NCBI GenBank assembly: GCA_019058445.1
Contig: JAHPZA010000003.1
Span: 128,001-192,000 of the forward strand
Source of the DNA: Promethearchaeota archaeon
Lineage (GTDB): Archaea > Asgardarchaeota > Lokiarchaeia > Sigyniarchaeales > SOKP01
Reading direction: 5' to 3'
DNA length: 64,000 nucleotides
Positions 1 to 64,000 of the stretch are shown piece by piece. The notes beneath the pieces were generated by a model. It ran no database searches. It was not told the origin of the DNA and saw only the letters and a list, made by a program, of their open reading frames with translations. A program made the position numbers and the translations under genes. The stretch's first letter is position 1; each line of letters opens with the position of its first letter.

Positions 1-1
1 T

Positions 2-3000
2 ATCCTTTAATTTTGAATATAAATATAATGAAAATTCTTTCACTAAATTCCTTAATCTCTCAGAAGATTTTTCTCTAAGTATAAAAATTGCTCTTATATC
101 GCCCTTATCTGCAATTAAACAATGGAAATGCTTAAAATCAATTTCGAGTACTCTTTCTTCTTTCTTGAGATCTTCTTCCTCAGAAATCACAGTTTTATTA
201 CCTGATATTTCTTCTCCAATTGTAGTTATTGCTTGTATAAATCCGGAAAATAATTCTTTCTTTTGATGCTCAAGTATTGAATAACTCTTTAAGTATACTG
301 GTACACCTCCTGATTTGTGAATAATCACTACTGCTTGAATATTTTGAAGGTCCTTAAATCTCTGAGTTCTGGCTAATAAATCGGATTCCTTTCTCCTCTT
401 TCGTGGTAAAAGCACATATGATCTATAACTTAAAACAGCCAATACTCCAATTACAGCAACTAAAACTGAAACGATAATCCAAAATAAAAGCGGATCTTCT
501 TCTGCCTCTTCCTGGGTTATATCTACTATAAAGGAAAATTCCGTTGATTTATATTCCGATCCCTCTTTTGAAATAATTAGGGTAATTTTATAGTCATCTT
601 CCTCTATATCATCAGGAATTTCCAAATCTAATTTATAAATGCCTGAACCCTTACCATCCAAGGTTCCAACACCATATTCCCATGAATAAGAAACCACAGC
701 TCCATCAATATATATATTGGACCCTACTTCTTTTAATTGAATTTCAATACTAATATCTTCCCCTATATAAGCATCAATCGAATCATCGAAATCAATCGTA
801 AGAACTTCAATCGGGATTTGACCAATTATTATTTGAAATGGAAATATTGTAGTTTGATAATTATCCATACTAAATCTTATATATGCATAATTATATCCTA
901 ATGAAAAATAAGTAGTGAGAATTTTAATAGAATTATTAAACCAATAACTACCTGATTTTGTTAAATTTACCTCGTAATCACCGCATATAAATGTTAAATT
1001 TCCTTCAGTTAAATAAATTCGATCATATTTGGCCATTGAACTAGCATTGATAGTTATTTCCTCATTAAATTTTGATTCAAATAAAGAGTTCTCTTTAATT
1101 CTCTGAGCATTAAGGAAAACTGTTAAATTTACCGATTGTTCAACAATCTCAAATTGATAAGTACGATTCTGAGATTCATATTTTCCCTTAGCAAAATCAA
1201 TGTTTAAATAAAAATAACCTACTTTAGTTCTAAAAGTTGTATTAATTTCTACACTATAAATTCCATTACCTGTATTATTGATTCTATAATAACCTTCCGA
1301 TATATTTACCTTTACAATGGCCTCATCAATACCATCATCATTAGAATCTAAATACTGAAATTTAATAGTTGTATTAGAATGAAATTCAATATAATAGTCA
1401 TATTCCAATCGCTGGAGTTTAGTGTCTTCTCCTAAATTAAGCACGAGAGTAAGATTACAATCCACAAAACCTAATTTAGAAGAATTTATTATAAATTTAT
1501 AAGTTCCTAAATCTAAGGTGTCGGTGTATATTGTTGCTTCATAAATTCCATCAACAGATTCTTCTAGATCTATTTGCTGGCCTCCTGTCCAATTATAAGT
1601 AATATATGCCTCTGACACAGGTAAATTGTTTTCTGAATCTTTTAATTCAATTTTAAGAGGAATTGCCTCACCAACATACCCCTCGGCTAACAAATCATTT
1701 ACTGCGTCAAACGGTCTGTTAAGGGTCATAGAACTATTATGTATAATTATGAAACTTGATTTTAACCCACCTAAAGCAGTCCCATTTGACCAAAATAATG
1801 TATAATTATATTGCCCTCCGGTTGTATTGTATGAACCAATTGTTATTTCTGAAAAAGTAACATTTCCAGATTCATTCGGAGATTTGGATTCCTCATACCA
1901 AATAGTCCCATTAGGATGGTAGATTTTTAAATCAACCGTTGTTGATAGCAAATTAGAAGGGATCTCACCAGAAAAATTAACTTGCGTTTTAATTCTGGTC
2001 GATTCACCCGTTTTAAAACTTGATTGTACCCATTGTCCATTCTTATACATTCGAGTATTAGATATATTAAGATAATTTGGTGAAGTTGCCTTGAAAGTCC
2101 ACCAGCCAATATAAGAATAAGATTTGTTGATCTTTAGATAATTATCACCGACTCTCCCTCCCTCAAAAGGTCTTAAATAATTAGCTTGATCTCTAGCAGA
2201 AAGAATCTCCCAATTTCTAGATTTAGATATAATAAATTCAAAATCGGAATAGTGATCAATTTTAGCAAAATCATGTAAAAATTCCCATTGAATTGTTCCA
2301 TTTTTTAATATTGTATAAGATATACCCTCATCATATTGTCTATTATATTTTGTTGTCGTATTATGGTACCCATAAAGAGTAGTATCTAGTTCAAAATAGA
2401 GTTCAGAAGCTGCTGTACTTACATTTAAAACTATTAGATTTTCATCCCAAATATTAGAACTAATAGTTTGTGATGCTTGACCCCATTCATTTCCATTATT
2501 TAAGGTTTCACCATAAATCTTTAAATCAATACCATCTTGTGTAGAATTGGCAATGGATGTCAACCCTAATGTTATATTATCAAACCATACAAGTTGTTGG
2601 AACCTATCTTCAAATCCCCCATACCAAGAACTAATGCCACTTTTTATCCCAATCGAAATATTTAGATTTTGATTATCCAATATATTTTCAAAAATATTTG
2701 AATTATTAACCCATAAGGGTAGATAAATTTTTCCAGTACTGTGCCATTCATTTCTTCCAGCTTCATAAATATCAAACATTCCAATAGAATATATTTTCTG
2801 ATTATTTATCTCAAAATATATAAAAATATTATTTGTCTCCATACAGTATTCAGCATTATAATCAAAGCTGATATAGGCATCAATAAGCTTACCTCGTGGA
2901 ATGGTTAAATTCTGGTAGATTTCCGTGAAATCATTTTTATTATAATATGCCCAATATGTGTCATCATCACTATCCCATTCGATATAGGGAACATATCTTA

Positions 3001-3841
3001 CAAACATTCCAGTGGAATTACCAGCTTCACCAGGTCCGCTTGATCCAGTACCACCAAGAATATCCTCATTTAATGTCCATGAATTAGAATTAGAAAAATA
3101 ATTAGAACTTCCATTCATAAACTCATAAGAATCAATTCTATAATCTCCTGTAGGAATTAAATCATCACTATATATATCTATATCTAATTCATCACTTTTA
3201 ATCCATGGAGAGTAAAAATCACTTTTAACTCCAGTATCAAGATATTTCATTACTGAATCATTATTTAGAATTCTTATATAATCATAATTCTCCTCAATGT
3301 TAATATAATCAAAATGCACTCTCATCGCTAGAGCTCCTGGATGAGAGATTATTGCTGAATTTTCCCAAGCTTTTGGACCTGAATTATCATAACTATAAGA
3401 AATAACATTGGTTTTATTAAACACTGTTACAGGTTTAAAACCGCTATTATTTACCCAATTTCTTGTATCTTGTACATTTTCAATTGAATTTTCTATTTTT
3501 GAAACTTTCCAATTGTGAAAATCGTCTAAATAATATGTAAGATTGATTATTTCCTCATTATTTAACGTTATTTCTTGACTATTATTGTATAAATTTCCAA
3601 CTTCTGTAATATTTAAAGGTTCTTCAGTTCCTTGAAATAATATCGAATCTGCTGCGGAATTATCTAAATTTTCATCAAAATTATTAATGTTTTGATTATC
3701 ATTGATAAGAGGAGCAGATGACGATAAAGGACCAAAATTAATAATCTGAATTAAAAATAAAATTAAAATTAATGATGATAAGAAAGAAATTTGCAAAATT
3801 CTTTTATTCTTAAGTTTCTTTTTACCTTGAACAAGATGCAT
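2..3841 (-). CDS. Large single-pass surface protein (>=1280 aa, 3' end beyond window): signal/anchor peptide, CUB-like domain, beta-rich ectodomain, TM helix, cytoplasmic longin-like domain
   Basis: Manual translation from ATG 3841 gives MHLVQGKKKLKNKRILQISFLSSLILILFLIQII.... The same frame gives ISHPGALAMRVHFDYINIEENYDYIRI (~3270-3350), the TM LLFWIIVSVLVAVIGVLAVLSY followed by PRKRRK (~390-490), and NIQAVVIIHKSGGVPVY...LFSGFIQAITTIGEEI...IDFKHFHCLI to the edge. It is absent from the ORF track, consistent with no in-frame stop inside the window. Confidence 0.9.
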   Translation of the reverse strand, partial: MHLVQGKKKLKNKRILQISFLSSLILILFLIQIINFGPLSSSAPLINDNQNINNFDENLDNSAADSILFQGTEEPLNITEVGNLYNNSQEITLNNEEIINLTYYLDDFHNWKVSKIENSIENVQDTRNWVNNSGFKPVTVFNKTNVISYSYDNSGPKAWENSAIISHPGALAMRVHFDYINIEENYDYIRILNNDSVMKYLDTGVKSDFYSPWIKSDELDIDIYSDDLIPTGDYRIDSYEFMNGSSNYFSNSNSWTLNEDILGGTGSSGPGEAGNSTGMFVRYVPYIEWDSDDDTYWAYYNKNDFTEIYQNLTIPRGKLIDAYISFDYNAEYCMETNNIFIYFEINNQKIYSIGMFDIYEAGRNEWHSTGKIYLPLWVNNSNIFENILDNQNLNISIGIKSGISSWYGGFEDRFQQLVWFDNITLGLTSIANSTQDGIDLKIYGETLNNGNEWGQASQTISSNIWDENLIVLNVSTAASELYFELDTTLYGYHNTTTKYNRQYDEGISYTILKNGTIQWEFLHDFAKIDHYSDFEFIISKSRNWEILSARDQANYLRPFEGGRVGDNYLKINKSYSYIGWWTFKATSPNYLNISNTRMYKNGQWVQSSFKTGESTRIKTQVNFSGEIPSNLLSTTVDLKIYHPNGTIWYEESKSPNESGNVTFSEITIGSYNTTGGQYNYTLFWSNGTALGGLKSSFIIIHNSSMTLNRPFDAVNDLLAEGYVGEAIPLKIELKDSENNLPVSEAYITYNWTGGQQIDLEESVDGIYEATIYTDTLDLGTYKFIINSSKLGFVDCNLTLVLNLGEDTKLQRLEYDYYIEFHSNTTIKFQYLDSNDDGIDEAIVKVNISEGYYRINNTGNGIYSVEINTTFRTKVGYFYLNIDFAKGKYESQNRTYQFEIVEQSVNLTVFLNAQRIKENSLFESKFNEEITINASSMAKYDRIYLTEGNLTFICGDYEVNLTKSGSYWFNNSIKILTTYFSLGYNYAYIRFSMDNYQTTIFPFQIIIGQIPIEVLTIDFDDSIDAYIGEDISIEIQLKEVGSNIYIDGAVVSYSWEYGVGTLDGKGSGIYKLDLEIPDDIEEDDYKITLIISKEGSEYKSTEFSFIVDITQEEAEEDPLLFWIIVSVLVAVIGVLAVLSYRSYVLLPRKRRKESDLLARTQRFKDLQNIQAVVIIHKSGGVPVYLKSYSILEHQKKELFSGFIQAITTIGEEISGNKTVISEEEDLKKEERVLEIDFKHFHCLIADKGDIRAIFILREKSSERLRNLVKEFSLYLYSKLKD

Positions 3842-4020
3842 AGTACTATCCCTAAAATGCGTACCCGTAACTCTATACTTAAAATTGTAAAATTTTGTAT
3901 ACTAACTTAATAAAAATTTAATTTTATAAATATATTTTTAAATTTTAAAGGGTATGAGATTGGGTATATATGCTAGGTGAACCATTTAAAATGAATCCTC
4001 ATATGAATGGGAGGCGAAAG

Positions 4021-5331
4021 TTAATTTTTATTTGAAGTTTTTCCATTTTTTCTTTTTATATGTAATACGAAGAATATAGTTGCCAACTCCATTATAATAA
4101 AAGAGACTAATGAATAAATTTCTTGGTAAAAATTTACCACACTAAAAACTATTAATATACTAAAAAAGCTGGCAGTCAGTATCATCCCTACTATAGGAAT
4201 AATGGCATTACTACCAGTCTCTTTCCTAACTTTAAAGTTAGTAAAGTTAATGATGAAAAAAATTTGAGCAAAAATTAAACCTGCAAGACCTGCGATTGCG
4301 AGAGCGCCACCAGTAAACAATGCTAGAATTATGCTAATAAATCCCGTAATAATAATTGAAACATATGGAACTTTATTTTTATTGATCTTGGAAATTTTTT
4401 GTGGGAGTACTTCATCCTTAGCCATCATATAAGCAAGGCGAGAAGAACCCAATATAGTTGCATTCAATGCACTCGTTGTTGATAAAAGAGCCCCGAAGAT
4501 TATTAAAAACATACCTAATATCCCTATAGAAATTAAAGCAGCTAAAGCTATAGAAACCTCAGCTTCATGCACTTCCTCTCCAATAACCCCAGATACGCCT
4601 AAGATAGCCATTGTTGTGAAACCAACCATACAATAAATGACCATAGCTACTATAAGAGCAAATTTCATCATCTTTAGGCCTCCCTCCCTATCCTCCATCT
4701 CGTGAGAACCATACGCTATTAATTGGAATCCTTCATAGGAGATGAGAATACAACTACTTCCAAGGATTATTCCCATAATATTTATATTAGTAATTGATTC
4801 GCTATCTAATCCTATATTAATTAGCATCCTATCTGTGTTTTGCATAGCAAAACCAAATCCAAGGAATATAAAAATAAGAAAAATACCAATATAAACAAAG
4901 ACAAGAATACTTTGCACTCTTGCTGACTCTTTAACGCCTTTTAAATTTAATATCGTTAAAATAGAAATTAAAAGAGTAATAATTATACCAATTATATAAA
5001 AACTGTATTCTATATTGAACATTAAAATAAAATAAACACTAAAAGTATAAGCATATAAAGCCATAGTAACAATATAACCAAAATATAATAAAATACCGAT
5101 AAATGGTCCAAGATTTTGGAGTTTGGAATTAGGAAATGCATTTTGAACACAAGTATATTCCCCGCCAGGATCACACCATTTTAAGTTAAGTTTTTGATAT
5201 GAGTATACTGTAATTAAAGCTATTACTCCAGTAATTACATATGATAAATAAGAGTATGGCCCAGTAAATGTAGATATAACGCCTAATACGCTAAAAATAC
5301 CACCTCCAATTAAACCCCCTACTCCTATCAT
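4021..5331 (-). CDS. APC-family amino acid permease (true start probably upstream, ~5391)
   Basis: IGVGGLIGGGIF TM1 motif, SYEGFQ, SSRLAYMMAKDEVLP; about 12 hydrophobic segments. Confidence 0.9.
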   Translation of the reverse strand: MIGVGGLIGGGIFSVLGVISTFTGPYSYLSYVITGVIALITVYSYQKLNLKWCDPGGEYTCVQNAFPNSKLQNLGPFIGILLYFGYIVTMALYAYTFSVYFILMFNIEYSFYIIGIIITLLISILTILNLKGVKESARVQSILVFVYIGIFLIFIFLGFGFAMQNTDRMLINIGLDSESITNINIMGIILGSSCILISYEGFQLIAYGSHEMEDREGGLKMMKFALIVAMVIYCMVGFTTMAILGVSGVIGEEVHEAEVSIALAALISIGILGMFLIIFGALLSTTSALNATILGSSRLAYMMAKDEVLPQKISKINKNKVPYVSIIITGFISIILALFTGGALAIAGLAGLIFAQIFFIINFTNFKVRKETGSNAIIPIVGMILTASFFSILIVFSVVNFYQEIYSLVSFIIMELATIFFVLHIKRKNGKTSNKN

Positions 5332-6037
5332 TAAGCAACTTAATTTACTTAAGTGTTTATGAAAATCATGTTCCGGTTCTTCAAATGTTATTCCTATTCT
5401 CCCCTTTATTGATTGATAGCTTTATAATATGAAATGAAATTCTTATCTGAACTTAAAAATATAAGCGAATTTAAAAAAGTTTGTATAATAATCAATTAAA
5501 TCTTTATATAGTTTTCGAATTTATCTAAGTTCGTTATGATAGCTGATATATTTGAAGTTTTTCTGAATTATATAAAAAATTCTCAAATTTAGACTAGATT
5601 TTGAAAGCTCTTATTTTCACTAGAAAAATTTCTAGTAATTAGATAAGCAATAACACATTTTCGTATTAGGATGAATTAATTAAAAATTCGTCTTTTAAAA
5701 TAGAGATTAATCGATTTTTTTCATTTTCAGATAATTCCCTAACGTCAACTCCGCTAGTATTGTAACTATCGTAAGGGAATTCTATTAAATCCTTTTTTGA
5801 ATTATTGTTATTACTATTAATCGTGACCCACAACTGAAAAAATTAAAAACTTTGAGTAAAATTAATCTCTAAATGATCATATTTTTTAGTTACTTTTAAG
5901 GATTTGCCTCCTAAGTAATAGAATAAACATGAAAACCATAAATTTGTGTGTAAAAAAATCCTTACGAATATTAAAATGTATAAGGGTTTTATTTCACACA
6001 AAATATTATGAAATAATTAAATGATTTCCTCAAAACA

Positions 6038-7039
6038 TCATAAAGTTTCTAATTCTGGGGGAAGATACCCATAATTTTCAAAAAACCGCTTTTTTACGTC
6101 TTTAATTTGATAAATCTGAGTCTGGGGTCCGCTTGTTTCAACAACGAAGGAACCTATCACAGAACCTAGGCGACATGAATCTAGTAAGGTCATATCTAAA
6201 GATAATCCCGTTAAAATTCCTGCTCTATATCCATCACCCGCTCCTGTTGGCTCAACCAACTTTTCTGGTTTACAAATTGGAATATCTATTTGATAAATCT
6301 TTTTTTCATCTTTGTAGATTAGTTGAGAACCTTCTTTACCCTTTGTTACGATAATTGCGTTCACTTGTTTTATAATATCTTCTACAGATGATTCCAATTT
6401 ATTTTCGATTTGCTTAATTTCAAATTCATTTCCGATTAATATAGTTGTCTTTTTAATCACTTCGGTTAATAAATCTTTAGGAAATAGTGGCGTCACTTGA
6501 CCGGGATCAAAAATTATTGGAATGTTTAAATCATATAATTGTTCCTGAAAATTCACCATTGCATCAACGCTCTGAGTGGAGTTAATTGCATAAACATAAT
6601 TCTCAGGATCCTTTATTCTTTCTCTTAAATCAATTTCTTTACATTTATCAAGTGCGCCTCCATGAAAAATGATCATCTGGTTAGCCTTAATATCATTAAC
6701 AATATAACAAGCTGCTGTAAAAAGGTCTTCTTGAATATCAACACCAAGTTCAATGTTATCAAATCGAGTGATATGCTCCTTATAGCCAAGACTCTCAAAA
6801 TCTTTTCCCACTGAACAAAATACATGGGCATTTCCTACATTCATTAAACCTAAGTTGTAACAAATATTTCCTGCTGTGCCACCAAAGTGCTGAATTCTAC
6901 TACTAGTTGTTACGGTGCTTTGATAATCTCCTTTTTCATGATCTATAGAAACAGCATTGACAAAATTCTCATCAAATCCCATAATATAGTCAAATGCAAT
7001 AGATCCAAGAACTATAACTTTCTTTTTTTTAGGATTCAT
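6038..7039 (-). CDS. PfkB/ribokinase-family carbohydrate or nucleoside kinase
   Basis: GSIAFD, FGGTAGN, FDPGQ, GNEFE, PTGAGDGYRAG PfkB signature. Confidence 0.9.
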   Translation of the reverse strand: MNPKKKKVIVLGSIAFDYIMGFDENFVNAVSIDHEKGDYQSTVTTSSRIQHFGGTAGNICYNLGLMNVGNAHVFCSVGKDFESLGYKEHITRFDNIELGVDIQEDLFTAACYIVNDIKANQMIIFHGGALDKCKEIDLRERIKDPENYVYAINSTQSVDAMVNFQEQLYDLNIPIIFDPGQVTPLFPKDLLTEVIKKTTILIGNEFEIKQIENKLESSVEDIIKQVNAIIVTKGKEGSQLIYKDEKKIYQIDIPICKPEKLVEPTGAGDGYRAGILTGLSLDMTLLDSCRLGSVIGSFVVETSGPQTQIYQIKDVKKRFFENYGYLPPELETL

Positions 7040-7091
7040 GCTTTATCATTCTTTTTAATAAAAGTTATGATTTGTTAAATTTATTAAACTT

Positions 7092-10000
7092 TTAAAGCTT
7101 TTTGCGCCATTCCTTTGCTTTTTCGATATTATTAATACTCTCGTATACTTCAACAATTTTCTTATAGCATCCTTTGGCCGCTGTACGATTACCTAACTTT
7201 TCATGCAATTCTCCAGCGCTAGATAGTTGATTTACCTGCGAATCATGGTTTCCCTCATCTGCATAGATTTGAGCTGCGCGTATACGTGTATCAATGGCCA
7301 TCTCGAACATCTCCTGCATTTCCTGAGAGCGTGCCAAGCTTCCAAGAGTCCACGCAACATCCGACATCGCACCACGTGATTCATTGATTTCCATTGATTT
7401 CTCAAACATAATCTTAGCTTCCGAATGGTTTCCCATCTGCCGATAAGCGGTACCAGCATTTTGATAATTGCTTGCAAGTCCCCCAACTTCATCAATCTCC
7501 CGGTTGATGTCCATTGCTGCTTTGTAATAATCAATTGCTTCTTTAAATTCCTGCAACTCATAGAATATACTTGCAATATTATTCATTGTGATCGCGACCT
7601 GTTTCATATTTCCCATCTCCCGAGAAATACCCATTGATTTCTCGAGATAATTCCTTGCTTCTTGGTATTGTTCCATGCTTTCATAAACCTCAGCAATTTT
7701 CCTATAAAGTAAATCCATATCTGCCTTGTTTCCAAGTTGTTCACAAATCGCAAAGTCCTCAAGATACCACTTGATAGCTTCTTTATGCATCCCGTTCTGC
7801 TGATACAATCCTGCAAGATCATACACAACTTTATCCTTCATTTCAATATCCCCGACTTGATCACAAATAGATATGGCTTCCGAGAAACGTGTTACTGCCA
7901 TTTTCAAATTACCTTGATCTGAATAAAACTTTCCGAGAGCGCGTGCAACTGATATTTGATTCGTACTATTACCCAATTCCTTATCAAGTTCAAAAGTCTT
8001 TTCTAAGAAATTAATTGCTTTTTTATTTTCACCTAATGCGTTGTAGCAAAGTGCAATATTCCATTGTTGGTTCCGAATCGAGGGCATATCATTAAGGATC
8101 GAATCTAATTCTATTACTCTCTCGTACCATGGGATTGCTGCTTGGAATTCTTTAGCATTATAATAGAGTTGAGCTATATCATACGCCCTATTTACTTGCA
8201 TCTTGATATCTTCTGTTTTTTCAGCAAATTTTATTGCCTTCTTATAACTCTCAACAGCATCATTTAAATTTCTAGATTTTGTATATAATTTTCCTCGGTT
8301 TAGCCAGGCAAGGGCTGTTTTTTCAAAAATCTCCTCCTTTTCTCCTACCTTAATTGCCTCCTGATTGTATTGTTGTGCTTTTTCAAGATTTCCAAGGTCC
8401 ATGTGAACCACAGTAAGGTCATTAAGGTAGTGTACTATAGATGGCAGATTTTGCTCATCACGGCCACTTTTTAGTGCTAATGAGATAAATTCGTCAGCTT
8501 TTTGCAAATCATTCGTGTTGTAATAAATATATCCTATTTCACTTTGGATATCTGATATAAGTGTAAGCAATCCCGTCTTATTAGCAAAATTCAATGCTAT
8601 TTCAAACTCCTCAATTGCTTTATCAGTGTTTCCCGCAGTTTTGTAAATCATTCCGCAACTCTTCCGAACTCTTGCCATGTTTTCGAAGCTTTTAACTTTC
8701 TCAAAAAGTTCAAAAGCAGTCTCAAAATGATAAATAGCATCATCATTTTTTTCAGCTCCGTTCAATGCTTGGGCATAGCACTTGTGGTATATCCCCAGAG
8801 ATAAATTATTTGAATTATTTTTACCCATCTCAACCGCTTTCTCAAAGAAAGGTAATGAATCCTCATAATCTTTCTTAAGGTAATAAGAATTTCCTATATC
8901 ATTATATAAATCAGCAAAATACTCCTTTATATCAACATTTTCAGCAACTTCAAGAGCTTTTTTATAGAAATCTATTGCTTTCTCATACTCCTTTTTATGA
9001 TGATATGAGATGCCAATGTTTCGATATTGTCTTGAAACAGACTCTAAATCTTCGATTTCTTTAGACAAAGTTAAAGCTTTTTCATAGGCTTCAATTGCAT
9101 CATCATTTTGCTTAAGATCTGTGTATGCTATACCCATGTTCGCATACAACCCGCTTTTTCCCACAATTCTGCCCGTTTCTTCATATAATACAAGAGCTAA
9201 TTTGAATTCTTCAATAGCTTTCTCATTTTTATCTAGATCCATGTAAAGCGATCCAATATTAGTATGTGTCACTGCCATAGCTCCTTTTTTTCCTAGTTTC
9301 TCATCGATTGCTAAGGCTTCCATATAAAGCTTCTCCGCCTCTTCAAGAATACCGAGGTTCTGTAATGCCAATCCTACATTATTCTTTGCAGTGGCGATTC
9401 CTTCAATGTCTCCAATTTCCTCGTTCATTTTTAAAGAGTCCTGGTAATATCTAAGCGCAGTTTTATAATCCTTCATATTTGTGTATACCTGGCCTATATT
9501 ATTGATCAGTGTTCCAATTTCTTTAACAAGATTTATTTCTCTCGCAAGATCAAGTGCTTCGTTGTAATATTGTAATGCTTCTTCGTTTTTATTCGTATTT
9601 CGATAAACAGATGCTACTCTTGATAAAGATATGACAATAGACCCCTTATTGTTCATCTCTCTACTCAAAGTAAGCGCCTTCTCGTATTTTTCCATGGCAT
9701 CATTGAATTTACCTAAAACAACATCATTTCCTCCAAGTGAATGAAGATACATGGGTATTCGGATTTTTTCGTCAATTTTAATGGCTATATTCAGGGCTTC
9801 TGAAAAATATTCCCGAGCCTTGGTATACTCCCCTCTTGATTCATACACATCCCCTATACTCATTAATCGGCCAGCTTTTCCTGATAAATCTTTTAATTCC
9901 TCAGAAATTTCAAGCGCTTCTTTGAAGTAATTCATAGCAAGATCTATTTCCCCAAAATTAAAAAAAAGGATGCCTAAGTTGTGAAGCGATATTCCTAACG

Positions 10001-11909
10001 AGTTTTTCTGATTTAATTCTCGATAAATATTAACTGATAACTGGAATAATTGTTTTGCTTCTTTCATCACGCCCATAGATTTCTTCGCAAGCCCCATATT
10101 ATTGTAAATATTTGCTTTAGAAAGTGGATCGTCTAGCATCTCAGCTATCGTTATAGCCTCTTTATATTTTTCAAGAGCTTTTTCAAAATCACCAGAATGC
10201 CTAAATACCTCCCCAATCGCTGATATTCTTAGTGCTTTCCATTCCATTTTGCCAAGAAGATCATCTATTTTAATGGCTTCTAAATAATACTCCCGTGCTT
10301 TTGAGAATTCCCCTTTATCAATATATACACTCGCAATGTTATTTAAAATACTGGCTTTCATAGGAAGATTACCAACATCTTCGTTCAATTCTAATGCCTC
10401 ATTATACAAGGCGAGCGCACCATCAAAATCACCTTGCAAATCATTAATCAATGCCTTATCTGTAAGCACATTTGCCATAACTGATCCCAATCCTTCTTTT
10501 TCGGCTAAGGTCCAAGCCCTTTCATAAAGTTGTTTAGCTTTTTCTAGTCTCCCAGACATCCTATGCAATCTTGCTGCGTTGAACAGAAAAGCAGGTAATC
10601 CAATAACATCGTTTATTTTTTCTGCAATTTCTGCTGCTTCTTCAAATAAATTAAGTGCTTCTTCTATTCTTCCATGTGAATCATATACTAGAGCCGTTGA
10701 ATTCATGAAATTGGCTAACGACTCTTCATTATTATATTTTTTTGCAAGAGTTATCCCAATCTCACTACACCGAAGAGCATCATCGATTGACGTGAGCGAC
10801 CAATAAATGAACCACGCAAGATGGTATTCTTTGAGATCTGTAACTGTATCAAGGATGGGTTTCATGAACTTATGCAAGTCTACATCGCACTTTTCCTCCT
10901 TTTTGATGGAAGGAGGCTCTGACTTCTTGAACATGATGGGCCACAATACATTTTCCAATAAATATGATGTATGGGTAACAACTTTGTAAAGTTTTGTTTT
11001 AATCTTCATTTTTTTGTACTCATTTGCCAGATCGACCAATATTTTATCCACTTGGGATTCTCCAGAACTGAAATCTCTGTCATCAACAGTATTATCCTCC
11101 ATTGTTAAAACTTCATAGGCATCAGTAATCGCGGGATCACGATCGAAAGCATGGTCAATCCATATGATCTCATCTAGCTCCTGCATTTCTCTTAACGTTG
11201 GACCAATATCGAAATCATCGCTTCCGGAATAACCAATAACCACGAGAGATCGTCTTGAGGTAAGTGCATTCACTACGGGAATTTTGTATGATTCTATCGC
11301 AAAAGTTTCCTCCGCAGCACGATCCTTTCCAAGCGCTGAGATAGTAGTCACCAATGAATCTGTGGTATCTTCATCTGTGACAAAGTTTTTCTTGGAACCG
11401 TGGATCTTACACAGCGGAAACTTTTTCTTTTTTCTTAAGGCTTCTATCGCCTCAAAGTTCTCATAGTCCTTTTTATTTATGATGAGCTTAATGTCATCCT
11501 TAGAATGGAGTTGTTCAGCTAATGCCATTTCAATTAAATAATCAAAATTAGTTGTGATGACATCTTCCCCAATTTGAATAGCCTTTGCTAAGAAATGGTG
11601 AATAATATTTGGCTTATCAAATAAGTCGAAAAAATTCATGAATTGTAGGGAGGGATCAATTATCCGCTGGATGCCTTCGATAATCAGTTCATATCGAAGG
11701 TTATCAAGTTGAAGGATGCGTTCCACTTCATCCTTGGGACAGCTTGATTCCACGATAACGTTTACAATGTGCTTGGCAGAAAGTAGACATGAAGGAGCGT
11801 CTATGGAAATCCCTGCGCCCACTAAAAACGTGAATTCCTTATCTGGGTTGAAGATCTCCTCCATATTTAAGTCTAATTTATTAAAATTTGCATTACTCAT
11901 TATTGACAA
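7092..11909 (-). CDS. SIR2-like domain protein with about 30 TPR repeats
   Basis: N-terminal FLVGAGIS, ITTNFD, KIHGS, VIGYSGSDDFDI (SIR2_2-like). From ~aa 355 onward, continuous ~40-aa repeats of the type A..LNNIG.VY...G.Y..AL.YY..AL. Confidence 0.9.
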   Translation of the reverse strand: MSIMSNANFNKLDLNMEEIFNPDKEFTFLVGAGISIDAPSCLLSAKHIVNVIVESSCPKDEVERILQLDNLRYELIIEGIQRIIDPSLQFMNFFDLFDKPNIIHHFLAKAIQIGEDVITTNFDYLIEMALAEQLHSKDDIKLIINKKDYENFEAIEALRKKKKFPLCKIHGSKKNFVTDEDTTDSLVTTISALGKDRAAEETFAIESYKIPVVNALTSRRSLVVIGYSGSDDFDIGPTLREMQELDEIIWIDHAFDRDPAITDAYEVLTMEDNTVDDRDFSSGESQVDKILVDLANEYKKMKIKTKLYKVVTHTSYLLENVLWPIMFKKSEPPSIKKEEKCDVDLHKFMKPILDTVTDLKEYHLAWFIYWSLTSIDDALRCSEIGITLAKKYNNEESLANFMNSTALVYDSHGRIEEALNLFEEAAEIAEKINDVIGLPAFLFNAARLHRMSGRLEKAKQLYERAWTLAEKEGLGSVMANVLTDKALINDLQGDFDGALALYNEALELNEDVGNLPMKASILNNIASVYIDKGEFSKAREYYLEAIKIDDLLGKMEWKALRISAIGEVFRHSGDFEKALEKYKEAITIAEMLDDPLSKANIYNNMGLAKKSMGVMKEAKQLFQLSVNIYRELNQKNSLGISLHNLGILFFNFGEIDLAMNYFKEALEISEELKDLSGKAGRLMSIGDVYESRGEYTKAREYFSEALNIAIKIDEKIRIPMYLHSLGGNDVVLGKFNDAMEKYEKALTLSREMNNKGSIVISLSRVASVYRNTNKNEEALQYYNEALDLAREINLVKEIGTLINNIGQVYTNMKDYKTALRYYQDSLKMNEEIGDIEGIATAKNNVGLALQNLGILEEAEKLYMEALAIDEKLGKKGAMAVTHTNIGSLYMDLDKNEKAIEEFKLALVLYEETGRIVGKSGLYANMGIAYTDLKQNDDAIEAYEKALTLSKEIEDLESVSRQYRNIGISYHHKKEYEKAIDFYKKALEVAENVDIKEYFADLYNDIGNSYYLKKDYEDSLPFFEKAVEMGKNNSNNLSLGIYHKCYAQALNGAEKNDDAIYHFETAFELFEKVKSFENMARVRKSCGMIYKTAGNTDKAIEEFEIALNFANKTGLLTLISDIQSEIGYIYYNTNDLQKADEFISLALKSGRDEQNLPSIVHYLNDLTVVHMDLGNLEKAQQYNQEAIKVGEKEEIFEKTALAWLNRGKLYTKSRNLNDAVESYKKAIKFAEKTEDIKMQVNRAYDIAQLYYNAKEFQAAIPWYERVIELDSILNDMPSIRNQQWNIALCYNALGENKKAINFLEKTFELDKELGNSTNQISVARALGKFYSDQGNLKMAVTRFSEAISICDQVGDIEMKDKVVYDLAGLYQQNGMHKEAIKWYLEDFAICEQLGNKADMDLLYRKIAEVYESMEQYQEARNYLEKSMGISREMGNMKQVAITMNNIASIFYELQEFKEAIDYYKAAMDINREIDEVGGLASNYQNAGTAYRQMGNHSEAKIMFEKSMEINESRGAMSDVAWTLGSLARSQEMQEMFEMAIDTRIRAAQIYADEGNHDSQVNQLSSAGELHEKLGNRTAAKGCYKKIVEVYESINNIEKAKEWRKKL

Positions 11910-12077
11910 ATCCTTTTTTTCCCTTAAGAAAGCTTAAAAAATTAGAAAATTAGAAGATTAATAAAATAGAAGACTAATAAAATTTTGCTTTAAAGCTTAA
12001 GTATTTGATCCCATCAATTATTTACTTATCCATAAAAAGAATTTCAGTTTTAAACCTTCATTCATTACTTAGTAAAA

Positions 12078-12704
12078 ATGAAAGAACTAATAGAAACCCT
12101 TGAAAATCTTAAAAATAGCGAAATAAAGAATGTAATTGATACTCGAATTAAAGAATTTGAGGAAATTAAAGGGCAGGCTATTGAAGAAATTTTCAAAGAA
12201 CTATGTTTTTGTATCATGACTGCCAATTGTGGGGCTGAGAAATGTATTGAAATTCATGAGAGCATACATGATGGATTCCTTAATCTTTCAAAAGTAAAAC
12301 TAACTGAAAAATTCAAAGAATTAGGATACAGATTCCCTAATATTCGTTCAGAATATATCATCGAAGCTAGAAAATATAAAAATGATCTAGAAAATGAAAT
12401 TAAATCTAAGGAGGAAGCAAATTCTTTGAGGGATTGGATCGTAAAAACCATAAAAGGTATTGGGTATAAGGAAGCAAGTCATTTTCTCAGAAATATTGGA
12501 TTTAAAAATTATGCAATTATAGATTTTCATATTGTAGATATTCTGGTAAAAAATAAAATAATTGAAAAACCAAAAACCATGACAAAAAAGAAATATTTAG
12601 AAATCGAAGAGATATTAAAAAATGTTGGAGCTAGACTAAACCTCAATATGGCAGAATTAGATTTGTATTTATGGTACTTGGAAACAGGAAAGATCCTAAA
12701 ATAA
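12078..12704 (+). CDS. ogg: 8-oxoguanine DNA glycosylase/AP lyase (archaeal Ogg2 type)
   Basis: ELCFCIMTAN, GYRFPN, HhH IKGIGYKEASHFLRNIG, AIIDFHI, ELDLYLWY..TGKILK C-terminus. Confidence 0.92.
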   Translation: MKELIETLENLKNSEIKNVIDTRIKEFEEIKGQAIEEIFKELCFCIMTANCGAEKCIEIHESIHDGFLNLSKVKLTEKFKELGYRFPNIRSEYIIEARKYKNDLENEIKSKEEANSLRDWIVKTIKGIGYKEASHFLRNIGFKNYAIIDFHIVDILVKNKIIEKPKTMTKKKYLEIEEILKNVGARLNLNMAELDLYLWYLETGKILK

Positions 12705-12785
12705 TTTAAAATAAGTATATTATAAGATAATCTTGAAAAATAAGAAAATCATAATAAAGATGTATTTTTTAGAAATTCTCTCTCG

Positions 12786-13082
12786 TTAAAAGTCTAACTT
12801 TTTAGTTCCGTTAATCGTGAGATTTCCCATAGGTATATCTGCTTCTAATTCACAGTTTCTGAGTTTTTTCTTAATTTGTTTTGCTCCATATTCATTTAAC
12901 ATCAAATCTAAGAAATTATGATATAGTCCAATAAGATTATCTGAAGCTAACTTAAAATAGATATCATTTTGGGATATATTTATGCTTATAATTTCATAAA
13001 GTCCTTTTAAGGATTCTTTGATATTCTTAAAGTTTTTTATTGCTTGATCCGTTGAGTACATTGTTGTGTTCGGTTTAATCAT
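12786..13082 (-). CDS. Small hypothetical protein, tandem paralog copy 1
   Basis: 98 aa; 91/98 identical to 13285-13581. Confidence 0.85.
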   Translation of the reverse strand: MIKPNTTMYSTDQAIKNFKNIKESLKGLYEIISINISQNDIYFKLASDNLIGLYHNFLDLMLNEYGAKQIKKKLRNCELEADIPMGNLTINGTKKLDF

Positions 13083-13284
13083 ATACCTTTGACCTCTTTT
13101 TTTTTATTCAACCAATTAAAGACTTTCATTCATGAATAAAAAACGGATGAGATTAAATAAATTATTTTTGGAGACCAATATTTGCAGAAAAAATCCTTAA
13201 ATAATCTCAAACAAATAAAAAATTGAAAATCTTAGAGAATAAGTAATCCTCAAAAAAGATGCTTTTTTTCAGAAATCTCTTTCA

Positions 13285-13581
13285 TTAAAAGTTTAACTTT
13301 TTTGTTCCATTGATCGTGAGATTTCCCATAGGTATATCTGCCTCTAGTTCACAATTTCTGAGTTTTTTCTTAATTTGTTTTGCTCCATTTTCATTAAGCA
13401 TCAAATCTAAGAAATTATGATAAAGTCCAATCAAGTTATCTGAAGCTAACTTAAAATAAATATCATTCTGAGAGATATTTATGCTCATAATTTCATACAA
13501 TCCCTTTAGGGATTCTTTGATATTCTCAAAGTTTTTAACTGCTTGTTCCGTTGAGTCCATAGTTGTATTCGGTTTGATCAT
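13285..13581 (-). CDS. Small hypothetical protein, tandem paralog copy 2
   Basis: 98 aa; near-identical to the neighbour, with many synonymous differences. Confidence 0.85.
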   Translation of the reverse strand: MIKPNTTMDSTEQAVKNFENIKESLKGLYEIMSINISQNDIYFKLASDNLIGLYHNFLDLMLNENGAKQIKKKLRNCELEADIPMGNLTINGTKKLNF

Positions 13582-13839
13582 ATACCTTTAACCACCTTTT
13601 AATATTCAATTAATGAAAAAAAGTAAAACTTTATAAATTTGGAATAAATTTTGCTATTTTGTGTGGATATAACGTCCAAATTTTTGCGAATAAAAATTTT
13701 TAAATTTAAAAAATTAAACAATTAAACAATAATCAGAAATCCTATTTTAAGTCAACAAGAAATCCTATTAAAATGATATACAATATTAGTATAAGTTTAT
13801 TGACCTAATTCTCTTTAAAATATAAAATAAGTTGTAAAG

Positions 13840-14118
13840 TTAAAACATTACTTTAAATGGAAAGTCTTTTTCGGCTTCTCGCTCATCAAATTCGATTTCC
13901 CTGAGTTTTATCCTTACTTCGCGAGGAGCATTCGTCTGCTTTAAAATATTAACTATATTATTATGCATGGCTTTTAAATTATCCATGCCAATTTGACGAT
14001 AAATATCATTTTCCTGGAAATTTATATTTAAAATTTCACTTAATCCAGAAATACACTCTCTAATATTATTATAACAGCTAAACACATCATCAATATTTTT
14101 TTGTTCTTTTTTCATCAT
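13840..14118 (-). CDS. Small hypothetical protein, diverged third member of the same family
   Basis: Shares NI.E...GL.EI..IN...NDIY.....DNL and KLR..E with the two 98-aa proteins. Confidence 0.85.
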   Translation of the reverse strand: MMKKEQKNIDDVFSCYNNIRECISGLSEILNINFQENDIYRQIGMDNLKAMHNNIVNILKQTNAPREVRIKLREIEFDEREAEKDFPFKVMF

Positions 14119-14713
14119 TTTTACGAAATCCTCAAAAAAATTTCTTTTCTATGACTAAAAAAGTAATCAACATTTATAAATCTGCACTTTTTAAGTTATA
14201 ATTCCGCAATAACACGAACTTTTCATTACTATCAAGTGACAAATTATGATTAAAATTTTGCAAAAAGGAGAAATTTTATCAAATTCAAATGATAGTATGA
14301 TCCTAAATCATTCCCAAATTATGATCAAAAAGCATAATTTATTTCTGTTTTCGTTACTTTACATTAGGATTTAGCTGAAAAACGTAAATTGCTCGTGTTG
14401 AAATAAACATTTTCGATAATTTTTATTAGATTGCTATTTATTGAGGATAGAGGGATTTTTATAGATAGGAAGTATAAATATTCTGGTAATATGAATATTC
14501 TAATTCATATTTTTCAATCCCTTATAATGATTTAAAGCATTTAGCAAAGCGCTTTTTAAACTTTCACTTATCTCTTTTCGAATTGATTCTTCTTTTAAAC
14601 CATTGTAATAATCTTCTTCTAACTATCTATAAAAATAAATTTTTAAATATAGAATAGATATTTAAAGTAGATTTTTGAAAATAATATATTCTATCAAAAA
14701 TGGTTGAATTACA

Positions 14714-15460
14714 ATGAAATACGCATTAATGTTTAATGTGTTAAAAGATGGGGAAATAGAGCCAATTAAATGGAACAAAGATGTTTTTATTCCCGATCGA
14801 TCGATAATTATGTTAGAAGAATTAACACCTGCTGTATGGTTATGGCATGGTGTGAAACGTAGTTTGGTGGATCGAAGAATTGCAAGCAGGCAAGCGGAAA
14901 GTCTTAAAGGATATGGTTATAAAGCAAGAGATACCATTATAGGAAGTAGGACAAGAATTATAAAAGAAATAGACCAGAGAAAAGTTGGAAAAGACACTGA
15001 AACAGATCAATTTAATCAAGAATTTCAGGAAATTCTAAACAATGAGTTCACTCCTATTGATGAGATTATCGTTGATCTTCAAATGGATGATAATGAAGTT
15101 GCTAAATTGAAATTAACGCCCACAGCTGTTCCTGAGACCATAGCAGAGCAAGCATCTAAACTTATTACAGATCCTAAAACCGAAATAAAACCAAAAAAAT
15201 CACAGGAACATATAGTTGAAGCTACTACTCCCGAAACAAAGCCAAAACCAGAAATCAAACCTTCCAAAACAACGCGAATTTCAATGCCCACTAAACCGAT
15301 CAAAAAACCAGAATTCAGATTTGAAGAACAAGTGAAAGAAATTGGATCAAATACCAATGAAATAATTAAAAATGTTTTGGAACGAATTGAAATAATGGAA
15401 GCTAAATTAGATACACTTTTACAAGAATTTAAAGAATTCAAAGCGTCATTACAAAAATAA
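14714..15460 (+). CDS. Single gelsolin-like domain + Pro/Lys/Thr-rich linker + C-terminal coiled coil
   Basis: MFNVLKDGEI...SIIMLEE..PAVWLWHG.KRSLVDRRIASRQAESL...IKEIDQ...EFQEIL fits the gelsolin-repeat pattern (..WxG....l..r..A...A); heptad-rich C-terminus. Confidence 0.65.
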   Translation: MKYALMFNVLKDGEIEPIKWNKDVFIPDRSIIMLEELTPAVWLWHGVKRSLVDRRIASRQAESLKGYGYKARDTIIGSRTRIIKEIDQRKVGKDTETDQFNQEFQEILNNEFTPIDEIIVDLQMDDNEVAKLKLTPTAVPETIAEQASKLITDPKTEIKPKKSQEHIVEATTPETKPKPEIKPSKTTRISMPTKPIKKPEFRFEEQVKEIGSNTNEIIKNVLERIEIMEAKLDTLLQEFKEFKASLQK

Positions 15461-15567
15461 TAAAATCGATTTTCTCCTTTCTATTATTCTAGCAAATATC
15501 TATTTTTATTTTAATTAAAATTATTAAACCTTTTTAGTTGTTAAAATTAGAAATTAGAAAAACCTAT

Positions 15568-16632
15568 TTATTTTAAGAGAATTTCCCAATTAATTCCATC
15601 TTCTACTAACTGTTGAACTAATGCTATCTCATCTTCTTGTATTCCAGGCTTCAACCTCATCATATTTCTTATAGTCGTATAAGTATCAGAAGGGCTTAAG
15701 ATTAACGGGATGTTTCTTTCATTAGCCGCTGCTATAAGTTTAATATCCGGCTGAATAAATCCTGTTAGGATTAAGCATGACACATCCTCATTCAATGCCG
15801 CTAATGCTAAGTCAGTTCGATCCCCACCAGTTATCACCGCTCCTCGTCTAATCTGCCGTAAATATTTCAACGCAGCTTGAGCGCTCATAGCTCCAATAAT
15901 ATATGTTTCTACTCTATTGTTTAGACCCGATGATGATGCTTCATTAATTAACTCACCACCAATTGCTTCCAATACTTCAGAAACTCTAGGTGAAAATAAT
16001 TCTATGCTTTTTTCAATAATACCCACAACAGGGATGTTAAACCTTTTAATGTGATTTGCTTCCAGTTCTTTTATTCTCGCGACATAATCATAATCTATAC
16101 TATTGAATATAACTCCTTTAAAATCGACTTTTCTGAAATCAAAATATTTCTTAGTAAAAAATAGATTATCTATGCATTTATCAGACGATTCTTTCTCTAT
16201 ATATATTAGATCTCTAATTCCAAGAGCTTGGGCAATACTAATATCATCCAATCCGACTCTAATAAATTTTCTTATACTTGGAGAGCCCTCTATTATTATA
16301 TAATCCATCTCTTTCGAAATATCTTCATAGCCTGATTTTATTTTAGCTAAATATTCATCTTTTTTAATCGCATCAATTAAATCAACATAATAACAGTCTG
16401 GTATTGATACTGGTGACACAATATCGTATGGTTTGGAAGTTGTAAAAATTGTACTTAAGATAAAGCCTACATCCGGGTCGGCTTTTTGTGTAAACGCAGA
16501 TTTCGAGATGCCAACTGGTTTAAAATAAGCGACACTTTTACCGTCATTTTGTAATTTTTGCATAATTCCTAAGCTGATGAGGCTTTTTCCAACTCGTTCT
16601 CGTAAAGAACATAAATATAATGGTTTAACCAT
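15568..16632 (-). CDS. Phosphotransacetylase N-terminal-like protein (BioD-like P-loop + DRTGG domain)
   Basis: RVGKS, AYFKPVG, IIIEG, VITGGDRTD, LILTG. Confidence 0.88.
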   Translation of the reverse strand: MVKPLYLCSLRERVGKSLISLGIMQKLQNDGKSVAYFKPVGISKSAFTQKADPDVGFILSTIFTTSKPYDIVSPVSIPDCYYVDLIDAIKKDEYLAKIKSGYEDISKEMDYIIIEGSPSIRKFIRVGLDDISIAQALGIRDLIYIEKESSDKCIDNLFFTKKYFDFRKVDFKGVIFNSIDYDYVARIKELEANHIKRFNIPVVGIIEKSIELFSPRVSEVLEAIGGELINEASSSGLNNRVETYIIGAMSAQAALKYLRQIRRGAVITGGDRTDLALAALNEDVSCLILTGFIQPDIKLIAAANERNIPLILSPSDTYTTIRNMMRLKPGIQEDEIALVQQLVEDGINWEILLK

Positions 16633-16713
16633 ATTTACATCATTTATTTATTTATATTTTTCAAATTTAATTTTATTTGTTTATTTTTTAAATTATATTT
16701 TTTTTTGCGTTTT

Positions 16714-18894
16714 TCAACGCGCAATTGTTATTTTTATATCCACTGCACTATAACCTTTGATAAATGATAAGAGCGGATTAATATCAAGCTCAACTATCTC
16801 AGGAAAATCGTTAACCAACTGAGAAAGCCTTAATAATACATCGATAATCGCATCTATATCGGATCTGCTTTCTCCTCTAACTCCCTCGAGAAGACTGTAA
16901 ATTTTAGTGTTCTGGAGCATTTTCTTTGCATCTTCCTCTGTAAATTTATATGCTAATGCAAAAGATACATCTTTCAAAAAATTGGCATAAATTCCTCCGC
17001 TCCCGATCATTAACATGGGACCAAACTGAGGATCTCTTGACATTCCTATAATTAACTCGTTCACTTTCTCTTCTGCTTTAAAATCAATCATTTCTTGAAT
17101 CTCTACTCCATAGATTTTCGCAAGTCCACTACCATATTTCTTCACACTATCTATGATCTGGATATACGCCTCAAAGGCGTCTTGAGGTGTAATAACATTT
17201 AAAATAATCCCTCCGACATCTGTTTTATGAATGATTTGAGGGCTAACAATTTTCATTACCGTTTTTCCTGTCTTTTTTGCAACTTCTTCTTGTAATAGCA
17301 TTGCTTCTCTCGGAGTTCGGGCCAATTTTGATTTTGGAGATTTTATACCGTAATAATCAAAAATCTCACTTGTTTCATGACTCAGAAGGACAGTTCTCCC
17401 ATCCTCTCTTACACTTTGAAATAACTCTCTTACTTTCCCTTTATCTACATTAAACACAGGAATTTTTAAATCTTCTAATGGTTCTCTCTGTAAAAACTCA
17501 TGATGACTAATGAGAGTTTTAAGACAGTGAGCCGCCCTATCTGGAAAATGATAGCATGGAATATGATTGTCTTTTAAGAATTTACTTCCCTCTGCGATTG
17601 ATTTTCCTCCAATAAATGAACATACAACTGGTTTATCAGTCAAATATTCAGAAGAAATCTTATATATTAACTTAGCAACTTCGGTTGGTTTAGTTTGAGC
17701 TTGAGGAGTAACTATAATTAACGCTCCTTGGCTATTGATTTGATCTTCTTCTGTAGTTGTATCTGTTTTAGAGGAATTCAAGCCAAATATGGTTTTTATG
17801 GTAAATTCATATCGTGCTGGTGGTGCATCACCAACTATATCTACAGGATTAAAAATTGATGCTTCTAAAGGCAAATTATCTCTTAGTGCATGTAGCATTT
17901 TTTCATTAAATTGAGCAAATTTTAGATTTTCTCTTTCAAAGGCATCAGTAGCCACAATTCCTGGACCTCCTGCATTGGTAATTATAGCAAATGAATTTTC
18001 TTTGGGAATGGGTTGATAAAGAAATGTTTCACCAAAATCAAATAGATCTTCTATGGTTTTGGCTCTAATCACTCCACATTTTTCAAATGCTAAATCATAT
18101 GCAATATCTGAGCCTGCTAAAGCTCCAGTATGGCTTGAAGCTGCTCTTGCACCAGCTTCACTGACACCAGATTTAATAATTACCACAGGTTTCTTTCTAG
18201 TTGCTTTAGATGCAACTTCTAAAAATCTGTCTCCATCCTTTATGCTTTCTAAATAGCATAATATAACCTTAGTGTTGTCATCATTTGCAAGATATTCAAT
18301 AAAATCGGTTGCTCCAAGATCAGCCTTATTGCCTAAACTCACATTAACAGAAAAGCCAAATGCTTGATCCATAGAATAATCCATCATTCCAGTAAGCATT
18401 GCTCCTGATTGTGATATCATAGCTATATGCCCCTTCTTAGGGGTATCAACGGCAAAAGATCCATTGTAATTCAGACAAATAATCCCTAAACAATTCGGAC
18501 CAAGAATCCTCATACTATATTTCTGGCTAATTTTTATTAATTCTTCTTCTCTTTTGATTCCCTCTCCTCCAATCTCCTTGAAACCCGCTGAAATTACAAT
18601 TAAACCTCTCACTCCTTTTTTACCACATTCTTCTGCTATAGGTATTACAAATTTACTAGGAATAACAAAGATAGCAACATCAATCGGATCTGGTACACTT
18701 AATACAGATTCATATGCTGTTAAACCTAAGATAATTCCCCCCTTTGGATTGATTGGATAGATCTCTCCATTATAACCGGATGCTATGATATTATTTAAAA
18801 CAGTATTACCAACCTTTCCAACTGTGGAACTTGCGCCTATGATTGCTATACTTTTAGGATTAAAATAAAAGGAGATACCTTGTTTATCTTGCAT
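16714..18894 (-). CDS. acd: Acetate/acyl-CoA ligase (ADP-forming), fused alpha-beta subunits
   Basis: PKSIAIIGAS, GPNCLG, SQSGA, phospho-His SHTGALAG, TNAGGPG, NPVD, HKTDVGG, DPQFGP, ELDINPL. Confidence 0.93.
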   Translation of the reverse strand: MQDKQGISFYFNPKSIAIIGASSTVGKVGNTVLNNIIASGYNGEIYPINPKGGIILGLTAYESVLSVPDPIDVAIFVIPSKFVIPIAEECGKKGVRGLIVISAGFKEIGGEGIKREEELIKISQKYSMRILGPNCLGIICLNYNGSFAVDTPKKGHIAMISQSGAMLTGMMDYSMDQAFGFSVNVSLGNKADLGATDFIEYLANDDNTKVILCYLESIKDGDRFLEVASKATRKKPVVIIKSGVSEAGARAASSHTGALAGSDIAYDLAFEKCGVIRAKTIEDLFDFGETFLYQPIPKENSFAIITNAGGPGIVATDAFERENLKFAQFNEKMLHALRDNLPLEASIFNPVDIVGDAPPARYEFTIKTIFGLNSSKTDTTTEEDQINSQGALIIVTPQAQTKPTEVAKLIYKISSEYLTDKPVVCSFIGGKSIAEGSKFLKDNHIPCYHFPDRAAHCLKTLISHHEFLQREPLEDLKIPVFNVDKGKVRELFQSVREDGRTVLLSHETSEIFDYYGIKSPKSKLARTPREAMLLQEEVAKKTGKTVMKIVSPQIIHKTDVGGIILNVITPQDAFEAYIQIIDSVKKYGSGLAKIYGVEIQEMIDFKAEEKVNELIIGMSRDPQFGPMLMIGSGGIYANFLKDVSFALAYKFTEEDAKKMLQNTKIYSLLEGVRGESRSDIDAIIDVLLRLSQLVNDFPEIVELDINPLLSFIKGYSAVDIKITIAR

Positions 18895-19115
18895 AGTGGA
18901 ATTATGATATTTTTGAAATCAATATTAATATTTATTATTTAATAATTTTAAACTTTCATTCAATATTTAATTAGTTTCTTAGAGAATATTGATACTAAAT
19001 TGTTTGTTTTTAAATGTATAGGAAAAGTATTATAAATTTTGTTGATTTTCCTTTATTCATTGGAAATTTATGAAGTTCTAAAACTTTATAAGTATAATCT
19101 TTTTTTTTAATAAAA

Positions 19116-20801
19116 ATGGATAAGGATATTTTTGAAAAATTTGTCGAGAATATAAATGAAGGCTATTTATTAGTTGATAATCAACAAAATATACTTTATT
19201 CCAATAGTTTTACTGTAGAGTTGATTGGATATAAAAGCGATGAATTAAAGAAAATACGTTTTAGGGAAATTATCCATCCAAATAATTGGAAGGAAATGAA
19301 TGAAGCATTTAAAGAATCAAAAGAAAATATAGGAGCAACCACAAAATTCAAATCCTTTTTAATTAAAAAAAATAATATAAACCTTCCAATCGAGCTAAAT
19401 ATAAAATATCTATCTTGGAAAGGAACATATTATTATCTAATTATTTTACGAGATATAAGTAGAGATAGTTCAATAGAAAATAATAAAATTATTTCTCCCA
19501 AATTTGAACTATCCGATGAAGATATTGGGAGTTTAATAAATAAATCGGTATTGCAAGGATTTTTGGATGATTTTCATAAATTAACAAATATAGGAGTAGG
19601 AATAATGGATATGAATGGGAATATTCTTGCGGTAACTAACTGGCAAACCATTTGTATCAAATTTCATAGAGTACATCCAGAAATAATGAAGAATTGCACT
19701 GAAAGTGATACTATTCTCATAAAGGGACTCACTCCTGGAAAATATTCAATCTATAAATGTAAAAATAATATGTGGGATATAGCCACACCTATAATGTTAG
19801 GAAAAAAACGTATAGGTACGCTATTTATTGGACAATTTTTTTTTAAGGAAGAAGAAATAGATTATGAATGTTTCGAAAAGCAAGCAGAGAAATATGGTTT
19901 CAATAAAAAATTATATTTAAAGGCTTTAGATGAAGTACCTCGATTTAATAAACAAAAAATTGATATTGCTATAGACTTTTTAACTAAATTTGCTTCTCTG
20001 ATCTCCGAATTAAGCTATAGCAATTTAAGACTAAATTATTTGCTGCAAGAAAAGGCACAAATTGAAATTTCATTACTTAAACAAAAAAAAAAATTAATGA
20101 ATGCTCTTGAAAGTTCAGAATTTTACAAAGATTTACTGGTTCACGACATAGCGAATATACTTCATATTTTCCAAATGTCCTTGAGCTTAGTAGAAATGGA
20201 GAAAAATGAAGAGCTAAAAAATAAACGTTTTCAGGAATTAACTGAGATAATAAAAACAAATATAAATAAAGGTACTTCATTAGTTTCCAGAGTACGCCAA
20301 TTAATAAAACTTAACGAGGAAGATTATTCTAATAAAAAAGTAGATGTTAAAGAAATAATTACTAAAGCAATATTAAATATTAAGGCACAATTCAAAAATG
20401 AAAATATAAAGATTTTAAAAGAATTTCCTAAGGAAGATATAAGAGTTAGAGGGGGAAGTTTATTACTTGAAGCATTTGAAAATATTATGAAAAATGCTAT
20501 AATCCATAATGAAAATGAAGTTAAAAAAATATGGATAAGGATATCAAAAACACACTATAAAGATTATTCTTGTTTAAAACTCGAATTTGTGGATAATGGA
20601 AAAGGTATAGAAAATAATAAAAAAAATCTGATTTTCGAAAGAAGAGTTACTCAAGATATTAGTATTAAAGGAATGGGAATAGGACTTTCCCTTGTAAAAA
20701 GAATTATTGAGGAATATGGAGGAATAATTAAAGTTCAAGATCGAATAAAAGGAAAATATACAGAAGGATCAAATTTTATTCTACTACTTAGACAGTCCTA
20801 A
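19116..20801 (+). CDS. PAS-PocR sensor histidine kinase
   Basis: N-terminal PAS; PocR (ICIKFHR...C.ESD...YKCKNNMWDIATPI); H-box LVHDIAN; N box ENIMKNA; DNGKGI and GMGIGL. Confidence 0.9.
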   Translation: MDKDIFEKFVENINEGYLLVDNQQNILYSNSFTVELIGYKSDELKKIRFREIIHPNNWKEMNEAFKESKENIGATTKFKSFLIKKNNINLPIELNIKYLSWKGTYYYLIILRDISRDSSIENNKIISPKFELSDEDIGSLINKSVLQGFLDDFHKLTNIGVGIMDMNGNILAVTNWQTICIKFHRVHPEIMKNCTESDTILIKGLTPGKYSIYKCKNNMWDIATPIMLGKKRIGTLFIGQFFFKEEEIDYECFEKQAEKYGFNKKLYLKALDEVPRFNKQKIDIAIDFLTKFASLISELSYSNLRLNYLLQEKAQIEISLLKQKKKLMNALESSEFYKDLLVHDIANILHIFQMSLSLVEMEKNEELKNKRFQELTEIIKTNINKGTSLVSRVRQLIKLNEEDYSNKKVDVKEIITKAILNIKAQFKNENIKILKEFPKEDIRVRGGSLLLEAFENIMKNAIIHNENEVKKIWIRISKTHYKDYSCLKLEFVDNGKGIENNKKNLIFERRVTQDISIKGMGIGLSLVKRIIEEYGGIIKVQDRIKGKYTEGSNFILLLRQS

Positions 20802-20883
20802 ACCCAGTTATAAAGGAAAAAATCAACGTAGTTAATAATATAATTAAATAAAATTTTTATTGAAAAAATCTACAATAGAATAT

Positions 20884-21360
20884 ATGACAAATATTACATT
20901 AATAACAAACAAAGGGAATATTAATATAAGACTATTTGATGAGGACGCGCCAATGACAGTTGCGAGCTTTTTATTTTTAGCGAACCAAGGATTTTATAGT
21001 GGAATTATCTTTCATAGGGTTATAGATAATTTTATGATACAAGGAGGAGACCCTACAGGTACCGGACGAGGTGGACCTAAACAGAAAGGAATAACTTCTT
21101 TTCCATATAAAGGGCAACAGATAAGTTATCCATTTCCTGATGAATTTCAGAGTGGAAGAGTATTTGATAAACCAGGGCTTTTGGCTATGGCTAATGCTGG
21201 ACCGAATACAAATGGATCTCAATTTTTTATTACTCATATAATTACAGATTGGCTTAATAATGCACATACTATTTTTGGAGAAGTCATAAGTGATTCTGAT
21301 CAAGCAGTAGTAAATTCAATTCGACAGGGAGATCAAATTCAAGAAATCAAGGTTCTTTAG
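20884..21360 (+). CDS. ppi: Cyclophilin-type peptidyl-prolyl cis-trans isomerase
   Basis: FHRVIDNFMIQGGDPTGTG, LAMANAGPNTNGSQFFIT, HTIFG. ATG 20884 is preferred over the TTG at 20860. Confidence 0.95.
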   Translation: MTNITLITNKGNINIRLFDEDAPMTVASFLFLANQGFYSGIIFHRVIDNFMIQGGDPTGTGRGGPKQKGITSFPYKGQQISYPFPDEFQSGRVFDKPGLLAMANAGPNTNGSQFFITHIITDWLNNAHTIFGEVISDSDQAVVNSIRQGDQIQEIKVL

Positions 21361-21514
21361 AAATCAAAAGCATAGATCTCAACATCTTTTTCCTAACTAT
21401 TTTCAATTAAATTTATAAAAGCGTTTCTTTATATCCTAATTAGAGCATTACAAATCAATAGAATTTAATTTTGTAAACTAGAATAAGATTTCTAATTAAA
21501 AGTTATTAGCAAAG

Positions 21515-22927
21515 ATGTCTCGAGACTTAAAAGATTTAATTGATGCTTTAGAAGAAAAAAATCAAGAACAAACAGAATTTGAAGTAAATGTTCGAGATCT
21601 TAAAGAAGAAATCGAAAGGTTGAAATTTACAAATAAAGAGCAAAAAAGATTAATTCAAGAGCAAAAGGAAAATCTTTCAAAAAGATTGGAAGTACCTGAA
21701 GATATTCAACTTTTAAAAGATGTAATTGTTTCACAGAGACAAGAAATAAAGAAAAAGGAACGAGATATTGAAATTTTAGAACAAAAATTAGAGGATATAG
21801 AAGTAAATAATGAGATCTCTAATCCTTCTCAAGAGAATGACGATTTAATTGATGCACAAAAATTAATCATTCAATTAACTGAAGAAAATGAAATGTATCA
21901 GTTAAATGAATCTAGTGCTAAAAAACTAATTAAGGAATTAACGGAATTAAATGATAAGTACCTTTATGATATCAAGAAGTTAAAACGCAAACTTGAAAAA
22001 ATAAAAACCGATACTTCTAAACCTGATGTAAACAATAAACAATTCTCTGAGACTGAACCTTATTCTTCTCAAGAAGTTGATAAATTAAAAAAGTATATAG
22101 AAGATTTAGAAGATGAGAATGAACGAATAAGGAAAAGAATAGAATCTGCTGATATTACCCATAATAATCTACTAGAGGAAATTGAGGTTATCTCGAAACA
22201 GAAATCAGATTTAAATCAAGAAATTAGTGAAAAAAATATTAAGATTGACGTATTAAACGAAAAGATTGAAACTTTAAAGCGTCAAAATAATGAATTGAAA
22301 GAAAATATTGCGTTTAATCAAAACCTAGAAAATATCTCTAAAGAAAAAGCAGAAATTGAAGATTTTACTGACATAAATAATTCTGAAATAGTAAAAAGCT
22401 TGAAACAAGAAAATCTTGAATTAAAAAACTCCATTAATAAATTATCAGAAAGTAGATTAAGTATTGAAAATTTGAAAGCAGACAATTTAAACCTTAATAA
22501 TGTAATCTCAGAACTAATTCTAAATCAATCTCAGGTAGTTAATCATGATATAGCCACGAATCAGTTTTTACCTAAATTCTATCAAGCTAATCTTTTCATG
22601 AGAATTTTTAACATTTTAGACAGTCCTAAAAAAGATCTCTTGATCAAAATTTTAATTCAAGATTTAATGACGACTCAGAATGATGACATTAAAAGAAGCA
22701 TCATCAATCTCTTAAGCTCTATAAAGGATAAGAGAATATATGATGTTCTAATAAAAATGATAAATGATGATGATTGGCTGACAAAGTTATATGTTATAAA
22801 ATCTCTCTATAACTTTGACGATAATGATATAAAAAATAACTTTGCCGAAGCGTTAAAAAAACTATTAAAAGATAAAGATTCGGATGTACGAGAAGCAGCT
22901 TCTTCTCTATTATCTAAAATATCATGA
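21515..22927 (+). CDS. Long coiled-coil protein with C-terminal HEAT repeats
   Basis: ~330 aa E/K/N-rich heptads; C-terminal DDDWLTKLYVIKSL and DKDSDVREAASSLL HEAT-like repeats. Confidence 0.8.
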   Translation: MSRDLKDLIDALEEKNQEQTEFEVNVRDLKEEIERLKFTNKEQKRLIQEQKENLSKRLEVPEDIQLLKDVIVSQRQEIKKKERDIEILEQKLEDIEVNNEISNPSQENDDLIDAQKLIIQLTEENEMYQLNESSAKKLIKELTELNDKYLYDIKKLKRKLEKIKTDTSKPDVNNKQFSETEPYSSQEVDKLKKYIEDLEDENERIRKRIESADITHNNLLEEIEVISKQKSDLNQEISEKNIKIDVLNEKIETLKRQNNELKENIAFNQNLENISKEKAEIEDFTDINNSEIVKSLKQENLELKNSINKLSESRLSIENLKADNLNLNNVISELILNQSQVVNHDIATNQFLPKFYQANLFMRIFNILDSPKKDLLIKILIQDLMTTQNDDIKRSIINLLSSIKDKRIYDVLIKMINDDDWLTKLYVIKSLYNFDDNDIKNNFAEALKKLLKDKDSDVREAASSLLSKIS

Positions 22928-23097
22928 AAAAAAGATTTTAAATGATATCGCTTTTACTTTTATAAATTATCATTAATATTACATGAAAATAAATAAAAAA
23001 AGTAACTATTATTTAAATAAGAAAAATAGTACATTCTTCTTACAACTGAAAATAGTTGTATTAAAAATTTTACACACATTTTATTGAGAACAGCACC

Positions 23098-23358
23098 TTG
23101 AGAAAGTATACACTAGATAGATGGAACTGGAGTGAACGTTCAGGGAAATGGGTCTATGTCACAAAGAAGAAGGATGGTAAAAGAGAATATACTTATCAAC
23201 TTGAACCTCCAGCTGAATTCATAGAGCTTACAATGCAAATTAAGAAAATCAATGACAAATTGATAAAGATAAAAGATCCCGATGAAAATAAAAGACTTTT
23301 TTTACAATTAATCGATATTTCTAAGAAAATGCAGAACATGCATCGGGAAGAGGAATAG
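23098..23358 (+). CDS. Small hypothetical RWNWS-motif protein, paralog 1
   Basis: Colinear homology with 23609-23863; TTG start. Confidence 0.8.
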   Translation: MRKYTLDRWNWSERSGKWVYVTKKKDGKREYTYQLEPPAEFIELTMQIKKINDKLIKIKDPDENKRLFLQLIDISKKMQNMHREEE

Positions 23359-23608
23359 ACTGATATTTTTTGTCTTTTTTATGGTTTATTTTTTCTTTAC
23401 TGAAATTTCATATAATTTTGGGAAAAAGAACAAGTTTTCTGCTTATAAACGGATTAAAAGTTCAAGTATTAAGATTAAAATTCAAATTTTTATAGTAATA
23501 CGTTAATAACTTTCTAAAGAAAAAATATAAGCAGTTTCACATAAACTTTAAATTAAAAAGAACGATTTTCATAATTTTCTTTTTAGTAGTCTTTTAGGTA
23601 TTCGAGAT

Positions 23609-23863
23609 ATGTCAAGAAAATTGACACCAAATAGGTGGAATTGGAGTCAAAAAGATGAAAAATGGATTTTTATACAGCAAAACGACGATGGCAAAGAACT
23701 ATATTACTATAGACTAGATCCCCCTAAAGAATTTATAGAGCTTACGATGGAATTAAAAGAATTAAATGACGTTTTAATAATTACAAAGAATCCAGAAGAA
23801 AACGCCAAACTTTTTAACGAGATGATGAAAATTTCTAAAAGATTGCAAAATATGAAAATATGA
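23609..23863 (+). CDS. Small hypothetical RWNWS-motif protein, paralog 2
   Basis: Shares RWNWS, KW, DGK, PP.EFIELTM, P.EN..LF, ISK..QNM with the upstream gene. Confidence 0.85.
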   Translation: MSRKLTPNRWNWSQKDEKWIFIQQNDDGKELYYYRLDPPKEFIELTMELKELNDVLIITKNPEENAKLFNEMMKISKRLQNMKI

Positions 23864-23888
23864 AATATGAAAAAACGCTATGAAATCT

Positions 23889-24620
23889 TTAATTAGTTCT
23901 TTTTCTTGATTGAATAAAATTATTTAAATCAATATTTAATTGACTAAATAAATTGAAATCCATCTTTAAGAATAATTTTAACGCAGATACTAAAGAGATA
24001 TTGTTCCCTATGGAAATATAAATAAATTTCTTAGAATATGGTTTAGGGATGGCATATCCAATTAAAGTTTCCTGAGAATAAACACCTTTTATATCCGGAA
24101 ATTGCTCAATTATTCTAAGATCTCCAAATAATAATTTCTTAGTATATCCAATAACGGGAACTTTTACATTTAAGCCAAAATCGCAAGCAGAACCGTATAA
24201 ATATGGATGAATTTGGCCACTTGAGTTTAAAATATAACAATCTGGTGTTAGATCTAACCCATTTATTAGTTCTAAATATATTTTAGTTTGATTAAGAAAT
24301 AGGATGGAAGGAAAATATCTAGTAAAGATAGGCTTGTATGATTTGAATTTAGTTAATAACGTCTTATTTTCTTTAATATTGTATATTAATATGCCAGAAT
24401 ATGAGAGTTCATCAATAAATTTCAATTTCATTATTCCAATGATGGCATATTTTTTGCGAATATCTATTTTATGAACTTTTTTAGCATTTTTTTTTTGATA
24501 TTCTCGAACCTCTGCTAATTTTGAAAAGCGAGTTTTTTTTAAATATGGTTTTACACATTCAGGGCAAACATAGTTATAAGTTATATCATGTTCTTTACAA
24601 ATTTTCGAATTGATCACCAA
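23889..24620 (-). CDS. Endonuclease V-like protein (catalytic acidic residues apparently lost) with N-terminal CxxH/CxxC zinc motif
   Basis: GQIHP...G.A, PVIGYTK, YISIGN.ISL..A match EndoV; N-terminal CKEH...CPEC. Confidence 0.7.
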   Translation of the reverse strand: MVINSKICKEHDITYNYVCPECVKPYLKKTRFSKLAEVREYQKKNAKKVHKIDIRKKYAIIGIMKLKFIDELSYSGILIYNIKENKTLLTKFKSYKPIFTRYFPSILFLNQTKIYLELINGLDLTPDCYILNSSGQIHPYLYGSACDFGLNVKVPVIGYTKKLLFGDLRIIEQFPDIKGVYSQETLIGYAIPKPYSKKFIYISIGNNISLVSALKLFLKMDFNLFSQLNIDLNNFIQSRKRTN

Positions 24621-24826
24621 ACCTCCTTTTAATTAAGCACTATTTTTTATATTTAATAAGAACAACTGATTTCAAGTTAATTTATTATGCAATTAACTAA
24701 AGAAGCTTAATATTCCATAATAAAAAATTATATAAATTGAATATTCAATAATTACTTAAAATATTGATAAAAATAGAATCCTATTCGATTTTTACTTATC
24801 AAGTTAACTAAAAAAAGGTAATTAGT

Positions 24827-25630
24827 TTGAAGATAGCAGTTTCCGGAAAAGGTGGTGTTGGTAAAACTTTAATTGCAGGTACATTAGCAAGATTGTTTGC
24901 TAAAGATGGTTATAACGTTCTGGCTATTGATAATGATTCTGCGATGAATTTAAGTTATACATTAGGAATTGAGGAAAATATTAAAGCTAATATTGTACCA
25001 ATTTCAGAAATGAAAAAACTTATTGATGAGCGCACTACTGTGGCAGGGAAAGGATCGGGGATATATAATATTAATCCGGAAGTAGCCGATATCCCAGATA
25101 GATTCAAAGTAACAGGCCCAGATGGATTGCAACTTTTAGTATTAGGAACTGTTCAAAAACCAGCTTCTGGATGTCTTTGTCCTGAAAACGCCATGATTAA
25201 ATCTTTGGTGTATAATTTATTAGTTAAACGAGATGAAGTTATTATTGTTGATTTTGAGGCAGGTTTAGAACATCTTGGACGAGGTACAGCTAAAGGAATA
25301 GATGTTATGTTAGTAATAACCGAACCATCTCAAAAATCATTAGATCTTTGTTCAAAAATTATAAAACTTTCAAAAAGATTAGGTGTCATTAACGTGTACT
25401 TGGTTGCCAACAAAGTGTATGATGATTCTCAGCTGGACGTAATATATAAAACAATTAAAAGTTGGGAAGTTCCATTGTATCACACTATTCCTTATGACCC
25501 AGAAATAATTAATGCTGATCTAAATGGAAAATCTCCAATAGATTTTAATTCTAATTCTAAGGCTATTACCTCAATAAAGAGTTTATATGAAAAATTGAAG
25601 AAGTTAAAGGAAGAACTCTTTGATATTTAA
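24827..25630 (+). CDS. cooC: CooC/AcsF-type nickel-insertion ATPase
   Basis: GKGGVGKT, GCLCP CxC metal site, DFEAGLEHLGRGT. Confidence 0.9.
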   Translation: MKIAVSGKGGVGKTLIAGTLARLFAKDGYNVLAIDNDSAMNLSYTLGIEENIKANIVPISEMKKLIDERTTVAGKGSGIYNINPEVADIPDRFKVTGPDGLQLLVLGTVQKPASGCLCPENAMIKSLVYNLLVKRDEVIIVDFEAGLEHLGRGTAKGIDVMLVITEPSQKSLDLCSKIIKLSKRLGVINVYLVANKVYDDSQLDVIYKTIKSWEVPLYHTIPYDPEIINADLNGKSPIDFNSNSKAITSIKSLYEKLKKLKEELFDI

Positions 25631-25706
25631 CATATCATACTTCTTAAGCATTTTAAATCTAAAATATATTTTAGATTTTTTTTATTAAGTTTTACCTATA
25701 TTTGAG

Positions 25707-25949
25707 TTATAGCATATCGAGCATATCGAGGTCTTGATCTTCAGCAATTTCTTTCCATTGATTTATTGCGTCCATAGCTTCTTCTTCATTAATTTGCTCA
25801 ATTGCATATCCCGCATGGACAATCACATACTTTCCAATTTCAGGATTTTGAATTAAAGCAATAATTACTTTTTGTTTAATCCCATCAAAATCCACTAAAG
25901 CAGAATTCCCATCAATATTGATAATTTTACCTGGTATAGCAAGACACAT
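25707..25949 (-). CDS. hypC: Hydrogenase maturation chaperone HypC
   Basis: MCLAIPG N-terminus, YVIVHAGYAI. Confidence 0.97.
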   Translation of the reverse strand: MCLAIPGKIINIDGNSALVDFDGIKQKVIIALIQNPEIGKYVIVHAGYAIEQINEEEAMDAINQWKEIAEDQDLDMLDML

Positions 25950-26161
25950 AATAAACAGTTAAAAATAATTAATCTCTATCTAAATTGCATAATTTAACGA
26001 GCTAAAAAAAACTAATGATTATAAAATTAAATTATAGGATTTTATTTAACGAAATTTAAAAAATATTCCTTAAATAATAAAAATTTAAAATTTCAAAGGA
26101 ATAAATAAATCTAATAAAATTAATTATAGAACTACTATAAAATTCAAAGAGAAGATGTAAA

Positions 26162-26713
26162 ATGTTTTTAGATAAATTAATAGATTTTCCAAAAAATAAA
26201 TTTATTGTATTAATTATAATAGTAGCCTTTATTTTAGGAGTTTTTATAAGTCAGTATTTTATGGCACCAATTGAAGCGGAATTGAAAAGTTCGACGGGAT
26301 ATGGTGTCATAGAGTTTGAATTTGCATGGACTTCAGAACAAATAAATAGAATTTTTATAGCATGGGGATCAGAGGGAAAGAAAAAAGAAGCATTTGTAAC
26401 ATATATAGATTTTATTTTTATACCCTGCTATAGTCTATTTATGGCAGGATCTATTTTACTGGTAATACGTAATCTAGAGGGAAGAGTTCAAGAAATTGGA
26501 TTAGTTATGACTATATTACCATTCATAGCTGGAATATTCGATGTTATTGAAAATATAAATCTGTTATTAATGTTAAGTGATGATGGTTTCATATGGTCAT
26601 TAAGTCCATTTATCGCTTCACTATGTGCGACGATTAAGTTTAGCTTAATATTTATTGCAATAATATTCTTTATCGTGGCGCTCATAATTGGAATTATTAA
26701 GAAATTTAAATAA
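26162..26713 (+). CDS. Hypothetical 4-TM membrane protein
   Basis: Four hydrophobic helices; EFA, DFIFIPCY, AGIFDVIEN motifs. Confidence 0.75.
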   Translation: MFLDKLIDFPKNKFIVLIIIVAFILGVFISQYFMAPIEAELKSSTGYGVIEFEFAWTSEQINRIFIAWGSEGKKKEAFVTYIDFIFIPCYSLFMAGSILLVIRNLEGRVQEIGLVMTILPFIAGIFDVIENINLLLMLSDDGFIWSLSPFIASLCATIKFSLIFIAIIFFIVALIIGIIKKFK

Positions 26714-26818
26714 GCTCTTTTTTATGTTTTTTTTTCAAACCTAAATACAAAGCTAATTAGCATTTTGTATACCGGAAAAAACAATAAGAAAATTTAAAAA
26801 AAAAAATAAAGATTATAA

Positions 26819-27685
26819 TTAGAGATTTTCTATAGCAGTATTTCGTCTAACGCGATGATTCTTCATCCCAATCTCTTCAGAGCTTACTCCCATAGCAAGA
26901 GCGATTAATTCGGTTAAATAAAGTACCGGAATATTATACTCTGCTTCAAATTTCTTTGAGAGGTCTCTTTGGGATGTATCAAATCGCTGGAAGCAGGCGG
27001 GACAGTTAACAACGATAACATTAGCACCTGCTTTTTTAATAGAGTCCATTTTCTGTTTTAGAATTGCATCGCCGTGTTCTGGATAAGGTCCAGCCACAGC
27101 ATTCCCGCAACAAAGTGCCAACTCATCATAATCAATTACGTTAGCACCAGTGGCAGCAACAATCTCTTTTAAATTTTTAGGACGCATTGGATCATCAGAT
27201 TCCATCCACTCGGCAGGACGCATGTAATGGCAACCAGGATGACAAGCAACTTTTAGATCACTCATTTGCTTCGTAATTCCCGCTTTAACTTTATCTAAAT
27301 TCTCCTTTAGAACGTCGACAAAGTGTACAACATCAATGGTACCCTTGAATTCTTTTCCAATTTTTGCTAATTCAGCATTAACTTTTTCTTTTTTCAAGGA
27401 ATCATGTTTTAATTGATGTTGAACTCCTCTTAAGGTGTTTGTGCAACCATTACATAGCGAAATAATAGGTTTACCCTCCGCTTCTGCTAAACATAAGTTT
27501 CGAGCACCTAGAGCAAGCCACGCCATATTATCAAAGCTTTTCACTCCAGTAGGATCTGGACAACAAGTAAAAGGAGCTTGTGATGTTTGGACTCCAATTT
27601 TGTCAAGAACCTTTCTGGAAGATGCCTCTATAAAAGGAATTCTATTACCAATCGTACAACCCTCAAACATTTTATATTCTGTCAT
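26819..27685 (-). CDS. hdrB: Heterodisulfide reductase subunit B
   Basis: Two CCG domains: GC..., TCCP, CNGC; HPGCH, CCG, CPAC. Confidence 0.93.
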   Translation of the reverse strand: MTEYKMFEGCTIGNRIPFIEASSRKVLDKIGVQTSQAPFTCCPDPTGVKSFDNMAWLALGARNLCLAEAEGKPIISLCNGCTNTLRGVQHQLKHDSLKKEKVNAELAKIGKEFKGTIDVVHFVDVLKENLDKVKAGITKQMSDLKVACHPGCHYMRPAEWMESDDPMRPKNLKEIVAATGANVIDYDELALCCGNAVAGPYPEHGDAILKQKMDSIKKAGANVIVVNCPACFQRFDTSQRDLSKKFEAEYNIPVLYLTELIALAMGVSSEEIGMKNHRVRRNTAIENL

Positions 27686-27700
27686 TTTCTTACCCTCCGT

Positions 27701-28243
27701 TTATAATTTTTTATCAACACCTATATTTTTTAATAAAGTTTGCACTTCATTAACATCTGGTGCAGCTACGGCTGGTAAGCCCAATTGTTCTCGTCTTCTC
27801 TCGATTGCGGGTTGAGATGGAATAGCTTTAGCACTTTCAAAAACTGCTTTGGCTTGAGCTACGACATTATCTGGTGCTAATCCTGCTCCAGTAGTAACAT
27901 TTTTAGCTAAAGTAATAATTTCAGTCACTTCAATTGCTTGTGGACAAACAGTATCACATGTATCACACACGGTACAACCCCAAGGTATAAGAGCTGATTT
28001 TGAGCCTGCTAAGGCCATGACAATATCTTTATAGCCTAGTAGTGTCCCTAATACAATCAATCTTGGATCAAACCAATTCGTAACCTCTCTATAAAAGGGA
28101 TTCGCTACATTAGCGACAGGACAATTGTCAGTGCATCGATTACATTGATAACAGTATTTTATCTTATCAGATCCAATATGTACATCCATTATAAGTTTCC
28201 TAAATTCAAAATCTATACCTAATGGTAATGTCATTTTTTTCAC
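27701..28243 (-). CDS. hdrC: Heterodisulfide reductase subunit C
   Basis: CYQCNRCTDNCP and CTVCDTCDTVCP; RREQLGLP; directly upstream of hdrB (alternative start ATG 28234). Confidence 0.92.
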   Translation of the reverse strand: MKKMTLPLGIDFEFRKLIMDVHIGSDKIKYCYQCNRCTDNCPVANVANPFYREVTNWFDPRLIVLGTLLGYKDIVMALAGSKSALIPWGCTVCDTCDTVCPQAIEVTEIITLAKNVTTGAGLAPDNVVAQAKAVFESAKAIPSQPAIERRREQLGLPAVAAPDVNEVQTLLKNIGVDKKL

Positions 28244-28285
28244 TTTTTTTTTGAGTTTTTTTCCAATTCATTTTTTTTCATATTT

Positions 28286-28358
28286 GTTGGTTTTAACCCA
28301 TGCAAGGGCAGTCATATCCAATCTATAATTTTTATTGGATATTTCATCCTAAACCAAC
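28286..28358 (-). promoter_or_regulatory. Eukaryote-like SECIS element of vhuU
   Basis: The minus strand reads AUGAA-AUAUCCAAU-AAAAAUUAUAG-AUUGGAUAU-GAC: AUGA/GA core, perfect 9-bp stem, A-rich apical loop. Basal helix GUUGGUUU/AAACCAAC. It lies ~80 nt after the Sec UGA. Confidence 0.8.
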
Positions 28359-28493
28359 GTGTAATTCACGAGAGTAAATTTCTTTACCATCCTCATCAAC
28401 TACAGTGATGTGAGCGGCACACGATAGTCAGCAATCAAAACAGCGGACAATCATTTCTAAGACATTTACTACTCCTTCTGGTATATCACTCAT
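28344..28493 (-). CDS. vhuU: Selenocysteine-containing hydrogenase peptide VhuU (split C-terminus of the large subunit)
   Basis: Manual translation MSDIPEGVVNVLEMIVRCFDC-U(TGA 28430-28428)-LSCAAHITVVDEDGKEIYSRELHVGLG*. It supplies the L2 motif missing from vhuA. Confidence 0.95.
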
Positions 28494-28530
28494 TTTTTTT
28501 ATTCACACTCTATATTAATTTTGATTTAGT

Positions 28531-29835
28531 TTATTTTATCCATGGATCTGGTAATTTAAGTCCTTCTAACGCTTTATCTTCAAACACTTGTTTAGCTACA
28601 TGCATTAATGTCTTCTCAATTCCTGCAATGTTGTGATTGGTTGCAACCAAGAGGTTTGCTTTCTTACAAATGCCCTCAGCATCTGACCACAAATTATATA
28701 ACAAAAGCCCTCTTGGAGCCTCTACTACGCCTACACCTTCTCCTTCTCTTGGCTGAACGTCCAATGTTTTGCAGTCAGGATTTACAATATCCGGATCTTC
28801 TAATAATTTTGCCATCATTTCAATAGATTCGACTAATTCAATTAATCTGGCCCAGTGATAAGCAAACGTGAAATGAGGTGTATTACCAATTTTAGCTCTC
28901 ATTGCTTGTAGCGCTTCATCTGCTAAAGGTGTTGCCATTTTATCAGCACAATTCGTCATTGCCAAACAATTTGCTCTATAAATTCCTTCAGGATATCCAG
29001 CAGGTTTGTAGTACATGTGTGTTGCATAAGAATGTTTAGGAATATGTTCTCCCAATGCTTCTAAGTAATTTTGAGGAGCATAATCAAATTTTTCTCCATC
29101 TGGAGATACAATTCTAATATCTCCCTCATAAATATCATGAACGCCATTATTTGTCATCCCAACATAATAGGTAGGAACATTACCTACATTAGCAACGACA
29201 TCCCAATAATCTTCTACCACTTTAACTCCGATTTCTACAGTCTTCTTTGACCATTCTACTTGATTTTCAATCTCTTTTAAGAATTTATCTCTTACATCCT
29301 CATCTAATGCTTTCTTCATTCCACCAGGAATACATACAATAGGGTGAATTGCTTTACCTCCGACAGCAGCACACATTTTTTGACCGAAATCCATCATTTT
29401 CAATGCCATTGCGCCAACATCAGGCATTTTATTGATGACATGCACTACATTTCTTAAAGCAGGATCCGCAAAAGGTCCTAATAAGAAATCAGGTGCCGCT
29501 AGTGCAAAGAAATGTATTGCGTGGGAACTATACTGCTTGGCATTAATTAAGAGTTGTCTTAATTTTCTAGCGGGTTCAGGAATCTGAACACCCCAAGCAT
29601 CTTCAACTGCCTTAGTTGGTGCGATATGATGAGGAATTGGACAAATTCCGCAGATTCTAGGGGTAATTCTTGGAACATGCTCCATATAACGTCCTTCAAC
29701 GAATTTTTCAAAAAATCGTGTTGATTGGATATTAAATTGAACATCTTGTACTTTTCCATCATCTCCTAGAACTAACCTTAATCCACCATGCCCCTCTAAT
29801 CGAGTTACGGGTTCTACTTCTATTTCTTTCACCAT
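28531..29835 (-). CDS. vhuA: F420-non-reducing [NiFeSe] hydrogenase large subunit (lacks C-terminal L2 motif)
   Basis: VTRLEGHG, L1 PRICGICPIPH, EAPRGLL, ANLLVATNHN; ends without DPCxxC. Confidence 0.93.
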   Translation of the reverse strand: MVKEIEVEPVTRLEGHGGLRLVLGDDGKVQDVQFNIQSTRFFEKFVEGRYMEHVPRITPRICGICPIPHHIAPTKAVEDAWGVQIPEPARKLRQLLINAKQYSSHAIHFFALAAPDFLLGPFADPALRNVVHVINKMPDVGAMALKMMDFGQKMCAAVGGKAIHPIVCIPGGMKKALDEDVRDKFLKEIENQVEWSKKTVEIGVKVVEDYWDVVANVGNVPTYYVGMTNNGVHDIYEGDIRIVSPDGEKFDYAPQNYLEALGEHIPKHSYATHMYYKPAGYPEGIYRANCLAMTNCADKMATPLADEALQAMRAKIGNTPHFTFAYHWARLIELVESIEMMAKLLEDPDIVNPDCKTLDVQPREGEGVGVVEAPRGLLLYNLWSDAEGICKKANLLVATNHNIAGIEKTLMHVAKQVFEDKALEGLKLPDPWIK

Positions 29836-29839
29836 TTTT

Positions 29840-31156
29840 TTAGCCTCCTTTTCTTGATGCTAGTGTAAATTTCTCAAATGTACCAATAGGATCTTTAACT
29901 TGGGCAAGCAACTCCTCCTTTGATATGCTTACGTTAAAGCCTTTAAGTACCGTATCAGCAAACCTATTTGCTTGATTAACACCCCATTCTGTTTGACCAT
30001 AACAACCTGTACATGGAGCATTAACTCGAATGCATAAGCCACCGCAGCCAGCTTTAGTAACAGGACCTAAACAAATATAGCCTTGTTCAATTAAACAATC
30101 CTCCATATTTGGTAGCCCTTCATAATCTCTCTTAACTTTAGTCATTGTTGATTTACTACCAATAACCCTATCACAAGTATCACAAACCGTTGAGATATCG
30201 GTGAAATCCCGGTTATCTCTTAAATATGCTAATACATTAGAAGCAATAGCTTCAGTATCAGATGGTAAGTTTGCTAAAGGAGTTTCTGGTGCGCCCCTTT
30301 TCTTCACTTGTTTTAGAATATCTGCTGCTAAATCAAAACCAGCCATTAATGGCACGTTTAAAAATAGCGATAGAAATTCATAGGTAGTCTTCTTATCACC
30401 GGAACTTACTGAACCAAGATTCTTAGTCATATCGTTTAACTTTGACGCACGGGCAGAGACAGTTTTTGCAGGTCCCATACATCCAACACAAGGATTTCCA
30501 GCATCAGGACATTTCATCGTACAACCTACGCTGGTAATAGGACCAAAGCATAATTTACCCTCATCCAATAGACATCCAGATTGATTTAATGAACACTCAT
30601 TACAAAAAGCAAGATCATTCATAGGGAATGGTTTTTGACCAAGTAAAAAACCTATCGCACTGAAAATTTGTTCTGATTTTGGAGGGCATCCTGCTATATA
30701 GGCATCAACCTTAATGATTTCGTCAACATTGACGATTTTTGGTTCAAACCCAGGAACATGTTCTGTAGGCTCTCCACCTCCTGAAACCTTACTTTCTACT
30801 GTATTATATTTTCTGTCGATACATTCACTAATATCCCATTGATTTGCTAATCCGTGTACATTTCCATAGCAAGCACAAGATCCAAAGGCAATAATAATTT
30901 GGCATTTTTCACGCATAACTTTTACGCCTTCTTTATCTTGCTTAGTTCTAACACTTCCTTCAATGAAACCAACGACAATTTCTCCAGGCTCTCTAGCGAC
31001 CAATGAATCATATTTGAAATCAACTACAGCTGGCCAATAGACAATCTCTAAAGCTGGAAGTACCGGTAAGAGGCTTAAATGCAAATCTATTAAGCTCTGA
31101 TGGCACCCCCAACAATCAGAATTTTGCCAGAATGCTACTTTGACCATTTCATTCAC
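29840..31156 (-). CDS. vhuG: F420-non-reducing hydrogenase small subunit, extended
   Basis: CWGC, EGSV, FGSCACYG, IAGCPP, then two copies of the Cys-rich CxxC...CL..G..C.GP.T..GC...C....PC.GC.G module (likely start ATG 31147). Confidence 0.92.
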   Translation of the reverse strand: MNEMVKVAFWQNSDCWGCHQSLIDLHLSLLPVLPALEIVYWPAVVDFKYDSLVAREPGEIVVGFIEGSVRTKQDKEGVKVMREKCQIIIAFGSCACYGNVHGLANQWDISECIDRKYNTVESKVSGGGEPTEHVPGFEPKIVNVDEIIKVDAYIAGCPPKSEQIFSAIGFLLGQKPFPMNDLAFCNECSLNQSGCLLDEGKLCFGPITSVGCTMKCPDAGNPCVGCMGPAKTVSARASKLNDMTKNLGSVSSGDKKTTYEFLSLFLNVPLMAGFDLAADILKQVKKRGAPETPLANLPSDTEAIASNVLAYLRDNRDFTDISTVCDTCDRVIGSKSTMTKVKRDYEGLPNMEDCLIEQGYICLGPVTKAGCGGLCIRVNAPCTGCYGQTEWGVNQANRFADTVLKGFNVSISKEELLAQVKDPIGTFEKFTLASRKGG

Positions 31157-31285
31157 TCTTTGATTTTTTGTTTTGTTTTTTTCTTTTTATTTTTATAAAT
31201 ACGTATTTATCTTAATAAAATAAGATGTTTTAATGTATTCACAAAATTATTAAAAACTTCTTCTTTTGAACTGATGATTGTGAAT

Positions 31286-31518
31286 TTAAAAGATTATGAA
31301 TAAATATTCAATAAATGTTCGCACTTCTTTTTTCAATTCTTCTAAGAATTTTTTAGCTTTTAGATCAATTGGGTCAATTGCATGACTTTTTTCCACCTTT
31401 TCAATTGCTTGATCAATATCACCCCGATCTATCGCTTTTAAAAAATTGCCTAATTCCGCAAAATTATAACCCCATTTTTCCTATTCTTCAAAATTTTTTC
31501 TTTCTAATCTTCAGACAT
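31286..31518 (-). pseudogene. Degraded short TPR-protein gene
   Basis: ATG 3 nt after the hypD stop. One frameshift and an in-frame TAG precede EKWGYNFAELGNFLKAIDRGDIDQAIEKVEKSHAIDPIDLKAKKFLEELKK (TPR-like). Confidence 0.55.
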
Positions 31519-31521
31519 TAT

Positions 31522-32622
31522 TTATCCTTCTTCTTTATGATACTTATAATAAATACTGCATGTTCCTTCCATTGAAACCATGCATGGTCCAATAGGATTA
31601 AGTGGAGTGCATTTTTTCCTAAAGAGGCTACATTCATAGGGATATAACTTACCTACCATAACTAAATGACAAGAACAACCTGGAGGAATGTCTTGAGATT
31701 TTTCAATTGTAATGTTGAATTTTTCATCAGCATCAAAATCTTGGTATTTCTCTTTTATAGCTAATCCTCCTTCAGAAACCCTTCCTATACCTCTCCAGGG
31801 TGATGAGACTGATTCAAAAACATCGGCAATTATTTTTTGGGCCATTAAATTTCCTTCTGGTTTAACGACTCTGGAATATTCATTCAAAGTATCAAACCTT
31901 TTATCTCTAACTTGTTTCAACAACATTAATATAGAAAGTAACACATCATTTGGTTCAAATCCCGCGATGACGTTTGGAATTCGGTATCCTTGAGAAAAGA
32001 TTTCATAGGGTTTAAGACCAATAATCACTGAAACATGGCCAGGTGAGATGAAACCATCAATATTTAAGAGAGACTGGCTCATTAAGAGTTCTAAGGCTGC
32101 AGGAATTAATTTATGAGCACAAATTACCGAGAAATTTGAGGGGGGATTTGACTGAATTTCATATCCTATTAAAGGTGCAGTAGTTTCAAAACCTATAGCA
32201 AAAAAAATTACTTCCTTATCAGGATTTTCCTTGGCGATCTTAATAGCATCATTAGGACCATACACTATACGTACATCAGCCCCTTTAGCCTTTAATTCAG
32301 CCAGAGATATATTTGTGGCAGGTACTCTTATCATATCCCCAAAAGTTGTTAAGATTGTGTTATCTCGCTTTCCTATTTCTATTGCCTTGTCTATATCTGC
32401 TGCTGGGCATATACATACAGGACATCCTGGACCGGAAAGAATTTCGATTTTTTTAGGGAGTAAAGTTCTAAGTCCAAATTTCGATATTGTATGTTCATGA
32501 GTGCCACATACATGCATAAATTTTAATGGTCTATTAATTTCTTTTGCTAAACGATTGATCGAATTAATAATCTTTTCAGTAAAATCCTTTCTTCTCAAGA
32601 TATCTATACCTGGTACGTCCAT
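31522..32622 (-). CDS. hypD: Hydrogenase maturation protein HypD
   Basis: MHVCGTHE, GPGCPVC, GFETT, PGHVS, PIGPCMVSMEGTC. Confidence 0.97.
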   Translation of the reverse strand: MDVPGIDILRRKDFTEKIINSINRLAKEINRPLKFMHVCGTHEHTISKFGLRTLLPKKIEILSGPGCPVCICPAADIDKAIEIGKRDNTILTTFGDMIRVPATNISLAELKAKGADVRIVYGPNDAIKIAKENPDKEVIFFAIGFETTAPLIGYEIQSNPPSNFSVICAHKLIPAALELLMSQSLLNIDGFISPGHVSVIIGLKPYEIFSQGYRIPNVIAGFEPNDVLLSILMLLKQVRDKRFDTLNEYSRVVKPEGNLMAQKIIADVFESVSSPWRGIGRVSEGGLAIKEKYQDFDADEKFNITIEKSQDIPPGCSCHLVMVGKLYPYECSLFRKKCTPLNPIGPCMVSMEGTCSIYYKYHKEEG

Positions 32623-32751
32623 TCAATCAAACCTTTCTTTTTCAATTAAGAATTGTTTTGAATATTTGAGATTAATACTTAAAATCGTAAAAATTTAATG
32701 ATTTTAATTAATATAAAGCCTAAATAATGCAAAAGCCGTAGAAATGTTAGA

Positions 32752-32925
32752 TTACCAGATCTGATTACTTTTTCTCATCTTCTTTTTAAAATCTTTTTGA
32801 GCTTTCCTCTTATTTTTTAAACTTCGGTTGTTTTTCTTATGTCTTCTATTAGCATGATGCCCTTTTCCTTTATTTGATTTATGCTCCTCTAAGACTTCTA
32901 TTCGATGCTGGTATTTTTTACTCAT
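32752..32925 (-). CDS. Small highly basic Lys/His/Arg-rich protein
   Basis: 57 aa from ATG 32925, co-oriented between hypE and hypD; ends in Trp. Confidence 0.6.
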   Translation of the reverse strand: MSKKYQHRIEVLEEHKSNKGKGHHANRRHKKNNRSLKNKRKAQKDFKKKMRKSNQIW

Positions 32926-32999
32926 TGTTAACACTTAATAATTATTTCTTTAATGAAAATAACAGATAATCATCTATTTAAACTGAATTGTTAATATTT

Positions 33000-34049
33000 T
33001 TAACATATTCTTGGAATGGGTTCCCCAAGGGGCATATCAATAAATCGGGTTCCTCCAACTATTGTCTTTAATAAAACTCTACCTGGATTATCTTTTTGAA
33101 CTTCTCCTATTATCATTGCATCTCTTCCTAATTTAGTTTTTTTTATTTTTTGAAGAATTATTTCAGATTGATTAGAATCAACCGCCATTAGAGCTCTTCC
33201 CTCGCATGCGATATTAAAGGAATCAAGGCCTAGCATGTCACATATGGCAGAAACCTGTTTTTTTATTGGTATCTTTTCTTCATCAATTACAATGCTAACA
33301 TTAGATTTTGAAGCCCAATCGTTTAACGCACCTGCCATTCCCCCCCGAGTAGGATCTTTCATCGCATGAATTAGATTTTCATCAATTTCCTTTTTAATCG
33401 CATTAAAGATTTCAATTAATATTGACACATCAGATTCTAAATCGGTTGAAATATTAAGGCCCTCTCTATTGGCCATTAAAGCTGTTCCATGATCACCTAT
33501 ACTACCAGTTATGATTATATTATCACCTGGCTTTAGACCATTATCAACAATTTTTATTTTTTTATCTTTAATTCCTATACCAGTCGTAGCGATAATTATT
33601 TCATTTAAAGTACCTCGGGGCATAACCTTGGTATCTCCTGCGATGATAGCAACGCAGGCCTCTGTCGCAGTAGAATTTAAGGAGTGCACAATTTTTTGTA
33701 GGGTATCAAAGTTAAAGCCTTCTTCTATGATAATTATGGAAGTTAAGGCTAGTGGTTTGGCACCCATCATTAAGATATCATTAACAGTTCCACATACGCT
33801 TAACTTTCCAAGATCTCCACCAGGGAAAAATAAGGGAAAAACTGTATGTCCGTCAGCTGTGATAACAATTTCCTTATCATAATCTTTTAATGGAATTGTA
33901 GCGCCATCATCTAATTCTTCAACTCCAATACCGTTATTAACGTTTTTCAAGGTGATGTCTTTAGTGATGAATTTTATTAACTCCTCTTGTAGAACTCCAC
34001 CAGCGCCATGGGCTAATCTTATTATTTTCGAGCTCTCTTCCTTTTCCAT
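33000..34049 (-). CDS. hypE: Hydrogenase maturation protein HypE
   Basis: LAHGAGG, FFPGGDLG, GDTKV, KDPTRGG, C-terminal PRIC. Confidence 0.97.
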   Translation of the reverse strand: MEKEESSKIIRLAHGAGGVLQEELIKFITKDITLKNVNNGIGVEELDDGATIPLKDYDKEIVITADGHTVFPLFFPGGDLGKLSVCGTVNDILMMGAKPLALTSIIIIEEGFNFDTLQKIVHSLNSTATEACVAIIAGDTKVMPRGTLNEIIIATTGIGIKDKKIKIVDNGLKPGDNIIITGSIGDHGTALMANREGLNISTDLESDVSILIEIFNAIKKEIDENLIHAMKDPTRGGMAGALNDWASKSNVSIVIDEEKIPIKKQVSAICDMLGLDSFNIACEGRALMAVDSNQSEIILQKIKKTKLGRDAMIIGEVQKDNPGRVLLKTIVGGTRFIDMPLGEPIPRIC

Positions 34050-34130
34050 ACTTAAATGAAAGTAGAAAAAATTAAAAGAATTTAGATTATATTTAAAAAA
34101 TTTTACAACTTAAATTCATAATTTTAAAAT

Positions 34131-34946
34131 TTATAACAACTTTTTGATGGAATCCATTGAATCGTTTGCTACATTATAGGGATCCTCTTCCCATAACCTT
34201 TGATTAAAAAGTTCTAAAGAAATCCATTTGTTGTAGCCAATTTCTTTCAATTTCTGAACAAACATCTCTAAGTTGAAAAATCCTCGACAGGGCAATACTC
34301 TATTGGAATCTTGTAATTCCTTAAATGGTTTTTCAATCGCATCATTGAGATGAATTAACCATAGTTTTTCGGGCTCAATTTTATCTAACTCATTAATAGA
34401 ATGTTCACCAACAAAAAAATGAAAGGTATCTATAACTAATCCCATTTTGGGTAGTTCCTCATTTTGAATAATCTTCAGTGCCATATCTACCTTTCTTACA
34501 GAACAATTAGGGAACCCTAATGGTTCAAAACATAATTTAAAATCATATTTTTCTGCCAATTTAGCAAGGAGCTTTAAACGATCAATTGTTTTTATAATTA
34601 TAGTATTATCATTCATATTTGGCTCATCGAGAAAACTTGGGACCGTGATTATAGTATCACAGCCAATTTGGTTGCCAATATCCATTAGTTTTTCAGTATA
34701 TCTCATTATTCTTTTAAACTCTTTTTCCGGACAAAGGGAAAATAATTCTATAGCATTAAAGGTGACACATTCAAGATTATTTTTTTCTAATGTAGTTTTT
34801 AAATTTTCAATGGTGTGATTCTCTAAATAAACAAACGTTTCATCCCTTCTTAATTCCACACCTTTAAAACCTGCTATGGAAATAGCTCTCAAAAAAATTT
34901 CCATTTCAGTTTTCATTAATGTGGCTTGATTTACTGCTAATTTCAT
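34131..34946 (-). CDS. Sugar phosphate isomerase/epimerase (IolI-like TIM barrel)
   Basis: FEPLGF, DTFHF, IHLND, RVLP..G, SLELF metal ligands. Confidence 0.85.
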   Translation of the reverse strand: MKLAVNQATLMKTEMEIFLRAISIAGFKGVELRRDETFVYLENHTIENLKTTLEKNNLECVTFNAIELFSLCPEKEFKRIMRYTEKLMDIGNQIGCDTIITVPSFLDEPNMNDNTIIIKTIDRLKLLAKLAEKYDFKLCFEPLGFPNCSVRKVDMALKIIQNEELPKMGLVIDTFHFFVGEHSINELDKIEPEKLWLIHLNDAIEKPFKELQDSNRVLPCRGFFNLEMFVQKLKEIGYNKWISLELFNQRLWEEDPYNVANDSMDSIKKLL

Positions 34947-35117
34947 TTTACATTCTCATCTTATTATGTATTAGAGTATATTCTTCTTTATGCTTATAAT
35001 TTATTTCATTACTAATCCAATATGCTTGTTCTTACTTTATCTGTTTTTTAAAAAATTCTCTCGATGATTTTTCAAAAGCATTTAATTTATATAATTTTAA
35101 GTTTTTGTTCTACTTGA

Positions 35118-37523
35118 ATGAATAAGAAAACCGTTGAAATTAATATATCTGGCATCGTCCAAGGAGTAGGATTCCGACCTTATTTATTTAATTTAGCAAG
35201 AAATTTTGGACTTAAAGGATTTATTCTAAATCGTGGAAATGCTGGAGTTAGGCTTGTAGTTCAAGGTGATAATGAAAGAATCAATAGATTTATTGAGAAT
35301 ATTGAGAAAAAAAGCCCAAAAATCTCATATATTGAAAGTTTAGAAACTAAAGAACTACTCACAGAGGAGATATTTAGTGAATTAAATATTAAGAAAAGTG
35401 AAAAGGGGAGGGGTATAAGTTTGACACTCCCTCCGGATATAGCAATTTGCGATGATTGTTTAAAGGATATGAGAGATTCAAAACTAGCCAAATATTATAT
35501 GTATCCCTTTATTGCATGTGCAGTATGTGGTCCGCGATATACAACCGTTAAAGAGTTACCCTATGATAGGGAGAGATCCACTATGATTCAGTTCCCTTTC
35601 TGTAGAAACGCTAATCCAAGTTCATGTATTCAAGAATATTCCGACTTTAGCAACAGACGATTCCATGCCCAAACTTTTGCCTGTTCAGTATGCGGTCCAA
35701 ATTATTCACTTTATAATAAATCTAGAGACATCATTGAAAAGGATTCTATTAAAGAGATTTTAAAGTTATCCGCAAAAAGAATAAAGAAAGGTGAGGTTGC
35801 TGCCGTGAAGGGAATTGGTGGAGTTCATTTAGTTTGCTTAGCTGATAATGATGATATCATTCTTAAATTAAGAAAAAGAAAAGGTGAAAGAAAGTATAAA
35901 CCATTTGCGTTAATGGTTCCAAATTTAGATTTAGTTGAAGATTTTTTAAAAATATCTCAAAAAGAAAGAGAGTTATTGACTTCTTTTAGGCGCCCTATTG
36001 TTTTGTTAGAAAAAAAGAATGATGAAACAAAAGGATTTATTAGCAAGCAGGTAGCTCCGGGCTTAAATAACATCGGCGTAATGCTACCATATTCAGGAAT
36101 TCATTATTTGCTTTTCGATTTTATAGGAGAAAAACCATTAGTCTACACCAGTGGGAATAAATCAAATATACCTATGGGTATAGAAAATGATACAATTTTT
36201 GATCAACTTGAGCATCTTGCCGATTTTTTCCTCCTCCACAACAGAACAATACATCAAAGAGCAGATGATAGTGTCGTAAGGATTCACGATAATAAAGTAA
36301 AACTAATTAGAAGATCAAGGGGCTATGTTCCCGAATATATACCGTTACCGTTTAATGTTGATGTTTCTGCCGCTCTTGCAACAGGACCTGAACTATCTAC
36401 GACAGGAGCCGTGCTGAGGAGAAACCGAATATTTCCCACTCAGCATATAGGTAATGTAACGCATCTGGAAACCTATGATTTTTTAAAAAATGCCTTGTTT
36501 CATATGAAGAATCTACTACAGATTAAGGATTCTGAAGTAGAATTTATTACCTGCGATGCCCATCCAACACTTATAACCAGCAAGTTTGCCCAAGAACTTT
36601 CAATGAAGTATAATATCCCTTTCTACCCTGTTCAACATCATTTCGCGCATGCATTAGGATTAATGGCTGATAATAAGGTAGAAATAGAGGAAAGTATTGT
36701 TGCGATTAGTACCGATGGAGTAGGTTACGGTGATGATGGGAATGTATGGGGTGGTGAAATATTATTATGTTCATATAAAGGATACAAACGTTTTGGGCAC
36801 TTAGAATATCAACCCATGATTGGAGGGGATCGATGTACGAAATATCCCGCTAGGATGGCGGCCTCAATCATACTTAAAAATCTTGGAATAGAAGATTCCC
36901 TCAGATTATTCGAACAAATTGAATTATCAAGGGACCTAGAGTATGGACAAAATGAATTACAAACTTTAATTTCTCAATATGAAACAAGTAATAATCGCTA
37001 TCTAGATGGAAATATTCCGTTATCCAGTTCTACTGGTAGAATTTTTGATACTGTTTCTTATCTCTTAGGGGCGTCAAACATAAAGACATATCGAGGGGAA
37101 CCTGCTATGCGGCTTGAAGGATTGGCTGCAAATGGAAATCCTGATAAGATTAAATTAGATATAAAATGTAAAAAAAAAAATAATACTTTTGTCATCAATA
37201 CATCAGATCTAATATTAGATATTTTACGTTTAAAAAAAAACCCATGCATAAAACCTGAAGACATTGGTGCTAGCTTTCATAAAGCCCTTGCTAATTCTTT
37301 TGCGGAAATTGCAATCATAATAGCTCAAGAGAATCATATTAAAAATGTTGGCCTTACCGGGGGCGTTGCATTTAACTATTTTTTTTCGCGTTCTATAAAG
37401 GAGAAAATAACTAAAGAAGGTTTACTCTTTTTAGAACACAATAAAGTTTCACCTGGAGATGCTGGAATAAGTACAGGGCAATTAATCGGTGGTCTATTTA
37501 AACATAATCTAGAGAATTCATGA
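35118..37523 (+). CDS. hypF: Carbamoyltransferase HypF
   Basis: Acylphosphatase GIVQGVGFRP, Zn fingers CDDC/CAVCGPRY, RRFHAQ, QHHFAH, PGDAGISTGQ. Confidence 0.97.
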   Translation: MNKKTVEINISGIVQGVGFRPYLFNLARNFGLKGFILNRGNAGVRLVVQGDNERINRFIENIEKKSPKISYIESLETKELLTEEIFSELNIKKSEKGRGISLTLPPDIAICDDCLKDMRDSKLAKYYMYPFIACAVCGPRYTTVKELPYDRERSTMIQFPFCRNANPSSCIQEYSDFSNRRFHAQTFACSVCGPNYSLYNKSRDIIEKDSIKEILKLSAKRIKKGEVAAVKGIGGVHLVCLADNDDIILKLRKRKGERKYKPFALMVPNLDLVEDFLKISQKERELLTSFRRPIVLLEKKNDETKGFISKQVAPGLNNIGVMLPYSGIHYLLFDFIGEKPLVYTSGNKSNIPMGIENDTIFDQLEHLADFFLLHNRTIHQRADDSVVRIHDNKVKLIRRSRGYVPEYIPLPFNVDVSAALATGPELSTTGAVLRRNRIFPTQHIGNVTHLETYDFLKNALFHMKNLLQIKDSEVEFITCDAHPTLITSKFAQELSMKYNIPFYPVQHHFAHALGLMADNKVEIEESIVAISTDGVGYGDDGNVWGGEILLCSYKGYKRFGHLEYQPMIGGDRCTKYPARMAASIILKNLGIEDSLRLFEQIELSRDLEYGQNELQTLISQYETSNNRYLDGNIPLSSSTGRIFDTVSYLLGASNIKTYRGEPAMRLEGLAANGNPDKIKLDIKCKKKNNTFVINTSDLILDILRLKKNPCIKPEDIGASFHKALANSFAEIAIIIAQENHIKNVGLTGGVAFNYFFSRSIKEKITKEGLLFLEHNKVSPGDAGISTGQLIGGLFKHNLENS

Positions 37524-37650
37524 GAATCTAAAATTTAAAATCAAGAAAAAAAATATATATATTTTAATCGAAATTTATTTGATATTAACAACAATTATTA
37601 TTTTTACTAAAATTAACGTGTATTTATTATAAAATTGGGGTTGAAATGTT

Positions 37651-39330
37651 ATGACTGAAGATTTCCAATTCATTTATAAAGAAGAGTTTTGGTATATTAG
37701 TGCGTTCTTGAATACGGTGCTCGTTGATAGCATTGCAAAAAGTGCTGAAATTGAAATCCTCATAAAAAATGAATTTAGTAAATTAAAACCAGAAGATATT
37801 TTTCGCCAAGATTTAAAAGATGATATCATCGGTATGGTAAACAATATATCTCTTAATTGCAAATGGGTCCCGTTTTTGAAAAGTTTTCCCTATAAGGATG
37901 AAAATTCTGAGAGAGAGTTTAACACCTTAGGCTATTTTCAGTTTGAAGTTGAGTATTACAAAAATGATCAAGCAAAAAAAGAAGCTTTAAATCCCTTATT
38001 AATCCAACAAGTCCCTTATATCGTTTTAAATATTTTAAGAGAATATGGTAAAAGACCTGAAAATAAAGGAGTTTACTTTGATACTGAGAGTCCTATATAT
38101 GTATTTGCGACGTCTAATAAGACAAAACCTACTGAAATCCAATGGACCAGAGAAAATGTTGAAAAATATAAAAAGACCATAGCCTATTGGACGGTTATCT
38201 ATTCTGGTCAATGGCCTGATTATTCAGAGAAGTTATATGATCAACGGATTCAAAACAATCTTTCCAATCGTCTTTCTGAATTGCATTTTATTTACCGTAA
38301 TTCGGGATTTATTTACATGGCAGAAGAAAATTATGAGAGATTCTTTGAATCTTACATGAAACAATTTGTGCTTGAACCCACTCCTAAAATGCGAGCAGTT
38401 CTTTTCGTGTTAAGATCAATAAACGAGTCTCTGGATTTATTATTCTTAAAAACTTACTCGGGTACTTTTACAAATATGAAGACGATTGAAGATAAAATTA
38501 AAAATCTCAGATTTCTAAGAGGACTAGTCCAAACGCAATTAAGTTTAATATATAATGAATTAGATTATAATAGGAGACAACACTATACCAGTGTCTTGAA
38601 GCATTTGATTAGTCAATTCGATCTAAATGATGTAGTGAATAGAGTGAATGAGAAATTTAATTTGATATATGGAGCTATGCAGGAGCTATATCTCAAAAAG
38701 AGTGAAGAAGACGCACAAAGAACCGAAAGAAGATTAAACCTTCTAAACTTACTCTTTGGCGCAGGTATTTTAGCAGATTTAGCTGGTGTGATTATGATTG
38801 CGTTTAGTTTACAAGAAAGTGATTCACCCGCAGTATTGCTCCATATTTCTATATTCATCATTATATTAGGAATTTTAGTCCTTACCATTGGATATTACAT
38901 CTATTCAAAGATAAAGATCATAGAAACTGAAGTCGGAAAAACGGTGGATGCTGTAATAGAGGATGATAGGGGCAATGTGGTTTTGATTAAGCGCAAGTAC
39001 CCTCCTTTCAAAGATTATTATGCCCTTCCCGGAGGGTTTATAGAAAAAGGTGAAACACCAAAACAGGCGGTTATAAGGGAAGTAAAGGAAGAAACCAATC
39101 TTACCATTGAAATACTTAAAAAAATTGGTATCTTTGATGAAGAAGGACGAGATCCCCGCGGTAAAATAATTTCTACCGCGTTTAAATGCCGTATAATTGG
39201 CGACACTTCCCAAATGCAAAGTGGTACCGATTCAGCGAGTGTTGAACTTATCCCTAAGGAAAAAATAGCTACACTCGATCTAGCTTTTGATCACAGAGAT
39301 ATTTTAAAGGATGCAGATATTATTGAATAA
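37651..39330 (+). CDS. CorA-like 2-TM membrane protein fused to a C-terminal Nudix (ADP-ribose pyrophosphatase-type) domain
   Basis: Soluble N-domain, long amphipathic helices, two TM helices (aa ~362-418), then LPGGFIEKGETPKQAVIREVKEETNL, RDPRG, LAFDH. The Nudix call is strong; the CorA-like call is inferred from topology. Confidence 0.75.
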   Translation: MTEDFQFIYKEEFWYISAFLNTVLVDSIAKSAEIEILIKNEFSKLKPEDIFRQDLKDDIIGMVNNISLNCKWVPFLKSFPYKDENSEREFNTLGYFQFEVEYYKNDQAKKEALNPLLIQQVPYIVLNILREYGKRPENKGVYFDTESPIYVFATSNKTKPTEIQWTRENVEKYKKTIAYWTVIYSGQWPDYSEKLYDQRIQNNLSNRLSELHFIYRNSGFIYMAEENYERFFESYMKQFVLEPTPKMRAVLFVLRSINESLDLLFLKTYSGTFTNMKTIEDKIKNLRFLRGLVQTQLSLIYNELDYNRRQHYTSVLKHLISQFDLNDVVNRVNEKFNLIYGAMQELYLKKSEEDAQRTERRLNLLNLLFGAGILADLAGVIMIAFSLQESDSPAVLLHISIFIIILGILVLTIGYYIYSKIKIIETEVGKTVDAVIEDDRGNVVLIKRKYPPFKDYYALPGGFIEKGETPKQAVIREVKEETNLTIEILKKIGIFDEEGRDPRGKIISTAFKCRIIGDTSQMQSGTDSASVELIPKEKIATLDLAFDHRDILKDADIIE

Positions 39331-39476
39331 ATTTGTTTTTCTTTTTTTTTTTTCAGTATTGTTTATTATTACTTATTTATCTTTAAAGAGAAATTCTTTT
39401 ATTTTCATTCAGCATATATTTTTTAAATTATAATGAAAAATATAATAAATCCAATAATACAAGTAAAACATGAACA

Positions 39477-40787
39477 ATGAGTCAAAATATGGCATCTAAT
39501 CTTGATGAGATATATAAATCCATTGTAAATGATTCTAAAGATAAAACGGGTATTGTCTGCTTAAATTGCTTATTTAAATACATCACAATTGAAGATTTAC
39601 AAGATTTTGCTAAAGAACATGAAATTCACATTGTTAAAAAAAGTGAGATGAGAAAGCTTGATTATTTTAAATATATATGTCACGCTTTTTATAATGATTA
39701 TCAGAGTAATTCTCAAACTCAAGCACTCTATTCTAATTGTCTAACTTATATAGGTGAAATGTTATTTAGAAATGAGAAATTTTTTGACATCTTTAAGATG
39801 CACGATTTTCTAAGTAAACAAGAAATCATTGAAGTCTTTGCAGATTGGTGTGCTGATCTTGGCATTTCTGTGTTTAATACCTCAGAAATCTCTGAATATT
39901 CATTAGATCTATATTTTACGAAGAGAAAACCTAGACTGAGAACTGAAGCTGTTTTTTTAAGAACTGGAGAAGAAATGGATGAAAAGAATTATGAGAAAAC
40001 ATTAGAATTCATTAAAAATTCTAAGAAGATATCTGCATGGACTGTCTTTGTGACAACGCCATTAGGAGCATTTAATATAGGGCTTTATAAATTAATTGGC
40101 GATATGGAGAGATTAAACACATGGCTATATATAGTTGATCCTTTAAAAATGAGAATTTTTGGAATTATTCGGGGCAAAAAATCTAAAGATCATGATCAAG
40201 ATTTAAGAGATGAATATATCAAGAAATTACCTCGTGAACCAATTAGAGCTCCTTCCCAAGTCATTAAGTTTTCGAAATATGACTTAAATGATGCAGAAAG
40301 GTATAAACCTTCAAACTTTACAATATTTGAACTTATAAGCGAAAGGGAACATGAAGAATTGATTAAAATACCACTAAAAGATCCAAGATATAAAAAAATC
40401 TTTAGAAACCTTCTAATTATAGAAGAAAATTCAGGAATCTCAGTTTTCTCATATTCCAGCGAAATTGTTACGATGGATGATAATTTAATTTCAGGATTTT
40501 TGAGTGCAATTGATCATTTTATGTCAGAAGTAGGAGGCTCCTCATCTTTAAAGGAAATAGATTATAAAGGTTTCTTTGTACAAGCGGCATACGGTGAATT
40601 TGTAAAAATGGCTGTTTTCCTTTCCGAACCTGGGGATCAAATATTAAAAGAGCGTCTTTCTTATTTTATTAAACAATTTGAGGAAAAATATAAGGAACAA
40701 ATAGAAGAATTTAAGTTAACTGGGAATGTTTCAGTCTTTACTAATAAAGAGATAAAATTTCTTGCTCAAGAAATCTTAGAAATTTAG
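39477..40787 (+). CDS. Multidomain protein: CxxC N-region, Mrr/REase-like middle domain, C-terminal longin-like domain
   Basis: C-terminal LLIIEENSGISVFSY...DDNLISGFLSAIDHFMSEV...LKEIDYKGF...FIKQFEEKY...GNVSVF. Confidence 0.7.
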   Translation: MSQNMASNLDEIYKSIVNDSKDKTGIVCLNCLFKYITIEDLQDFAKEHEIHIVKKSEMRKLDYFKYICHAFYNDYQSNSQTQALYSNCLTYIGEMLFRNEKFFDIFKMHDFLSKQEIIEVFADWCADLGISVFNTSEISEYSLDLYFTKRKPRLRTEAVFLRTGEEMDEKNYEKTLEFIKNSKKISAWTVFVTTPLGAFNIGLYKLIGDMERLNTWLYIVDPLKMRIFGIIRGKKSKDHDQDLRDEYIKKLPREPIRAPSQVIKFSKYDLNDAERYKPSNFTIFELISEREHEELIKIPLKDPRYKKIFRNLLIIEENSGISVFSYSSEIVTMDDNLISGFLSAIDHFMSEVGGSSSLKEIDYKGFFVQAAYGEFVKMAVFLSEPGDQILKERLSYFIKQFEEKYKEQIEEFKLTGNVSVFTNKEIKFLAQEILEI

Positions 40788-40807
40788 AAATATTTTATCT
40801 TTTGATT

Positions 40808-41233
40808 TCAAGAGATCGGATGTTTTTCTTTAAAAATTAACTCGATAATTAACTCATCTCTGGATTTGGTTATATAATCTTCCAATTCATGAAATATATT
40901 AATATTTCCATCCCATTTGATTAGCTCTTCTTTTGGATATCTCTGGAAAAATAAGGTTATAACGTGGTCTAATAGTCTCAAGACTTTTTTATGTTTAATC
41001 CTTCTAGAAGAACTTGCTAAAAAAATGAAATTATTTCTTTTAATTAAATCGAACCGGAGGTTACTAAATTCTAAACAATTCAGCTGTTCATGAGTTAATT
41101 CTTGCGTAAAAGAAGTTAATGCACTTATAAGCATACCAAAAACTTGTTCTTCAATTTGCGGATTACTAACTTTACTGGCAACCACTTTTCCACTGTCCGT
41201 TATTATCAATATGTCCTGCAGCGTATCGAACAT
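40808..41233 (-). CDS. Stand-alone longin-like domain protein
   Basis: LQDILIITDSGKVV...QVFGMLISALTSFTQEL...FFQRY...WDGNINIF. ATG 41233 is preferred over the GTG at 41287. Confidence 0.75.
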   Translation of the reverse strand: MFDTLQDILIITDSGKVVASKVSNPQIEEQVFGMLISALTSFTQELTHEQLNCLEFSNLRFDLIKRNNFIFLASSSRRIKHKKVLRLLDHVITLFFQRYPKEELIKWDGNINIFHELEDYITKSRDELIIELIFKEKHPIS

Positions 41234-41484
41234 GATTGTTCTTCCAAACCTAAAGGTCTCTCTATCGAAAAAAATACTTCCAAACACAATAATCGAGTAA
41301 TTTATATTTAAATTTAATGCAAAAATTTGTCAATATATTCAATTTTTTTGACGAATATTAGAAACACTAAAAGTATTAATTTTTATGTGTGGGTTGCCAT
41401 GTCTTAAAACATTTATTAAATGGGATATTTAAATACAACAATCAAATAGTAATATATTCAAAAAAATTAAAAAATCAAATTAAA

Positions 41485-42582
41485 ATGATAATAGATGAGA
41501 AACATCGCCAAAATTTATTAAATGTGGCTAGAAAACTTAAGTATGCCTGGTATTCCGTCCCAACTTACGAAGATGGCAAGCCTACAGACACGTATTTGGA
41601 ATATTTAAGCTTAATGTATAATCCAGAAATCGCTGAATTAATCCAAGTTCTTGAACTTTTCCCAAATACTCTCTCTCTTATAAAATTCGCAAAAAAAGTG
41701 AATATGGAAAAGCAGGAGCTAATGGAAAAACTAGAAGATATTACTCAAAATGGATTTGTGGTAAAGTTTGGAAGGCAATATGCCCTACCTTTTCCTTTAT
41801 TTATCCATGATGGCCCTTTTCTCATAGCAAAAACGTATAAAAGCAAAAACGGCTCCAAATTCGCGGAGTTGGGCACTAAATACTTTTATGAAGAGGAATA
41901 TTATAAAAAATGGCAAAATACTAAAGATGGAACCCCCCGAAACCGAATACTTACCGTTAGTGAAAATATTGAACCGGGACAAGAAATAGTACCTGCCGAA
42001 GAAGTATATAGTATTATTGATCAAAATACTGATTTTGCCGTCGTCCCTTGTCCCTGTCGAAATAGAGCTGAACTAGCAGGAACAAGAAAATGTAAAGATA
42101 AGTATCCAATTCATAATTGCCTTTTATTAGGCCCCTATGCTAAAGCTTCATTGGAATTTGGAGATCCGATTATTAAAGCCATTACCAAAGAAGAAGCTAA
42201 AGAGCTTATTAAAGAAGCTTCAGACCTTGGCCTCGTTCATAATACTGATAATAAAGCTAAAAATTGTACTATAATCTGTTCTTGCTGTGAATGCTGTTGC
42301 GGACATTTAACTGGAATGATTAAATATGGCAATCCAAGAGCAATCGGTAAGGCGAATTATCTTGCTCATGTCGATGAAAACTTATGTGTAGCTTGCGGTA
42401 CCTGCATAGACCGATGTAAATTCAGTGCTATTGTTGTTAATGACATAGCAGAAGTAAATTCTGATAAATGTGTAGGATGCGGGTTATGTGCTGTTACATG
42501 CCCAAATGATGCAATCACCATGAGACGGTTTGAAAGAGAAGAAGTACCACTTGACAGAGAAGAAATTGAAATCTTGGATTGA
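41485..42582 (+). CDS. 4Fe-4S dicluster (ferredoxin-domain) protein with extra Cys cluster
   Basis: CPCR, C...C, ICSCCECCC, CVACGTCIDRC, CVGCGLCAVTCP. ATG 41485 is the likely start. Confidence 0.85.
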   Translation: MIIDEKHRQNLLNVARKLKYAWYSVPTYEDGKPTDTYLEYLSLMYNPEIAELIQVLELFPNTLSLIKFAKKVNMEKQELMEKLEDITQNGFVVKFGRQYALPFPLFIHDGPFLIAKTYKSKNGSKFAELGTKYFYEEEYYKKWQNTKDGTPRNRILTVSENIEPGQEIVPAEEVYSIIDQNTDFAVVPCPCRNRAELAGTRKCKDKYPIHNCLLLGPYAKASLEFGDPIIKAITKEEAKELIKEASDLGLVHNTDNKAKNCTIICSCCECCCGHLTGMIKYGNPRAIGKANYLAHVDENLCVACGTCIDRCKFSAIVVNDIAEVNSDKCVGCGLCAVTCPNDAITMRRFEREEVPLDREEIEILD

Positions 42583-42657
42583 ACTTTTTATTATTAAAAA
42601 AGCTAATTCCTTTTGTATTACAATAATTATTTAATAGTTAAATATATCTGAATAATA

Positions 42658-43371
42658 ATGTTGCAACAAACTTTTACATTGAGTAGAATTCTACAAGTTT
42701 ACGTACTTCAGCTCGGAATGGGAATGTATTTCTTGATACTTGCCATTTTAGTTCTTAAAAGAAATACCAAGAGACTAAATCTGATTTTCGCTGGATTTTT
42801 TATATTTACATTTATAGGAGCCTTATTGAATGTTATTTACGCGCCAATTACAGATATTCCAATCGCTACAGTTTTAGCTTATCTTACAGTTTATTTTGCA
42901 TATTTTGCTCAAATTTTTTTATTAGTATTTAATCTCGTGCTATTAAAATCAACCAAAATCATTGATACTAAAAAGCAGTTCATGATTATAATTGTGTACG
43001 CTGTACTACTTTCCTTCGCCTTTTTTATTCCTAATGGTTTGACGATTAGCCAAAGCAATAATTACATTCCCTATTGGAATTTACCTTACTTTTTGTACCT
43101 TGTAATCTTGTCTCTTTCGGTTACTGTTGTACCATCAATTTATACATCGATAAAAATATATAATAAATTCGAAGATGAAGAAATAAAACGCAAATGGAAA
43201 TTCTACGTTTTTGGAATTTCGACATATTTTATAGCTTATTTGGGAATTTCTGTTTGTAATTATATTAACCATCCGACAATTAGGCTCATTTGGAACTCAT
43301 TTGCGCTACTGCTTTTTATTTGCTCGTATTTTATGTATTACGGCGTTGTAAAACAATTAAAATCAGAATAA
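42658..43371 (+). CDS. Stand-alone 7-TM membrane protein (HisKA_7TM-like)
   Basis: Seven hydrophobic helices; paralogous to 60889-61596 (P.W, SIK.Y..F.D...K.K.K.., YYG). Confidence 0.75.
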   Translation: MLQQTFTLSRILQVYVLQLGMGMYFLILAILVLKRNTKRLNLIFAGFFIFTFIGALLNVIYAPITDIPIATVLAYLTVYFAYFAQIFLLVFNLVLLKSTKIIDTKKQFMIIIVYAVLLSFAFFIPNGLTISQSNNYIPYWNLPYFLYLVILSLSVTVVPSIYTSIKIYNKFEDEEIKRKWKFYVFGISTYFIAYLGISVCNYINHPTIRLIWNSFALLLFICSYFMYYGVVKQLKSE

Positions 43372-43485
43372 GCATAATTAATTCATTAATTTTTTTAATT
43401 TTTTTTAAGGAGAAAATTTTAATAGAAAATCTATAATATTTTGAAATGTTTTATTTCTTAGAATAGGAAAATTAGAAATAAAATT

Positions 43486-44304
43486 ATGCCTCTCACTAAA
43501 CGTATAATTCCGTGTTTAGATGTAACAGAAGGTCGAGTTGTCAAAGGTACTCGCTTCATTAATCTTAGAGATGCGGGGGATGCTGTTGAGTTAGGTGCTT
43601 TTTATGATGACCAAGGTGCAGATGAACTAGTTTTTCTAGACATTACCGCATCGTCTGATAAAAGAAAAATACTAATTGAACTAGTAGAAAGAACTGGTGA
43701 GCAGGTATTCATACCTTTTACTGTTGGTGGAGGATTACGTACAGTAAAAGATATCAAAGAAATCTTACGGGCTGGGGCAGATAAAATTTCATTAAATACA
43801 GCAGCAGTAAAAAATCCGAAGTTAATTTCTGAAGGCGCAAAAATTTTTGGTGCTCAATGCATTGTAACTGCCATTGATGCAAAAAGAGTGTATGTTGAGG
43901 CTCCTGAATATGCGAAAGATAAAGTTATAATAAAAATTGATAATGATAGATATTGTTGGTGGGAAGTATATATTCACGGAGGACGAACCCCCACTGGGAA
44001 AGATGCCATCCTTTGGGGAGAAGAAGCAACTAATTTAGGGAGTGGTGAAATTCTTTTAACGAGCATGGATAAAGACGGAACTCGTGATGGCTACGATTTA
44101 GAATTAACAAAAGCTTTTAGTGAAAGATTAAATGTTCCAATTATAGCTTCAGGTGGAGCAGGGAATCCTCAACATATTATCGACGCATTTAGTTTAGGTA
44201 AAGCAGATGCAGCATTGGCAGCTTCCATATTTCATTATAATGAATATCCCATTAAAATAGTTAAACAAGAGTGTAAAAAATCAGGAATTTCTATGAGGTT
44301 ATAG
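43486..44304 (+). CDS. hisF: Imidazole glycerol phosphate synthase cyclase subunit
   Basis: [49 protein letters not shown]. Confidence 0.98.
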
Positions 44305-44307
44305 CTT

Positions 44308-44937
44308 ATGCCACTTAATATTACTATCATTGATTATGAAATGGGCAATCTTAAAAGTATTTATAAGTGTTTAAAGCACTTAAACATTGAAGCTAAGATT
44401 ACAGATAATCCCAAATTGATATTAGATTCGGATGGCGTTATTTTACCGGGAGTGGGCGCTTTTGGTGATGCTATGATGCACTTGAAAGAGAAAAACCTAA
44501 TCCCAATCATTAAACAACTGATTAAAGATAATAAACCTCTATTTGGAGTTTGTTTAGGATTGCATCTGTTATATTCAAAAGGATATGAGATGGGGGAATT
44601 TGAGGGATTAGATATAATACAAGGTGAGGTCATTATTTTTGATAATTCAAAAGTAGATAAAATTCCTCAAATAGGATGGAATAATGTTGAATTTCAAAAT
44701 GATAAGCATTTTTTAATCCAAGGAATCCCAAACAATTCCTATTTCTACTTTGTACATAGTTTTTATGGAATCCCCAAGAATAAGGAGCAGGTTGTTGGTT
44801 TAACAAAATACGGTGAGATTGAATTCTGTTCAATTGTTAGTAAAGACAACGTTTTTGCTACTCAATTTCATCCAGAAAAATCGAGTAAATATGGAATTCA
44901 AATCTATCAGAATTTTGTAGATTTTTGTAAGAGATAA
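44308..44937 (+). CDS. hisH: Imidazole glycerol phosphate synthase glutaminase subunit
   Basis: LPGVGAF, GVCLG, YFVHSF, QFHPEKS. Confidence 0.98.
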   Translation: MPLNITIIDYEMGNLKSIYKCLKHLNIEAKITDNPKLILDSDGVILPGVGAFGDAMMHLKEKNLIPIIKQLIKDNKPLFGVCLGLHLLYSKGYEMGEFEGLDIIQGEVIIFDNSKVDKIPQIGWNNVEFQNDKHFLIQGIPNNSYFYFVHSFYGIPKNKEQVVGLTKYGEIEFCSIVSKDNVFATQFHPEKSSKYGIQIYQNFVDFCKR

Positions 44938-45012
44938 GGGCTTATCAGATTAATAATTGGATTTAAAAATTTAGCTTGAATTAACAATGTTTAACTTATT
45001 AATTGCTTATAA

Positions 45013-46566
45013 TTAGTATATCCCATTTTGTTCTGATTTCTTATATCTTTCTTTTAAAATGGATTCTTCTAAATGTTTAATTTTGTCAGTATGTTTTAAA
45101 GGATATTCCCCGGTTAAGCATGCTAAACATAATTGACTTTCATCTTTTCCAATAGATTTTTTTAAATCATCAAGAGTTTGATAAAGAAGGGAATCAGCAC
45201 CAATGGTATTCCTAACTTTATTAATATATTCCTTTTCTCCATATTTCTCTTTATTCTTTCCAGCAATTAATTCTTTGGTTGTAGGAAAATCAATACCCAT
45301 ATAACACGCACTGACTACAGGTGGGCAACTTACTCTAACATGAACCGATTTGGCTCCTCCCTTTTGTCTTAATAAAGAAACTATTTGTTTTGTAGTAGTA
45401 CCTCGCACAATAGAATCATCAAATAGAATTACATCTTTTCCTTGAATAACACTCTTAATAGGGTTTAATTTTTCTTTTACAGCTGCTTTTCGTGTTTTTT
45501 GTCCGGGCATAATGAATGTTCGCCATACGTATCGATTTTTCATTAACCCTTCTACATAGGGTAATCTCGATTGTTTTGCATACCCTACTGCAGCACTTCT
45601 TCCTGAATCAGGCACAGGTACAACGATCGCATTCTTTTTAAATTCTTGATCTAAAAGTTGAGGGTCTTTTACTGCTAAATTTTCGCCCATTCTCAATCTG
45701 GCTTGGGCTACAGAAACTCCATCAATAATGGAATCAGGTCGGGCAAAATATACAAATTCGAATTGACATAACGCAGTTCTTTCTGCTTTTAAAACCAATT
45801 CCGATTGAATATCCTTTTGATGGCTTAAATGTACTATTTCTCCTGGTTTTACATCTCTTAAAAAATTAGCTCCTACAGTATCAATCGCACAAGATTCAGA
45901 GGCAACAAAATAGAGATTTCTTTTTTCAGTCTTTAATTCCCCAATACATAAGGGTTTAAAGCCTTTTGGATCTCTTATTGCATAAATATCTCCATCAGCT
46001 GTCATGATGACCAGAGAATAAGACCCATCTAATAGTTTACTAGCAATTTTTAAAATTTCTGGCCATTTTTCAGTCCCTATGGCAATAGACGCAATTAATT
46101 GAGCTATAACTTCAGTGTCCGTATTAGTAACAAATATTCTACCTAAATCATCCATTTTTTTCTTAATGTCATCATATACAGGAATTGTTCCATTAAATGC
46201 TAATGAAAATTCTATATCATTATTCTTAAAATGAAAGGGTTGAATATAATCGAGCGATTCATATTCAGAGCTTCCTGTTGTCGCATATCTATTATGCCCA
46301 ATTCCAACATTACCCCAAAATTGACTTAATTTGTTATCGGTTAATACTTGTGACACTAATCCTTTTCTTTTATAAGTATAGATTTTGCCGCCTGTTTTTA
46401 AAATAGATATCCCCGAACTTTCTTGACCCCGATGTTGTTGAGCAATTAATCCTTGATATAATAATTTAGAGACAGAAAAAGCAACATCATCACAGGTAAC
46501 CCCAAAAATTGCACAATGTTCGAGAGGTTTATCTCGCATGAGGTTTCCTTTTCTTTTTAAAAACAT
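45013..46566 (-). CDS. purF: Amidophosphoribosyltransferase
   Basis: Propeptide then C-AIFG, QHRGQES, GHNRYAT, FEFVYFARPDS, DDSIVRGTT, CYMGIDFPT, CLACLTGEYP. Confidence 0.97.
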   Translation of the reverse strand: MFLKRKGNLMRDKPLEHCAIFGVTCDDVAFSVSKLLYQGLIAQQHRGQESSGISILKTGGKIYTYKRKGLVSQVLTDNKLSQFWGNVGIGHNRYATTGSSEYESLDYIQPFHFKNNDIEFSLAFNGTIPVYDDIKKKMDDLGRIFVTNTDTEVIAQLIASIAIGTEKWPEILKIASKLLDGSYSLVIMTADGDIYAIRDPKGFKPLCIGELKTEKRNLYFVASESCAIDTVGANFLRDVKPGEIVHLSHQKDIQSELVLKAERTALCQFEFVYFARPDSIIDGVSVAQARLRMGENLAVKDPQLLDQEFKKNAIVVPVPDSGRSAAVGYAKQSRLPYVEGLMKNRYVWRTFIMPGQKTRKAAVKEKLNPIKSVIQGKDVILFDDSIVRGTTTKQIVSLLRQKGGAKSVHVRVSCPPVVSACYMGIDFPTTKELIAGKNKEKYGEKEYINKVRNTIGADSLLYQTLDDLKKSIGKDESQLCLACLTGEYPLKHTDKIKHLEESILKERYKKSEQNGIY

Positions 46567-46687
46567 AATACTTTTTCCATTCAGAGAAAGTTTAAGAGAA
46601 ACAATTTAATTAACTTCAATTAATTAGAATCAATTATATTTTTTAACAATTAGTTTAATAGATTATTAACAATTTAATCAAAAAAAA

Positions 46688-47362
46688 ATGTCAAATATAA
46701 GCGGTAATAATAAATATCTAGCTTTTGTCATCCTCATTGGAGGAAAAAGTACCCGCTTTGGTACTGATAAAGGTCTTTATGAATTTTTAGGAAAACCATT
46801 AATTGTGTACCAACTGGAAGTTTTAGCTCGATTTAATAATGATATTTATGTGGTTGCTCATTCTCAAAACCAAGTTCAAAAGTATGTAAATGATATTGAT
46901 TATAGGAATATAACCGCTTTTATCTTAGACGATAAAGAATGTACCTCGGGAAAAAAAATACGATCACCTTTAATCGGAATATGCTCCGCATTTAAAGAAA
47001 TAGAAAAATTAGGATATGAAAAGGCTTTTACTCTATCATGTGATTTGCCTCTTATTAATCCTGAAGTAGTTAATTTATTATTAAAGCATTCTAAAGATGT
47101 CGATTGTTGTGTTCCAAGATGGAATAATAACTATTTAGAACCATTATTTGCCATATATCCTGTTAAAAAAGCACTTCAAGAAATAGAGGAAAATCTTCAG
47201 AATGAAACCTATAAATTGACAAGCATTTTAAATAGGGATTGGAGTATTAAATATATCTCGATTGAAGAGGAAATTCAACCATTAGACGATAAATTACTTA
47301 CTTTTTTAAACATTAATAATCATGTTGATATAGACAAATTATTAGAAATATACCAAAATTAA
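46688..47362 (+). CDS. mobA: Molybdenum cofactor guanylyltransferase
   Basis: LIGGKSTRFGTDKG, SPLIGI, SCDLP, EPLFAIY, FLNIN. Confidence 0.85.
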   Translation: MSNISGNNKYLAFVILIGGKSTRFGTDKGLYEFLGKPLIVYQLEVLARFNNDIYVVAHSQNQVQKYVNDIDYRNITAFILDDKECTSGKKIRSPLIGICSAFKEIEKLGYEKAFTLSCDLPLINPEVVNLLLKHSKDVDCCVPRWNNNYLEPLFAIYPVKKALQEIEENLQNETYKLTSILNRDWSIKYISIEEEIQPLDDKLLTFLNINNHVDIDKLLEIYQN

Positions 47363-47376
47363 GTGATCAGAAGTAT

Positions 47377-47754
47377 ATGGAAGATTTTAATTGGAAAGAG
47401 ATTAAAGAAAAGCTCCAAAAAGCTGTAGAAATAGAAGTTAATGAGAAAGAATTGGCTGTTAAAATTAAAATTTTAGAGCCAAATGTCGAAGAGGCCCAAA
47501 TGGTAGGAAATATGTTGAAAAGTGAAGATGAAATGAAACAATCATTATCAGCCTTTATTAATCAAAATCAACCCATTGATTGCGATGTTGAAGTAAATCA
47601 AGAAGAAAAGTTTATTGAAATTAAATTCAGAGAGAAAGAATTTTGGGAAAAAACTCATCAATTATTTAATGAGATGTTTTTCGGAGATTATCTTAAAAAA
47701 ATGATTGAAGCCATGATGGGTGCTTTTGGAGGAATTTTTGGTAAAGAGGATTAA
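47377..47754 (+). CDS. Acidic hypothetical protein
   Basis: 125-aa ORF 14 nt after mobA, typical codon use; no family recognised. Confidence 0.75.
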   Translation: MEDFNWKEIKEKLQKAVEIEVNEKELAVKIKILEPNVEEAQMVGNMLKSEDEMKQSLSAFINQNQPIDCDVEVNQEEKFIEIKFREKEFWEKTHQLFNEMFFGDYLKKMIEAMMGAFGGIFGKED

Positions 47755-47773
47755 AATCTATCTCTTTTTTTAA

Positions 47774-47920
47774 ATAAAAATTATTCTTTTATCTCTTTTA
47801 TTATTCTGAAAAAAATCTATTACTTTAATACTTTAATAATTATAGAATTTAAGTCAATTCAGTGAAATATTGAAAAACATTGGTAACACACTATAAAAGT
47901 AATAGAATCTTCAAAATAAT
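47774..47920 (+). ncRNA. Candidate structured cis-regulatory RNA, copy 1 (span includes upstream TATA region)
   Basis: 129/147 identical, gap-free, to 49933-50079; 11-bp stem TCTATTACTTT/AAAGTAATAGA; compensatory changes between copies. Confidence 0.6.
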
Positions 47921-48032
47921 TTTGGTTTTCAAATCCAAAATTTTTTAATAGTCTAAAGATTAATCTTTTGAGTTAATTATAAAAGATTGCTAAATGCCTA
48001 AAAGATAATAAAATAAATTTGTTGAAATCATT

Positions 48033-49637
48033 ATGATATCAGCAATAATAATACCAATCGTCTTTTTTTTGATTATTTTTTTTATAATTACTGGTAGGAA
48101 AAATCGCCTTCAAATTGCGTTTGCTGGCGCTATTATGTCCATAATTTCTTTAATGTTTTTTGATCAAACGGATACCTCCCTAATAATTGAGTTCATTATT
48201 GGCAAAAATTTTGTTAACTTGCATACAGTTTTCTTTATTTTAGGGATGATGATTATAATAGCTAAATGTCAAGAAGAAGGTGTTTTTATATATATTGCAT
48301 TTAAAATAGTACAAAAAACAGGACATAATCGATATTTACTACTTTTCAGTTTATGTTTCTTAACTTTTACGTTTTCATCATTCCTAAATAACATTTTATG
48401 TATTTTTCTTATAATTCCTCTTACTATAACAATTTGTAAAATTCTCGATGTAAATCCTATCCCCTATATATTAGCTGAAGCAATGGTTGTAAATCTGGGG
48501 GGGTTATTATTTGTTATTAGTTCTATTCCTAATATCATAATAAGTCATACAATTAACTGGACGTTTTTTCAGTATTTTATTGATGTTGGGATTTTTGCAA
48601 TAATACTATTTGTATTAACTTCTACATTACTGTATGGTTATAACAAATACAAATTGGATATCGCTGATAAGAAGCGGATTGAAATTTTAATCCAATATGA
48701 TGCTTGGACATTCGTCCAAAATCGTGTTAATTTTTATAAATCTTTAGTTGTGTTAATAGTTTCTCTCGTAATGATAATAGCTTTACCTATAATTTTCACA
48801 ATTGATATTGATATAATAGCTCTTTCTGGTGCTGCTTTTGTTATGGTAGTGCTTGTAAATAAAAAACAGTTTGTTGAGTTCTGGAAAAGTTTAGATATCG
48901 AATTAATTTTTTATTTGATGTGTATTTTATTTATCTCAGAAGCGCTCGAATATACTGGTGTTTTAAAGTTCCTTTCTGATTTTATAAATGGAGTATCAGG
49001 CGGAAATTTTTTAATTTCATTAATTTTAATTCTTTGGTTATCAGCTATAATTAGTTCATTTGTACATAACGCAGCCGTCACAAAAGTTCTAATTCCTGTC
49101 GTTGAGGATTTAACTACTCTTGAAAACCAAAGAGACGGTTTTTCAGCTTTATCAATAGGAACTATTTTAGGCGAAAATTTATCGATCATGGGAGATAATT
49201 TAGTTATAATTACAATGACTAATAATTATGGGTTTAAACTTAAATTTTCTACATTTCTTAAATTAGGAATATCTATAACATTGTTACAATTGATAGCAGC
49301 AACTTTCTTCCTTATGATGAAAATCAATATACATTTCTTCTTTATAGGACTTATTTGTTTAATTGCATTAATATTTGGCATTATATTCCTTATTTCTCTC
49401 ACTACTTATTCTGCATATGTGGTCAATGAGAAGTGTGATAGATGCGGCCTCTGTGTTAACTCATGTCCGGTAAATGCTATAAGTTTAAACGAAGACAAAT
49501 TAAGAATTTATCAAAAAATATGCGTAGGATGTGGTAATTGCATTAAATATTGTAAACATAATGCCATAGAAATAAAAAGATATGGTCCAAAAAATATCTT
49601 AGTTCCACCTCCTACCATAAAAGAGAATGGAACTTAA
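48033..49637 (+). CDS. ArsB/NhaD/SLC13-type ion transporter fused to a C-terminal 2x[4Fe-4S] ferredoxin
   Basis: FILGMMII, SSFLNN, NLGG...SSIPNI, SSFVHN, LGENL..MG; C-terminal CDRCGLCVNSCP and CVGCGNCIKYC. Confidence 0.85.
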   Translation: MISAIIIPIVFFLIIFFIITGRKNRLQIAFAGAIMSIISLMFFDQTDTSLIIEFIIGKNFVNLHTVFFILGMMIIIAKCQEEGVFIYIAFKIVQKTGHNRYLLLFSLCFLTFTFSSFLNNILCIFLIIPLTITICKILDVNPIPYILAEAMVVNLGGLLFVISSIPNIIISHTINWTFFQYFIDVGIFAIILFVLTSTLLYGYNKYKLDIADKKRIEILIQYDAWTFVQNRVNFYKSLVVLIVSLVMIIALPIIFTIDIDIIALSGAAFVMVVLVNKKQFVEFWKSLDIELIFYLMCILFISEALEYTGVLKFLSDFINGVSGGNFLISLILILWLSAIISSFVHNAAVTKVLIPVVEDLTTLENQRDGFSALSIGTILGENLSIMGDNLVIITMTNNYGFKLKFSTFLKLGISITLLQLIAATFFLMMKINIHFFFIGLICLIALIFGIIFLISLTTYSAYVVNEKCDRCGLCVNSCPVNAISLNEDKLRIYQKICVGCGNCIKYCKHNAIEIKRYGPKNILVPPPTIKENGT

Positions 49638-49932
49638 TATCTCTTGTTTAATTTCCCCTATCTTCATTCTTACCTTAAAGATACTTCTAATTTATACATT
49701 AATCCACTCTAAATAATTTTCTTTTGCCAAAGGTAAAATTTCTACGGTTATAAGTAATATAAGCATTCGATGAACCCCCCGTTAAAGTTTTTGGAAAAGA
49801 ATAACCTACTTTCAATCTCCCTCGTTTTAATAAAAATTGCTCAATTTCTTGATTTAAAGTAATTTCATATTCACCCGACTAATTTATTCAAATCCTCTTA
49901 TTCCCTTAAAATAAACTCTCTATTTATTTTTT

Positions 49933-50079
49933 ATAAAAATTACTTTTTTATCTCTTTTAATATTCTGAAAAATATCTATTACTTTAATACTTTAAGAGTT
50001 ATAGAACTTAAGTCAATTCAGTGAAACAATGAAAATTGTAAGTAAAACACTATAAAAGTAATAGACTCTTTAAAATATT
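49933..50079 (+). ncRNA. Candidate structured cis-regulatory RNA, copy 2 (span includes upstream TATA region)
   Basis: Second copy, ending 69 nt upstream of fwdA; contains the ACAAT-GAAA-ATTGT and AGTT-ATAG-AACT hairpins. Confidence 0.6.
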
Positions 50080-50148
50080 AGAATAATCTTAAAAGTTAAT
50101 AACTATAAAATTCTATTAAAATTATAGCTACAATTAAGGAAGATTACC

Positions 50149-51870
50149 ATGAAAGATCTAATTATTAAAAATGGTATTGTATTTGACCCATCAAACGGAA
50201 TTGACGGCGAGAAAAAAGAGATTCACATTAAAGACGGAGCTGTTGTTGATAAAGTTAACGGAGATGCCAAAGTCATTGACGCCTCGGGGATGATTGTGTT
50301 TCCGGGAGGGGTCGATCCTCACACTCATATAGCTGGGGCAAAAGTTAATACAGGACGGGCTTTCAGACCGGAAGATAAACCAATGGAAGCGACCATGAAA
50401 AAAACTAAAACTACTCGAAGCGGTACCGGATTTTCTGTTCCAAGCACATGGATGACAGGATACAAATATGCTCAATTAGGGTATACCACTGCCGCAGAAC
50501 CCGCTATGCCTTTACTTGAGGCTAGACATACACATGAGGAATTTTTAGAAATGCCCATTTTAGACAAATTAGCATTTCCTCTCTTGGGGAATAATTGGTT
50601 TGTGCTCGACTATATTAAAAATGGCGATATTGACAAATTAGCAGGATACGTCGCATGGGTTCTCAAAGCGACCAAAGGGTATGCCGTGAAGATTGTAAAC
50701 CCCGGAGGGGTTGAAAACTGGGCCTGGGGAAAAAACGTTGAATCTCTTGACGACCAGGTATATCATTGGGGGGTCACTCCGAGACAAATCGTTGAGAACT
50801 TAGCAAAAGTTAATGAAATATTAGAATTACCACACTCCATTCACGTACATTGTAATAATCTTGGCCATCCGGGAAATGTTGCCCATTCACTTGATACGTT
50901 TAAGATTTGTGAGAATATTGAGCCAAAAGGAGGAAAAAAGACAAGCCTTCATATAACACATTGCCAGTTTAATGCCTATGGAGGTACGAATTGGGGTAAT
51001 TTCGAATCGGGTGCCTCTGAAGTTGCCGAATATATAAATTCACACAAACACATTACAATTGATAGTGGACAAGTGGTTTTCACTAAATATGCTACCACTA
51101 CAATGACTGGGGACGGACCTTGGGAATTTGCGCTCCACCACCTTGGTGGAATGAGCCCTTGGGGTGCGAAACCAGGCATAAAATGGTGCAATGGTCAAGT
51201 AGAAGGAGAATCAGGCTCTGGAATCGTACCATATTTCTTTTCGCCAAAAGTTGCAGTGAATGCGATTCAATGGGCAATTGGGCTGGAATTACTTCTTTTA
51301 GTGAAGGATCCATATCAAATACTTATGACTACTGACCATCCTAATGGCGCACCCTTTACAACATATCCTATAGTCTTTAAATGGCTTATGGATAAGAGTA
51401 CAAGGAAAGACATGCTTGAGAATGTAGTTTCCAAAAAAGCTAGTGAAAAAACAGTGCTCCCCGATCTTGATAGAGAATATACACTTAACGAGCTCTGTAT
51501 TTCTACGAGAGCTGGACCTGCTAAATTACTAGGCTTAAAGGATAGAGGGCATTTAGGAGTTGGAGCAATCGGAGATGTCGCAATCTACAAGCTTGATCCA
51601 AATAAATATGATGGACATGCGATAGAAAAAGCATTTTCGGCAGCAGCTTATACGATTAAAGAAGGTCAAATCGTTGTCAAGGACGGAGAAATCATGGCGT
51701 CTCCTGCGGGGACTCTGATCTGTGCGGAAGGTAAAATAAAAGAGAGCACATACGAGGCAACTATAGAGGACGTTCAATCCCATTGGAGGGATCATTATAG
51801 TATTAATTTTAACAACTATGCCGTCCAAGACGCATATGCTCCAAAAGTTAAAATTGTTAATGGTATCTAA
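50149..51870 (+). CDS. fwdA: Formylmethanofuran dehydrogenase subunit A
   Basis: DPHTHIAGAKVN, RPED, KIVNPGG, HSIHVHCNNLGHPGN, QWAIGLEL, TTDHPNGAPF. Confidence 0.95.
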   Translation: MKDLIIKNGIVFDPSNGIDGEKKEIHIKDGAVVDKVNGDAKVIDASGMIVFPGGVDPHTHIAGAKVNTGRAFRPEDKPMEATMKKTKTTRSGTGFSVPSTWMTGYKYAQLGYTTAAEPAMPLLEARHTHEEFLEMPILDKLAFPLLGNNWFVLDYIKNGDIDKLAGYVAWVLKATKGYAVKIVNPGGVENWAWGKNVESLDDQVYHWGVTPRQIVENLAKVNEILELPHSIHVHCNNLGHPGNVAHSLDTFKICENIEPKGGKKTSLHITHCQFNAYGGTNWGNFESGASEVAEYINSHKHITIDSGQVVFTKYATTTMTGDGPWEFALHHLGGMSPWGAKPGIKWCNGQVEGESGSGIVPYFFSPKVAVNAIQWAIGLELLLLVKDPYQILMTTDHPNGAPFTTYPIVFKWLMDKSTRKDMLENVVSKKASEKTVLPDLDREYTLNELCISTRAGPAKLLGLKDRGHLGVGAIGDVAIYKLDPNKYDGHAIEKAFSAAAYTIKEGQIVVKDGEIMASPAGTLICAEGKIKESTYEATIEDVQSHWRDHYSINFNNYAVQDAYAPKVKIVNGI

Positions 51871-52067
51871 TCTTTTTTTTTTAATTTTCTTTATTTATCA
51901 TCAGATTAATTATGGTACTACTAAAGTTGTTCAAATCTGAGCACAAATATTTAAAAATAAGCTTATTCTAATTTACATTTATGTACAAAATTTACTTTAA
52001 ATCCAAATTTTCACAAATCTTTTATTCAGTTAACTTAAAGTTTGTAAAGAATAATAGTGATTAAAAC

Positions 52068-53510
52068 ATGAGTAGCATTCAAAATGATAAAAAAACACTT
52101 GCAGTTATAATATCTGATGTTCATCTGGGAGCATCTAAAACAGAATACATCTTATTTTGGGATTTTCTTGACAATCTTAAGAAAGGATTTTTAGGAGAGC
52201 ATTTAAAGGCATTAATAATAACGGGGGATTTTTTCGATTTATGCATGAAATCTCCTAATCAAATTAGTACAATTTATAGCATGTATTTTCAGGCTTTAAA
52301 TAATATTCAACAAAATGGAATTGATGTATATTTCACTTTAGGCAATCATGAGATTGAAGTCTATGATGAAATTAATAAAAATTATGATAAACTGTTTGCT
52401 TCGAGGAAGAAGGATTTCTTAACAGCTTTTAATGCTGGTATCTTGAATAATAATAATGTTTCTCAATATGTTTTGTTGACGATAAAGGACAGCAGTTTAG
52501 ACGTTCTTTCTAGCGACACACTCAATCAACTAGTAAGCCAAATACAAGTAAGTGATGGTGATTATTTGTGTCTAGTTGTGCACGGGTTTCAATACGATAG
52601 CAAAACTCATCGTAATATGTTTAGTCGTATTTTCTGGGGACCTATGATTAATTCAAGAGTGAGTTGGATTAAGTCTACTGTAAACTTTCTCTGGAATAAT
52701 GTGTTAAGCAGTATACGAAAAACAAGAGCGATATCTACCATAGATATGCTCAGAGAACTAAAAAGATGCAATATTAAGAGGGACAGATTTGAAATTTTCC
52801 GTTATCTTAAAACCATACAGTTATGGCAGGATTTTCTTTTTAGGCACAGAAACCAGGATTATTATAGAAGAATAATTAGATTTTTAAATCCCTATCCTCT
52901 CTCTAAAATAAAGAGCGTAATTTTCGGTCATAGCCATAAAGGTGAAATATGTAAAGATAAAAAAATAAAAACAAATAAGATTATAATGAATTCTGGAGCA
53001 TGGCAGAAGACTTATAAACCACCATATGTGCTAGTTCAACTTGATAATAACAAAGTTAAATTATCTTTCAAAAGATATAAAATCTCGCCCGATCTACGAC
53101 TATTGAAATTTTATTTTGAAGTTGTAGATTTTCTCGAAACCAAAATTAAAGAAATCTTTTATAAGGAATCGGAAGATTCTATTAAAGAGGCTCAGTTGCA
53201 TAAGAGGGCTCTACTACTTGACAGGGCAAAACAAAGAGGGATTATCACTCAGAACGAATTTAACCAAATTGAATTTTGGAGAGCGCAAAAACAAAAGGTC
53301 TTTGGTAAGGCAGGTTATGATGTAAAAACGGTTTTAAGCCAAATTAACAGAGAGAAATGGGAGCAGTTCCCCTCCCAAGCTAAAAATTTGTATCAAAATA
53401 TAATTGATAGCACTCAAGATGGTGGAGGCGCGGGTGCACAGAAAAGAAAAGCTCTACTATATTACTTCACTCCTAAAAGACGAAGAGTTTTTCACCATTT
53501 CATCCCATAA
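52068..53510 (+). CDS. Calcineurin-like metallophosphoesterase (LpxH-like) with C-terminal helical extension
   Basis: ISDVHLG, GDFFD, GNHE, HG, FGHSH, NSGAW. Confidence 0.85.
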   Translation: MSSIQNDKKTLAVIISDVHLGASKTEYILFWDFLDNLKKGFLGEHLKALIITGDFFDLCMKSPNQISTIYSMYFQALNNIQQNGIDVYFTLGNHEIEVYDEINKNYDKLFASRKKDFLTAFNAGILNNNNVSQYVLLTIKDSSLDVLSSDTLNQLVSQIQVSDGDYLCLVVHGFQYDSKTHRNMFSRIFWGPMINSRVSWIKSTVNFLWNNVLSSIRKTRAISTIDMLRELKRCNIKRDRFEIFRYLKTIQLWQDFLFRHRNQDYYRRIIRFLNPYPLSKIKSVIFGHSHKGEICKDKKIKTNKIIMNSGAWQKTYKPPYVLVQLDNNKVKLSFKRYKISPDLRLLKFYFEVVDFLETKIKEIFYKESEDSIKEAQLHKRALLLDRAKQRGIITQNEFNQIEFWRAQKQKVFGKAGYDVKTVLSQINREKWEQFPSQAKNLYQNIIDSTQDGGGAGAQKRKALLYYFTPKRRRVFHHFIP

Positions 53511-53651
53511 ATAATTTTTATAAAAACTAGAACCCTAAATTCTTTTTTTTTTATTTTTTGCTAGTTTATAATAGGAATTTATTTTTTGTTTTAGAAACTT
53601 TAATAGCAATCTAATATTGCTTTTAAATTATAGAAATAATTTCGAGTTAAA

Positions 53652-54830
53652 ATGCCGGTTGATTGGGAATATATTAGAAAAGATCAATTTCCTGCCTTAG
53701 AAAATTATACTTATTTAATTACCGCAGGTTCAGCGCCAATTAGTAGAAGCGCTTATGAAAGTGGAATAGATTATTTTAATAGGATGTTGAATTATGGCGA
53801 TATTGACCATGAGCTGTTTTTTCTGGACATTGCCGAACCCCGAAAAATGATTGCTGAATATCTTAATACAAACCATGAGAATATTGCATTTATGATAAAT
53901 ACTTCCTCCGGACTTGCGACAATCGCACACATTTTAAAACATCACAAAAGTGGTTTGTTATATCCCGGGATTGAGTTCCCTGCTACTGTCCACTTATTTA
54001 AACGATTGGGATTTCCTACTAAAAGAATAGAAGGTACAAATTATTCATTTCTAATTGAGGATTTTAAAAAGGGAATAACTGAGAACACTAAATACTGTAT
54101 TCAAAGCCATGTACAATCCTTTAATGGTTTCAGACAAAATCTTGAAACATTTGGAAAATTTTGTAGAGAAAACAATTTAACAAATATAATTAATGCCACA
54201 CAATCATTCGGAGCATTTGAAATTGACGTTGAAAAAGATAATATCGATTTTCTCGTATCGAGTGGATTAAAAAACATTGCATGTGGGTGGGGAATTGGGA
54301 TTTTATTTGTCCGCGAAAAATTTATCGATGAGAATATACCTTTTACGAGTTGGCTAAGTGTGGAAGATCCCTTCTCTATGGATTGTGAAAACTTGAGAAT
54401 ATTTAAAAAGACGCTTGCGATGGATTCCTTTGGGGGGTGTCCTAATTTTGCGGCGTTATTATCCTTAAAGGGAGGATTGGAGTTGGTTCATAACGTTATT
54501 GGTCGAGGAAGTATACGTACGGGAATTAAGAAAATTCAAAACCGTGTGATCTCCCTTACTGATCAATTTTTTCCTGAAATTCAAAATTTAGATTTTAAAA
54601 TTATAACTCCACTTGAAAAAGAATACAGATCTGGAATAATTACAGTTGAACATCAAAAGGCTAAGAGGATTTATCGTGAATTAGTTAAGAATAAGATATA
54701 TGTTACTTTAAAGAGATATCCACAAAATACCAAAGAAACACTCTTAAGATTCGCAATTAATTATTATAATAATATTGACGATCTTAATAAGACCATCAGC
54801 GTATTAAAAGGAATTTTACAGAAATTCTAA
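53652..54830 (+). CDS. Class V PLP-dependent aminotransferase-fold enzyme
   Basis: NTSSGL, EFPA, NATQSFG, PLP-Lys SSGLK, RSGII, YYNN..D. Confidence 0.85.
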   Translation: MPVDWEYIRKDQFPALENYTYLITAGSAPISRSAYESGIDYFNRMLNYGDIDHELFFLDIAEPRKMIAEYLNTNHENIAFMINTSSGLATIAHILKHHKSGLLYPGIEFPATVHLFKRLGFPTKRIEGTNYSFLIEDFKKGITENTKYCIQSHVQSFNGFRQNLETFGKFCRENNLTNIINATQSFGAFEIDVEKDNIDFLVSSGLKNIACGWGIGILFVREKFIDENIPFTSWLSVEDPFSMDCENLRIFKKTLAMDSFGGCPNFAALLSLKGGLELVHNVIGRGSIRTGIKKIQNRVISLTDQFFPEIQNLDFKIITPLEKEYRSGIITVEHQKAKRIYRELVKNKIYVTLKRYPQNTKETLLRFAINYYNNIDDLNKTISVLKGILQKF

Positions 54831-54907
54831 TCTAGACTTTAAGTCTTTTATCGTTTTTTATGGATTTTATAAATTTAAAATCCCTTCTTTTATATTAGAT
54901 AATGATT

Positions 54908-55399
54908 TCAAATTAAGAATTGATTTGATGTACTGCAACCGCTGCAAGTATCGGACGATTTAGGGATTGATTTTCTCTCGTACAATCCAAAAAGCTCAGC
55001 ATATTCAATAATATGTTGGTTTATTATTCTTCTAAAGTTTTGATTATTTAATCCTTCTAATTTCTCAACATCTAAAGCATAAATTCTAAAAACATATTTT
55101 TGCATTCCTCCCGCAGCATTCGGACCTTCATAATTTAAAGTATAAAAATCATTTTGAACTTCTATTCCGGGGATAATCCCATCTTGTTGAATTTCATTCA
55201 CATCTAAAGGAATATTATAAACATACCAATGATATATTTCACCAACCTCTGGATCTCGGCGAGAAAAGGAAATTGCATAGCTTTTTGTTCCATCTGGAGG
55301 ATTCTCCCATCTCAAATGGGGAGAAAAATCTTCTCCATCACATGTAAACTTTTTATCCATTATCTCATTGTTTTTAAAATTATTGCTTTCAAGAATCAT
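54908..55399 (-). CDS. YbhB/YbcL PEBP (Raf-kinase-inhibitor-like) protein, divergent copy with C-terminal CxxC
   Basis: FTCDGEDFSPHLRW, HW.VYNIP, NDF...YEGP, YVFRIYALD; DPDAP and GP.PP..H motifs altered; start ATG 55399 or 55402. Confidence 0.85.
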   Translation of the reverse strand: MILESNNFKNNEIMDKKFTCDGEDFSPHLRWENPPDGTKSYAISFSRRDPEVGEIYHWYVYNIPLDVNEIQQDGIIPGIEVQNDFYTLNYEGPNAAGGMQKYVFRIYALDVEKLEGLNNQNFRRIINQHIIEYAELFGLYERKSIPKSSDTCSGCSTSNQFLI

Positions 55400-55438
55400 C
55401 ATGAAAAATAAGAAAAAGAGCAAATTTAAAGATTTCCT

Positions 55439-55867
55439 CTATGCGCTATAAAGTCCAATTAATTCCGCAGATTCTATTGTGTGTTCCTTTACTTCTTTCA
55501 TAAAGGTTTTCTTCGTAATATCCTCAAGACTTTTAACATCAAGAGCATAAATTCGAAAAAAATATCTATGTGTTCCACTGGGGGGTGCAGGACCACCATA
55601 ACCTATTTTTCCATAATCATTCTTTAATTCTGTCCCGGGAACAGGTCCTCCCTGAGAGATTTCATTAGTTTCTGCTGGAATATTGCAAACTAACCAGTGT
55701 ATCCAATCACCTACAGGTGCATCAGGGTCATTACACGATAGAGCAAAGCTTTTAGTTTGATTCGGAGCATCTTCCCACTTAAGATGAGGAGAGATATTAT
55801 CTGCGCGGAAAGAAAATTTCTTATCCATTGATTCTTTATGTTTAAAATCATTACTTATGAGTTTCAT
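55439..55867 (-). CDS. YbhB/YbcL PEBP family protein
   Basis: SPHLKW, DPDAP, HWLV.NIP, GYGGPAPPSGTHRYFF.IYALD. Confidence 0.93.
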   Translation of the reverse strand: MKLISNDFKHKESMDKKFSFRADNISPHLKWEDAPNQTKSFALSCNDPDAPVGDWIHWLVCNIPAETNEISQGGPVPGTELKNDYGKIGYGGPAPPSGTHRYFFRIYALDVKSLEDITKKTFMKEVKEHTIESAELIGLYSA

Positions 55868-56008
55868 AAGTACGAACTAAGTTTAGAATGTATTTATTTA
55901 TTTTGGCTGTTATCATAATATGTGAATATATAAATACGTTATATTTACTTTTTTATAATAGAAACTACCTTAGATCTTCACGTATTGTGATTTTAGGATT
56001 AATTTAAT

Positions 56009-59000
56009 ATGATTGATAATGAAGAAGAATCATTTGAGCTCATAGAAAAATATCGAGTTATAATTGAGAATGTTAATGACCTAATTTGTATAGTTGAAAA
56101 AGATCATCCGTATAAAATTAAATTTATAAATGAAACAATATTTTTGAGCGTTTTAAATTACTCAAATGAGGATTTAATTGATAATTCAATTTTAAATTAT
56201 ATTCATCCTGAAGATCTTAAGGAATTTGAAAAGTTCTTGAAAAAGGGAACTGATGGAAAGATCGAATTACAGGAGATAAGAGTCAAGAATAAAAATAACA
56301 AATTTATCTGGTTTGAATATAAAATAAAAAAATATAAGGACTCAAACGAAAATAATAAACTTCTCATAATCTTAGAAAACCGTTCTCAGAATAAGACTTT
56401 AGAGAAAAAAATAAGTGAAAGTGAAGCTAAATTAAAAAATATAATGACCTCCTTACCTGAAATTCGGTTTTGGAAATTATTTTATCCTAAAAAGTATGAA
56501 GAAGCATTGAGAACATCATATGAAATGCTTCAAAAAGTAATAGATAACATTCCTGAAAATATCTTCTGGAAGGATACAAATTTAGTATATTTAGGATGCA
56601 ATCAAAATTACTCCAATTTTATAGGCGCTGATAATCCAGAATACGTAATTGGTGAGACGAATAGAGACCTTTTATTGGAAGATTTATTATCCACAGAAAA
56701 ACTTTTGGAATTGGAGGAAAACGAATCAAAGGTTATAACTTCAAATCAACCAGAATTTCATATTATTGAATACTGGAATTTAAAAAATGGAGAAAGATTA
56801 TGGTTTGATACAAATAGAATACCCCTTCATGATTCAGAGGGAAATGTCGCTGGAATTCTCGTGACTTATGACGATATAACAGAATTAAAGAAAGCAGAAG
56901 AAGATTTAATAGAGTCTGAAGAAAAATTTAGGACTATCAGTGAGAGAACTTCATTGGGCTTATTTATTTTACAAGATGATGTCCTTACTTACGTTAATCG
57001 AGGGGCCTCAATAAGCCTTGGATATTCTTTTTCAGAAATGAAAGAATGGAAGCCTGGAAAATATCTCCAGTTATTCTTTCCAGAAGATCGAGATTTGATT
57101 GCTAATCTTGCGAGCCAATTACAAGGAGGAATAAGGCCAGATAGAGCCAATATTCAAGTTCGGTGTATAAAAAAATCTAAGGATATAATGTGGGTAGAAT
57201 TATTTGGTCAAACTATAAATTATAGAGGTAAACAAGCTGGATTAATCTCAGCTATCGATATTACTCAAAGAAAAAAGGCAGAAGAAGATTTAATTGAGTC
57301 TGAGGAAAAATACCGCCATTTATTTGGAAACTCTCCAAATATGATATGTTTAATCGACACAAATAGAAGAATAATTGATTTAAATGCTGCATTCTTAAAA
57401 TTCTTTAATTCTAAAAAAGATGAAATGATAGGAAAAGATGTTCTCGAGGCCTATAATTTTTCTCAAAAAGAGTTGTCTTTAATTGATAAAAAATATAAGG
57501 AACTTCTCAAAAAAGGGAATATAAAACCATTCGAAATTGAATTTAAATTTGAAAATGATAGATCTGTATGGGTTAATGTTCAAGCCTCCTTTGTAGAAAC
57601 TGGAATTAAAACTCTTATAGAAATATTAATGCAAGACATCACAGATAGAAAGCGATCTGAAGAAATTTTACAACTTAATGAGGCTCGTCTTGAAGCATTA
57701 CTTAAGCTTAGTCAAATGGGAGATTTATCAGAAAAAGAGATTGCTGATTTTGCAGTAGTAAAATGTGTTGATCTCACAAATAGCAAACTTGGGTGTATCT
57801 TCTTTTTTAATGAAGAGAAATCTAATTTAAAAGTGGTTTCTTGCTCAAATCAGTTGGAAGATCAATGCAATATTAAGCAATTACAAGAATTTTCATCAAA
57901 AGAATTTAATATGTGGAATGAAATACTTATTCAGCGAAAGCCAATTGTTAATAATAATTGTACGGAAAATACAAAATTATTTATATGCATATCCAATAGA
58001 GGAGAAAGAATAATTCGGTATTTATGCATCCCTATCTTAGAGGGAGAGCATATTGTTGCGGTGACAACTGTTATTAATAAGAAAAATAATTATAATGAAT
58101 CTGATATAAATCAATTAACATTATTCATGGATGGTGTCTGGAAAAATATCCAACGTAAGAGAGCCCGAGATGCGCTAGAAAGGAGTGAGGGAAAATACCG
58201 CGATTTACTTGAGACTTCTTCAATGGGGATATTAGAATATAATTTCACTCTCAATGATTATTCATATGTTAATCCTAAATTGTTGGAAATGTTGGGCTAT
58301 GATAAAAACGATGATTTCAATGTGAAAATCTTTTCTAAAAGCATACATCCGGATGAAATAAAAAAATTTAATAGAGTTGTCGAAAAAGACCAATTAGAAT
58401 TCAGAATATATGATAAACAAGGGAATTTAAAATGGTTCCTTGGAAAACTCATTAATCAATTTGATGATGAAGGGAATAATCTTAGTTTTAGAGTATGGTT
58501 GGAAGATATCACAGAGAAAAAGATTTATGAAGAGCTTATATATGAGTTAAATATAAACTTCTTAAGTTTTACCACGGATATTCAAAAAAATATTGATATG
58601 CTAATTCAGACATGCGGTAAATTGTTAAGTGCAAGTGCTGTCCTATATGTTCACAAAAGAATCCAAGATGGAAAAGAAATTTATCAGTTAATGGATAGCA
58701 ATAAAGACGTCTTTCTCTATAATTCAGAAGAGTTTACTAAGAAGTTTTTTATTAGCACTTTGTTTGACGAAAACCATGATTATATTCAGACCCTTTTCGA
58801 TGTTCATAAATCAGATTATTCAAAAATTGACCCTTACTTAATAAAATATGAGGTAACTGGTTGTTATGGAAAATTAATTAAATCTCAAGACGAATATAAT
58901 AGTGCCATATGTGTTTTCTACAAAAAAAATCCTATTATCTCACATCAAGACAAACTAGTCTTGTTTTTAATTTGCGACGCGATTGAAATTGAACAACGTC

Positions 59001-59734
59001 GCTGGAAAGTTCAACAAGATTTAGAAGAACAGAGTAGTCTTAAGACTGAACTACTTTCAAGAACTTCACATGAATTAAAAACTCCCCTCATATCAATTAA
59101 AGGATTTACTGAACTTTTACTTACAGTGCATAAACCTAATTTAGATACCGATATGATTTCCATTTTGGAAGAAATAAAGGAGGGAAGTAGTCGATTAGAG
59201 AAATTAGTTAACTCACTCTTAGAAAGTTCACGATTAGATCAAGGCCAGTTAAAACTAAATATCACCACCGAAGATTTAACTTTCCTAATAAAATTTTGCG
59301 TTAAAGAATTGCAAGCTTTAGCAGAACTGAGAAATCAAACAATAATACTTAATGTACAGGAATATTTAACTTGCAGCTTTGATAAAGAGAGAGTTTATGA
59401 AGTATTGACTAATCTCCTGCTTAATGCGATTAAATATACCCCTCCAGGAGGAGAAATAACCATTAAATCTGAAATCAGAGAAAAATTCTATATAATATCC
59501 GTCGAAGATACGGGAATCGGGATTACTGATGATGAAAAGAGTCAGCTTTTCAAACAATTTGGAAAAATTGAGAGATATGGTAAAGGATGGGATGTAGATA
59601 TAGAAGGTTCTGGTCTTGGCTTGTATATCTCGAAAAATATTGTCAATTTACATGGCGGAAGCATTTGGGTTGAATCAGAAGGAAGGAATAAAGGTAGCAA
59701 ATTTTATTTTTCTCTTCCAATTATATCTGAATAA
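56009..59734 (+). CDS. Multi-PAS/GAF sensor histidine kinase
   Basis: About five PAS/PAC units (DITE.K.AE), a GAF domain, H-box SHELKTPL, NLLLNAIKY, DTGIGI, GSGLGL. Confidence 0.93.
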   Translation: MIDNEEESFELIEKYRVIIENVNDLICIVEKDHPYKIKFINETIFLSVLNYSNEDLIDNSILNYIHPEDLKEFEKFLKKGTDGKIELQEIRVKNKNNKFIWFEYKIKKYKDSNENNKLLIILENRSQNKTLEKKISESEAKLKNIMTSLPEIRFWKLFYPKKYEEALRTSYEMLQKVIDNIPENIFWKDTNLVYLGCNQNYSNFIGADNPEYVIGETNRDLLLEDLLSTEKLLELEENESKVITSNQPEFHIIEYWNLKNGERLWFDTNRIPLHDSEGNVAGILVTYDDITELKKAEEDLIESEEKFRTISERTSLGLFILQDDVLTYVNRGASISLGYSFSEMKEWKPGKYLQLFFPEDRDLIANLASQLQGGIRPDRANIQVRCIKKSKDIMWVELFGQTINYRGKQAGLISAIDITQRKKAEEDLIESEEKYRHLFGNSPNMICLIDTNRRIIDLNAAFLKFFNSKKDEMIGKDVLEAYNFSQKELSLIDKKYKELLKKGNIKPFEIEFKFENDRSVWVNVQASFVETGIKTLIEILMQDITDRKRSEEILQLNEARLEALLKLSQMGDLSEKEIADFAVVKCVDLTNSKLGCIFFFNEEKSNLKVVSCSNQLEDQCNIKQLQEFSSKEFNMWNEILIQRKPIVNNNCTENTKLFICISNRGERIIRYLCIPILEGEHIVAVTTVINKKNNYNESDINQLTLFMDGVWKNIQRKRARDALERSEGKYRDLLETSSMGILEYNFTLNDYSYVNPKLLEMLGYDKNDDFNVKIFSKSIHPDEIKKFNRVVEKDQLEFRIYDKQGNLKWFLGKLINQFDDEGNNLSFRVWLEDITEKKIYEELIYELNINFLSFTTDIQKNIDMLIQTCGKLLSASAVLYVHKRIQDGKEIYQLMDSNKDVFLYNSEEFTKKFFISTLFDENHDYIQTLFDVHKSDYSKIDPYLIKYEVTGCYGKLIKSQDEYNSAICVFYKKNPIISHQDKLVLFLICDAIEIEQRRWKVQQDLEEQSSLKTELLSRTSHELKTPLISIKGFTELLLTVHKPNLDTDMISILEEIKEGSSRLEKLVNSLLESSRLDQGQLKLNITTEDLTFLIKFCVKELQALAELRNQTIILNVQEYLTCSFDKERVYEVLTNLLLNAIKYTPPGGEITIKSEIREKFYIISVEDTGIGITDDEKSQLFKQFGKIERYGKGWDVDIEGSGLGLYISKNIVNLHGGSIWVESEGRNKGSKFYFSLPIISE

Positions 59735-59779
59735 ATATTTTATCAAAGAATTAAAAGATAATCAAAGAAGATTTAAAAA

Positions 59780-60844
59780 TTATTGAATTTTATATTCTAA
59801 AATTAAATGTCGTCGATCCCTAATACCTTGCATTTTTTGTGCCATAGTCGCATTTGCAATATTTTCTGATCCTACAGGCCAAGAACCATATCGCATACCC
59901 TCTTTATAGATTTTCTTTGCTCCTACACCGTACATTAGCATTGCAAGTCCAGCTCGTCGATGTTCTGGATGAACCACCCAATCATGGAAGCTAGCTGAAT
60001 TTAAGCGATTTCTTTTATCTCTAGAAAAAGGATTGGGGATAATATATCCACAAGCAACCATCTCTTTTGTAGGTTTATAAAAAACAGACCAAATGTGTGA
60101 TTCTAAGCCGAATTTGTGTATAAATTCAATATGTACTTCTGGATGAATAGGATTCATAGGAGAAATTTGAGCAGATGGAGGCATATACTTCAAATGTAGA
60201 TCAACCATTTGATTAAGCTGATCCCAGACCTCTGTTTTTGATGGATTAGTGTATTCGTAATCAGAATAGTCATAATAAGTACCATTTTTTTTTTTAATAC
60301 TGTAAGGATCAAATGGCAAAACCGGTACATTATATCGGTCTTCTTCAAATTTAACATAAAATCCATTATTAAGAAAAACTTTTTGATATATTGGGGGATT
60401 TACAGGACAGCAAATAAATAATGATTTATTACTTCCTTCGACCATAAAACCCCATCCAAATATAACTGCAGGGATATTTACTGGTCCCCTAATATAATCA
60501 TAATCGTTTTCTACAGCGTATTTTATAAGACTATTCATCAGAAAAGCAATTTTCCCTTCATCATGATCGTATGTGCCGAAAAATCCGAAAAACAGAGTTT
60601 TATTTCCTCCATCATATATGATTGTAATTCCTACAACTTTATCAATAAAATCCGTTTTATCGATAAAAATGCTATTCTTAATATTTTCTTCTAAAAGGAT
60701 TGCTTTAACATTAAAACCATTAAATGTCTTTATTATTATTTTTTTAAATTCTGGTAATATGGGAATGTTTATACCAATTTGCAGGAATTTTATAATTTCA
60801 TTTGGATTAGTCAATATCTTCATAGTAAATTGTAATTTTGTCAT
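59780..60844 (-). CDS. GNAT-fold acyltransferase (YghO-like, tandem GNAT)
   Basis: FFGFF, IRGPVN, NPPIY, VHPEHRRAGLA acetyl-CoA motif A, SENIAN. Confidence 0.8.
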   Translation of the reverse strand: MTKLQFTMKILTNPNEIIKFLQIGINIPILPEFKKIIIKTFNGFNVKAILLEENIKNSIFIDKTDFIDKVVGITIIYDGGNKTLFFGFFGTYDHDEGKIAFLMNSLIKYAVENDYDYIRGPVNIPAVIFGWGFMVEGSNKSLFICCPVNPPIYQKVFLNNGFYVKFEEDRYNVPVLPFDPYSIKKKNGTYYDYSDYEYTNPSKTEVWDQLNQMVDLHLKYMPPSAQISPMNPIHPEVHIEFIHKFGLESHIWSVFYKPTKEMVACGYIIPNPFSRDKRNRLNSASFHDWVVHPEHRRAGLAMLMYGVGAKKIYKEGMRYGSWPVGSENIANATMAQKMQGIRDRRHLILEYKIQ

Positions 60845-60888
60845 AATTTTTCACGCCTCACAAAATAGAAAACTGTTAGTTAGTTGAA

Positions 60889-61596
60889 TTATATATTTTG
60901 TCCAATTCCATAATAAATTAAAAGTCCAGAAGGAATTACTAAGTTAAATACTATTAAAGCCCATACTGCTCTAAATAGAGGATCATGCCATGTATTATAT
61001 AATATTAATCCATAAAAGGCAAATAACATCCCAAAAATTCCACAGAAAAAATACTTTAGTTTCTTTTTTAGCTTAGAATCGATAAATGTCTTATACAATT
61101 TAATTGACAAAAATATGGATGGAAATGTAATAAATACTGTAAAAAAGACATAAATTATTAGGAAAAAATGCCAACTAAATAGTGGTGCCCAGTTTGTCTT
61201 TTCAGATATGATAATCCCTCCCGGATAGCTAAATATTATTAAAATAATAATCGCATAAACAACTATAATTAACACATCTTTTCTATTGGAAACACTTGAT
61301 TCTAAATAAACCAGGTTTTTAATGAAAACTATAAGAAATATAAATCCAAATAATATTAAATAAGCAGCAATAAAATACAACACATAACCTAAAATAGTAG
61401 TACTATAAAGTAAAAATATTAGATTTAATAAAAAACCCGTTGCTGGTAAAATATAGAACATACTTAAAGTTAAAGTAGTCTTATTATAGCTTCTTTTGAG
61501 AATTCTTAACGCTAAATAGTATAATAGAAGCACTAAGAAAGTATGTATAATAAGAATTAAAAAAATTCTTGACCAAATTGTATTTTGCAGTATCAA
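60889..61596 (-). CDS. Stand-alone 7-TM membrane protein (HisKA_7TM-like)
   Basis: Seven hydrophobic helices; paralog of 42658-43371. Confidence 0.75.
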   Translation of the reverse strand: MILQNTIWSRIFLILIIHTFLVLLLYYLALRILKRSYNKTTLTLSMFYILPATGFLLNLIFLLYSTTILGYVLYFIAAYLILFGFIFLIVFIKNLVYLESSVSNRKDVLIIVVYAIIILIIFSYPGGIIISEKTNWAPLFSWHFFLIIYVFFTVFITFPSIFLSIKLYKTFIDSKLKKKLKYFFCGIFGMLFAFYGLILYNTWHDPLFRAVWALIVFNLVIPSGLLIYYGIGQNI

Positions 61597-61699
61597 GATA
61601 ATTCACAATATTTTTTTATAATAATATTAGACTTTTCAAAATATAAATAATCGCTCTTATTCCATAATTATTATAAAATTTGTATAATCAAATATAAAT

Positions 61700-62560
61700 C
61701 TATAATGGTTTCATTTTCAAATAATCATATCCAATGATTTGGGGTGCAAGAATCATTTTCTTTATTTCTAGTATTCCTGATACAATTATCTCAAAACTTA
61801 AGTAAGCGGCAGTCATATGGACGACTGGGGCAAGAGATACTAATGCAATTTTTCCTTCAATCATTCCATCAACAGCTCCTTTTTCCCTATCATAGGTTTT
61901 TCTTATATTAGGAAATTTTAATAAATAATTTAATTGAGCTATTTTGATTTCTTGTAATATACTTTTTGATTTTTGAATATCTTCAATTTTCATATTATGA
62001 GTATTTAAACCATAACAGTTTTCATAATCGATACTTTTTGATGTAAACCACCACGCGAACAAGTAGGGGATGCCCCATGACTCGATCATAGGTATAGACC
62101 TTTTCCGACACTCTCTTGAGATTAAAATAGATATAATTGGATCATCTAAAGTTAAAGCTACAATATGCGTATTTTTTAAAACTTCTATCAGATTGTCTTC
62201 AATAATTTCATAATATTTATTAATATTCAAATCAGGATTGATTTTATACAAAAAATTTTCAATTACATCTACTTTATACTCACCAATATCTTCTCTTGTG
62301 CACAGTTGTCTATTTAAATTTGATTCTGAAAATATATCATTATCACATATTACAAGATTTTCACATCCTGATCTAACTAGATTTTCAATAAGAGGTCCTC
62401 CAAGACCACCTAAACCAAACACACCCACTCTTGTTTTTTTAAGTTTTTCTTGCTCTGTAAACTTAATAATACCAATATTTCTTTTTATATGATTCCAGTA
62501 TTGGGTTGACCAATTTTTAGGAACTTTAGATTCAAACAAGTTCACATTACCAGTTTTCAT
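61700..62560 (-). CDS. ThiF/MoeB/E1-family adenylyltransferase
   Basis: RNIG, EQEKL, GLGGLG, D.D.F..SNLNRQ, KV, INP; no Zn-binding CxxC pairs. Confidence 0.9.
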   Translation of the reverse strand: MKTGNVNLFESKVPKNWSTQYWNHIKRNIGIIKFTEQEKLKKTRVGVFGLGGLGGPLIENLVRSGCENLVICDNDIFSESNLNRQLCTREDIGEYKVDVIENFLYKINPDLNINKYYEIIEDNLIEVLKNTHIVALTLDDPIISILISRECRKRSIPMIESWGIPYLFAWWFTSKSIDYENCYGLNTHNMKIEDIQKSKSILQEIKIAQLNYLLKFPNIRKTYDREKGAVDGMIEGKIALVSLAPVVHMTAAYLSFEIIVSGILEIKKMILAPQIIGYDYLKMKPL

Positions 62561-62719
62561 TAGAAAGTTTTATAATTTTTTAGATTGTTAATTATGACAT
62601 GAGAGGGGTTATCATTTTAAAATAATACAAAGCTTAGTAATTTTAATTAATCCAAATTATAGTAAAATTGATATTTTTTTTTTCCACATCTTATCATTTA
62701 GGATAATTGTTATCGAATA

Positions 62720-63946
62720 TTAAGGAAACAACTCTTCTTTATAAAAATTTAAGGATTGAAGCATTTTCTCACTCTCAGGTATTAATTTTATATTTTTAAC
62801 AGCATTACCAGTAAAATAATTAAATACTATTTTATCCTCAAATACATTTAAATTTTTTTTATAATTCCAACAAGGCACGTACCCTCTAGGTCGAAATCCT
62901 TCTTGATAGAAGATTTTTTGATGAACAGGATTATAAGCAGAAACAAAACATTGAAAATAGTTAACATCCATCTTCTTTATTAGGTCCTTCACTTTTTTTA
63001 GAAAAATATTTAATTCCTCTGGTTGATTAACTTTGTATTTAGTTTTTTCAAAATGCTTACTATATGGATTATATGAAAATTTAAAATAAGAATCAGAATT
63101 TTTAATAGATATAATTATATTTTCGTATCCAAAATCTTTATTCTCAAACACAACATCAATTTTTTTTTCGAGTTCAATTAATTTTGACTTGTTAAGGTTA
63201 ATTGTAGGATTTTCAATATGAGGAACTCCCAAATTATATCTTTGATTAGAATAGGTATAGCAGTTTAAAACTTGACGAATGAGCCGAGGGTTTGCTTCAC
63301 ATCGATAATTAGTAAAAACCTCTTCATTATAAGAAGTAATCATAAAATCTGATTCTATCCTATTAAAAAATATATCTTTATTCGGAAAAAAAGCAATTGG
63401 TTTTAAACCACATAACGAAGTCGCAAATTGTGCAGTAGCATCATTTGTACGGACTTCTCCTGACCATACTAAAATTTTGTCTTTATAATAAGTCCAGAAG
63501 TAAATAAGTGAAGCAACAAATGCTTTTAATGAATCAACATTATTCTGATAAGATTTTTTTATTAAAAATCCATAGAGAATTCCTTTTTTGTTTTTAAAAT
63601 CTAGATCTGCTCCAAAACAACCAACAGTCATTTTTAGATTCGCTTTATATATGACCCAAGCGTGATTTTCATCCTTTATCATTCTGCGAACTTCTTCTTC
63701 ATCTTCCATTTTCTTATATGGATATGTTCCATGGTATACATCCCTGAAAAGTGAAGCGATTACCTCTGCATCTTCTGGCTCTGCAATTTGGAGGGTTGTT
63801 CTAATCTTTTTAGAATCACGTCTTTTTTTTAATTGAAAATCAAGTTTAAATAAATGTTGGATGTCAGAGTTTATACTATCTTCATACTGTTCTAAAAAAG
63901 CATTAATTGTAATGACTGATTTCCTGTTTATTTTTAAACTTTGCAT
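62720..63946 (-). CDS. GNAT-like protein
   Basis: AEPEDAEVIASLFRDVYHGTYPY, IKKSYQN, GLKPIAFFP, and a second GF.P.GYVP half. Confidence 0.65.
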   Translation of the reverse strand: MQSLKINRKSVITINAFLEQYEDSINSDIQHLFKLDFQLKKRRDSKKIRTTLQIAEPEDAEVIASLFRDVYHGTYPYKKMEDEEEVRRMIKDENHAWVIYKANLKMTVGCFGADLDFKNKKGILYGFLIKKSYQNNVDSLKAFVASLIYFWTYYKDKILVWSGEVRTNDATAQFATSLCGLKPIAFFPNKDIFFNRIESDFMITSYNEEVFTNYRCEANPRLIRQVLNCYTYSNQRYNLGVPHIENPTINLNKSKLIELEKKIDVVFENKDFGYENIIISIKNSDSYFKFSYNPYSKHFEKTKYKVNQPEELNIFLKKVKDLIKKMDVNYFQCFVSAYNPVHQKIFYQEGFRPRGYVPCWNYKKNLNVFEDKIVFNYFTGNAVKNIKLIPESEKMLQSLNFYKEELFP

Positions 63947-64000
63947 GAAGAGTCGCCTTATTATTTTATTATTTCAATAGCAATTCTTACTGAATAATGT

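Follow-up and report, generated by a model that had tools for sequence, protein, structure and literature searches.

Does an archaeal gene that joins a predicted CorA-like membrane module to a Nudix domain encode a nucleotide-controlled channel, a membrane-tethered enzyme or a cation transporter? The question is raised by an ATG-start open reading frame of 559 aa at 37651..39330 (+) of the 64,000-nucleotide stretch of Promethearchaeota DNA that we analysed (the window), whose product consists, in order, of a cytoplasmic region of ~360 aa, two transmembrane (TM) helices and a Nudix domain in which the catalytic box is intact. It belongs to a real, uncharacterised, mainly Asgard-archaeal membrane-protein family, whose members may be nucleotide-controlled channels. 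The features of the locus are as follows:

37651..39330, +: whole open reading frame, in which a predicted CorA-fold module and two TM helices precede a Nudix domain; >500 full-length homologues, one copy in the source genome
37651..38130, +: N-terminal alpha/beta subdomain, aa 1–160, as modelled by AF2 on a 50-sequence alignment (pLDDT mostly 88–98); aligns to the soluble domains of CorA, ZntB and Mrs2
38131..38370, +: most conserved cytoplasmic block, aa 161–240, with the motifs W165, YSGQWxDY (184–191) and NLSNRxSELH (203–212)
38371..38736, +: helical bundle and first part of the long stalk helix, aa 241–362, in the AF2 model; includes NRRQHYT (307–313)
38737..38811, +: TM1, aa 363–387, a hydropathy peak continuous with the stalk helix; conservation 0.86
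38812..38838, +: short acidic extracytoplasmic loop, aa 388–396, without GMN and poorly conserved
38839..38910, +: TM2, aa 397–420 (hydropathy peak 2.98; model helix 392–427), followed by a K-rich linker of ~8–10 residues
38938..39312, +: Nudix domain, aa 430–554, apparently of the NrtR/NadM ADP-ribose-pyrophosphatase type (PF00293, E 6e-20)
39034..39102, +: Nudix box, aa 462–484, G-F-I-E-K-G-E...R-E-V-K-E-E-T-N-L, with catalytic Glu and Arg intact
39148..39162, +: RDPRG motif, aa 500–504, common to the 3i9x protein and NrtR EF2700 (2fml)
39280..39294, +: LAFDH motif, aa 544–548, common to 3i9x, 2fml and 2yyh and invariant in the homologue alignment
39334..39356, +: T-rich run directly past the stop codon, a putative archaeal terminator from a reading of the sequence

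The motifs that an earlier sequence-only reading had quoted from this protein are present in the open reading frame, NRRQHYTSVLKHLISQFDLNDVVNRVNEKF at aa 307–336 and TERRLNLL at aa 358–365. That reading had also placed both soluble domains on one side of the membrane, joined by a two-TM hairpin, and hydropathy and charge agree: there are two hydrophobic peaks, at ~aa 363–387 and ~397–420, the acidic loop between them contains no K or R, and K/R-rich stretches flank the hairpin before TM1 and after TM2, a pattern that fits an N-in/C-in topology. Because the Nudix domain follows TM2 through a linker of ~10 residues, it would therefore lie on the cytoplasmic face of the membrane, beside the base of the stalk. 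The T-rich run after the stop codon is likely a terminator, in which case the gene's own transcript would end with it.

The N-terminal module has no Pfam family (no match at E up to 1, PF01544 included), its profile retrieves nothing from the PDB sequences, and when a family alignment (A3) is compared with 10 Asgard CorAs, hhalign returns a probability of 0.5%, that is, no sequence-level similarity to CorA. A first AF2 run on the full-length protein with a shallow alignment (pLDDT 69, N-terminal regions poor, Foldseek matches all Nudix) was replaced by a model of the N-terminal module alone on a deeper alignment of 50 sequences, which reached a pLDDT of 88.7 and a pTM of 0.79 over aa 1–428. 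Its helices (243–270, 276–306, 310–322 and 325–387) are collinear with the willow and stalk helices of CorA. CorA, MRS2, ZntB or CmaX make up ~25 of the best 30 re-aligned PDB rows, with Z of 7.1–12.0, a range that is not decisive: syntaxin and spectrin rows reach similar Z, and helical proteins can attain 8–12 through a common arrangement. The soluble domain matches 8zah (Z 12.0, 118 aa aligned, rmsd 2.7), 4egw (Z 9.6) and 3nvo (Z 8.8), and full-length matches (Z 7.7–8.7) keep 215–245 residues collinear, model 22–420 against CorA 21–349. A wide VIA search with the model gave mostly generic helical bundles; Foldseek gave no match at E ≤0.001 and several CorA chains at probability up to 0.99. 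Modelling and structural alignment together predict with confidence that the N-terminal region and the two TM helices adopt the CorA-like architecture first suggested from the letters.

CorA is a homopentameric funnel with TM1 lining the central pore. Like the CorA/Mrs2/ZntB/CmaX proteins (MIT superfamily, PF01544), the modelled protein would have an alpha/beta domain, a helical bundle, a stalk helix running into TM1, TM2, a basic C-terminal flank and N-in/C-in orientation. It departs from them not only in having no detectable sequence homology but also in its cytoplasmic region, which is ~70 residues longer, in the enzyme domain after TM2, and in its conservation, which is placed at the cytoplasmic half of TM1, away from the outer end. 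Nor does it have the GMN motif, whose absence had already been pointed out: the TM1–TM2 loop is SLQESDSPAVLLH and varies family-wide, whereas canonical Asgard CorAs carry YGMNF. Oligomer prediction with four copies of aa 225–428 and the family alignment scored 0.15 against a mark of 0.42, a result neutral on oligomerisation. Among other families, hmmscan for DUF155/RMD1 (PF02582) returned no match at E up to 1, and a genome profile search was empty in control genomes as well, hence uninformative. In the ESM Atlas, a cluster of MJ0711_N (PF27233) is among the best predicted-structure matches (row 2; TM 0.61 query/0.71 target, 311 residues); MJ0711_N and MJ1566_N (PF27230) are uncharacterised Pfam families, and the likeness to the former is one of predicted structures.

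TM1 is the best-conserved segment of the whole protein (0.86). Its cytoplasmic half carries the conserved positions L365, N366, G370, V/I373 and D376, of which N366 and G370 are conserved family-wide; this conservation shows no significant helical periodicity (p = 0.41). Both TM2 and the extracytoplasmic loop vary across the family, and the loop, unlike a selectivity filter, has no conserved motif. In the cytoplasmic region, conserved polar residues are dense at aa 165–223 and 307–311, and across 50 divergent members W165 and E210 are invariant and ~20 polar residues in aa 161–240 are ≥90% conserved; this block is a possible ligand or metal pocket.

The Nudix domain is recognised outright by Pfam (PF00293, aa 430–554, 72 bits with the cut-off at 21.1). 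Its box departs from GX5EX7REUXEEXGU only in the final G, which is N, so that the near-canonical box reported earlier, together with RDPRG and LAFDH, is upheld; these residues show no variation among 28 homologues, the invariant box positions being G462, E468, R476, E477, E480 and E481, and 42 of the 43 full-length genomic copies have an intact box. Among NCBIfam models, NadM-Nudix and NrtR match best (E 1e-13 to 2e-12), though below their cut-offs, which are meant for full-length proteins, and the PDB matches are 3i9x, 2yyh, 2fml (NrtR), 2qjt/2qjo (NadM-Nudix) and 3gz8 (NrtR with ADP-ribose), with no TRPM2 or NUDT9 chain among those listed. These matches and the two motifs place the domain closest to the NrtR/NadM clade, in line with its proposed ADP-ribose type, and in that clade an intact signature accompanies ADP-ribose pyrophosphatase activity (PMC2330246). 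The domain thus looks, from its sequence, ADP-ribose-type and catalytically competent. As in NrtR regulators and NadM-Nudix proteins (PMC2330246), a Nudix of this subfamily would act as an accessory sensing or enzymatic unit, and NAD genes (nadA) lie beside some members of the family; the partner, however, is a membrane module rather than a winged-helix DNA-binding domain or an NMN adenylyltransferase, and most members retain an intact signature, in contrast to the degenerate one of most NrtRs. Because the divergent members P0121, P0129 and P0133 and a eukaryotic homologue (P0135) keep the domain despite a degenerate box, it is plausible that binding, and not catalysis alone, is part of its role.

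Full-length homologues number more than 500 in Asgard archaea (identity no lower than 62% across many genera), so the fusion is neither an assembly artefact nor unique to this assembly. Its distribution is patchy (129 of 400 genomes), and near-complete genomes of the same genus lack it, which marks the gene as accessory. In a tree of 50 divergent representatives, 23 have no Nudix domain and fall in separate clades, whereas the Nudix-bearing rows form one clade (SH-aLRT 94), and the Nudix domain appears to have been added to the membrane module once. The Nudix-less relatives are ~400–440 aa long, and a strict box search of their loci found no adjoining stand-alone Nudix gene; the membrane module can exist independently of a Nudix domain. 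P0135 comes from a marine eukaryote transcriptome (MMETSP); as a query it retrieved only itself and P0127, and a second homologue search with alignment A3 gave only close Asgard copies among the matches listed. Existing labels for family members are 'NUDIX hydrolase' or '8-oxo-dGTP diphosphatase' only, and a literature search on the MJ0711/MJ1566 families, Asgard transmembrane Nudix proteins and CorA–Nudix pairing found nothing on this family.

The neighbourhood is housekeeping rather than defence in character (hypD/E/F, longin genes, an Fe-S protein and hisF/H), and synteny is stable across the loci compared. The gene adjoins nadA in two related genera only, and nadA of the source genome lies on another contig. 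The SIR2 protein noted earlier in the window is there (SIR2_2–TPR, 1605 aa, 7092..11909, −); its suggested role as a linked source of ADP-ribose did not hold up. SIR2–TPR genes are multi-copy, present in genera without the gene and missing from some genomes with it, and on this mismatch of genus and genome distributions we rejected SIR2 co-occurrence as a specific link.

Our best explanation of the whole, which we hold tentatively, is that of a prokaryotic 'channel-enzyme', in which a CorA-fold transducer, possibly a pore, is coupled to the ligand of its Nudix domain. The CorA-fold module would form an oligomeric membrane transducer and perhaps an ion-conducting pore; its state would be linked to ADP-ribose or to a closely related nucleoside-diphosphate-X (NDP-X) ligand; and the tethered Nudix domain would bind this ligand and, in most lineages, hydrolyse it, ending the signal. 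Beyond the domain composition, predicted fold, topology, catalytic motif, independent membrane module and single fusion set out above, we infer that the protein oligomerises and conducts, which ligand it recognises and that its two halves are coupled. Points in support of this explanation are the predicted fold, the independent membrane module, the conservation of TM1 and of the cytoplasmic polar residues, the intact Nudix domain and its retention with a degenerate box in a few divergent members, the precedent of CRISPR CorA effectors and the nadA adjacency in two genera. Against it stand the lack of sequence similarity to CorA, the missing GMN with the variable loop and TM2, structural Z scores that other helical proteins also reach, the non-significant periodicity of TM1, the narrow spread of the nadA linkage, which the source genome does not share, and the accessory distribution of the gene.

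A doubtful but serious rival is that the protein is a membrane-tethered housekeeping pyrophosphatase for ADP-ribose or another NDP-X, whose CorA-shaped part anchors, oligomerises or regulates it (for example by Mg2+ sensing) and does not conduct. Strong purifying selection on the catalytic box would suit such an enzyme, as would its surroundings (hypDEF and hisFH here, nadA in other genera), the lack of a conserved loop resembling a selectivity filter, and the four further Nudix genes of the source genome, which raise the possibility of a division of labour by location among Nudix paralogues. A mere anchor is hard to reconcile, however, with the N-terminal module and TM hairpin being wholly retained in members without Nudix; in addition, TM1, with its invariant polar and small residues, is the best-conserved part of the protein, and some members retain the Nudix domain after the catalytic residues are lost.

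We consider it quite improbable that the protein is instead a signal-gated CorA-like effector, in which a pocket in the N-terminal domain binds a nucleotide and the Nudix domain is a built-in off-switch comparable to NrN beside CRISPR CorA. The type III CRISPR CorA effectors that inspire this reading bind a nucleotide signal and have the signal-degrading enzyme (NrN, DEDD or SAM-AMP lyase) adjacent or fused, which gives the fusion a precedent, and BfrCorA has a putative SAM-AMP site at an interdomain interface, with which the conserved polar cluster of the cytoplasmic domain may be compared (PMC10600005). The box that is intact in nearly all copies would also suit an off-switch. The two systems share a divergent CorA-type module, a unique N-terminal domain, a nucleotide-degrading enzyme and a proposed cytoplasmic ligand site; they differ in that the enzyme is a Nudix domain after TM2, that the ligand is likely ADP-ribose-like rather than SAM-AMP, and that CRISPR or defence context is missing. 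None of 44 loci compared has cas10, other cas genes, CBASS, Thoeris or another signal-generating gene nearby, the PADLOC match is confined to the generic Nudix part, and the high conservation and stable synteny are atypical of defence genes and resemble those of a housekeeping or accessory physiological gene. A divergent but genuine CorA-type transporter of Mg2+ or other divalent cations that incidentally carries an Mg2+-dependent enzyme is highly improbable, since the CorA-like fold and the want of a canonical PF01544 CorA in the 92.6%-complete source genome are set against the missing GMN and unconserved loop, the presence of MgtE in that genome, the many genomes in which this gene coexists with a canonical YGMNF CorA, and the lack of the gene in near-complete genomes of its genus.

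The channel-enzyme explanation also invites comparison with animals. TRPM2 is an ADP-ribose-gated cation channel built from a six-TM tetrameric TRP body and a C-terminal NUDT9-homology domain. Both families would combine a channel-like body with a C-terminal cytoplasmic Nudix domain of ADP-ribose type, and both have active and degenerate boxes; the membrane folds are unrelated (two-TM CorA-like versus six-TM), and the Nudix domain is NrtR/NadM-like rather than NUDT9. The suggested convergence with TRPM2 remains an analogy; the type III CRISPR CorA effector is the closer precedent. In the boldest version of our explanation, which is unlikely as it stands, Asgard archaea would possess ADP-ribose-coupled channel-enzymes whose CorA-fold pore is gated or reset by its own Nudix domain, turning NAD turnover into ion flux; the principle of TRPM2 would have been invented independently, and at least one eukaryotic descendant would carry a non-catalytic sensor Nudix domain.

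With a short, conserved protein and clear target residues in the catalytic box and TM1, biochemical tests should be straightforward. Whichever reading prevails, this work defines an unannotated domain family of ~430 residues that is widespread in Lokiarchaeia-type Asgard archaea and can stand alone, and the homologue from a marine eukaryote's transcriptome is relevant to the exchange of genes between Asgard archaea and eukaryotes. Should the coupling prove real, the family would be the first ADP-ribose-linked channel-enzyme of prokaryotes and a second case, outside defence, of a CorA-like module paired with a ligand-degrading enzyme as in type III CRISPR systems, which would suggest a general design rule.

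We tentatively favor reading this protein as a CorA-fold transducer or channel that is coupled to a nucleotide and carries its own ADP-ribose-type hydrolase. The analysis supports a composite membrane protein with both halves on the cytoplasmic side and the Nudix domain at the base of the stalk, some 10 residues away from the membrane.

37651-39330, + strand: target ORF, 559 aa, ATG start

All the features listed by the sequence-only reading, including the strings NRRQHYTSVLKHLISQFDLNDVVNRVNEKF and TERRLNLL, are found in this ORF. Its two hydrophobic segments (TM1, ~aa 363-387, and TM2, ~397-420) are linked by an acidic loop without K/R, whereas the flanks on the opposite side are K/R-rich, which fits an N-in/C-in topology. 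A T-rich stretch after the stop codon and an AT-rich spacer upstream make it probable that the gene has its own transcript.

Pfam NUDIX (PF00293) matches aa 430-554 (E 6e-20), and the Nudix box (aa 462-484) follows the consensus GX5EX7REUXEEXGU, the sole deviation being N for the final G. The RDPRG (aa 500-504) and LAFDH (aa 544-548) motifs, read earlier as typical of ADP-ribose-type Nudix domains, are both present and line up with the same motifs of 3i9x and 2fml (NrtR EF2700). These two are among the best-matching solved structures, together with 2yyh, 2qjt/2qjo (NadM-Nudix ADP-ribose pyrophosphatase) and 3gz8 (NrtR with ADP-ribose); in NCBIfam, bifunctional NadM-Nudix and the ADP-ribose-responsive repressor NrtR match best, at scores under cut-offs that are set for full-length proteins. 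Within the NrtR/NadM-type clade, ADP-ribose pyrophosphatase activity is associated with an intact signature, and ligand binding without catalysis with a degenerate one (PMC2330246). Here the catalytic residues are invariant across 28 homologues, and 42 of 43 full-length genomic copies (from 44 loci) have an intact box, a near-universal pattern that says hydrolysis would matter; a few degenerate boxes in proteins that retain the domain (the divergent representatives P0121, P0129 and P0133 and the eukaryotic P0135) say that binding alone may suffice. At locus L043 (G241:C77:196135-197418), an in-frame TAA interrupts the orthologue, leaving a 236-aa and a 324-aa ORF; this reflects a pseudogene or else a sequencing error.

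The fusion might have been peculiar to this assembly, and it is not: more than 500 relatives turned up among the 5.8 billion proteins searched, and the gene is present in 129 of 400 genomes of the phylum and 89 of 134 of its own family. The best 120 of these relatives are 62-100% identical over their full length, all with PF00293, under source names of Promethearchaeota/Lokiarchaeota, Hermodarchaeota and Thorarchaeota, and carry no functional annotation beyond 'NUDIX hydrolase' or '8-oxo-dGTP diphosphatase'. Scanning species-representative genomes added the labels Helarchaeota and Hodarchaeota, along with a few bins whose labels are implausible; the Asgard gene lies on contigs binned as Nanopelagicaceae, Woesearchaeota and Deferrimicrobium (L093, L149, L150), probably mis-binned or mislabelled. 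Its own genome (4.6 Mb, 92.6% complete) has a single copy, and, since the gene is absent from near-complete same-genus genomes (e.g. G173, 98% completeness) and whole sister genera, it is conserved but accessory.

The N-terminal membrane module (aa 1-428) matched no Pfam, NCBIfam or PADLOC model, and its profile found nothing among PDB sequences. Searched against 1.84 billion proteins, the profile retrieved only 100 cluster representatives, so the module family is small and undescribed; about half of them, at 400-440 aa, stop just past TM2 without a Nudix domain. A maximum-likelihood tree of the module groups all Nudix-bearing rows in a single clade (SH-aLRT 94) and leaves the Nudix-less clades outside it, so one fusion event would have added the Nudix domain to a membrane module that already existed independently. 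There are two paralogue clades, at ~62-68% and ~50% identity to the query. P0135 (849 aa), from MMETSP eukaryote transcriptomes, shares the target's architecture, has low-complexity extensions in addition, and its Nudix box is degenerate (R-S-I-M-E-D); its longer form, P0257 (L033:175-3045), lies on a 7.8-kb contig of ~48% GC that also bears cytochrome P450 and Pho88 genes. P0135 nests within the Asgard Nudix clade, sister to P0127 (SH-aLRT 98), which suggests that a protist acquired the gene from an Asgard archaeon.

Over 50 divergent members, conservation is strongest in a cytoplasmic polar cluster (W165, YSGQWxDY, NLSNRxSELH, NRRxHY), and an L-N-x-L-x-G pattern marks the cytoplasmic end of TM1; within the close clade, TM1 scores highest (0.86) and the loop (0.52) and TM2 (0.65) lowest. 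The persistence of the module in Nudix-less relatives, the very strong conservation of TM1 and the polar cluster argue that it probably does more than anchor an enzyme. A membrane-tethered ADP-ribose pyrophosphatase and nothing more, which the intact Nudix boxes would suit and the conserved module would not, is the less likely account, and a design with the N-domain as sensor and the Nudix domain as reset, agreeable to the polar cluster and the hydrolase alike, is more doubtful still.

An AF2 model of aa 1-428, built on a 50-sequence alignment, is confident (pLDDT 88.7, pTM 0.79) and lays out an alpha/beta domain, a helical bundle and a 63-residue helix (aa 325-387) continuing as TM1, then TM2. 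Foldseek gave no strong match with this model, although several CorA chains were listed; once the top 1000 chains were re-aligned, CorA, MRS2, ZntB and CmaX made up ~25 of the top 30 rows. The soluble domain best matched C. jejuni CorA (Z 12.0, 118 aa, rmsd 2.7), with M. jannaschii CorA at Z 9.6 and ZntB at Z 8.8, and full-length matches reached Z 7.7-8.7 with 215-245 residues collinear from model residue 22 to 420. Profile comparison, however, did not link the protein to the canonical CorAs of Asgard archaea (hhalign probability 0.5%), which carry YGMNF and KKKWL, whereas the target lacks GMN, as the sequence-only reading said. Of its CorA comparison, the predicted architecture thus stands and sequence homology does not, and we call the architecture CorA-like without assigning the protein to the CorA family. 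An ESM Atlas shape search returned the protein's own cluster and one with PF27233 (MJ0711_N). Bacterial clusters of similar predicted shape (TM 0.60-0.69) bear other C-terminal enzymes (GGACT, GNAT acetyltransferase, alpha-amylase), which hints at a wider theme of CorA-like scaffold plus enzyme.

Canonical CorA (PF01544) was not found in the target's own genome (92.6% complete), and most same-family relatives have one; this genome has MgtE, as two adjacent MgtE-domain ORFs (~186-189 aa) on contig C5. CorA and the target gene coexist in many other genomes, so the target is not simply a CorA replacement, and a true divalent-cation CorA, which the fold would suit and the missing GMN would speak against, is very improbable.

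Window, target neighbours: hypD, hypE, xylose-isomerase-like TIM-barrel gene, hypF, two longin-domain genes, Fe-S protein, hisF/hisH
39477-41287, downstream of the target: convergent pair, a 436-aa protein (no Pfam match) and a 159-aa protein (match to Fuz/Mon1-type longin domain)
7092-11909, - strand: SIR2_2-TPR protein, 1605 aa, N-terminal SIR2_2 and a very long TPR array
Other genomes, nadA-slot loci: L036, L038, L041-L058, L065, L067, L068

The neighbourhood is no defence island. In two related genera, a target-family gene occupies a fixed slot, with nadA (quinolinate synthase) on one side and a hexapeptide-transferase/ThiF/Roadblock/L37e/LSM block on the other; both paralogue clades use this slot, sometimes tail to tail, as at L047, which holds both. 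The resulting link to NAD biosynthesis is lineage-limited; the target's own genome has nadA on a different contig (C9). The SIR2 protein earlier proposed, speculatively, as an ADP-ribose source is indeed in the window, and co-occurrence gives no specific link: its N-domain family spans 135 of 400 genomes, of Lokiarchaeia type, with up to four or more copies each, occurs in genera without the target gene (g6, 4/4) and is absent from some target-bearing genomes (G169, G187, G188).

The module evidence and the Nudix box pattern, together with a precedent from type III CRISPR, are why we favor a nucleotide-coupled CorA-fold transducer or channel, with the ADP-ribose-type Nudix hydrolase as a built-in part. 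The type III CRISPR CorA effector binds SAM-AMP, with a ligand-degrading enzyme adjacent or fused (PMC10600005), and it is the closest functional precedent. The parallel with TRPM2 drawn earlier holds as an analogy, behind this closer one. We found no paper on this family; the arrangement it may represent, in which a CorA-like module goes together with an enzyme that degrades a nucleotide, is already known.
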